From assembly GCA_002269645.1 (NCBI GenBank), contig NIVC01000340.1, forward strand, positions 124,001-188,000: a stretch of 64,000 nt of DNA. The letters run 5' to 3'. Below, piece after piece: positions 1-64,000 of this stretch. Position numbers and translations under genes: made by a program. The DNA is from Macrostomum lignano (taxonomy: Eukaryota). Each line of letters opens with the position of its first letter. Positions within the stretch are counted from its first letter, which is position 1. The notes under the pieces were generated by a model. The model did no database searches, was not told the origin of the DNA, and was given only the letters and a program-made list of their open reading frames with translations.

Positions 1-39
1 TTTTGCAAAGGTCAAGCTTATTTTTCGTTTGAAGCATCC

Positions 40-156
40 ATGGCTCAATGCATCTGGGGCTCAATGCATCTGGGGCTCAATGCATCTGGGGCTCAATGCA
101 TCTGGGGCTCAATGCATCTGGGGCTCAATGCATCTGGGGCTCAATGCATCTGGGGC
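40..156. repeat. 16-bp tandem repeat (GGGGCTCAATGCATCT)n, about 7 copies
   Basis: Direct inspection; the 29..283 ORF shows a 16-aa period (3 x 16 nt). Confidence 0.95.
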
Positions 157-771
157 AGTGACTGACGTGGAGAAGCCTTTAAACTATTGGCTCAGTAAAA
201 TTATTATCTGCAATAATCTTAATACAGTTCTGTTCTTGAGAAGTTCGAGGGGTTTACCTCTAATTACTTCTTCCTCTAACTAAATTCCTCTAAGGTTGCG
301 CTGTCTGTCTCTCTGTCTATGCGATCGATAATAGAAAAACTGGCTTGGACCACTGTTTGGGACCCACGAAGCAGGTCAATCGGACAGTTTAGGCAGACGC
401 TAAATGTCGTATAAAAAAGATGACATAATATGCTCGCAATTAAATTTTGTCACGTTGCAACTTTTCCGCGAAGGTGACGTCAGACATAATTAGAAATTAG
501 CTATAAAACCCCCAGTACCGAAGATGCGTACATGCAGCCATAATTATTTGACTGCTTCTGACAGAACTGCTACAGCCCAGCAAGAAAGCCGAAACCTTCA
601 ACTGCGCTCCAATCAGTTGGCAAGTTCTCTTCATTTTTATATTTGTAATGTAATTGTTATAACCTTATGAATATAATTCTGTGGAAAAACAATTTCCATC
701 CAACCATTTAAACAAAATTAATTTCCAGTCTAGACAAGAGTATAAAGTACTACAAGTATATTTACTGAAGC

Positions 772-2093
772 ATGGCTAGAGCTGCTGCATTGCAGTCTGG
801 TGGCCTGATAGAGCCAATCTATGCTCACAATACATTTGCACTGAGCTTGCACTCTGCCTATGCTCAGGCTAATCCTGGTGAGTCAGTCTTTGTTGTAAAG
901 TAGTTGGTCATTATAATGTCATTTGAACCCCATCCCAATCACACAAATCCCCATCCCAATCATACAAATCCCTATCCTAATCTCACAAATCCCCATCCCA
1001 ATCACACAAATCCCCATCTCAATCACACAAATCCCCATCCCAATCACACAAATCCCCATACCAATCACACAAACCCCTAATCACACAAATCCCCATTCCA
1101 ATCACGCAAATCCCATTCCAATCACACAAATTCCCATACCAATCACACAAACCCCTAATCACACAAATCCCCATTCCAATCACGCAAATCCCATACCAAT
1201 CACACAAATCCCCATTCCAATCACACAAATCCCAATCCTAATCACACAAATCCCCATTCCAATCACGCAAACGCAAATCCCCATACCAATCACACAAATC
1301 CCCATTCTAATCACACAAATCCCCATTCTAATCAAACAAATCCCCATTCTAAATTACACAAATCCCAATCCAGGCCGGAACTTCCTGCTGTCGCCCATCT
1401 CGATATTCGCCACGCTCAGCATGATTCTGCCCGGCGCCCGGAAGCAGACGCTGGACCAGCTGGTGTCCGGGATGCGCCTGTCCGAGCCCGGACAGAAGCC
1501 GCTGAGTGCGGAGTCGCTGGCCCAGCTGGAATCGAGTCTGGGCCGGATGTTGCACTCTGTATCCAGCGACAGCCTTAAGTCAGTAAACAAGATTTTCATT
1601 GAAGCTGATATGAAGGTGAAATCGCATTACCTCTCCACCGTGTACTACAAATTCAATTCGTGGATTTACAAAGTGAGTTACTGTAAAATGGTTTTTAAAC
1701 ATTTGACTTCAAAAAATCCCAATGAGCACGTCACGCAATAAAATTATCTATAATCTCTAGAATCTCATCAGACAATCCAATGCTATTTTAGTATTTAGTT
1801 TAGTCAATACATTCATTTTATATTTACTTTCAATTTTGCACCAGGCTAACTTCAGTGGTGACCCAGAAACTGAGCGCGTTCGTATCAACAATAGGGTAGC
1901 AACCGCTACTAAAGACAAGATCACGGAACTCTTGAAGATGGGTTCAATTGGTACCTCGACTCGTTTTCTGCTGTGCAATGCACTGTACTTTAAAGGTAAA
2001 GGTTTTTGTAGGCTTATAGGCAGACAGACAGACAGGCAGGCAGACAGACAGACAGGCAGGCAGACAGACAGACAGGCAGACAGGCAGACACAC

Positions 2094-2153
<60 letters not shown>

Positions 2154-2191
2154 GGACACACAGGCAAACAGACAGACACACAGACAGACAC

Positions 2192-2222
<31 letters not shown>

Positions 2223-2279
2223 GGCAAACAGACAGACACACAGACAGACACACAGACAGACAGACAGACAGACAGACAC

Positions 2280-2316
<37 letters not shown>

Positions 2317-2343
2317 GACACAGACAGACAGACAGACACACAC

Positions 2344-2402
<59 letters not shown>

Positions 2403-2423
2403 CACACACAGACAGACACACAC

Positions 2424-2463
<40 letters not shown>

Positions 2464-2506
2464 CAGACGGACACACAGGCAAACAGACAGACACACAGAC
2501 AGACAC

Positions 2507-2537
<31 letters not shown>

Positions 2538-2590
2538 GGCAAACAGACAGACACACAGACAGACACACAGACAGACAGACAGACAGACAC

Positions 2591-2621
<31 letters not shown>

Positions 2622-2642
2622 CACACACAGACAGACACACAC

Positions 2643-2677
<35 letters not shown>

Positions 2678-4042
2678 AACACACACACAGACAGACAGAC
2701 AGACAGACAGACACACACTCAGACAGACACCTCCAACACCCGCAGCCAAGTGGACTCAGCCATTCGATCCCAAAGCCACAATTGACGCTCGATTCGAACT
2801 CAGCGCCTCAGCCGCCGTCTCCGCTCCGACGATGCGCAGAACTGGCCAGGTGCGACTTCTGTCCATCCCGGATGTGCTGACTGGCGTACGCCTCGGCTTC
2901 AACGACACCAAGGACCAGCGGCTGTCGCTGATTGCGCTGCTGCCAGCTCAGCGGCATCAACTGGACGAGATTCTGGCGAAGCTGACGGTGCAGGACTGGG
3001 CGCGGCTGGTCGGCGACCCCGGCGAGCTGGTGGAGGCCGAGCTGGAACTGCCGAAGGTGAGCAGCGCTGCACTTGCTTGATGTACATGCTTGATGTACAT
3101 GCTTGATGTACATGCTTGATGTACATGCTTGATGTACATGCTTGATGTACATGCTTACAGACTGGCATATTGGCGTCAGTACAGTCTGTAGGTTAGCTGG
3201 ACCTCCTGGATTTGAATTCTACCTCCCATCTGATGTACATGCTTGATGTACATGCTTGATGTACATGCTTGATGTACCTGCTTGATGTACATGCTTGATG
3301 AACATGCTTGATGCGCATGCTTGATGTACATGCTTGATGTACATGCGTGATGTACATGCTTGATGTACATGCTTGGTGTACATGCTTGATGTGCATGCTT
3401 GATGTACATGCTTGATGTACATGCGTGATGTACATGCTTGGTGTACATGCTTGATGTGCATGCTTGATGTACATGCTTGATGTACATGCGTGATGTACAT
3501 GCTTGATGTACATGCTTGATGTACATGCTTGATGTACATGCTTGATGTACATTCTTGATGTACATGCTTGATGTACATGCTTGATGTGCATGCTTGATGT
3601 GGCTGTGCTATGGCATGTGACATCAGCCTACTCACATAGTAGTCAGAGTCGCCCATAACCCGCCAATTGAACATCTCGCACCCAGGTGAAGCTGAGCAAC
3701 TTCGCTGAGCTCTCCAATGACGCCTACCTGCCCAAGCTGGGCATCGACCGCCTGTTCTCCAACCGCGCTGACCTCAGCGGCATCTCCTCCTCACCTGGTG
3801 ACCTGTTTGTCAGCAGCTTTGCTCACCAAGCCGCTATCGAGTGGGACGAGTTCGGAGCGGAAGGCGCCGCCGCATCCGCCGCCGTAGTGTCGGTGTTTGC
3901 CTCTGTGCGGACCGATCAGCCGATATCGATCAAGTTCGACCAGCCGTTCATTTTTGGAGTCGTTCGCGAAGTTGTCGACGAGAACGGCCAGTCGCGTCAT
4001 GTGCCGATTTTCCTTGGCCGGGTGACCGACCCCAGGGGTTAG
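772..4042 (+). CDS. Serpin (serine protease inhibitor family), 5 exons, about 407 aa, no signal peptide seen
   Basis: Exons 772-877, 1374-1672, 1845-1995, 2746-3056, 3686-4042; all GT-AG with matching phases (1,0,1,0); total 1224 nt. Serpin motifs: [55 protein letters not shown], hinge [26 protein letters not shown]. Confidence 0.93.
945..1373. repeat. About 21-bp minisatellite (CCCATCCCAATCACACAAATC) filling serpin intron 1
   Basis: The array runs up to the acceptor AATCCCAATCCAG at 1373. Confidence 0.95.
2020..2730. repeat. (GACA)n microsatellite in serpin intron 3
   Basis: Direct inspection; interspersed CACA variants. Confidence 0.97.
3074..3600. repeat. 13-bp minisatellite (CTTGATGTACATG)n in serpin intron 4, two blocks
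   Basis: Blocks at about 3074-3155 and 3231-3600 separated by about 75 bp of unique sequence; 13-aa period in the minus-strand ORFs. Confidence 0.95.
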
Positions 4043-4189
4043 GCTGGCTGACGGCTGGCTTTTTGGGTGCAGGGAGGCATTCAAGGCTGTTGTTAGGGGC
4101 CTGTAAATTAAGCGGTTGCTATAGGGAGCTCAAAATTGAATGGTTGCTAGGGGCTTAATCATGAGTTGAGTTCTAGGTAGGTTGCTAGG

Positions 4190-4455
4190 GGATAAATCAG
4201 AGCTGTGTCAGCGGGTTGCTAGGCGATTAATCAGAGCTGTGTCAGCGGGTTGCTAGGGGATAAATCAGAGCTGTGTCAGCGGGTTGCTAGGGGATAAATC
4301 AGAGCTGTGTCAGTGGGTTGCTAGGGGATAAATCAGAGCTGTGTCAGCGGGTTGCTAGGGGATAAATCAGAGCTGTGTCAGTGGGTTGCTAGGGGATAAA
4401 TCAGAGCTGTGTCAGCGGGTTGCTAGGGGATGAATCAGAGCTGGTTGCTAGGGTC
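4190..4455. repeat. 34-bp tandem repeat (GCGGGTTGCTAGGGGATAAATCAGAGCTGTGTCA) downstream of the serpin stop
   Basis: About 7 copies; degenerate GGTTGCTAGGG precursors at 4115-4190. Confidence 0.92.
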
Positions 4456-4769
4456 ATAATAACCGATACAACGCAATTGCTAAGGTCTGAATCAAAGAAA
4501 TTGATGTTTTTCATGTATGGAATATTTATTTCTTTTGTGATTCAGATGTCGGCATATCGACTCTGGCTTGCTGCCACGACATTATCAGTGATGGTTTTAT
4601 CTTTACTTCAATATTTGAATCTGCTCAGTCAAAATGAGCTTTCAATCAGTATTTTCGAAAAATAAAATAAATATTTCGTTTTGTTTTGCGCAACATGTTT
4701 TAGTAATGCGCATTACCGTACAGAATCATTAATAATCATGCACAGCCCACTTTGACTATTTAATTACCT

Positions 4770-6630
4770 ATTAGCGGCACCCACTGAAGGATCAGGGAAG
4801 GTAGCGGCACCCACTGAAGGATCAGGGAGGGGGTAGCGGCACCCACTGAAGGATCAGGGAGGGGGTAGCGGCACCCACTGAAGGATCAGGGAGGGGGTAG
4901 CGGCACCCACTGAAGGATCAGGGAGGGGGTAGCGGCACCCACTGAAGGATCAGAAAGAGGGTAGCGGCACCCACTGAAGGATCAGGGAGAGGGTTAGCGG
5001 CACCCACTGAAGGATCAGGGAGAGGGTAGCGGCACCCACTGAAGGATCAGGGAGAGGGTAGCGGCACCCACTGAAGGATCAGGGAGAGGGTAGCGGCACC
5101 CACTGAAGGATCAGGGAGAGGGTAGCGGCACCCACTGAAGGATCAGGGAGAGGGTAGCGGCACCCACTGAAGGATCAGGGAGGGGGTAGCGGCACCCACT
5201 GAAGGATCAGGGAAGGTAGCGGCACCCACTGAAGGATCAGGGAGGGGTAGCGGCACCCACTGAAGGATCAGGGAAGGTAGCGGCACCCACTGAAGGATCA
5301 GGGAGGGGGTAGCGGCACCCACTGAAGGATCAGGGAGAGGGTAGCGGCACCCACTGAAGGATCAGGGAGGGGGTAGCGGCACCCACTGAAGGATCAGGGA
5401 GAGGGTAGCGGCACCCACTGAAGGATCAGGGAGGGGTAGCGGCACCCACTGAAGGATCAGGGAAGGTAGCGGCACCCACTGAAGGATCAGGGAGGGGGTA
5501 GCGGCACCCACTGAAGGATCAGGGAAGGTAGCGGCACCCACTGAAGGATCAGGGAGGGGGTAGCGGCACCCACTGAAGGATCAGGGAGGGGGTAGCGGCA
5601 CCCACTGAAGGATCAGGGAGGGGGTAGCGGCACCCACTGAAGGATCAGGGAAGGTAGCGGCACCCACTGAAGGATCAGGGAGGGGGTAGCGGCACCCACT
5701 GAAGGATCAGGGAAGGTAGCGGCACCCACTGAAGGATCAGGGAGGGGGTAGCGGCACCCACTGAAGGATCAGGGAGGGGGTAGCGGCACCCACTGAAGGA
5801 TCAGGGAGGGGGTAGCGGCACCCACTGAAGGATCAGGGAGGGGGTAGCGGCACCCACTGAAGGATCAGGGAAGGTAGCGGCACCCACTGAAGGATCAGGG
5901 AGGGGTAGCGGCACCCACTGAAGGATCAGGGAGGGGGTAGCGGCACCCACTGAAGGATCAGGGAGGGGGTAGCGGCACCCACTGAAGGATCAGGGAAGGT
6001 AGCGGCACCCACTGAAGGATCAGGGAGGGGTAGCGGCACCCACTGAAGGATCAGGGAAGGTAGCGGCACCCACTGAAGGATCAGGGAGGGGGTAGCGGCA
6101 CCCACTGAAGGATCAGGGAGGGGTAGCGGCACCCACTGAAGGATCAGGGAGGGGGTAGCGGCACCCACTGAAGGATCAGGGAGGGGGTAGCGGCACCCAC
6201 TGAAGGATCAGGGAAGGTAGCGGCACCCACTGAAGGATCAGGGAGGGGGTAGCGGCACCCACTGAAGGATCAGGGAGGGGGTAGCGGCACCCACTGAAGG
6301 ATCAGGGAGGGGGTAGCGGCACCCACTGAAGGATCAGGGAGGGGGTAGCGGCACCCACTGAAGGATCAGGGAGGGGGTAGCGGCACCCACTACAGGATCA
6401 GGGAGGGGGTAGCGGCACCCACTACAGGATCAGGGAGGGGGTAGCGGCACCCACTGAAGGATCAGGGAGGGGGTAGCGGCACCCACTGAAGGATCAGGGA
6501 GGGGGTAGCGGCACCCACTGAAGGATCAGGGAGAAGGCAGCGGCACCCAATGAAGGATCAGGGAGAGGGTAGCGGCACCCACTGAAGGATCAGGGAAGGT
6601 AGCGGCACCCACTGAAGGATCAGGGGGGGG
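4770..6630. repeat. 30-32-bp G-rich minisatellite (TAGCGGCACCCACTGAAGGATCAGGGAGGGGG)n, nearly 60 copies
   Basis: Highly homogeneous array; length variation is confined to the purine tract (GGGAAGG / GGGAGAGGG / GGGAGGGGG). Confidence 0.97.
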
Positions 6631-7368
6631 GGGCAATTAGGTTGCAGTACATGCGTGTTGATAATTTGTATTGTTGGCTTGATAATTGCTCAAAAATTAG
6701 AAACTAGCTAAAGTTGCACTGCAGAATAGAGATCTGCATTATTAATTCACAGACACTGCTGGATTCAATGGCTTCACAAACCAATCATATGCTCATACTG
6801 ATATACTACTGATATACTGAGCTTATGCAATGCGCTCTGCTTTGCATTAGATCGCATTAGATTCACTCCTATGGTTTACCTGAACATCTTCGCATTAATT
6901 CGGCTTATTTTTGAAAACAATTAACTAAACTAGAAACCCCTATGGTTAAGTTCGATAATTTATCGCTGGTTTGTTTAAAGTCAAAATGTTTAAACGCTTG
7001 TGTTTAGATTAGATTATGTCGGTCGTCAGGTGATAGGACCTGCTTAGCTTATACGTATGCAGCTAGTGTATTTAATATCACATAATTAAAAAACTGTTAA
7101 AAAGTTTTTTGTTTTGGCTAACGCGTCGCGAATAACTTTTTTGGTCTTGCGATACAGTTGCCATGACAACGGAGTTTGGAGGGGATCGACCATAGACTCG
7201 GACAGTTTCAAACCCTGCCGAGTTTTGGTAACTTTAAAAAAACAAATAGAATTGAGTTTTAAGAATTTTTCTGCGATGCTACTAACAGTAGATTGGGGGC
7301 TTAGGACAAATTTTCTATATACGGTATGCGGTCAGTTTGGGACCAGCGGGGATGGCTGGACAGCCTGT

Positions 7369-7869
7369 TCACTTCTTCTGCTCCTCGGCAGCGGCCGGGG
7401 CCTCGGCAGCGGCGGGAGCCTCAGCAGCGGCGGGGGCCTCGGCCTCCTCAGAGGGCACATCGTACTCGGCATCCTCAGCGGGCTCGTCGTCGAGGTCCTC
7501 GACGGAGTCAACACCGTCCTCGGCCTCCTCGGGCTCCTCGATGGCCTCGTCCTCCTCGTCATCGGCGGCGTCGTCGTCGGCGGCATCCTCCTCGTCATCA
7601 TCGACGGCGTCGTCGTCTTCGGCGTCCTCGTCGGCGGCCTCCTCCTCGTCATCGGCGGCGTCGTCATCTTCGTCGGCGGGATCCTCGTCGGCGGCCTCGG
7701 CAACCTCGGACGGCAGCTCATCGGCCGGCTCCTCCTCGGCCTTGGTCTCGGCGGCGGCCGGCTGCTCAACGGCGGTCTCGGCGGCCTGCGGCTGGGCGAC
7801 GGTCTCGGCGGCGAGGGCGCCGGCGATGAGGAAGCCGAAAACGGCGATCAGGACAAGCTGCAGTTTCAT
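7369..7869 (-). CDS. Secreted, extremely acidic Asp/Glu/Ala-rich protein of unknown function, 166 aa, single coding exon
   Basis: ATG at 7869 followed by a clear signal peptide MKLQLVLIAVFGFLIAGALA; GC-rich coding-like composition; about 69 D+E and 3 K in about 146 mature residues (hand count); TGA at 7371-7369. Confidence 0.85.
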   Translation of the reverse strand: MKLQLVLIAVFGFLIAGALAAETVAQPQAAETAVEQPAAAETKAEEEPADELPSEVAEAADEDPADEDDDAADDEEEAADEDAEDDDAVDDDEEDAADDDAADDEEDEAIEEPEEAEDGVDSVEDLDDEPAEDAEYDVPSEEAEAPAAAEAPAAAEAPAAAEEQKK

Positions 7870-9040
7870 GGCTGATGCTGGGGTTTTTAGTCTACACAGA
7901 GAGACACAGAGAGAGAGAGACAGATAGCAGCCGGAGAGTCTGTATGAGAGACTTGATGAAGAAGGGGGGACGGTGGCGCTCGGCGCGTCTGCTTTTATGC
8001 TCGTCAAGCTCGGGGTGGGGTGGGGGTGGCTAACTCTCTTGTTTACGAGCCCCTGCTGCATAGCATAGGAAAGTCGAGGGCCACGTGTCGGTGCAACCTC
8101 GTGAAGCCTCCTCCAGCAACCCCCCCCCCGCCAGCAATTGATAAGCCTCATCTTTTAGCTCTCTATTGTGCTCGGAGCAGCAGCCTCTCTCTATTCAAAT
8201 TCGGGGTTCTGTTTTTCTTCAACTGGCTGTCGAGCTATGCATATCTGTGGGTGTTTTTATTATTGCTATTCTAAGAATAGGTTGAGCCAAGCTATCGTGA
8301 AAGCATTGGGGCGCACAGTTTAGCACAGAGCCGCTGGTATTGTGCCTCTTAGCTGACGCACAATGGGCCCTGCAAGCGACTGTATGCTGACAACCATCGT
8401 TGCTTTGGCGACTGCATGCCCGCCTAAATTGCCGTGGGCACTGCTGCTGCATGCCCCGGGGCACGTGTTCTCAAGCATTGCTTTGCATTTTCCATTTTTC
8501 GTCTCCCTCCATCTCTTTCTTCTATCGATCCTATCTAGATATGAAGCTTGAACAATGAAATTAACCCCAGCCGCAGGGCCACGCAGAATAGCTATAGAAG
8601 AAGCTGAAAATTAATAAATTTCTTTTCTAAGTTTGAGCAGCAAGTTAAGATAGCTATAATAGAGCTGAAGATGGTCAGGTCAGGCCATTCAAGCGTGAAA
8701 GCAGCTTCTTGTGAAGCCAGCATCCCCCCTATCTCTCTTGTCTATTTGACAATTTTCCAAGCACGTGTCTTCGCAGAACACGTGCGTGTTAAGCCCACCT
8801 GCAGCTACTCAACACAGTTGTGTATCTAGCTAACCTTAGTACTCAAAACCAACCATCTAAAACTGATTCTGCACTGCATCGGCGCGTTTTGTTCCCAGTA
8901 ACCTCGTGTTGCGCGCAGAAATTTGAATACAGTTTTATTTTCTTGATGAACTCTGATTTAAAATAGCAAGTTTGAGTCTTTGATGATTCAGGTCTATACA
9001 GAATGGCAGATTTATAAAACTGGGAATCGATTGGATAATG

Positions 9041-12000
9041 GGAGCTACAGAGTTGAGCTACAGAGTTGAGCTACAGAGTTGAGCTACAGAGTTGAGCTAC
9101 AGAGTGAGCTGTAGAGTGAGCTATAGAGTGAGCTACAGAGTTGAGCTGCATAGTGAGCTGCAGAGTGAGCTGCAGAGCGAGCTGCAGAGCGAGCTACAGA
9201 GTGAGCTACAGAGTGAGCTGCAGAGTGAGCTGCAGAGTGAGCTGCAGAGTGAGCTGCAGAGTGAGCTACAGAGTGAGCTGTAGAGTGAGCTATAGAGTGA
9301 GCTACAGAGTTGAGCTGCATAGTGAGCTGCAGAGTGAGCTGCAGAGTGAGCTGCAGAGCGAGCTGCAGAGCGAGCTACAGAGTGAGCTACAGAGTGAGCT
9401 GCAGAGTCAGCTGCAGAGTGAGCTGCAGAGTGAGCTGCAGAGTGAGCTACAGAGTGAGCTACAGATTGAGCTTCAGAGTGAGCTGCAGACTGAGCTACAG
9501 AGTGAGCTGCAGAGTGAGCTGCAGAGTTGAGCTACAGAGTGAGCTGCAGAGTGAGCTGCAGAGTGAGCTACAGAGTGAGCTACAGAGTGAGCTACAGAGT
9601 GAGCTACAGAGTGAGCTATAGAGTGAGCTACAGAGTGAGCTATAGAGTGAGCTATAGAGTGAGCTACAGAGTGAGCTACAGAGTGAGCTACAGAGTGAGC
9701 TACAGAGTGAGCTACAGAGTGAGCTACAGAGTGAGCTACAGAGTGAGCTACAGAGTGAGCTACAGAGTGAGCTATAGAGTGAGCTGCATAGTGAGCTGCA
9801 GACTGAGCTACAGAGTGAGCTGCAGAGCGAGCTACAGATTGAGCTATAGAGGGAGCTATAGAGTGAGCTATAGAGTGAGCTGCATAGTGAGCTGCAGACT
9901 GAGCTACAGAGTGAGATGAACTCTGATTGAAAATAGAAAGTTTGAGTCTTGTAATGATTCAGGTCTATACAGAATGGCAGATTTATAAAACTGGGAATCG
10001 ATTGGGTAATAGGAGCTACAGAGTTGAGAGCGAGCGAGCTACAGAGTGAGCTGCAGAGTGAGCTGCAGAGTGAGCTGCAGAGTGAGCTGCAGAGTGAGCT
10101 ACAGAGTGAGCTACAGAGTGAGCTACAGAGTGAGCTACAGAGTGAGCTATAGAGTGAGCTACAGAGTGAGCTATAGAGTGAGCTATAGAGTGAGCTACAG
10201 AGTGAGCTACAGAGTGAGCTACAGAGTGAGCTACAGAGTGAGCTACAGAGTGAGCTACAGAGTGAGCTACAGAGTGAGCTACAGAGTGAGCTACAGAGTG
10301 AGCTATAGAGTGAGCTGCATAGTGAGCTGCAGACTGAGCTACAGAGTGAGCTGCAGAGCGAGCTACAGATTGAGCTATAGAGGGAGCTATAGAGTGAGCT
10401 ATAGAGTGAGCTGCATAGTGAGCTGCAGACTGAGCTACAGAGTGAGATGAACTCTGATTGAAAATAGAAAGTTTGAGTCTTGTAATGATTCAGGTCTATA
10501 CAGAATGGCAGATTTATAAAACTGGGAATCGATTGGGTAATAGGAGCTACAGAGTTGAGAGCGAGCGAGCTACAGAGTGAGCTGCAGAGTGAGCTGCAGA
10601 GTGAGCTGCAGAGTGAGCTGCAGAGCGAGCTACAGAGTGAGCTACAGAGCGAGCTACAGAGTGAGCTACAGAGTGAGCTACAGAGTTGAGCTACAGAGCG
10701 AGCTGCAGAGTGAGCTACAGAGTGAGCTACAGAGTTGAGCTACAGAGTGAGCTGCAGAGTGAGCTGCATAGTGAGCTGCAGAGTGAGCTGCAGAGTGAGC
10801 TACAGAGCGAGCTGCAGAGCGAGCTGCAGAGCGAGCTACAGAGTGAGCTACAGAGTGAGCTGCAGAGTGAGCTGCAGAGTGAGCTGCACAGTGAGCTGCA
10901 GAGTGAGCTGCACAGTGAGCTGCACAGTGAGCTGCAGAGTGAGCTATAGAGTGAGCTGCAGAGTGAGCTGCAGAGTGAGCTGCAGAGTGAGCTGCAGAGT
11001 GAGCTACAGAGTGAGCTACAGAGTGAGCTGCAGAGTGAGCTTCAGAGTGAGCTACAGAGTGAGCTACAGAGTGAGCTACAGAGTGAGCTATAGAGTGAGC
11101 TACAGAGTGAGCTACAGAGTGAGCTACAGAGTGAGCTACAGAGTTGAGCTACAGAGTGAGCTATAGAGTGAGCTATAGAGTGAGCTACAGAGTGAGCTAC
11201 AGAGTGAGCTGCAGAGCGAGCTACAGAGTGAGCTGCAGAGTGGGCTACAGAGTGAGCTACAGAGCGAGCTACAGATTGAGCTATAGAGGGAGCTATAGAG
11301 TGAGCTATAGAGTGAGCTGCATAGTGAGCTGCAGACTGAGCTACAGAGTGAGATGAACTCTGATTGAAAATAGAAAGTTTGAGTCTTGTAATGATTCAGG
11401 TCTATACAGAATGGCAGATATATAAAACTGGGAATCGATTGGGTAATAGGAGCTACAGAGTTGAGAGCGAGCGAGCTACAGAGTGAGCTGCAGAGTGAGC
11501 TGCAGAGTGAGCTGCAGAGCGAGCTACAGAGTAAGCTACAGAGCGAGCTACAGAGTGAGCTACAGAGTGAGCTACAGAGTTGAGCTACAGAGAGAGCTGC
11601 AGAGCGAGCTGCAGAGTGAGCTACAGAGTGAGCTGCAGAGTGAGCTGCAGAGTGAGCTACAGAGTGAGCTGCAGAGTGAGCTGCATAGTGAGCTGCAGAG
11701 TGAGCTGCAGAGTGAGCTGCAGAGCGAGCTGCAGAGCGAGCTACAGAGTGAGCTGCAGAGTGAGCTGCAGAGTGAGCTGCAGAGTGAGCTGCACAGTGAG
11801 CTGCAGAGTGAGCTGCACAGTGAGCTGCACAGTGAGCTGCAGAGTGAGCTGCAGAGTGAGCTGCAGAGTGAGCTGCAGAGTGAGCTACAGAGTGAGCTAC
11901 AGAGTGAGCTGCAGATTGAGCTTCAGAGTGAGCTATAGAGTGAGCTATAGAGTGAGCTATAGAGTGAGCTGCACAGTGAGCTTCAGAGTGAGCTGCACAG

Positions 12001-13470
12001 TGAGCTACAGAGTGAGCTACAGAGTGAGCTACAGAGTGAGCTACAGAGTGAGCTACAGAGTGAGCTACAGAGTGAGCTACAGAGTGAGCTACAGATTGAG
12101 CTTCAGAGTGAGCTGCAGACTGAGCTACAGAGTGAGCTGCAGAGTGAGCTGCAGAGTTGAGCTACAGAGTGAGCTGCAGAGTGAGCTGCAGAGTGAGCTA
12201 CAGAGTGAGCTACAGAGTGAGCTACAGAGTGAGCTGCAGAGTGAGCTGCACAGTGAGCTGCAGAGTGAGCTATAGAGTGAGCTACAGAGTGAGCTACAGA
12301 GTTGAGCTACAGAGTGAACTATAGAGTGAGCTATAGAGTGAGCTACAGAGTGAGCTACAGAGTGAGCTACAGAGTGAGCTACAGAGTGAGCTACAGAGTG
12401 AGCTACAGAGTGAGCTACAGAGTGAGCTACAGAGTGAGCTACAGAGTGAGCTACAGAGTGAGCTGCAGAGCGAGCTACAGAGTGAGCTGCAGAGTGGGCT
12501 ACAGAGTGAGCTACAGAGTGAGCTGCAGAGCGAGCTACAGAGTGAGCTGCAGAGTGAGCTGCAGAGTGAGCTGCAGAGCGAGCTACAGAGTGAGCTACAG
12601 AGCGAGCTACAGAGTGAGCTACAGAGTGAGCTACAGAGTTGAGCTACAGAGCGAGCTGCAGAGTGAGCTGCAGAGCGAGCTGCAGAGTGAGCTACAGAGT
12701 GCTACAGAGTTGAGCTCAGAGTGAGGTGCAGGCTGAGCCAAAGAGTGAGCTATAGAGTGAGCTACAGCGTGAGCTACAGAGTGAGGTGCAGGCTGAGCCA
12801 AAGAGTGAGCTATAGAGTGAGCTACAGCGTGAGCTACAGAGTGGGGGAGCAGGAGAAATGCCCGCAGACGAATTGCCCGCTGAGATTTGCCCGCAGTGCA
12901 ATTTTCCCGCGAGTGAATTGCCCGCGGAGTTTTTTCCTGCCGAGTTTTGCCCGCAATGCTTTTTTACTGCAGCGCATTTGGCAGATAGATCCTGTCTGTA
13001 TTGCCCCCCCCCCCAAAAAAAAATAAATATGCAGTTGATATGCAGTTACTATCAAAACGTTTTGATCGTGTAAATCTCTTTATTAAGATTTACATGTACT
13101 AAGCATTGGGAAGGCAATGCAGACAAAATCTGCCGCGTGGCCAAATGCGCTGCAGTAAGAAAGCATTGCAGGCAAACCTCGGCGGGAAAAAACTCCGCGG
13201 GCAATTCACTCGCGGGAAAATTGCACTGCGGGCAAATCTCGGCGGGAAAAGCTCGGCGGGCAAATCTCCCGGGCAAATCTCGGCCGGCAATTATTCTGCG
13301 GGAATTTCTCATGCCACAGATTGGGTTACATGTACAGAGTTGAGCTACAGAGTGAGCTGCAGAGCTAGAGTTGAGCTACAGAGTGAGTCACAGAGTGAGC
13401 TGCAGAGTTGAGCTACAGAGTGAGTCACAGAGTTGAGCTACAGAGTGAGTCACAGAGTGAGCTACAGAGA
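9041..13470. repeat. 12-bp satellite (GAGCTACAGAGT / GAGCTGCAGAGT)n with higher-order structure
   Basis: Array interrupted by a recurring approximately 100-bp non-repetitive block (8945, 9915, 10446, 11352) and by a foldback element at 12853-13310; it resumes at 13338-13470. Confidence 0.97.
12853..13310. mobile_element. Foldback / MITE-like element with long imperfect inverted arms
   Basis: Left arm GAGAAATGCCCGCAG...GAGATTTGCCCGCAGTGCAATTTTCCCGCGAGTGAATTGCCCGCGGAGTTTTTTCC...ACTGCAGCGCATTTGGC is the reverse complement of 13139-13310; AT-rich spacer; no TSD identified. Confidence 0.85.
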
Positions 13471-13519
13471 GACTGACCAACAGTTGTCCCGTTTTGTCTC
13501 TTCTCAACTCTCTCCTAGC

Positions 13520-13520
13520 T

Positions 13521-13588
<68 letters not shown>

Positions 13589-13592
13589 TCTC
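13520..13592. repeat. (CT)n microsatellite
   Basis: Direct inspection. Confidence 0.97.
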
Positions 13593-14682
13593 TTCTCCTG
13601 TTTCCTCCCTCATCTGGCCCGGAATCATATGCTGAATTCATTTTTAAACTGACCCTTCCGACTAGTGCAATGGGCCTAGAGCCTTGCTTGCTGCTCATTG
13701 CTTCAACGAAGCTGGGGTGATCTGTTACTTTGCAACTATTGCAACTGCATGATGTTCGATCTATACGCTGGGGTTTTTTCACCAGAGACAAGGTGCGAAA
13801 TCACACCCTTATCTTTATGCTATTTTGCTTAGATTATTGTATGTAATCACCTACCTACTAAAATATAGACTGTTGTACTGGACGCTGCCATTGCCCGTGG
13901 GATGGTAGTTTTACAGTCAAATACGTAACCTAACTTATAGAACCTTAGCTTATACAGTATGTATATAGACTGATTTTTTTGAGAGATACATGTAATCGGC
14001 GCGCACTATGCGATAGTTTTAATCGAAGCTTCAAAACGCATTCTATAGAATTTTACTGAGAATGCAATGTCCCATCCTGTTTTTTGAAAATTTCTTTTTG
14101 GAGTTGGCTTTCGAACTTGCACATCGAAGCGCATCTGAAATTCGGATGCGAATTCACACCTAAAAAACTGCGGAAGAGGAAGCAATATTCTTCAAGATGT
14201 TTTTTTTAATTAAAAAAACGCAGATTAACAGTTTTATTTTGTATTAAAGCATCTAGTAGCTTAAAACTTGCAACTAGTATGTAAAATTTGTTTTACTCAT
14301 TAAAAAAATTGGCGCAAGTTTATTACATTTACTTTCTAAGATCAATTGTATCAGAGTCTAGCGTAATAGCCATTAATAGAAAAAGGTACCGCGTTTGTCT
14401 TCCGTCGTCGGTGCTGTATTTAAATTCACGCTTTTTCTGTTTTAGATATATTATAATTTTAATTTAATACAGCAGTAGTTCCAATATATCGTGTAGATCA
14501 TGTCGACAAGACAATTACATGAGATGACGATGACACGAGTCATGAGTCATTACTTAAGTCAAATATTGTCTACTCTAATAACATTGATAGTAAAAATATT
14601 TACGTTAACAGTAATCATCGGTTTCAGTGTTAATTTATAAGCTTTGTAAACTATATATGCTAATTTTGTCTCAAACTTGTAG

Positions 14683-15305
14683 GGACTTCTTCAAGTTTAT
14701 GTTGATAAAATAGTTTCAATTTGGATAGGAATAGGATCATAATTTTGTCTCTATAGGGGTTTTTGATGGTGCTGATTTCAAATTTGAGCTCCATTTTTAG
14801 GTAGCTTTATACCCAAATATATGTAGCTTAAAACCAACCACCGGGGCATGGGGAATAGGGGGGGTTTAGGGTGGGGAGATTCTTCATAGGGATTGATTTT
14901 ATCAACATAAACTTGAATAGAGGCATAGAGACCTATTCAAGATTGTGCTGATAAATTCCAATTCTAATAGGGGGGGGGTTGTAGCTTAAAACCAACCACC
15001 GGGGCATGGCGCATGGGGAATGGGGGGTTTTAGGGTGGGGAGATTTTTCATAGGGATTGATTTTATCAACATAAACTTGAATAGAGGCATAGAGACCTAT
15101 TCAAGATTGTGTTGATAAATTCCAATTCTAATAGGGGGGGGGTTGAAACAAGTTGGAATTTATTTGACAATGAATCTCTGTTTAATTATATCAACATAAA
15201 CTTGAAGAAAAAATACAAAACTTATTTAACCCAATTTATAACCCAAACTTATAACCAAATTTATAACCCAAATTATAACAATTAAACATAAACTTGAAGA
15301 AGTCC
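14683..15305. mobile_element. MITE-like element bounded by a perfect 21-bp inverted repeat, with an internal approximately 160-bp tandem duplication
   Basis: GGACTTCTTCAAGTTTATGTT (14683-14703) is the reverse complement of 15285-15305; ATCAACATAAACTTGAA recurs internally; 14823-14980 is duplicated at 14981-15143. No TSD recognised. Confidence 0.7.
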
Positions 15306-16021
15306 ACTTCCTTCTAGTTCTAGGTTTATGCCAATTTATACAAGTAGGCCTAGGGCCTATGTTATTCTACTGTATATATGTCATACTTATATAGCCTAGC
15401 AGTGTTGGGCAACGTTAATGAAAATCTTAACTTCCATTAATGGCAAAAGCATTAGCAATAAAACAAAAAATCTCAATTTATTAACTTATAATTTTGTTAA
15501 GTTAACTGAAAATTAACTGATAATTGTTAATATTAGGCCTAGAGTATTGGAGTATTTGAATTGTGCCCAATAGTGATTATGATATTATGACAAGTGTTAG
15601 CTAGACCTAGCTGCTTATTAAGCTCAGTCTAGTGTCTAGATCAGTGGTTGGCAAACTTTGGCCTGCCAGCTATATGCAGCCTACAAAGCCTCTATCCAAC
15701 CCATAGGGCCTAGTCAGGTAGGTGTACCATGTGCATCAAAATAAATTTCCCCTATTTTTTTCTAATGTGCTATGCACCAAAGCAATTTTTTTACTTGCAC
15801 CATGCACCAGTATTAACAATTGTTATAAAAGTTACATAAAATTTTGTTAGGTAAATTAACAATTGTTGTGAAAGCTATTATTATAATTATTAAAATTATA
15901 ATTGTCAAGAAAATAAGACTAAAAACTAGACTAACAATATTTAAATTAGTGTTAAGTTGATACTGAGAGAGAAGGAGCAATAAGTGGGTGCAGGGCCCAA
16001 ACCAGTATATTTATAGGACAT

Positions 16022-16193
16022 CATGCTTGGGCGCAACCTTGGGATTCACTTGGCCATTTCTATTGGCAACACATACATGTAAGTCACTATTGGACGGAAT
16101 AGTAGTCACGTGACTACTCTCAGCCAATAGTGACTTAAATGTATGCGTTGCCAATGGAAACGGCCGGGTGATTCCCAAGGTTGCACATGTATG
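16022..16193. mobile_element. 172-bp hairpin MITE with exact 8-bp TSD TAGGACAT
   Basis: TSD at 16014-16021 and 16194-16201; near full-length palindrome centred on GTCACGTGAC (16105-16114); the empty site ATAGGACATTAAATTGC is present in the paralogous segment near 17325-17345; second copy at 44842-45009. Confidence 0.92.
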
Positions 16194-16830
16194 TAGGACA
16201 TTAAATTGCAGGGTTTGAATTGAAGATAAAGAGAGGGATAGAGTGTGCAACTAGAGAAAAAATGAGAATGGAGAGCTAATCAAAAGGCAACAAGGGAGAA
16301 AGATAAAAATAACAAGATTGAGCTAGACAGAGATAGAGAGAAAATAGAGTAAACAGAGACAAGTGAAGGTAAACTTAAGAAACAACTAAGTAAGTTGCAA
16401 CACTCCTTCCAAAAATGTTCTTTTAACTTTTTTTCAAGTACCAAAAGAAATTATGAGTTAGAGTTCAAAATCTAATTTTTTAAGTAAATTAAACAATGCA
16501 ATTTATTATGACTACAAATGACTATGAATTTCAATACAAAACCTATGGTAGAGTGAATGCCAGATAGACCAAAAAATTTCATTTGCTACTTTAATTAATA
16601 ACCAATAAAAAACTAACTGTATATACCCTCCCCCAAAAAAATTAATTAATTTTTTTATAATTGTCATTTTAAAAAAAAAGAAAAAAACAATGATAACAAA
16701 TTTGATTAATTAGTTCAGGAAAGAGATAAGACACTCATACTATAGTTAATGAATGAAGATGAAGCAAATTCAAAAATTGACTGGGTGGAAGAATGAACTG
16801 AAGTCGCCACAAGCAAGATGATTTAACAAG

Positions 16831-17150
16831 CAAGACTGAAGTGCCCCTAGCAAACAAATCAAGACCATGGACCAGCAGACACAGCAGGATGCACACTGGG
16901 CAGATGAATGAGCAGAAGACAATCCAATGAGCGAGACTGAAGTGCCCCCGGCTAATAAATTGAGACTAGGGACCAGCAGACACAATAGGACATGCACTGG
17001 TCAGACAAATGAGCAGATTTTCCCAAGGAGCAAGACTGAAGTGCCCCTGGCTAATGAATCGAGACCAGGGACTAAGGGACTGGCAGACACAACAGGACAC
17101 ACACTGGGCAGACAAATGAGCAGCAAGGGCCAAACAAGAAGACAGTGAGG
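16831..17150. repeat. Diverged approximately 100-bp tandem repeat, 3 copies (CAAGACTGAAGTGCCCC...GCAGACAC...ACTGG...AATGAGCAG)
   Basis: Copies begin near 16831, 16933 and 17032. Confidence 0.8.
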
Positions 17151-17502
17151 GCTAGATTAGAAGACAGGTGCAGGGTTACAACAATGGCATAGCATGGCCT
17201 TTTCCAGCCTTACTGAATTGATTTATATTGACTGAATTATTTTACATTGGGTGCCATGTCGAGAAAATAAGACTAAAAACTAGACTAACAACATTTAAAT
17301 TTGAGTTAAATTGATACTGAGAGCGAAGGTGCAGTAAGTGGGTGCAAGGCCCAAACTAGTATATTTATAGGACATTAAATTGCAGGGGGTTTGAATTGAA
17401 GATAATAAAGAGAGGGGTGGAATGCACGACTAAAGAGAGGTGAAAATGGAGAGCCAATCAGAAGGCAGCTAGGGAGAGAGATAAGAATAACAAGATTGAG
17501 CT

Positions 17503-17615
<113 letters not shown>

Positions 17616-19059
17616 AAACATGAAAGAGTAAGTACAGTAAGAGTAAAGGTGAACTAAAGAAATGACTAGGAAAGTCGCAACAATAACAACAAAACTTCTA
17701 AAAATACAAAAATATATAGGCCTATTATGAAGACTACTTGATTTTATTATTATTTACTGATCAAAGGAATCTATCCCATGTGCCAACTGCGCCAAGTTGC
17801 AGGCTGTCATTTTTCCTTTTATGTCAAATGCACTGAGTATGCTGGAAAAATCGCCAATTTGTGCCAGAAGATTTTGACTATGGTATCCAACCCTTGGGCT
17901 TGGCCTTAGCTTAGGCATTTTGAAACTTCACAATAGCAATCTGGCTTGCACAATAATTATGCTTATTCTCAGCCTTTTTTATCTCTCTTCTCATCTCTCA
18001 TTTCTTTTCTTCTTTTTTCTCCTCTCCTTTCTCTTTTCTTCTTATTGTTGTCTATCAAGCTTTGCAGATAACAGTTGTATTTTAACTTAGGAAATAAGAT
18101 GTAAGCATAGCAGGTCTTAAAGAAAGAATAGGAAAGCTGGGGCCTTTAGCTGCTTTGGTGGGAAATTGAGGTTAGGAAAGATGACTATAAAGAATTGAGG
18201 CTAACATTAAAGGAATAAGTATTAGTGAAGGCGATTCTTCAGGGCACAACGCTTATCTTCCTTTTCCTCTCCATTCTCTTCTCCTCTCTCTCCTTTCTTT
18301 TCTTGTTCTCTTCTCTTCTATTTAATCCCTTTTATCTATCTTTTATCTTATCTTCTTTTATCTCCTTTATTCTTTTGCATCTCTTTTTTATTTCTCTTCT
18401 TTATTCTCTCTCCTCTTTCCCTTCCTTTGGCCTGCAGTCATGCCTGGTTCTCTATCTAGTCTGAGGTAAAATGTCTGCCAATCTCTGGTCTAGGTTGTGT
18501 AGACCCTAAGTGTTATACACTAAAACAAAAATCCTTTCTTAACTAAATAAATGTCAGTATATTCCAAAATAGAAAATTTCTATAAAATATATCAATTTCT
18601 CCTATACAAGGTCATTCAACTTCACAAATGAGTTTTATTTCTTGTCTTATAAGATAGTTGTATTTTAATTATAATAAGTTATTATTTAGTCTCATTGAAA
18701 AAAGTATCTACCAAAACAATGATATATCTATTAGAGTTTTTGCAATAATTTTCAATAATTTTTAATGGAAATTTTGATTAAAAAATGTTATTAATATATG
18801 TTTAGTTTATTATAAACTTTTTTAATTACCCGCTGGGCTGAATTTAGCTGTCTTTTATCTGATGTGTTGTCCAGAGTTTAATCCGGCAGGAATAGCAAAT
18901 TTACATGCAAAAAAATGGACGAAAACCGGACGAAAAGTTTACAAAACAGATGAAAGTGTTGAAAATATGACGTTTATCCGGTTTGGTATCCAGCTGTGTG
19001 TCCGGTTATTGCCCGATAAGTAATCCAGAGGAAGCCAGATAGGGCAGCGGAGCCAACTC

Positions 19060-19310
19060 CGGATGAAAACCGGATGAAATGTATGGATGTTGCAGCCAGA
19101 TGAGAAACCGGAGCCATTTCCGGATAAAATGTATGGATGTTACAGCCGGATGAGAAACCAGAGTCATTTCCGGATCAAAACCGGATGAAATGTATGGATG
19201 TTACAGCCAGATGAGAAACCGGAGCCATTTCCAGATGAAATGTATTGATGTTACAGCCGGATGAGAAACCGGAGCCATTTCCGGATCAAAACCGGATGAA
19301 ATGCATGGAT
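19060..19310. repeat. Subterminal 50-60-bp repeats (CCGGATGAAATGTATGGATGTTACAGCCGGATGAGAAACCGGAGCCATTT)
   Basis: About 4 copies inside the left end of the 18829-23860 element. Confidence 0.85.
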
Positions 19311-19873
19311 ACCTGTATACTGTCGTCGGATAATAATGTACATTCTAGATGCTTATTACTCAGCCTTAATTTGAGCTCCTTTACAGCGGCTTCCAAAGGT
19401 TTGGCACAAAAATTGCACTGTGTGGCGGCTATTATAGCTACGGCTCCTGCTCCTTATCTATAGCTGCTGCTCCTGCTTTGATTCTGCTCGTATCTGTATG
19501 AACAAGATAAGGCCAGATAGCAGAGTATTATAAAGGCTTTAATCGAAACAGTAAGGCGATCTATATAACTTTTATCCAGACACATACATGGGCGAATGCC
19601 GCAAAAATATTTGTAGGCCCAGTGCCAGTTTAATTATTACGACAATGAAAAGTAGCTAAAGTTCAACATTATAACGTATATGTCACTCACTTCTCCGCCT
19701 CAATGGAGTCAACGTCCCACGATTCGCTATCCAAAACTCCAACATACCAGTCCGCCTACTTTCTACTCTTCTGCGGCTTTCCCGGCCCGCCTGAAACCCG
19801 ACATTGTCAAGTTCATTATCAAGCATTAATGCAGCTGGACTGGTCCCATAGTGCCACACTGCGAAGTCATTAA

Positions 19874-21706
19874 TCAATTGTCACCAACTTTGGAGACCAG
19901 ATTCAGTAGGTCTTCCTGGTCTCCCTCGAGGTCGGTGATGTCCCTAATTGGCGGCTGGCCGAAAAGTTCTCTCGCCGCACCGAAAATCTTGCTGGCAGGG
20001 GCTTCGTCGGCCGAATCGTCACCAATGACACGCACAACCGTGTCAACGGCATCTTTGGCGACTGCCTTACCCGTACGTTTGGCAATGCGGCGGGCTCTAG
20101 GGGCCGTCGCGGAGGTCGCCTGCAGCTGTCGCACACGTTTAGGCAGCCCCAACTTCTGCCTGGCGGTTTCGCCGCAGCGGGTAAATGCTCTGTGCAGATC
20201 TCCACTATCATACTTGACACCGGCGTGCTGCAGCCAGAGCCTGGCGGCACCCAATTTGCCGGGATTGGCCTTCGTGGATACATAACCGGACGAGCTGCGG
20301 CCCGATAGGCTGCTGTGTGCGAGTTCGTTGTTCGTAAACAACGCTCTAAACAACGCCCTCATGACGGATAAACGGGCCGATCGCTGGGCCAAAAGGCGTG
20401 CCTGTTCGTCGACTGGTTCGTCAATGTCGACAGGCATCTGCAGTGACTGCTGTAAGTCGCGCAAGCGATTGTCAAGTGACGCACGAAGCTCTGTGCTCAC
20501 CTTTACCGACGGCATGCTGTCAGATACTGTGTGACTGTGTGCGAACGATGGTCCCGCCTCGGAGGCTGTTTTGCACACATTCAAGAGGCTTCGAGTCTGC
20601 GACGCCGACAGCTCGCAATGGACGGGAAAAATGATGGACTCTTCATCGTCCATCTGCACGTCGTCGTCGGGGCTGTTGACTCCGAAATTTTCGACGTCTT
20701 CAGGAGAAGTCGCGACAGCCCGATGAGCAGCTGCGAAGTTGGGCGTCAGGCAATCAGAGGCATGGATGATGTGCGCGTTAGTGGCCTTCACATTACGCTC
20801 CAGATTTAGAAACTTATTAGAACGCTCCAGTTCTAGATCGTGAACCAGCCTCTTCTCAATTTTCCCCGCGATGGCAAGGTTTTGTTGCAGGGCGCTCAAC
20901 TCCTGTCGCAGGCGGGCTTCGACTGCACGAGCCGCACTAATCTCAGCGGCTGAAATTGCAAGTCAACAGTTCAAATTTCATCAAATGTCATTAAAGAGGG
21001 GAGCAAAATTTATGAATTCTGAGTACTCACTCTGCGCGTCAGCCAGGAGCTTGGCTCTTCGCAGCTCAAGCGCAAACCCCTTACAGGAAGGGCACCCTCG
21101 GGGCAGCTCTGTCGGCTGTGCGTGGACGTTGGTCAAATTTGCGTCATCTGACGCAGCTGCTTTTGTAGCGAACGGACCGCGAATCAGTCTGCCGGCGTAC
21201 TTCCTGGCAGTCTTTCGGTTTGTTTTCGCGGTGACAACTTGTACAACGCAGCCAACAGTCACAGGACGTGCGGAGTCCCGAGCCACGGCGACTATTGCTG
21301 GTGTCGGAGCAGAGCTGTTTGTACCGACAACCTGAGTTTTTTCGTTATACTCGTCGTACTGAAAGACGAAGAACCTCTGTGTATTCTCACACTTGTATGG
21401 AACCATGTCGGTAGTACCTCGATTGGTTGCGGCGGCAGCAGTCTGTGACGACGAGTTCGCAGCGGAGTCGGCACCTCGATCGGCTGCGGCGGCAGCAGTC
21501 TGTGACGACGAGTTCGCAGCGGAGTCGGCACCTCGATCGGCTGCGGCGGCAGCAGTCTGTGACGACGAGTTCGCAGCGGAGTCGGCACCTCGATCGGCTG
21601 CGGCGGCAGCAGTCCGTGACGACGAGTTCGCAGAGACTGTCTTCGGCGGGCGACTAGTAGGCTTTTTGTCTTTTTGTCCTTTGTCACGTGCTGCTTTGTG
21701 CTTCAT
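19874..21706 (-). CDS. Coiled-coil plus BEN-domain-like protein (transposon cargo), at least 2 exons, about 583 aa from the ATG at 21706
   Basis: Exons 21706-21031 and 20949-19874, 81-nt GTGAGT...TTTCAG intron, phase 1 matches. Segment at about 20380-20150 (VMRALFRALFTNNELAHSSLSGR...KANPGKLGAARLWL...LHRAFTRCGETARQK) fits the BEN pattern L..LF...EL...S..G...L.P.K...I. Heptad segment RLRQELSALQQNLAIAGKIEKRL; in-frame 57-bp repeats. The true 5' start is uncertain. Confidence 0.7.
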
Positions 21707-21911
21707 CTTGTTGCTGAAGTTGTTCATGTAATTAAAGATTAAAATTGTATTCAATGAAACGAAATTATCTATATACTTTCATACGTGGAAATATTTGTGT
21801 GTAGTAAATTCAGTGGCAGAATCCATATTGGATGATTAACGGCGCAATGCAGATGCATGTTTAATAGTCCACCGATTGACCGATTAGTTTGTGCACTGAA
21901 TTCTGAATCTG

Positions 21912-22586
21912 CTAAACAGTCCAAAAATACGTCTTACCACTGCCATCGTCGGCTAGATGACCTTGGCGATCGTCATCAGACTCGTCCCGCTGCGATGCAG
22001 CAGATTCGTCATCAGACTCGGCCCGCTGCGATGCAGTAGATTCGTCATCAGACTCGGCCCTCTGCGATGCTGCAGATTCGTCATCAGATTCGGCCCGCTG
22101 CGATGCAGCAGATTCGTCATCAGACTCGGCCCGCTGCGATGCAGCAGATTCGTCATCAGACTCGACCCGCTGCGATGCAGCAGATTCGTCATCAGACTCG
22201 GCCCGCTGCGATGCAGCAGATTCGTCATCAGACTCGGCCCGCTGCGATGCAGCAGATTCGTCACCAGACTCGACCCGCTGCGATGCAGCAGATTCGTCAC
22301 CAGACTCGGCCCGCTGCGATGCAGCTGATTCGTCACCAGACTCGGCCCGCTGCGATGCAGCTGATTCGTCACCAGACTCGGCCCGCTGCGATGCAGCAGA
22401 TTCGTCATCAACTGACGTAGCGCCCTCGGCAGGGTTGGCCGACCGGGATCCAACACTGCTGGGACGCACCGGAGATCGTGAACAATCTGTTCTCGAGCCA
22501 CGTCCTCCTCGGGCAGCTGCTCTGCGTTTGCGCATGTACTGTCGCATGTACTCGCGACGCCCGCGGTTGATTTCATCGCCATCCAT
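21912..22586 (-). CDS. ORF with a basic N-terminal helix (RREYMRQYMRKRRAA) and 12 in-frame acidic 12-aa repeats (DDESAASQRAES); probably the first exon of the cargo transcript
   Basis: ATG at 22586; GC-rich; the 36-bp repeat keeps the frame; strong donor G|GTAAGA at 21938/21937. Confidence 0.6.
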   Translation of the reverse strand: MDGDEINRGRREYMRQYMRKRRAAARGGRGSRTDCSRSPVRPSSVGSRSANPAEGATSVDDESAASQRAESGDESAASQRAESGDESAASQRAESGDESAASQRVESGDESAASQRAESDDESAASQRAESDDESAASQRVESDDESAASQRAESDDESAASQRAESDDESAASQRAESDDESTASQRAESDDESAASQRDESDDDRQGHLADDGSGKTYFWTV

Positions 22587-24303
22587 TGGAATGCGCTGGA
22601 AATGTTTTACCGCAGTAACTTAGTGTGCCAAGAAAATATGATAAGGAATAGTTTAGCCATATACGGCCTAACTATCCTTACGTAAAGCTAACAACGTAGA
22701 TGTGTACTCTACAATTCCTATCCGAATTTCCATTTCTATACGAAAGGACGTGCGGTAACACATCAAGTACTATACGCATCAGCTGTCAAGTCAAAGTCAA
22801 AATCTGAGTCAGCGATCAAAGTCAACCTGAACGAAATGTCGTAGCAAACATAGATCTAAGGCAGCCCTCATATGTATACACTGGCACAAAAATTTTGAAA
22901 GAAACGTAGTAGGGTAAGAAGCTAACATCACCTCCTGGATCAAAAAAAGCACTTAGGGTAGTCAAAAGGAAACTAGGGAATTATAGTGACCTTCACGGGA
23001 TCAATCAAGTAGGTCTTCATTTGATGAGACAGATAGATAGATAGCCCCTGTCGACTGCTTCAATTGTATGATGTAATCTAAAGTTGTCCTATTTATGAAA
23101 GAAAAGAACACTTTTTAGTAATAATCCGTGCACAGTTTACGCAAATACACATGTATAAATAAATAAATATATATATTTCCAATGGGTATTGTAAACAGTA
23201 CAATAAATAGAAATGGCATAATCAACAAAACTTTCTGCCAACATTGATGCCCAGTGGCATCTGGTTCATAGATTCGGGTACAGAAGTAAACAACAGGCAC
23301 ATGTCCACTCGGCAGTCTTTTCCGAGGTATTTGAGCCGCAGTCCGCGTTTTGCTTCTCCCGGTCCGTATTTGAGCCTTGTGCGCTGAAAACTGACATGAA
23401 AGGGGACGGAAATGGCATAAAAATGGATCTTTTTCCCCGGGTATATTATATTTTAAAACACGTGAACTTCACTTCAAGTGAACTCCCTCATCCGGATTTT
23501 GTCCGGTTCACTATCCGGGATTTTATCACTGTAAGACGGATTCACAGCCGGATAAAAAACCGGATCAACTCCGGGTAGAAAGCTATGATTTATCCGACTT
23601 TCATCTGCTTCTTATTCTGGTTGGCAGTCCGGTTTTCATCCGCTGATCGACCGGAGCAGGAATCGGACACAATCCGGATAAAATGTAACCAATAAAAACA
23701 CTTTAATCCGGTTTTGCTCTGGAGTTTCCTCCGTTTGTTAGTCCGGTAAGAACTGCCAATCAAAACCGGATAAAAATTCATTTTCGTCCAGAAAAGTCTA
23801 AAATTACGGATTAAACCGGATGAAGGCCGGGTAAATACCGGGTACCGACAGCCAGGCGGGTATAACAAAATGGAGTGGCCATGGGACCATTTCCCCTGGT
23901 TTGTAATTAAGGAAGGAGGATTATTAAGGTTAACTGTTTTTTTCAACTTTGAATATAGTAATTAATTATATAGTAGTAGTAGGTTTTATAATTTTTGATA
24001 TATATCAATTAAGATAAACAATGTTAGTAGAATAAGATCTTAAAATTCAATGTTGCTGGCTATAGAAAAAATACTTTTCAAAATGCAAATTACTAAGCTA
24101 CTAGTTTTAGTATTTATATTAAAGTTCTCTTTAGTAAAAAAGCAAGATGCCCTAAATGTTGTTCTTTTTCCAATTTTTTACTTTATAAGGCCATATATGA
24201 GTACTAGTCCTGAATTTTTTCTACATTAAATAAATAAATATGTAAACTCTGAATTAACAATGAATAATTTTGTATTTCAGAATTTTGGAAAAATAGTAAT
24301 TCA

Positions 24304-36502
<12,199 letters not shown>

Positions 36503-36574
36503 TTATCTGTTTTGCAAGATCTCAAGACAACTGAGTTTGGCGTAACAGCTCCAAATAATGTTTGAATGTACATG

Positions 36575-36960
36575 CTGCATAGTATATATGTACTTTTAAT
36601 AATCTCAGTTTGCTTTTAGTAAGTCTAAATGTACTTTTTAATTTTAGAATCTAGTGGTCCCTTGTACTTTAAGTGCTTTAAGTGTGCTGCCTGCAGTCTA
36701 AATCTATTTTTGTCTACGAGTAAGAAGAGGTTTACTTCTAGTAGTCTAGATGTACTTTTAATAGTTTATGTACTTTTGCTAGTCTTCTTGTACTTTAGTA
36801 GCATAAGTGTACTTTCGTGGTCTATTTCTACTTATACTCGTAGGAGCATGCATGTACTTTTAATAATCTAATTTGTACTTCTTGTGGTTTAAATGTACTT
36901 TTAATAATCCAATGGTATTTCTAGTAGTCTAAATGTAATTTTAATAGTCTACGTGTACTT
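36575..36960. repeat. Degenerate repeat of ATGTACTTTTAATA(A/G)TCT 3' of smo
   Basis: Motif recurs at irregular spacing. Confidence 0.7.
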
Positions 36961-38029
36961 AAACTACCACCAAAAACATAGCATCATGTTAAAGAGTAAA
37001 ACACAGATTATATCGTATTTATAAAGGTGCTTTATAATCAGTTTTGATGTACTTTAAAATAATAGTACAAAAAGTGGCTTTTTGTCGCTTCCCCTCATTT
37101 CTCTGCTGAACTATAATAGCCTCTTATTGACTATTGTACACTGTTTTGGCATTAATGTCAGTATTCATCATTCGTTATTGAATTATGAAATGCTGTTGGT
37201 TTCAACCCGTATTTTTTATTTACAATATTTGAAATTTGAAATTATTCACAATAAGTCTCACCAATACGCTTGACAGACCATCAACTATTTGTAGTATAAT
37301 ATTTTACATAGTGTTATAACTGAACTAAAGTTGTTGTGTGTTCTCTGCAGCATTTATATATTATCTTTTATTTTCAAAAAAGTCCACAATTGATATTGAA
37401 ATGAAAAAAATCTCAAATATAAAACAGTTTTTTATGTTTGTTTAATTTTGTATTTTGAATTTGGCTGCCTTCTAATAAATACAGTTTGCATGCACTCGAT
37501 CAGCTTCCTTTATTGCTTTTTTTGTTTATTTGTTACTGTTTTATTAGCCTTGTCTCGGTGCCATCACCGGTTATGGAAAAATATAGATTGGTTATTAATG
37601 CTCTACATTAGCTACCTAATGTAATTTATAGTTGCTATGCATGCTTTGTGTGCTCACAAATTCCTATATCAGATTTACTTTTGCTGTTTTTTCATTCGTG
37701 TCTTTTTATTATATTTGTTTTGTACCAACTCTGTTGCTAATACTTATTAATTAATCAGTTAATTAATGCTTATAATTCAACCAGTTCCATGCCTGGCATT
37801 TTCGATGCAAAAAAATAACTTTGTTTAAATATAAATTTGTTCGTTTTGATGTTTAGGTATATCGGATTGCGACTCGGTTTTATTAAGTCTTTATTTGCTT
37901 TATTTGTTCCTACCTTATCATAGATTCGAATGAGATGGGATTGGGATTATCAAAGATTGGACTAGGATTAAACTTGGAAGAGGATTATCACTAACAGATT
38001 ATCAAATGATATATTTAATGTCTTATAGA

Positions 38030-38295
38030 TCTTGTAAGGTTTCTATAGATCTTTGTGAGGTTTTTATAAATCATTGTGAGATTTCTATAGATCATTGTGA
38101 GATTTCTATAGATCATTGTGAGATTTCTATAGATCATTGTGAGGTTTCTATAGATCATTGTGAGGTTTCTATAGATCTTTGTGAGGCTTCTATAGATCAT
38201 TGTGAGGTTTCTATAGATCACTGTGTGGTTTCTATAGGTCATTGTGAGGTTTTTATAGATCACTCAGGTTTCTATCGATCATTATAAACTCTATA
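38030..38295. repeat. 21-bp minisatellite (TTTCTATAGATCATTGTGAGG) just upstream of the TRIM-NHL gene
   Basis: About 12 copies; 7-aa period in the ORFs. Confidence 0.94.
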
Positions 38296-38396
38296 GATCA
38301 GTGCGCTACAAATTACTTCCGTTAAACTTCATGCAACTCAAGCGTACAACGGACCTGAAGTAAAGCAAACCCAATTAAAAAATACATAGCACAGGA

Positions 38397-38741
38397 ATGG
38401 CCGAAATTTGTCAAGCTAAGAAGCTGCGGCTTGGCAACTCAAGCTCGGCTGCCTCCTCAAGCCGCGGCAACGGCGGCGGTGGCGGCATGTACACCCAGCA
38501 CCGCATGCTGGAGGAGCTCACCAGAAAGTGCACCTGCGCTAAATGCCGCAATCTAGCCGACACGCCCATGGTAACCAAATGCGGCCACTGCCTGTGCGAG
38601 GCGTGCGCTCAGCAGCTGCGCAGCGCGGATGGTGACGCCGCGCAGTGCCCCGAATGCGGCCAGAAGGTCAACGCCGACGAAGTTAAGCGGGACTACGCCA
38701 CTGGCAAACTGTTTAATGCCCTGCAGGTTGGTGGCTTTTAG

Positions 38742-38836
<95 letters not shown>

Positions 38837-38837
38837 G

Positions 38838-38889
<52 letters not shown>

Positions 38890-41800
38890 GTCTGTCGTCT
38901 GTCTGTCTGTCTGTCTATCTGTCTGTTCAGCCATACAAGTGCCGCACCGCCCCCTCTACCAGGTGCTTCGCGAGCACATCCGGTCGCAGTCGTCGCAGCC
39001 CAGTCTGGAGCGGGCCCGCTGCGCCGACTGTCTCGGCCGCACCATCGACTCCAATGACGCATCGGGCGCTGACGGCAACGGAACTGATGAACAGGCGGCT
39101 GCGGCGATGGCTACAGCGGCGGCCATGAAGCGCTGCGAGAGTCTGCACGAGCGGCTCACCCGACTCGCCGACGACGGCGAACGCGTCGACGAGGAGCGTC
39201 GCCGACTTCTGACAGAGGCGGAGACGGAGCTGGCGCAGTGGCGAGACCGGCTCAGCCAGCAGCTCAATGAGCGGCACGCCGAGGCTGCCAGAGAGCTGGA
39301 GAAGGTGAGAGGAGCTCCTATTTCTGAATGACAAAAAATGCCGTTAAATCAATCAGTGGAGAATCACTGCAAAGTTGTCTTAAAAAATCTTCTTTCAAGA
39401 ATCGCCCCTGAAGAATCGCTCATAAGAATCGCCATAAAAATCGCTCCTAAAAATCGCCCTTAAAGAATCGCTTCTGAAGAACCGCCCCGGAAGAATGGCC
39501 TCTGAAAAAGCGCTCCTAAAAACCGCCTTTAAAGGATTACTCCTGAAAATCGCTTCTAAAGAATCGCCCTGGAAGAATCGCCACTGAAGAATTGCCCCTG
39601 AAGAATCGCTCCTGAAAATCGCGTTAAAAGAATCGCTCCTGAAAATCGCTTCTGTAAAATCGCCCTTGAAAAATCGCCCTTGAAAAATTGCCCCTGAAGA
39701 ATCGCCCCTGTAAAATCGCCCCTGAAAAATCGCTTCTGAAGAATCGCCCCGGAAGAATGGCCTCTGAAAAAGCGCTCCTAAAAACCGCCTCTAAAGGATT
39801 ACTCCTAAAATTCGCTTCTAAAGAATCGCCCCGGAAGAATTGCCCCTGAAGAATCGCCACTGAAGAATCGCCCCTGAAGATTCGCCCCTGAAAAATCGCT
39901 CCTGAAAATCGCCCTTGAAAAATCGCCCTTGAAAAATTGCCCCTGTAGAATCGCTCCTAAAAATCGCCCCTGAAGAATCGCCTCTGAAAAATCGCCCCTG
40001 AATAATTGCTTCTCAAGAATCGCTCCTGAAAATCGCATCTGAAGAATCGCCACTAAAGAATCTCCTCTAAAGATTCGCTTTTAAAGAATCGCCCCTTGAA
40101 AATCTCCCCATAATCGCTGTCTGCAGGTTCGCGCAGAGGCGGAGCGCTTGCTCGCCGCCGCTGCCGAGCGCCACTCTCAGGCGCGCTCCGGCGCCACCGA
40201 ACTTCGCCGACTCCTCGACGCCCAATCGGCCATCAAATCGTCGCCGTCCGCGGCTGCCGCGGCCGCTGCCCCCCTGTCCGAGGAGGCCCTCGCCTCCCTC
40301 CGTATGGGCGAGTCGCGCGCAGCCGAACTTCTCGCCCGACTCGTCTCGCCGACTTCATCCGAAGCGGCGGCCGCGGATTTCGAGCTGTCCCGCCGAAGCG
40401 AACCGGACGCGCTGTCGTCGGGATTCGCTGCGCTGCTGGCCCAGGCCGGCGTCGACCTGGTGATCCGGCCGTACCCGGCCGCTAATCAGCCGGAGCTGCG
40501 GCCGGTCCGGCTGCACCGGACTGGCTCGCTGGAGCCCTGGGACTTCGGCCTGCTGGCCAACACCAGCGGCCTGTGGTACACGCCCGACGGCGAGATTCGT
40601 ATGCAGCAGCAAGACGGTGACAGCAGCGGTAGCAGCGGCGAGCATCAGCCACTGCCATCGCCCTGCCTGATTGTCAACTACAAAGGCTTCAAAACGAAAC
40701 GACTGCACGTGTTCGATAGGGAGCTGCGCGAGGTTGCCCGGATCCGATTGGCTATTAAAGATGGCCGATTGCCTGGCACAATATTTGTGTGCGATGAGCG
40801 ACAGCTTATCTTCACGGTGGATCATAGCCGGTGCAAGGTTAGTGTGTTAGCGTTGCCGATATGTATCAAAAACAGATTTTTATGATACTAAAGCTACATG
40901 TAGGTTTAAAATCGATAATTAAGTTGCCGATATGTATCGACAACAGGTTTTTATGATACTTAAGCTACATATAAGTTGAAAATCGATAATTAAGTTGCCG
41001 ATATGTATCGACAACAGGTTTTTATGATACTTAAGCTACATATAAGTTGAAAATCGATAATTAAGTTGCCGATATGTATCGAAAACAGGTTTTTATGATA
41101 CTAAAGCTACATATAAGTTGAAAATCGATATTTACGAGCTAAGTTGTTGAATGTTTCGAAAAACATGCTTTATTTTATTAAAGCTACATGTAGTTTGAAT
41201 TATCAATATTCAATTTTACGATATGTATCGAAAAAAGATTTTATGATACTAAAACAACATGTAGGTTGAATTAAAATGGCCGATAAAGCTACATGCAGTT
41301 TGAAAATCGATATTTCAGTTGCCGATATATATATTGAAAAAATATATTTAGATAGACTAAATATTTAGGAAACTTGTTTTTTTAATTAACGCCGTGGAAA
41401 TGTAATTTTACCATTGCCGATATGTATAGAAAAGTGCTTTAAATATTGAACACACTTATTAGGTCTGCCAATACGACATGACCGGCCGGTTAGTCCGCAA
41501 AGTTGGCGGCAGCGGCACCGGGCCGAGCCAATTCCGTCAGCCAATGAGCGCCTACGTGCACGATGATGTACTCTACGTTGTGGACAGCGACAACAAGCGA
41601 GTGCAGATGTTCCACGTGGAAACTCTGGAGCCGAAGGGCAGCCTCACTCACGACGGCTTTTCCACCGATCTGCACTCGGTTCTGGCGTCGGATAATCGAA
41701 TCGTGGTGACGGATCGGGACCACTCCAAGGCGTTCGTGTTCGATAGACAGAGTCGGGCCCTGCTGCGCGAGGTCGCATTGGAGGGTGAGACTGGGCGATT

Positions 41801-42675
41801 CTCAGTATTGGTGAATGGCAATTCTTAGTATTAGTGAATGGCGATTCTCGGTAGTGGTGAATGGCGATTCTCGGTAGGGGTGAATGGCGATTCTCAGTAT
41901 TAGTGAATGGCGATTCTCAGTAGTGGTGAATGGCGATTCTCGGTAGTGGTGAATGGCGATTCTCAGTAGTAGTGAATGGCGATTCTCAGTAGTAGTGAAT
42001 GGCTATTCTCAGTAGTAGTGAATGGCGATTCTCAGTAGTAGTGAATGGCTATTCTCAGTAGTAGTGAATGGCGATTCTCGGTAGTAGTGAATGGCGATTC
42101 TCAGTAGTAGTGAATGGCGATTCTCAGTAGTAGTGAATGGCTATTCTCAGTAGTAGTGAATGGCGATTCTCAGTAGTGTTGAATGGCGGATCTAAGTAGA
42201 GGTGAATGGCGATTTCAAATCAATCAAAACCAAATCAATCTCTCCCTCAGGCAAGCCGTTCACCCTGACCTCCGACTCCACCGGCAACCTGTTCATCAGC
42301 CTCACTAACGAGCGCAAAGTCCAGATATTTGACGCAGCGATGGCGCACAAGCTGCACTCCGTCACCATTCCTAGAAATCCAAGACGACTCGCCTCTGCGG
42401 CCGGAGACTCTTCGGCTGGCGCTGCGGCCGCCGCCGCCGTCGCCTTCTCCGGCGCCAACGATGAAGACGAAGACGACGACGACGACGAGGACGAAGACGC
42501 TGAGTCGTCCAGCTCCTCGGACAGCGGCCCGGCTGGATTTCTGGCCGGCCTGAGGCTTGGCGGCGCCAGCCGCGGCAAGCCACCATTCATCTACGGGGTG
42601 GCGTTCGACTCTGTCGGCAGGCGGCTGTTCGTGGCGGACACGTTCTGCCACATGCTGCTGGCCTTTCAGTTTTAA
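38397..42675 (+). CDS. RING finger, coiled-coil, six-bladed NHL repeat protein (TRIM-NHL-like E3 ligase), 5 exons, about 709 aa
   Basis: Exons 38397-38726, 38963-39304, 40127-40837, 41463-41784, 42251-42675 (alternative first junction 38730/38931). C3HC4 RING CAKC...KCGHCLCEAC...CPEC; coiled coil; NHL blades such as GSGTGPSQFRQPMSAYVHDDVLYVVDSDNKRVQMF and IYGVAFDSVGRRLFVADT. Confidence 0.88.
38742..38930. repeat. (CTGT)n microsatellite in TRIM-NHL intron 1
   Basis: Direct inspection. Confidence 0.97.
39385..40105. repeat. About 14-bp minisatellite (AAGAATCGCCCCTG) filling TRIM-NHL intron 2
   Basis: Degenerate array that reaches to about 20 nt before the acceptor. Confidence 0.93.
40855..41435. 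repeat. About 70-bp repeat containing CCGATATGTATCGA in TRIM-NHL intron 3
   Basis: Three to four near-identical units, then degenerate units. Confidence 0.88.
41785..42190. repeat. 23-bp minisatellite (GTGAATGGCGATTCTCAGTAGTA) in TRIM-NHL intron 4
   Basis: The first degenerate unit begins at the donor GTGAGA itself; about 17 copies. Confidence 0.94.
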
Positions 42676-43968
42676 AAATGGACCGCGATTGTTTGCGAAT
42701 TGATACTACTTTGCTACTGTAGTAGATACTACTGATGTGGAACGTTGTAGTTGCCTTGACCTTTATCACCCTTATTACGTAATATGTAGCTAGCTCTCTG
42801 TCGCCTGTTTCTAAAGCACCCTGTAAACCCCAATGTTACAGGGAAGTTTAAGGGTTCTTTTCTGTGGAGTAAAGTCTCCAAGGGAAGGTTCTCAATCTCA
42901 TAGTTACGAAGCTGCCATAGAAGATCAGCGGTGCGTGTTGCTGCTTTTTTTAATTTCATTACTATTGTTAGCATACGCTCCTATGGCTATAATACCTTAA
43001 AGTTCTATTCAGGTTTAGCCTTTTAACTTTCTCTTTTATTCAGTTTATCCAGAATGAAGTTCTGCATGCGCAGCAGCGATGATCAGTTTCTAAGAAAATC
43101 AAGTTTTAATTTGGTGCCAAATGGAACCTAAGCCGGAGGCACTCGAACCTATTATATCAACAACCTATTGTAATGTATGCTTCGTGCTGTTTTGTGTCAA
43201 AACAAGCAGTAACAAGTTTGCATGTACTCCCACTGAGTCCCACTGGGATAGAGATTTTTCTGTGTTCAATAATGAGTTTCAGTATATATATATACACTGA
43301 AAAACACAGTTTTAATTAATGAAGATGCTAAAATACTTACTTTTAAGTGACTTGCTTATTTTACTGGAGACTTTATCCTTTCGTGGAAATTGACAAGAGA
43401 TTAAATACGAAGACAAAAAATCGGTATCATAATTTAACATTTTATCCACCACAAGTGCGTCCAAGATATTATTTTTTTAAATACGCACAAAACAGTAAAT
43501 TAGTTGTAAAAGTTATTTAAATCCAGTAATTTGTGTTTTCTTTGAGTTGAGAGGCAAGTCCACAAGTTTCTTCATTCATTAATTAGTAAAGTTAATACAT
43601 TTATTGCCAGCTAAAAACTACACAATGGTGCCAACTATTTTATTCGAAATCTAACACTACAAAAGTGTATCAAGGATGTCAGAATATTGTGCGACAGGAG
43701 AACCACGCATTAGAAAACTAACAAAATTTGAATAAGTTCGGCCTAATTATTAAAAAGGATAGAAAGCAAAATGATTAACAGAAACAGAACAGGATGGTTT
43801 ATTCAAAGCAGTGATCGCAGTTCGCGCTTTTTCATTTTTTTGTACTACTACTAAGTACCTAGTTGCAAGTTCGTTTTGGTAAAGCCTATATATGTCGCTA
43901 AAATAATTATTAGTTATTAGTATTATATAAAGTCCAATTAACTCGATGCTAGAGTCAATCCACGCGAC

Positions 43969-44298
43969 TTACTTGGTGGCCTCTTTCAGATAGGCGATCA
44001 GGTCGGCCCTGTCTTTCTCCTTTTTCAGTCCGGCGAACACCATCTTGGTGCCCGGAATGTACTTCTTGGGGTTGAGCAGGTACTCAAACAGGGTGTCCGG
44101 GCCCCACGTGATGCCTTTGGACTTGTTGGCATCAGTGTAAGAGAAGCCGGGCGCTTGGCCGGTTTTGCGACCAAATAGGCCATTGAGATTCGGGCCGGTC
44201 TTGTGGGCGCCACCCTTCTCAACCGTGTGGCATTGCAGACAGCGCTGGATGAAGATCTTTTTGCCCTTCTCTACATCGCCGTCAGGAATTCCGCCCAT
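43969..44298 (-). CDS. CYCS: Mitochondrial cytochrome c, 109 aa, intronless CDS
   Basis: [10 protein letters not shown], heme motif [25 protein letters not shown]...[25 protein letters not shown]: a typical animal cytochrome c. Confidence 0.98.
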
Positions 44299-44841
44299 TA
44301 TTGTTGAGTGTTTTGATTGGGGTTGTTAGCAGGCAAACATGCAGTTAAATAAAATAGCAGCTGTTAAAAGTTAATTAAATGTTCATAATACAATGCTATA
44401 AAATTATATCATATTTCCATTGATATCTTTGACTCTTAAAGTATTTAAACAGTTAGGTAAATATGTCAGCTAAAAACTTTAGTCACTAAAAAATTCCAAT
44501 GCAAACATAAACAAATATGATTGAGTGAACAAGATTAAATTTGATGAGGCATACAATGACTACTTAAGTGAAAGACACAAAGAACTATGTTTTTAAAAAT
44601 ATATAATAGAGAATACAGGTTTTTATACATCTATTTTATTCACTTGTAGCCGAGTTTTGTGTAACAAAATAGATAACAGAATGGTTTATAAAATCTACAA
44701 CTCATAACGGTGTAGTCAATAACAAGAATTATAATGCACTTCTTAGCACCATGCTTAACCATGCCAGGTACCCACTGACAAAGGTGTGTAGCTTGGTAGC
44801 AAGGTTGCCACACCTGCGCTATTTTAGCGATGCTGTGCTAT

Positions 44842-45009
44842 CATACATGCGCAACCTTGGGAATCACTTGGCCGTTTCTATTGGCAACACATACATGTAA
44901 GTCGCAATTGGCTGAGAGCAGTCATGTGACTACTATTCTGTCCAAAAGCGACTTACTTATGTTGCTAATAGAAACAGCCAAGTGAATCTCAAGGTTGCGC
45001 CCAAGCATG
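44842..45009. mobile_element. Second copy of the hairpin MITE (ends in opposite orientation to 16022-16193)
   Basis: CATACATGCGCAACCTTGGGA...TCAAGGTTGCGCCCAAGCATG; flanks TGTGCTAT / TGCGCTAT form a 7/8 8-bp TSD. Confidence 0.88.
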
Positions 45010-45496
45010 TGCGCTATTTTGTTTCAGCTGCACTATTACCTTTGAAATGCTATCAATTCTGCGCTACATGAGTTATAGTTACATACACTAAGTCAACATT
45101 GTTTGCCTTCCTCTAACTCTAAGTCTAGGCGAAAGTACACACTTTACTTTCTTTAGAATCACATAGAAAGAACTAAAAAGACTGCTAGCAGTCAGTCAGG
45201 GGCTTGCCACTTGGCCTTACCCATCCCTTAGTCTGGTCGGGTTTTGACTGTGTTGTTGCTGATTGGGGCCTTAAAGAATACCCCGAGTTTCAAGCCCTAC
45301 CCTTTCAAAATGGCCAATTTGGCTTGGCGAATACTCAACCCTATACACCCCATGGGTCTGTATTTTATTTCACTTTAAAATCAAGACATGTTATTGATTT
45401 TGAACTAAGTAAACAAGAAAGTGACGGAGTCCAGACAGAGTTGATTCTTGCGTCAAAGACAAGCATAATGCCTCTAAAAGCAAAGCCATGTCAATG

Positions 45497-46760
45497 AGGC
45501 ACAAAATGGGACAATGATTGGCTTCAAGAAAAAGACAACTCTGGCTTTCTAATCTCTAAGTGGTGTCAAAAAGACAAAATTGAGGCAAGGCCTATTGCAG
45601 GGCCTGCTCGAGGTCATTCTTCATAATGCAGCATGGAATCAGTGCGATTTGTCAGCATGCTGATGGACAAAATCACAAAAGTCAAATCTCTGCTATTGGC
45701 CAACAGAAGACTATGACGAGTTTCTTCTCGGTTATGGGTGAAGATCTAGCAAAGCAAGCTGTGAGTTTGGCTACTGTCAGCGAGCAAGCAATGGCGGCCA
45801 ATTTGCATTTTTCAATACTGGTGGCCCAAAAGGATCTTTTGTTCAACCTTGTAGACCAGTTTACATCGCTACTTCTGGTTGCATTTCCGGCTATCGCTTA
45901 GAAATTTGCCTGCTGCAGAACTAAAATGGCATATCTTGTAACGAGGCATTGGCACCATTTGCAAACAAGCAAATGTTTGACCTTCTTTGCAAGTCGCATT
46001 TCTCCATTATGCTGGATGAAGGCACTAAATGTGATCATTCCTACCTAGCGGTACTTGCTATAGTATTCTCCACCAAGCATCAAAATGTCCCAATTGTAAT
46101 AATGGACATCAAAGAGCTGATGGACAGTATTGCTGAAGGAATGAAGACAGTTGTTAAGGAACTACTTTGTGAAGGGAACATACCTGTTAAGCATGTTTTC
46201 TCGGTGATGACTGACTCATACAATGCAATGTGAGGTAAGCCAATTGCAGAAGTAGCTTGTTCAGTTGTATAAATTGTTAGTCTTAATTACCCTATAATAA
46301 TAAGAATGTACTTACAATGAAAATTTATGAGAAACCATGTGCATATTTAGGCTTGTAATTTAGCTAGACAGCTACATGTGCTACTACATGTACATGTCTC
46401 TATTATGTAATACCAACATGCACATTTGCTATTACTACGATCCTACGAGCATTAGTCATTGTCTTATATTTTATAAATAGTATGCTAGTAATAATGTAAT
46501 ACAATTATTCATTAGTTAGCAGTTCTTATTCACAACCTTATTACGAGTATTAAATGTGAATTTCATGATGCCTTCTTAAGTTTTTATTATTAAGCAACTA
46601 TTTATCCAAACATTCCGAATGCTTTCCAATATGTGATGAAGACTTTAGACACTTCTGGCAAGACAGAAGGATTTCTGGATAACATTTATAGCCATTTTTG
46701 GTTTAAAAGTCAACACAAAGCCTTCTAGCAAGTATGTCTCTTGTGCGAACAAAGCTTATT
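45497..46760 (+). pseudogene. Decayed hAT-family transposase
   Basis: Frame-broken segments read W.NDWLQE...KWC, GISAICQHADGQNHK (zinc-finger-like), LHFSILV..DL.F..VD, F.CCRTK...LAP, FSIMLDEGTK (first catalytic Asp), VMTDSYNAM*G (second Asp), NAFQ...EGFLDNIYSHF; in-frame stops and frameshifts. Confidence 0.78.
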
Positions 46761-47240
46761 TCTTGTTTTAAGGATAAGAAAAAATATATATATATTCTAT
46801 CTTTGTGGTACTTTTATCCAACTCCTAGACTTCTCTTGTGCTAAATTTATAAAGATAATAAATCAATCATTGAAAATACAAGCTATAAACCATATAGCAA
46901 ATGAGCAAATTAGAGCAAAATGCATGTTCTTTATCTATTACTATCGCTGATAGTGATATTATAAGTTTGTGGCCCCTGAACTCTATGACTAAATGTACAA
47001 CTTACAAACTTATATTACTCATTTACTTGCTTAGTGACAATAAAATTATAGTTCCTTTTCTAAAATTTTTAACAGTACTACTCATTGCTCTGCCACCCAC
47101 TGTTGCATTTTAGATTTAGACAACACTGAATCTGACTGAGCATGCATTTATCTGCCCGCCGAGTAGAGACCCATTGGCTCTAGGTGCTAATAGTGGTATG
47201 TCATAAACAAAACTTCATATCAATTTTGTTGTGTTTTACT

Positions 47241-47655
47241 TCTTGATCTTGACAATATTTTCTCAATTTTGTTTAACTTTACATGGACAATACACTAAAA
47301 GACCTGATCCCGATTCCCGATCCCAATTCCAAGAAAAAAATTATTCCTGATCCCGATCCCGCCCAAAGATTTCAATCCTGTCCAACCTCTACATCCAGGC
47401 TTAGTTTGGTATACAATGGCTAAGGATGCATTTGTTACTACAATATATAGGTTAGTTAGGCACGTTTATTAACTCATATTAGAGTTCGAGCCTAGCTAGA
47501 GGTCCAATGGGATTGAAATCTTTGGGCAGGATTGGGATTGGGAATAAATAATTTTTTTTCTTGGGATTGGGATTAGGATCAGATCTTTTAGTGTGTTCTG
47601 GTTTGTAGGTCCATACAAAGTTAAACAAAATTGAGTAAAAAATGTCAAGATCAAA
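47241..47655. mobile_element. Foldback MITE with approximately 150-bp imperfect inverted arms
   Basis: 47241-47391 (TTGATCTTGACA...ACACTAAAAGACCTGATCC...CCCAAAGATTTCAATCC) is the reverse complement of 47497-47655; about 105-bp spacer. Confidence 0.82.
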
Positions 47656-49118
47656 AGTTAAGTGTAGTTATGCCTAATATTAAAAAAATAATAAATAAAC
47701 TAATACTATTACTAATAGACGTAATAGTTATAGATAGGCAAATTTTCAAGGTGAAAATCTTTCAAAAACCTTCTTCTTTTGCTACAATGTCGATACATAG
47801 GAAAAAAACTGTTTACAAAACTAATGATATCAGCTAGGCACTGCACTACCTACAGCCCGAGCCATGGGTACACGTACACCAAATGCTGGACCAGAGACTG
47901 GGAGACAAAGCTAGACCTGAGATCAGTGAAAGACCAGGACTAAGTGTGAGACAATATTTAAAAAAAGAGTCGCACGTGTACAAGCTCATGTACATAGGTC
48001 TATGTATTTCATTCAATGTAAAACTAAAATTGACTGCAAAAAAATGAAACTGCAGAGACTATAGCCCTCTTGAACGTTGAGGTCTTAACTATTCAATAAC
48101 GCTGGAAGGTCACGGCAAAAATCTTTCCAGGAAACAAACTAACCTCAGTAAAGCAAAAGCATTTAATTATTTGTTAATTCGTTATTTCAAGTATTTGTTA
48201 GCACATCTCGATCAAGATCCCATTGTCACCTTCAATAAAATGTACGATCTGAAAGGCAATATTTTGAATTACCTAATTACTTCATTTATAGGTGATTATT
48301 CCAAAAAATAATAAGTATTACGTATTTCGATGCTGATTCGTTGTTAGCATCGTTATTATTTATTTTTATAATTCGAAGACTTGTAGTAAATTTTGGCAAG
48401 GACCACTGTATTTTCAGCTACGTATCCACCTATAAAAAGATACTAAAGAAGTGTAAGAATTTCCGGTTTAGTTTTGTGTTTTTTGTCATCTTACGTTGCA
48501 AATCATTGTCATCAACCATTCTACTAAATGTTGGATTACAATGTAATATGAGAATCCAGCTTATAATTTATTATTTTATTACTTCATCGTGCTGTTTTAC
48601 ATGGTTACCTTGCCTGGTAAAAATCGTCAACATATATGACTAAGCAGAATCAGACAAGCATCCAAGCAGAAAAAAGCCTAAAGTCAAAGAGTTTTAGATA
48701 AAGCAAAACATGATATCTCAAAAGATTATTTTCAAAGCCTTATATTTCGTCCTACAATGTCCAGTGTTTGTTGTTTTTTATAATTGAATTCGTAAACCTT
48801 AGCTTCTTAGAAATCAGTTCTGCTTAAATTTTGAGCTATTACACGTTTATTGAACAAAATGATTTAATATTTTGTCATAAACGTACACGTATGGTAGGGT
48901 TAAGGGATGCACTCCTAAACCTAAATTTCCTGTTGTTAGTTGTAGCCCCTTTTTTGATCCAAGTTAATAATTATGTAGCTTGTAAGTTAACACTTGTCGT
49001 CGTCGATCGAATTCGAATTCAATTGCTTAAGCTTGGCCTATTACTTAGTAGACCTTTGTGATTGTGTTTCTCTCAGTATCAGCACGTTTTTGAATGTCAA
49101 TGATTTATCGTTTGTGAC

Positions 49119-52100
49119 ATGTTGCATTCCTTACCTAAAGGAATTTGTTTCATGCTCGGTCTATTTTTTCTTCTAGTATGTCTTAAACAATGCAGCTCCT
49201 CCACCTCAGATGATGATACTATAAATTCTGAATCATCAAAATTCGAAGGCCCAGTCACAATTTCCGATTCTGATCTTTATGATCCAGAAGAAGATGAGCA
49301 TGAACATGATAGCCATGAAGTTCATAAAGCACTTCCAAATCCAACAAATAATGATAATCCTAGAGCTAGGCCTATTTCTATTAAGCCAAAATCTTCCTCA
49401 GACAGAGTTTCTGATAGTTCAGCTTCAACTGCTTCAGGATTGAATTTCAGGTATGTTTTAAAACATTTTAAGTAGGCCTAATTATATATATTTATAGAAT
49501 ATCATATAAAAAAGTTCTTATCTTGTTTTAACTTCTAAAAAAGCCTATCTAAATTATATATATCAATATAACCTAATAAATAGCCATAGATAGCCATAGT
49601 CTTTTTCAATCTATATTAACCATATTTAAACCAAATGTAGACCCTAATCCAAACAGAGGTGACTAGATATTTTGTCAACTGGCATTTTGTTAGCTGGCAT
49701 TTTATGTATATATAGCCATATATGGCATGAGTGTAACATACACTGCATGTTATTACGCATGTTATTTGGCATGTTATTCTGCACGTTATTCTGCATGTTC
49801 CGCTAGTTATTCCGCATGTTCCGCATGTTGTTCTGCACAGTATTCCGCACATTATTCTGCACGTTATTCTGCATATTATTCTGCACGTTATTCCCCATGT
49901 TATTCTGCATGTTATTCTGCACAAGCTGTTTTGCAGTACCACCTCGTCATCTGGCGTAATCTACTAAATTTTGCACAAAATTCAGCCAAACTATGTTGGC
50001 ATTGTGGCAAAGACCAGGTGGCCAAAATGCCGCGAAATGAAAAAAGCACAACAGATGGGTAAGAAATGAAGTACTAAAATACTAAGTTAAGAAATTGGGC
50101 TTTAACCATTTATTTCTGATATTCTAACTATATCACACTACTTCCTACGGATTATATGTATCATACATGCGCAACCTCCCTGATTTACACTGGCCATGCG
50201 ACTTACTTTTTGACCAAAAATGCGACTTACCTGTGAAATAAACCCTAAAGCAAAATTAATGCTTATTTGGGTAAACGGCAGGAGTAACTATGACTGTCTT
50301 ATCAGGCCTAAATGCCTTGGCATCTAATTAGTACTACGTCCGTATTCTTTGGGGTGGCATTTTTGCGACTTACCCCTGGTCCACCACAATTTACAGTGGC
50401 CAGATCGGCCAGGTCGGCCAGCAGTTGCGCATGTATGATACATATTAATGTTTTGGTTTTCATTTTTAAGTAGTCACTCTTCTCTTCTTTTTCTCTAACC
50501 TCTCCGCAACCCCGCCTCTGTGCATGCAACTCTGTAACCCAACTTACAACTCTGCAACTACAGTACGCTGTTGCAGTCAATTATAATTTTATGAATGGCA
50601 TTGTAGTAGTCGCAATCCAGGAAAATACACGAGTATAACAAGCTCATGTACATGTAGACTTTTGCTTTACATTTAAATGTATCAAATATTGAAAAATTAC
50701 TTTTAAATTTTATACAGAACATCGTGGAAAATGCCTAGTAACATGCCAAACAACATGTGGAATAATGTGCGGAATAACATACAAAATAACATGCGACATA
50801 AGTTATTCACATTATATGGCCATATATAGCCATATAGGCCCTAATATCAATTATGTAAACAATTTAACATCATTGAAAACTTAATATATAATAAGGACCA
50901 TGCAGTATTTTTGGCATTAAGAAATTTTGTTCTTGATGAAATTTTGCTCCTTTGGAAGGCCTTGCATATTGAGTTTTTGTCATTGTGAAATTTTGGTCTT
51001 ATAAAGCCTTCTTCCCTATAAAAAAAGTAATTCAATTTAAGCCATAGTTTGGAAAATGATATGGACGCTAGGATTTCCTAGCATTTGACAAGGGTACTTG
51101 CTATTTTTCAATGTATATCAGCATATATCCCAGCATATATGACATAGTAGAATATTTTTAGCTTATATCTATGGCATACTGGCATGCATATTAGGACCAA
51201 TTAAGTGACTTTATATAAAATCCAGTTTGTGGATCGTGTAGTAGTGTACGCCGGAACAAGAATCCTAGCTCATCTAAATATATACTAGTGTATGACAAAA
51301 ACAAAAAAATTCCTAAAAATTTAGTAGTACTAAAGTATGCCAAAATTCCTCTTAAAAGGTCATTCAGTTTTCACATATAAAATTTTTAAGAAAGGCTTTT
51401 GTACAATAAATCTTCATTACAAATATTTTCATTTTAAACCAACTTAAATTATACCTACAGAAATAATAAGGCAAAATTGACACTCTTACCAATCTTCTAA
51501 ATCTACTAGATTTCTAAGGTTTGTTTGTATGCTTGTCCATAATGCTTTAGTAATTTTTAATTTTTTTTAGCTCATAAAAAGTATTGAAAGTATTCTTTTA
51601 AAATTGTCTTTTCTTAGTATATATTCCATAAGTGCATTATTTTTAAGTTTGTTACTCTGTATGAATAATCAATTCAAAATTGAAAAAATGTACAACTAGG
51701 GCCATGTACATCATTGAAAACATTTTTTTAGTCTCAGCGTACAAATGTGGTCTTATACTTTTTCCCCCACTAGACCCAACGTACACTAATAAATGATCCA
51801 AACTATGGAATTTGAGGGACTTTAAATTTTGAAAGTAACTTGTATAAGCTTTAGGTAATTATTGCCTAACAAAAAGTAATACTGGTTTGAAAAAGAAAAC
51901 TATTAACCCTTTAACAAATGCTTTTTATTATTATAATATAATATGAAATTTAAATTATTATGAATTACCAAAGAAATATATGCTATGAGACTTCAAAAAT
52001 TTGTAATTTACAACATTTTCTTTGCCTTAATTTTAGCAAAATTGTTCTTGTCAGCACAATTGATGGCAAGCTGAGTGCCTTCTCATTGGACTCAACTAAT

Positions 52101-55100
52101 GGCAACAATTTGAAATGGCAATTTGATCTTGGCAAGCCATTGCTATCGCAAAGTATAAGTCAGCTACTGGTGAGTTGAGAACTATTTGCATGAAATGTTT
52201 GTGTAAACTTTACAATTTGTGTGAATTCCAGTTTGTGTGAATTATACAGTTTGTGAATTCCACAGTTTCCATGAATTCCACAGTTTGTCAATCCCACAGT
52301 TTGTGAATTCCACAGTTTCTGTGAATCCCACAGTTTGTGAATCCCACAGTTTCCATGAATTCCACAGTTTGTCAATCCCACAGTTTGTGAATCCCACAGT
52401 TTCCGTGAATCCCACAGTTTGTGAATCCCACAGTTTGTGAATTCCACAGTTTCTGTGAATCCCACAGTTTGTGAATTCCATAGTAGTGAATTCCAGAGTT
52501 TGTGAATCCCACAGTTTGTGAATCCCACAGTTTGTGAATCTCACTGTTTGTGAATTCCACAGTTTCTCTGAATCCAACAGTGTGTGAATTCCACAGTTTC
52601 TGTGAATTCCACAGTTTGTGAATTCCACAGTTTCCGTGAATCTCACAGTTTCCGTGAATTTCACAGTTTCCGTGAATTTCACAGTTTGTGAATCCCACAG
52701 TTTGTGAATCCCACAGTTTCCGTGAATCCCACAGTTTGTGAATTCCATAGTTTGTGAATTCCATAGTTTGTGAATTCTATAGTTTGTGAATTCCACAGTT
52801 TCCGTGAATCCCACAGTTTGTGAATTCCATAGTTTGTGAATTCCATAGTTTGTGAATTCCATAGTTTGTGAATTCTATAGTTTGTGAATTCCACAGTTTC
52901 CGTGAATCCCACAGTTTGTGAATTCCATAGTTTGTGAATTCCATAGTTTGTGAATTCTATAGTTTGTGAATTCTATAGTTTGTGAATTCCACAGTTTCCG
53001 TGAATCTCACAGTTTCCGTGAATTTCACAGTTTGTGAATCCCACAGTTTCCGTGAATCCCACAGTTTGTGAATTCCATAGTTTGTGAATTCCATAGTAGT
53101 GAATTCCACAGTTTTTGTGAATCACAGTTTGTGAATTCCATAGTAGTGAATTCCACAGTTTCTGTGAATCCCACAGTTTGTGAATTCCATAGTTTCCGTG
53201 AATCCCACAGTTTGTGAATTCCATAGTTTGTGAATTCCATAGTTTGTGAATTCTATAGTTTGTGAATTCTATAGTTTGTGAATTCCACAGTTTCCGTGAA
53301 TCTCACAGTTTCCGTGAATTTCACAGTTTGTGAATCCCACAGTTTCCGTGAATCCCACAGTTTGTGAATTCCATAGTTTGTGAATTCCATAGTAGTGAAT
53401 TCCACAGTTTTTGTGAATCACAGTTTGTGAATTCCATAGTAGTGAATTCCACAGTTTCTGTGAATCCCACAGTTTGTGAATTCCATAGTAGTGAATTCCA
53501 CAGTTTTTGAAAATTCCACAGCTAGTTTAAATTCTAGCGTCCAAAAAATGTCAATTATCCTGGCGGCACAAAATGTTATTATGATGACACAGATAAAAAT
53601 ATTTTATTGCCCCATTGATGTTTAAAATGCCACCCCTGTTAACTCATTAGCACCGGGACAGCAGCGGTCAGCCCTACCGCATCATCCCGTCTCTGGACGG
53701 CTCTCTGTTCCGATTGGACTCCGGCAGTTTGCACTCGCTGCCCGTCACTGCCGATACGCTGCTATCGACATCCTACCGTCTGGCTGAGGACACCTTTGTT
53801 GTTGGCAGCAAAGAGACTTTGTTGACTGGACTGTCGCTCAGGTCTGGCCGGCCTCTTTACCAATGCGGCGCTTCCGGCTGCAAGAATCTGGCGCCGGATG
53901 TGCCCTCGGCATCGGCTGGCAGTTCTAGACGTCTAGACGTTGACGAGAACGACGATGAGGATGGAGAGCCCGAGCCGGTTGAAAGGGCTGACAGCGGCGT
54001 CGGCGGCGTGCTGACTGTGCGACGGCTGGCCAGCACAGTGCGGGCGGTGCACAGCAGCGGCAGGGAGGACTGGCACTTCCAGGTGCAGCTGCTTTTTGGA
54101 TTCTCCGCCAGCCTCTTGGACTCTTTTTAGTTGCTGGGTCAGCCTCCCAGATCCTCAGTTGCTGGGCCAGCCTCCCAGATCCTCAGTTGCTGGGCCACCA
54201 CCCTCCCAGAGTGTCAGTTGCTGGGCCAGCCTCCCAGATCCTCAGTTGCTGGGCCAGCCTCCCAGATCCTCAGTTGCTGGGCCAGCCTCCCAGATCCTCA
54301 GTTGCTGGGCCACCACCCTCCCAGAGTGTCAGTTGCTGGGCCAGCCTCCCAGATCCTCAGTTGCTGGGCCAGCCTCCCAGATCCTCAGTTGCTGGGCCAG
54401 CCTCCCAGATCCTCAGTTGCTGGGCCAGCCTCCCAGATCTTCAGTTGCTGGGCCAGCCTCCCAGATCATCAGTTGCTGGGCCAGCCTCCCAGATCCTCAG
54501 CTGCTGGGTCAGCCTCCCAGATCATCAGTTGCTGGGCCAGCCTCCCAGATCCTCAGTTGCTGGGCCAGCCTCCCAGATCTTCAGTTGCTGGGCCAGCCTC
54601 CCAGATCATCAGTTGCTGGGCCAGCCTCCCAGATCCTCAGCTGCTGGGTCAGCCTCCCAGATCATCAGTTGCTGGGCCAGCCTCCCAGATCCCCAGTTGC
54701 TGGGCCAGCCTCCCAGATCCGCAGTTGCAACTGTCAAAGTCAAGCAAAGCCTCTTAATTTTCGAATCAAGGTGGCAGAATGCGAGCTCGGCTATCACGCC
54801 TGCGCTGGCCAAAACGACGACGGGGGCGTCGGCGGCAATGATAGCGACTCGCAGGCGCGTCGCTTCTGCGCTCAGAGCGGCGTCGGCGGCAGCGGAAGCG
54901 CTAAACAAAAGCAGCATCAGTCGGAGTCTGACAGCAGCTATCGGTAATGCTCAGGATTAAGTATAATTTATGGTTAAATAGTCCTGAATGCTGCTAACTT
55001 GAAGGGGTCAGGGTAGCTCAGCGGTGTAAGGCGTCTCTAATTCTCCTCCTGTGGTAAAGTCTCCCGGGTTCGACTCCGTACTCCGCCAGATTAATTTATG

Positions 55101-58100
55101 ATGTGTTTTCATGCGCAAAAATTGTCTTGGAGCGTAAATTTGCATTTCCTGGAAATCATTTCAGCTCCGCAGTCTCTCAGGGCCTTCGTTTCGACGTCAC
55201 GTCGGGTATCGTCTATCGAATCCACCCGACTACCGGCGCCGTTCTCTGGCGCCATCCGCTGGCGTCTCCCATTGCCCAAGCTTGGGAATTGACGCCTGGC
55301 GGCTCGCGTCCTCGTTTGACCTCGATTTCAGTGTTTCATATGCGCCACACCGCTTCTGCTGTGTCCGCATCTACTGGAGGCGGCGGCGGCAGCGGATGTC
55401 CGAGTCGGGGTGCTCAACTGCCGCCTTCCCTGTCTGGCGGCCACGTGTACATCGGCCAGTATAGGTATGTTAGTGAATTTTCAATCCTCCGATATGTATC
55501 GAAAGTAGCTTTGCACACTATAGAATTGCGTTCAGCGATATGTATCGAAAGTAGCTTTACATCCTATAAAATTACTTTAGCGATATGTATCGAAAGTAGC
55601 TTTGCACACTATGAAATTGCGTTCAGCGATATATGTATCTAAAGTAGCTTTACACACTATAAAATTGCGTTTAGCGATATGCATCGAAAAAAATATTTAT
55701 TCTATTATATTAATCGCAGGGACCAGTACTACGTTCAATCTGAGCCGCTCACACACCAGCACCGTCACCAGCAGCCTCAGAATCAGCTGGCCGTGCCGGC
55801 CCCCGGCGCCAGTTCGGTGTGGCGCCGACCGTTGTCGCAGCCGCTGCAGTTGCAGGTTCGGTTGGAATTCAAAAAGGATCAACAGCAACAGGGGGAGGCG
55901 TCGGATAAAGACGGTGATAATGCCGGGGCTAGTGGGCGGGAACTGGCTCTGCGCGAGGATGTGCTAATCGCCGAGCCGGGATTTTATCCTGCGGTCGGTT
56001 GGGACGGAGGCCCCAGCGATTTGGCTGGGCAGCAGCAGCAGCCACTTAATCCCTACGGCCAGCAATCGACTAGCGGCGACGATTTTATTAGCGAATTCGA
56101 CGACGACGAAGACGGTGTTGTTTATCAGGTGAGTATTTTGTCGACGATATGTTTCGAAAGTAGCTTTGTACGATTTGAACAAGATGACATGTATCGAGAA
56201 TAATATTTTCAGATATTTTCAGATAAAACAAACTGCCGATCTGTATCGAAAATAACATTTTCAGACTAAAACCAACCGATATGTATCGAAAATAGCATTT
56301 TAAGCCTAAAACCAGCCAGTATGTTTCGAAAAATGTTTTGAAAATGATACCTAACAATAATATTAAAGAAGATGTTATGAAATTATAATGTTACAAACGA
56401 AACAAGACGATATGTATCGAAAAATAACTTTTTTAATCGAAGCAAGACAACATGGACTGGAAATAGCGCAAGATCAAAAACCAGCCGATATGTATCGAAA
56501 GTTAACTCTTTAAGTGACGGACAGACAATGTGTATCGAAATTTACTCTCAATATAGAATATTTATAATGACGTAAGCGTTACATAATTACATTCTTAAGT
56601 TTGCCTTGGCCTCTATAATCAGGTGATCAACAACTATACTGGCTCCCTGTGGCACTACCTGCCCCAGATCATCATACTGTCGCTATTCCTATCGGTGCTA
56701 GTGCACTTATTCGTCACTAAAGTGCTGCAGCCGGCCCGCTACGAGCAGTTAAATCGCGTCTGCTCGGTGGAATCAAACGCATCTAATAGTAATACCCTGG
56801 AAGCGATACGGCGCGAGTCTCAGTTGCTATTGGCAACTCCAGATCAACAACAACAGCAGCAACAACTGGTTTCAACAACCGATTCTTCGTCTCAGCAGCA
56901 TCTGCTGGCACTGCCTAACTACCTACCAGGTTTGAATCCGTGATTTCGGGTAAACGGCAGCAGTAGCTTAAGCTGTATTATAAGAGCAAAATGCCTCGTC
57001 ATCTGATTAGTACTACGTCTGTATTCTGGATCTGAAATGCCTCGGCCGGGTGTTCGACCCAAACGACTGCAATGCGACGGAGAGGCGACTGTTAAGTGAA
57101 CTGCAGAATCGTCAAAAAGAGTCGTCCAATAGTCGTTGTGTTAGCGCTTAACTTACTACTACTAGCTCAAGTAGACTAAATGGGGTTTTTGTAAATGTGA
57201 AATGCGATTTTAATTCATAAAGTGAGGCCTAGGTTTGGTTTTCATCGGGTGGAGGCCATTTTATTTAATTTGTATTAATTTGATTATTTTATTTGACTGC
57301 AGGTCTTAGCGGCCAGTTCGTGTCCCGCTATCACACTGAGTTCACTCACGTCCGCTGCCTCGGCCGTGGCGGCTTCGGCCTCGTATTCGAAGCTCGCCAC
57401 CGAATCGACGACTGTTGCTATGCTATTAAACGCGTTGCAGTTAAGAATAGCGATCAGGCCAGGGCTAGGATATTGCGCGAAGTGAAAGCTCTGGCTAAAC
57501 TCGATCATCAAGGTATCGTTAGGTGAGTCTTGTTTTATAATGAGACACCCTAGCATCCCATATTCATTGATCCCACACCCTAATATCCCATATTAATTGA
57601 TCCCACACCCTAATATCCCATATTAATTGATCCCACACCCTAATATCCCATATTAATTGATCCCACACCCTAGCATCCCATATTCATTGATCCCACACCC
57701 TAGCATCCCATATTCATTGATCCCACACCCTAATATCCCATATTAATTGATCCCATACCCTAATATCCCAGATTCCTTGATTCCATACCCTAAGCATCCC
57801 AGATTTATTCATCCCATACCCTAGTGTCCTAGATTCATTGATCCTATATTCTAAGTATCCCAGATTCCTTGATCCCATACTCTTAGTATCCCAGATTCAT
57901 TGATCCATACTCTAAGTATCCCAGATTCCTCATTCCTTGATCCCATACTCTAAAGTATCCCAGATTCCTCATTCCTTGATCCCATACTCTAAAGTATCCC
58001 AGATTCCTTGATCCCATACTCTAAGTATCCCAGATTCCTTGATCCCATACTCTAAGTATCCCAGATTCCTTGATCCCATACTCTAAGTATCCCAGATTCC

Positions 58101-61100
58101 TTGATCCCATACTCTAAGTATCCCAGATTCCTTGATCCCATACTCTAAGTATCCCAGATTCCTTGATCCCATACTCTAAGTATCCCAGATTCCTTGATCC
58201 CATACTCTAAGTATCCCAGATTCCTTGATCCCATACTCTAAGTATCCCAGATTCCTTGATCCCATACTCTAAGTATCCCAGATTCCTTGATCCCATACTC
58301 TAAGTATCCCAGATTTCTTGATCCCATACTCTAAGCATCCCAAATTCCTTGATCCCATGCTCTTAGTATCCCAGATTCATTGATCCCATACTCTAAAGTA
58401 TCCCAGATTCCTTGATCCCATACTCTAAGTATCCCAGATTCCTTGATCCCATACTCTAAGTATCCCTGATTCCTTGATCCAATGCTCTTAGTATCCCAGA
58501 TTCATTGATCCCACACCCTAAGCATCCCAGATTCCTTCATCCCATACCCAAACTATCCCAGATTCCTTGATCCCACACCCTAAGTATCCCAGATTCCTTG
58601 ATCTCGCCGCACCCTAACATCCCATATTCATTGATCCCACACCCTAATATCTCATATTGATTGATCCCACACCTAAATATCCCATACACCTAAGAAATAT
58701 CCCATATCCTGATCCCATTCTTGATTGACAACAATCTGATGGATTGCATTACCTACATGATCTAGTTGCCACACCCCGCAGATACTATCAGGCCTGGTTC
58801 GAGTGCCCGCCAAGCGGCTGGCAGGAGCGCATGGACGCCAGCTTGATCAACGCCAACCGACAGGCAGCTGAAACCGCCGCTATCACAGAGGCAGACGACG
58901 GCCTGTCCTCCGGCGCCCCGGACACCGTGGCCAGCTTTGGCCTGTCCACAGGCGGCGCAGTGGCGACAGATTTCACCAGCTCGAAGGCGACGCCTCCCGT
59001 TGGTCGATTTAGTAGGCGAAAGCGCCTGTTCTCGGATTCGTTTGCCGCATCTGTCCGCGGCGCTGGAGGCCTCCGACGGCGTCACGGCACCGGAAGCGGC
59101 GGAGGCAGCATCAGCTCATGCTGCGGTCGCCGACCATCGCCGTTGAATCCCTACGATGGCGATGTCGATCTATCGGCTACAGATGACGATATCATCGATA
59201 AAGAGCGGTCCGATTTTAACAAAGACTTCTCAATGGAACAAAGACTTGACTGCGATGATAACTTTGAGGACGACGATTTTGATAGCGGGGAATTTTCCAA
59301 TGCCACTGGGTTTGGCACCAGCGGCGGCGGCTATGACAGTGTCGAACTGGCGGCGCTGGGCAGCCGTTGGACAATGCCCGAGAGTGACACCACCACTGAG
59401 GAGCCGTCAACTGCTGGCCGCCTGTCCGTACCGATTCAGCAAAGACGGTGCGATACTTATAGTTTTCTGCTCTACTCGTCAGTGACTACTCAAGTAGACG
59501 GACGGGAAACTACATTTCCTGTAGTCCTTGCTCGTTGTCTGTACATCCTCTGTAGGGCAGAAACACTTATGAAAGCCGATTCCCTGACGGCGAAGAGAGT
59601 GCACATGCCTGACCAATTAGAAAGTCAAAGGACCGCAGTACACCCTGTGTGAGCATGTGTATGAGTGGCTGAGTGCCCGCTTGTACGTGTGCTCAGGAAT
59701 CTGTGGAATGGGTAGAATCGCCTATAAGTAAAATTATTGAAAACTTTTATTGCCCCCCCTTTGCAGCTCAGCCTCTAAGAAGCGGCTTCATCACAAGCAG
59801 AAGCAGAAGAAAACGTCAAACAACAATCGATCAATAAAGCACGTTGATGACGATTCGGTAGAAATCGTATTTGAACATTCCAACCCGGGTGCCGCTTATA
59901 ATCGTTTGTCGAGCTCGTCTGATGAGGATGATGATGATGCAGCGTTTTCTAAGAAAGATGTCGCCAAAGCGACGGCGTCGCTGGTTCATAGCGACGACAA
60001 CAATGACGATAAAGTCGGTCAAGCCGGTGCAGGTCGAAGTCGGCGGCGTCGAAAAACGGCGTCGAACGCCGCCTCATCAGCGGCGCTGGCCTCGGAGCAG
60101 TCGAATCCGACAACTCACGAATCCAAGCTCTATCTGTACATACAGATGCAGCTGTGCCAGAAGGAGAGCCTTCGCGACTGGCTGCGAGTAAATACGGGCG
60201 ACAGGGACCGGGTTCGAGTTCGGGACGTCTTTGGTCAAATCTGTCAGGCCGTGTCGTTTGTGCATCAGTGCAATTTGATTCACCGGGACTTGAAGAGTTC
60301 CAATATTTTCTTTGCGTTGGATGGCTCCGTTAAGATTGGTAGGTTTTCAATGAGATTAGAGAGGGTCAGATTAGAGCTAGGATTAGATGAAGGAGATTAG
60401 ATGCATACAGGATGAAATTTAGATAGGAAGAAGATTCCAATAAGAGAGTAAGCTAGGGTGAGAATGAGCTTGGAAAGGCTGAGATGGAATGAGACTAGGG
60501 GGGTGAGATAAATTGAGATTACATTAGAGGGTGAGATGAATTGAGATTAGCGGATGAGATAAATTGAGATTAGGGAGGATGAGCTGAATTGAGATTAGAA
60601 GGTGCGATGGAGTGGGATTAGAGACGGTGAGATGAAATGAGATTAGAGAGGGTGAGATAGAATGGGATTAGAGAGGGTGAGATGGCATGAGATTAGAGAG
60701 GGTGGGATAGAATGGGATTAGAGACTGAGATAAAATGATATTAGAAGGGGTGAGATAGAATGAGATTCGAGAGGGTGAGATGGCATGAGATTAGAGAGAG
60801 TGAGATGGCATGAGATTAGAGAAGGTAAGATTAGAGCTAGGGTTAGATGAAGGAGATAAGAGAGGGTGAGATGGAATGAGATAAGAGAAGGCGAGATGGC
60901 ATGAGATTAGAGAGGGTGAGATGGAATGAGATTAGAGTGGGTGAGATGGCATGAGATTAGAGAGAGTGAGATAGCATGAGATTAGAGCGGGTGAAATTAG
61001 AGCTAGGGTTAGATAAAGGAGATAAGAGAGGGTGAGATGGAATGAAATTAGAGAGTGAGATAGCATGAGATTAGAGAGGGTGAAAATAGATAGTCAAGTT

Positions 61101-61725
61101 GAAGATTAAACAGGGCACAAGATGCTGTTTTCGAGTCTAACCACCATCCGAACCCTCCCCCCCCCCAGGTGACTTCGGTCTGGCCACGGCTCTCATGGAC
61201 GAAGAGGCGGCAGCGGCTGCAGTCGCGGCAAAACCGGTGGACAGCGGCGGCCCGGAGCCGCATCCGCAGGAACTGCACAACACCAAATCCGTGGCCACCT
61301 GGCACACCTCGGAGATCGGCACCCGGCTGTACATGAGCCCCGAGCAGAGCGCCGGCCTGGCCTACAACGAGAAGGTGGACATCTTCAGTCTGGGCCTGAT
61401 CCTGTTCGAACTGTGCCACGCCTTCACCACGGAGATGGAGCGGGTCACCTGCATGCTGCGAGCCAAGGAGAGCCGCTTGCCAACGAAATTCGTCAACGAT
61501 TGGCCAGCCGAATCGGCGCTGATACTTCGATTGTTGTCGGCGAATCCGGCTGATCGACCGTCGGCCGAGGAGATTCTGCTCGACCCGTTGCTGGCGACGC
61601 CGCCTCAGGCTGGCGTTGGAGACAATTCGTCGGCTGTCGATGGTGGCGGCAGTGGTGGCAGATCGCGGACTAGCAGTTCGCAATCCTCCATGCGGTCTGC
61701 TGGGCCCCCGCAGCTGCGGCTATGA
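49119..61725 (+). CDS. EIF2AK3: PERK / eIF2-alpha kinase 3 (ER-stress kinase), 11 exons, about 1366 aa
   Basis: Exons 49119-49450, 52037-52169, 53651-54082, 54771-54943, 55165-55464, 55720-56128, 56623-56929, 57303-57522, 58782-59447, 59767-60338, 61169-61725 (4101 nt, phases consistent; the 59447 donor is tentative). Signal peptide; IRE1/PERK luminal motifs [34 protein letters not shown]; TM segment; SRY..EF...[18 protein letters not shown], large kinase insert, [39 protein letters not shown]. Confidence 0.95.
49705..50835. mobile_element. Composite element in PERK intron 1: inverted outer arms with a 12-bp repeat (TTATTCTGCACG) enclosing a MITE-related insert
   Basis: 49705-49925 and 50715-50835 are diverged inverted copies; inner 50153-50445 is bounded by a 22-bp inverted repeat ATATGTATCATACATGCGCAAC related to the hairpin MITE end. 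Confidence 0.6.
52205..53520. repeat. 16-19-bp minisatellite (CACAGTTTGTGAATTC / CACAGTTTCCGTGAATCC) filling PERK intron 2
   Basis: Direct inspection; an internal block near 52970-53210 is repeated near 53270-53510. Confidence 0.95.
54125..54725. repeat. 28-bp minisatellite (GTTGCTGGGCCAGCCTCCCAGATCCTCA) filling PERK intron 3
   Basis: About 21 copies. Confidence 0.96.
55007..55088 (+). pseudogene. tRNA-Leu-like relic (pseudo-tRNA or SINE head) in PERK intron 4
   Basis: 82 nt: GTCAGGGTAGCTCAGCGGTGTAAGGCG resembles the 5' end of tRNA-Leu; long variable region; T-loop GGTTCGACTCC; ends CCGCCA. Acceptor and anticodon stems are mispaired. Confidence 0.62.
55489..55690. repeat. About 47-bp repeat containing GCGATATGTATCGAAAGTAGCTTT in PERK intron 5
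   Basis: 4-5 copies. Confidence 0.88.
56143..56540. repeat. Degenerate repeats of CGATATGTATCGAAA in PERK intron 6
   Basis: About 8 irregularly spaced copies. Confidence 0.78.
57540..58730. repeat. 31-bp minisatellite (GATCCCATACTCTAAGTATCCCAGATTCCTT) filling PERK intron 8
   Basis: Homogeneous centre; a divergent variant (CACACCCTAATATCCCATATT) at both edges. Confidence 0.95.
60345..61085. repeat. About 25-bp purine-rich minisatellite (GAGATTAGAGAGGGTGAGATGGAAT) filling PERK intron 10
   Basis: Direct inspection. Confidence 0.92.
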
Positions 61726-61734
61726 ATATTGAGC

Positions 61735-62245
61735 AATTGATTGATTGATTTTTTATTTAGTAAGCGATTAATTATTTGATTACTAGATTGATTGATTTTT
61801 TAGTAATTGATTGATTGACTAATTGAATGATTGATTCATTGAGCGATTGATTGATTGATTAATTGTGTGATTTGATTGATTGATTGATCGAGTGATTGAT
61901 TGATTGATCGAGTGATTGATTGATTGAGTGGTGATAGTGGTGATTACTTGATTGATTGAGCGATTGATTGATTGATTGAGCGATTGTTTGATTGATTAAT
62001 TGGATGATTTGATTGATTGATTGATCGAGTGATTGATTGATTGAGTGGTGATAGTGGTGATTACTTGATTGATTGAGCGATTGATTGATTGATTGATTGA
62101 CTGATTGAGCGATTGATTGAGTGATTGGTTGATTGATTGATTGATTGATTGACTGATTGAGCGATTGATTGATTGACTGATTGAGCGATTGATTAATTGA
62201 GTGATTGATCGAGTGATTGATTGAATGATTGATTGAGCGATTGTC
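61735..62245. repeat. (GATT)n microsatellite immediately 3' of the PERK stop
   Basis: Direct inspection. Confidence 0.95.
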
Positions 62246-62924
62246 GGCATTCTGCTTTTTGTTAAGACACCGTGTCAGTTTATTTTTGTCTGTGCATATC
62301 TTAAATTTTGGGTTCCTTTTTCATGTAATCCTCAATCAAACAAGCTGTCTGAAATCCCTAGAACTATCCCTTTAACGGGTGGATATCTCAAGTCAGAACA
62401 TAGTGAATATCAGAGACTGTCTCCAACTTAATTTAAGTTTGATGTTTTACAGTCATCGAATTTCTTATTAACCATTGGATCATTATTTTAGTTTGTTCCA
62501 GACTGGCCTCCTGTATTTATTGATAGCAAAACCGCCTGACTCAAGTGGAATTTCGGTGAATTGCTTCGTTTACTGGTGTCTGGTGGGTTTTTGCAATTGC
62601 AGTTTTAGTTTTTAGTAGTTGTTCAAGCCAAAAATGTGTCCCACCACAGTGCTTATGAATCAAGTATGCTATTTTTATTGTCATATCCAGCTAATAAGAA
62701 GCGGGCAAAATGCTACTGCTGCTGCTGTAAGTAGTGCAGGCCGAATGCTCACTTTGTTTTTATCTTTCATGCAATTGCGCATTGCCAATACTGTGTGTGT
62801 CCGCTCTTTTCAATTGCTTGAATATTTAACTATCGTTGTTTTCGTTCTTTCAAATTTTGTTTTGGTCATTGTTTTCCAATTGATTTTCACATTTGGTAAA
62901 TGAGCAGCTTCATCTGGTAGATTG

Positions 62925-64000
62925 GTTGTTTTATCTAGTAGATTGATGTTTTTGCAATAAATAGCACATTTGTAGTTTTGTCTGTTTTATCTGGTAGGCT
63001 AGTAGGTCCATCTGGTAGATTAGTAGTCTGTCTGGTAGATTGGTAGATCTATATGGTAGATTGCTAGATCTGTCTGGTAGATTCGTAGTCTGTTATGTAG
63101 ATTGTTAGATTTTTCTGGTAGATTGGTAGATCTACATGTATATAGTAGTTTGGTAGATCTATCTGGTAGATTGGTAGTCTGTCAGGCAGATTGGTAGTCT
63201 GTCAGGCAGGTCGGTAGTCTGTCAGGCAGATCGGTAGTCTGTCAGGCAGATTGGTAGTCTGTCAGGCAGATCGGTAGTCTCAGGCAGATCGGTAGTCTGT
63301 CAGGCAGGTTTGTAGTCTGTCAGGTAGATTGGTAGATCTATCTGGTAAATTCGTAGTCTGTCAGGCAGATTGGTAGTCTGTCAGGTAGGTTTGTAGTCTG
63401 TCAGGCAGATCGGTAGTCTGTCAGGCAGATCGGTAGTCTGTCAGGCAGATTGGTAGTCTGTCAGGCAGATCGGTAGTCTCAGGCAGATCGGTAGTCTGTC
63501 AGGCAGGTTTGTAGTCTGTCAGGTAGATTGGTAGATCTATCTGGTAAATTCGTAGTCTGTCAGGCAGATTGGTAGTCTGTCATACAGATTGGTAGTCTGT
63601 CAGGTAGGTTTGTAGTCTGTCAGGCAGATCGGTAGTCTGTCAGGCAGATCGGTAGTCTGTCAGGCAGATTGGTAGTCTGTCATACAGATCGGTAGTCTGT
63701 CAGGCAGATTGGTAGTCTGTCAGGCAGATCGGTAGTCTGTCAGGCAGATCGGTAGTCTGTCAGGCAGATCGGTAGTCTGTCAGGCAGATCGGTAGTCTGT
63801 CAGGCAGATCGGTAGTCTGTCAGGCAGGTTTGTAGTCTGTCAGGTAGATTGGTAGATCTATCTGGTAAATTCGTAGTCTGTCAGGCAGATTGGTAGTCTG
63901 TTATACAGATTGGTAGTCTGTCAGGTAGGTTTGTAGTCTGTCAGGCAGATCGGTAGTCTGTCAGGCAGATCGGTAATCTGTCAGGCAGATTGGTAGTCTG
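62925..64000. repeat. 20-bp minisatellite (CTGTCAGGCAGATCGGTAGT), continuing past the window end
   Basis: Degenerate start, homogeneous from about 63180. Confidence 0.95.

Follow-up and report, generated by a model that had tools for sequence, protein, structure and literature searches.

The locus: termini, subterminal arrays and a minus-strand gene

We analyzed a 64-kb stretch of the Macrostomum lignano genome (NIVC01000340.1:124001-188000, hereafter the window), in which a 5,032-bp element occupies positions 18829-23860 and carries a spliced gene on the minus strand (Table 1). The element begins with CCCGCTGGGCTG and ends with CAGCCAGGCGGG, each flanked by TA; read inward with the flanks, these are TACCCGCTGGGCTG at 18827-18840 on the plus strand and TACCCGCCTGGCTG at 23849-23862 on the minus strand, which agree at 10 of 12 positions as a terminal inverted repeat (TIR), and no further sites like these two TA-flanked termini occur in the rest of the 64 kb. 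A 3-bp target-site duplication (TSD) was tried and rejected, as TTA on one side faces TAT on the other. By itself the 12-bp TIR is within chance expectation, as 19% of shuffles yielded two or more matches with up to two mismatches; a second element, described below, validates it. The left TIR is degenerate and lacks the TTTTCATCCGG extension, and the window copy may therefore be immobile, while CCCGC starts all four of the ends examined in the two elements. The element is located 420 bp upstream of a gene model for Frizzled.

Table 1. Features of the element and its flanks, in window coordinates.
Feature	Position	Strand	Remarks
Left TSD	18827..18828		TA, same as at 23861-23862
Left TIR	18829..18840	+	CCCGCTGGGCTG; 2 mismatches to family consensus CCCGCCTGGCT
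Left subterminal region	18829..19330		16 CCGG-core motifs, (A)AACCGGAYGAAA type
Presumed 3' untranslated region	19331..19873	-	ATTAAA signals at 19634 and 19543 (minus strand)
Last coding exon	19874..20952	-	Stop codon 19874-19876; predicted coiled coil, linker, predicted BEN domain, C-terminal tail
Predicted BEN domain	20150..20407	-	aa ~408-493 of 584-aa product
Long continuous helix, predicted coiled coil	20717..20947	-	aa ~228-304; AF2
Intron	20953..21030	-	78 nt; GTGAGT...TTTCAG
Coding exon	21031..21713	-	ATG 21706-21704; 57-bp coding tandem repeat x3.8 (21416-21633)
Putative first intron	21714..21930	-	217 nt, 33% GC; two candidate donors
Upstream ORF, putative first exon	21931..22586	-	Basic N-terminus, then 36-bp repeats
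Non-coding region, presumed promoter or 5' UTR	22587..23439	-	No long ORF
Right subterminal region	23440..23860		15 CCGG-core motifs; 23625-23859 66% identical to 9506-9273 of the second element's sequence (L001)
Right TIR	23849..23860	-	Reverse complement CCCGCCTGGCTG; first 11 bases = family TIR
Right TSD	23861..23862		TA, pairs with left TA

Both ends, including that on the 3' side of the gene, are packed with CCGG-core motifs: 31 fall in the terminal 923 bp (approximately 450 bp each side), a density of 33.6 per kb compared with 1.95 inside the element and 1.97 in the remainder of the window, or a 17-fold enrichment. The longer motif CCGGATRAAA occurs eight times in the window, always within the element (five copies at 19059-19301 and three at 23548-23775), against an expected count of 0.16, and none of 100 shuffles reached eight. 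The left region also contains a 111-bp tandem unit (x2.4, 19050-19310) and a 22-mer, CCGGACGAAAAGTTTACAAAAC (18926-18947), with an exact match in the second element, and AAACCGGA and CCGGATGA are the commonest k-mers at each end of both elements.

Joining exons 21713-21031 and 20952-19874 across the short intron gives an unbroken 584-aa open reading frame (ORF). Within the first of these exons, a domain of ~90 aa (MVPYKCENTQRFFVFQYDEY...) matched neither Pfam nor PDB sequences. The arrangement of the 5' exons can be read in two ways: a GTATTT donor at 21930 brings the upstream ORF into frame and extends the product to 805 aa, whereas a GTAAGA donor at 21937 leaves it out of frame. In this upstream ORF a 36-bp repeat is present 12 times (21970-22410) and encodes DESAASQRAES; no homologue of the ORF was found in the second element. 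An earlier note on this DNA had described TA-flanked CCC...GGG ends with an imperfect 12-bp TIR, CCGGAT(G/A)AAA arrays at both ends, and minus-strand exons with intact frames and canonical splice sites, all of which are borne out here.

A second element and the transposon family

A second, diverged element of 2.1 kb is present in M. lignano contig NIVC01000992.1 (L001). It is bounded by a perfect 22-bp TIR, CCCGCCTGGCTTTTTCATCCGG, of which the first 11 bases match the right end of the window element; each of its ends has side-specific subterminal sequence homologous to the corresponding (left or right) end in the window, and the homologous gene between them has the same orientation. The earlier note had made its reading depend on the two termini occurring together elsewhere, and at L001 they do so, with the gene between them. 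The L001 element is inserted within a (GACA)n microsatellite, and excising it together with one AG restores perfect (GACA)n. The TSD is thus AG in L001 and TA in the window, and the clean duplication and restored repeat therefore demonstrate that this family of transposons is real and mobile, with a 2-bp TSD that is not TA-specific.

The proteins of the two elements have diverged extensively. Window exon 19874-20952 and L001 9692-10330 share 42% amino-acid identity over 228 aa, rising to 58% in the BEN core and falling to 37% elsewhere, and the proportion of nonsynonymous differences (pN 0.32 in the core, 0.46 in the rest) is well below that of synonymous differences (pS ~0.83, saturated). The L001 element is a short deletion derivative without the whole N-terminal half of the protein, yet its TIRs are perfect, and it is exactly the BEN-encoding part that is kept as an open frame. 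Gene and ends have therefore diverged together under coding constraint in the two bounded elements examined, which favors an accessory gene native to the family over a recent capture. In an exhaustive HMMER search, only three of 1.84 billion representatives matched; those in M. lignano are P0001, in the L001 element, and P0002, a third paralogue whose chimeric model includes retrotransposon domains, both embedded in transposon sequence, while P0003 (L002) is a distant paralogue on a marine metagenome scaffold.

The superfamily to which these elements belong is less clear. CMC transposases are of the DDE type and carry the motifs C(2)C and H(3-4)H. The CMC/CACTA label proposed in the earlier note fits in part: the duplications (TA/TA and AG/AG) agree with the short TSDs of CMC elements (2-5 bp overall, and 2 bp for Mirage and the CACTA elements of animals), and reiterated subterminal motifs at both ends are typical of, but not exclusive to, CACTA-type transposons. 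However, both elements terminate in CCC...GGG rather than CA(C)...(G)TG, while CMC termini are CA..TG "in most cases" (PMC12730594) and CAC..GTG is invariable in Chapaev and animal CACTA (PMC4079192, PMC6004678), and CMC/CACTA membership is unproven. Other assignments were rejected: the AG/AG duplication in L001 contradicts the obligate TA duplication of Tc1/mariner and of the TA-specific ESTA/PHISTA, and while CCC...GGG would fit piggyBac, the flanks (..ATTA and TATA.. in the window, ..ACAG and AGAC.. in L001) contain no TTAA duplication.

The predicted coiled coil and BEN domain

The earlier note had assigned the gene product a coiled coil followed by a BEN domain. For the coiled coil this agrees with an AF2 single-sequence model, which predicts one continuous helix over its residues 2-78, with pLDDT of 76-92 in the first ~50 residues. 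The BEN assignment is upheld by predicted fold but not by the Pfam BEN model (PF10523), which matched none of the window protein, P0001, the P0002 segment and P0003 at E cut-offs of 1 to 10. A profile of the family searched against the PDB matched three chains only, all of them BEN chains of NACC1 (E 0.047) or Bsg25A (E 0.27), and hhalign aligned it to BEN with a probability of 67.6% (E 4.9e-5); as a yardstick, phmmer with Bsg25A as query recovers only Insv among the BEN chains of the PDB. The AF2 model of the region (pLDDT 78.5, pTM 0.67) was compared with the PDB using Foldseek, and the top 11 matches were all BEN domains (Bsg25A, Insv, NACC1, BEND6 and BANP), with probabilities of 0.97-1.0, TM scores of 0.46-0.63, and, for the best of them, an rmsd of 2.3-3.0 Å over 77-84 columns. 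The matched BEN structures are all DNA complexes, and the top match among viral models (BFVD) is a bracovirus BEN protein. The E-values of the Foldseek (0.04-0.5) and profile (0.047-0.27) searches are each weak alone; the structural models support a BEN fold for the C-terminal domain (~20407-20150), preceded by a long, predicted coiled-coil helix.

Similarly to Insensitive, Elba1/Bsg25A, Elba2, BANP, BEND6 and NACC1, the protein shows the predicted C-terminal fold with the signature LL..lF..e.La.ssLsG in register and a single C-terminal BEN domain after a helical region. Those proteins are encoded by host genes, the Pfam BEN model misses the present family, and sequence identity between the two groups is only 18-21%.

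The source of transposase and the role of the BEN protein

The earlier note recognized no transposase in the element, and none emerged from our analyses: there are no ORFs of at least 120 aa outside the gene, the six-frame translation of the non-gene parts is full of stops, and the 584-aa and 805-aa products matched no Pfam family, transposases and nucleases included. M. lignano does have a Mirage-type transposase, encoded at L001 18943-20496 (PF06869, 55.8 bits against a cut-off of 33.1) at a distance of 7.5 kb from the L001 BEN element. This Mirage unit has a two-gene layout, with a separate multi-exon gene 50 bp upstream of the transposase ORF; that gene does not detectably resemble the BEN family, the upstream repeats differ from those of the BEN element, and neither the CCCGCCTGGCT TIR nor CCGG arrays were found on the unit within 20 kb of sequence. 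Neither the window nor the L001 sequence contains an autonomous partner or transposase bounded by CCCGCCTGGCT-type TIRs.

Two-component DNA transposons, in which a catalytic transposase is paired with a DNA-binding helper, are few, En/Spm TnpA and the Harbinger Myb-like protein being the known examples, and they are informative on how transposon ends are recognized and how host transcription factors originate. The present elements resemble En/Spm (CACTA) in their short TSD (2-3 bp in En/Spm), short TIRs, hundreds of bp of motifs (12 bp long in En/Spm) that are reiterated in either orientation near each terminus, 5' arrays overlapping the promoter region of the gene, and a non-catalytic protein with, in our case, predicted DNA binding. 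En/Spm differs in its CACTA termini and in that TnpA is not a BEN protein and shares a transcription unit with the transposase TnpD. In PIF/Harbinger an element-encoded protein bound at subterminal sites recruits a separately encoded DDE transposase, much as may happen here, while the TSD is a 3-bp TWA, the fold is Myb/SANT and both genes reside in one element. The bacterial Tn3-family TnpA recognizes transposon terminal repeats with a BEN-like fold, its DBD1 (PMC9579193), which offers a possible parallel; this domain is part of the transposase polypeptide and need not be related to the BEN cargo by descent.

We consider it somewhat better than an even chance that this is a non-autonomous cut-and-paste family, defined by CCCGCCTGGCT as its TIR consensus, a TSD of 2 bp without sequence preference and CCGG-core motifs over the outer ~400-500 bp of each end, whose native coiled-coil/BEN cargo acts as an accessory end factor for a transposase supplied in trans. 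The protein would dimerize via its coiled coil and bind the (A)AACCGGAYGAAA arrays, or AAACCGGATGAAA-type repeats, of its own ends, and might then pair the ends, recruit the transposase, or both, as modeled on En/Spm TnpA or the Harbinger Myb-like protein. It would probably also control its own promoter, since the arrays near 23860 lie upstream of the gene. Catalysis would have to come from another element; our best guess is a CMC/Mirage-type (DUF1258) transposase, given that this class generates 2-bp TSDs and is represented in M. lignano. That the BEN protein is an analogue of TnpA, as the earlier note proposed, is an inference, made more plausible, and a Pack-type origin less likely, by the joint divergence of gene and ends, the conservation of the motif in both elements and the higher conservation of the BEN region.

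Gene capture by non-autonomous DNA transposons such as Pack-MULEs and Pack-CACTA is well known, and a captured host coiled-coil/BEN gene, carried as a passenger with no role in the life cycle of the element, would account for a DNA transposon with a non-transposase gene, the lack of a transposase, the introns and the low-complexity coding repeats. Pack elements, however, carry recent and variable host fragments, whereas here members that have diverged to 42% identity, with saturated synonymous sites and pN below pS, hold the same gene, oriented alike, between homologous ends. A capture, if there was one, must therefore be old, and constraint must have preserved the gene since; in the 2.1-kb derivative the BEN part is still open, and the HMMER search of 1.84 billion representatives yielded no host parent gene, leaving passenger status improbable. 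That the protein is a regulator only (an autorepressor, anti-silencing or host-chromatin factor binding the CpG-containing CCGG arrays or host sites) is unlikely, if somewhat less so: Insv, Elba/Bsg25A, BANP, BEND6 and NACC1 regulate transcription in a sequence-specific manner or act as insulator proteins, the right-end arrays are upstream of the gene, and other DNA transposons carry epigenetic accessory genes such as TET/JBP (PMC12730594). The presence of arrays at the other end too, 3' of the gene, is nevertheless what would be expected of cis-sites for transposition. The data fit either role, and the two are compatible, as En/Spm TnpA performs both.

Autonomy of the element, with the 584/805-aa protein or an undetected domain acting as recombinase, could be argued from the ~90 aa of the 21031-21713 exon and the N-terminal ORF, to which no domain is assigned; it is highly improbable given that neither product matched a transposase or nuclease family, that these unassigned parts are short or low-complexity repeats, and that the L001 derivative has perfect TIRs without the N-terminal half. 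A host gene lying by chance between CCGG-rich repeats would be consistent with the single copy in the 64-kb window and with a TIR that is by itself within chance, but is effectively refuted by the perfect 22-bp TIR, homologous ends and precise 2-bp TSD in a microsatellite at L001.

Beyond the accessory role considered above, we tentatively suggest, as a possibility we rate at clearly less than even, that BEN is the end-recognition module of a eukaryotic DNA transposon lineage, in which a dimeric coiled-coil/BEN protein would read CCGG-core arrays and pass the ends to a separate, possibly Mirage-type, transposase. Our literature search found no eukaryotic transposon described with a BEN protein as conserved cargo. 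If this proposal is true, BEN would join THAP, BED, Myb/SANT and CENP-B as transposon-borne DNA-binding domains that can be recruited into host transcription factors, and would be linked to the BEN-like domain with which bacterial Tn3 transposases bind transposon ends. Should the protein not bind the arrays, the elements would still add to the M. lignano repeat library a family of non-autonomous transposons with clearly defined boundaries. If the BEN protein does bind its own arrays, it would provide a natural BEN–DNA recognition pair for study, suggest a possible transposon route for the origin or spread of BEN-domain regulators, and offer a candidate cis/trans toolkit in M. lignano, a flatworm with reported stable transgenesis.

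Termini, arrays and a second element of the family

The sequence between 18829 and 23860 is a discrete unit of 5,032 bp, with a GC content above that of its AT-rich surroundings. Its start (CCCGCTGGGCTG) and end (CAGCCAGGCGGG) form a 10/12 inverted repeat, TA adjoins it on both sides, and no similar terminal site occurs elsewhere in the 64-kb window, which bears out the TA|CCC...GGG|TA ends and 12-bp imperfect TIR that an earlier note had read from the sequence. CCGG-core motifs of the form (A)AACCGGAYGAAA / TTTATCCGGTTT, whose TCCGGA core is a palindrome, crowd the first ~500 bp (16 motifs) and the last ~420 bp (15 motifs); CCGG density is 33.6 per kb at the ends, compared with 1.95 in the element interior and 1.97 in the remaining window. 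The arrays of CCGGAT(G/A)AAA claimed for both ends likewise held up, as all eight copies of CCGGATRAAA in the window (0.16 expected) lie within the element.

The window unit is a transposon, and both of its termini were found together, with the gene and a 2-bp duplication, at a second M. lignano locus (L001, NIVC01000992.1). The 2.1-kb element at this locus has a perfect 22-bp TIR (CCCGCCTGGCTTTTTCATCCGG...CCGGATGAAAAAGCCAGGCGGG), the first 11 bases of which are those of the right terminus of the window element. Its subterminal regions align end for end with the left and right ends in the window (66% identity over 235 bp for the right ends, an exact 22-mer in common for the left), the k-mers AAACCGGA and CCGGATGA dominate all four ends, and the homologous gene has the same orientation relative to the asymmetric ends in both elements. 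The L001 element lies inside a (GACA)n microsatellite; if it is taken out along with a single AG the repeat runs on unbroken, a result that a 0-bp or 3-bp duplication does not give. Because the duplication is TA in the window and AG in L001, the family TSD is 2 bp and not TA-specific.

The shared 22-mer, CCGGACGAAAAGTTTACAAAAC, is left subterminal in both elements (window 18926-18947; L001 ~11270-11291) although these are otherwise about 66-85% identical; it may mark a specific functional site. Scanning metagenomes for it gave 0 matches, and the TIR pattern returned only chance matches in GC-rich contigs, none of which encode a family protein.

An exhaustive HMMER search with the last exon against 1.84 billion representative proteins recovered only three relatives (listed in the table), and the full-length 584-aa protein found no homologue in a word-indexed search, which low-complexity words may have saturated. 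On the Tara scaffold L002 (positions 1-1812), which is eukaryotic DNA, the exon of the distant relative P0003, with a coiled coil and BEN-like region, begins directly after a ...ctttttag acceptor; direct repeats of ~60 bp precede it at about 100-230, and CCGG arrays were not observed on this stretch.

Features of the element and its surroundings, and relatives of its protein
Feature	Location or accession	Strand	Remarks
111-bp tandem duplication	19050-19310		part of left array
Upstream open frame (putative first exon)	22586-2193x	minus	basic N-terminus, then 12 x 36-bp repeats encoding DESAASQRAES
Exon 2	21713-21031	minus	ATG at 21706
Intron, 78 nt	between 21031 and 20952	minus	GTGAGT...TTTCAG
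Exon 3 (last exon)	20952-19874	minus
Predicted BEN domain	about 20407-20150	minus	where the earlier note placed it
Frizzled gene model	24283-36502	plus	1228 aa; Fz and Frizzled Pfam domains
P0001	PAA73791.1 (L001, NIVC01000992.1)		M. lignano
P0002			M. lignano; chimeric gene model
P0003	Tara metagenome scaffold (L002)		245 aa

The spliced gene and its predicted BEN domain

Exons 2 and 3, once joined across their GT-AG intron, give an uninterrupted 584-aa ORF, in keeping with the spliced minus-strand exons and intact frames described previously. If GTAAGA at 21937, the donor that looks best, is used, the upstream frame misses that of the following exon by one base; a GTATTT donor at 21930, 7 nt downstream, combined with the strong acceptor at 21714/21713, yields an uninterrupted 805-aa product, and donors as good as this one occur in another M. 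lignano gene modeled here. The two candidate models of the gene product are thus 584 aa and 805 aa long. Outside the gene the element has no ORF of at least 120 aa, with stops throughout all frames, and neither the 584-aa product nor the upstream ORF matches any Pfam family, transposase or other, which agrees with the reported absence of a recognizable transposase. The ~90-aa exon 2 region (aa ~98-190) has no family match in Pfam or among PDB sequences, and no exact match to an annotated protein was found for the element ORFs 19874-20899 and 21912-22586 or for ORF 35126-36502 outside it.

Three tests agree in pointing to a BEN protein as the cargo, although their sequence-level and Foldseek E-values are weak when taken one by one. 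When all PDB sequences were searched at E<=10 with a profile of the four family members, exactly three chains matched, all of them BEN domains (two NACC1 chains, E 0.047 and 0.049; Bsg25A/Elba1, E 0.27), aligned in register along an LL..lF..e.La.ssLsG signature; for scale, Bsg25A itself as the query against the same database recovers Insv and no other BEN domain. Alignment of the family profile with a small BEN alignment by hhalign gave a probability of 68% (E 4.9e-5). For an AlphaFold2 model of aa 373-505 from a 3-sequence alignment (pLDDT 78.5, pTM 0.67), the 11 best PDB hits given by Foldseek are without exception BEN domains or complexes of these with DNA, from Bsg25A, Insv, NACC1, BEND6 and BANP (probability 0.97-1.0; rmsd 2.3-3.0 Å for the best), and among viral models the top match is a bracovirus BEN protein. 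Pfam assigned no family to P0001, P0003 or the P0002 segments either, and gave no BEN match for these or the window protein even at permissive thresholds, so that the domain proposed in the earlier note, supported by structure prediction and suggested by profile search, is invisible to Pfam. The coiled coil proposed with it is consistent with a helix of ~77 residues, confidently predicted, ahead of the BEN domain; a single-sequence model of the whole last exon is poor (pLDDT 46.7) except in the coiled coil.

Superfamily affinity and genomic surroundings

The assignment as CMC/CACTA-like is tentative. Both the 2-bp TSD and the subterminal arrays are compatible with CMC, and with Mirage and animal CACTA above all (PMC6004678; PMC12730594), whereas the CCC...GGG termini differ from those of CMC(T), which are CA..TG in most cases (PMC12730594), and CAC..GTG invariably in Chapaev (PMC4079192, PMC6004678). 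The lack of a TTAA TSD rules out the piggyBac group, which has similar CCC...GGG termini, and the AG duplication in L001 rules out Tc1/mariner and TA-specific lineages.

Judged from sequence, M. lignano has Mirage-type transposases: an open frame of at least 518 codons at L001 18943-20496 matches PF06869/DUF1258 at 55.8 bits (cut-off 33.1). This gene lies 7.5 kb away from the BEN element, no CCCGCCTGGCT TIR bounds it within the sequence available, and its upstream repeats differ. A 7-exon gene at L001:16943-18893 (400 aa, all introns GT-AG) stops 50 bp short of the Mirage frame's ATG on the same strand, and L001:16943-20496 is possibly an autonomous CMC/Mirage unit. Short motifs of the CCATGG/ATCCATGA type form an array at L001:15800-15930, ~1 kb upstream of this 400-aa gene; the array may represent the subterminal region of the Mirage-type element, whose other end falls outside the locus. 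The C-terminus of the 400-aa gene, BEN-like by eye, found no support as such in hhalign (probability <1% against the family profile and the BEN reference), and hmmsearch, blastp and PDB phmmer found no BEN-family similarity for this gene. A resemblance of the P0002 segment upstream of the BEN region to a CMC transposase N-terminus was likewise unsupported, as searches with the segment gave no homologues or Pfam match and its alignment score with the L001 Mirage ORF is below the shuffle mean.

The Frizzled gene model starts about 420 bp past the right end of the element, which may therefore lie in the Frizzled promoter region. Nested within this model is ORF 34052-34708 (218 aa, minus), annotated verbatim on two M. 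lignano contigs of GCA_002269645.1 and identical in both homeologous contigs. One of these loci is 100% identical to window 24052-44708, which places the window at NIVC01000340.1:124001-188000; the homeologous copy, NIVC01000517.1, is 94-96% identical over the same interval, differs greatly in tandem-repeat copy number (for example, at 25836-26860, 28725-29352, 30025-30423 and 30960-31675), and ends about 2.6 kb before the insertion site. Elsewhere in the window, about 4.5 kb of satellite-like tandem repeats (9000-13500) produce long spurious ORFs (SYRVSYRV..., ELQSELQS...), and long (CAGA)n/(GTCT)n microsatellites (1757-3080 and 32477-33750), the repeat type that hosts the L001 element, produce artificial ORFs on both strands. 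By eye, translated ORFs at 923-3080 resemble a serpin interrupted by a microsatellite, and those at 58744-60400 resemble an eIF2-alpha-kinase-like protein kinase.

Passenger, regulator or end-binding helper

The alternative to a gene native to the element is a recent Pack-type capture, with the BEN gene as passive cargo. Over 228 aa, the window protein and its L001 counterpart share 42% identity, and pN (0.32 in the BEN core, at 58% identity; 0.46 elsewhere, at 37% identity) is far below pS, which at about 0.83 represents saturated synonymous sites, so that the comparison is given as pN and pS. The ends have diverged to an extent comparable to the gene, and although the N-terminal half is missing entirely from the short L001 derivative, the frame for the BEN part is still open there. 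This pattern argues against a recent capture of the Pack type, the alternative raised in the earlier note, as does the absence of a host parent gene in the exhaustive HMMER search of 1.84 billion representatives; it is instead the pattern of a gene that has long traveled under constraint as part of the element.

The elements form a mobile family that has no transposase and in which both the cis arrays and the BEN-domain gene are conserved. We suggest that the BEN protein would dimerize and bind the CCGG-core arrays (AAACCGGATGAAA repeats) at the ends of the element, acting as an accessory end-binding factor for a transposase supplied in trans, and that it probably also regulates its own promoter, which adjoins the right-hand arrays. 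Both En/Spm TnpA and the Myb-like protein of Harbinger act in this way. A BEN-like fold reads the transposon ends in Tn3 TnpA (PMC9579193). We consider the odds of this proposal roughly even, the main rivals being a purely regulatory role of the BEN protein and a role as passive cargo. Full-text literature searches turned up no eukaryotic DNA transposon reported to carry a BEN accessory gene. The element would belong among the DNA transposons, two-component or non-autonomous, that have a DNA-binding helper.
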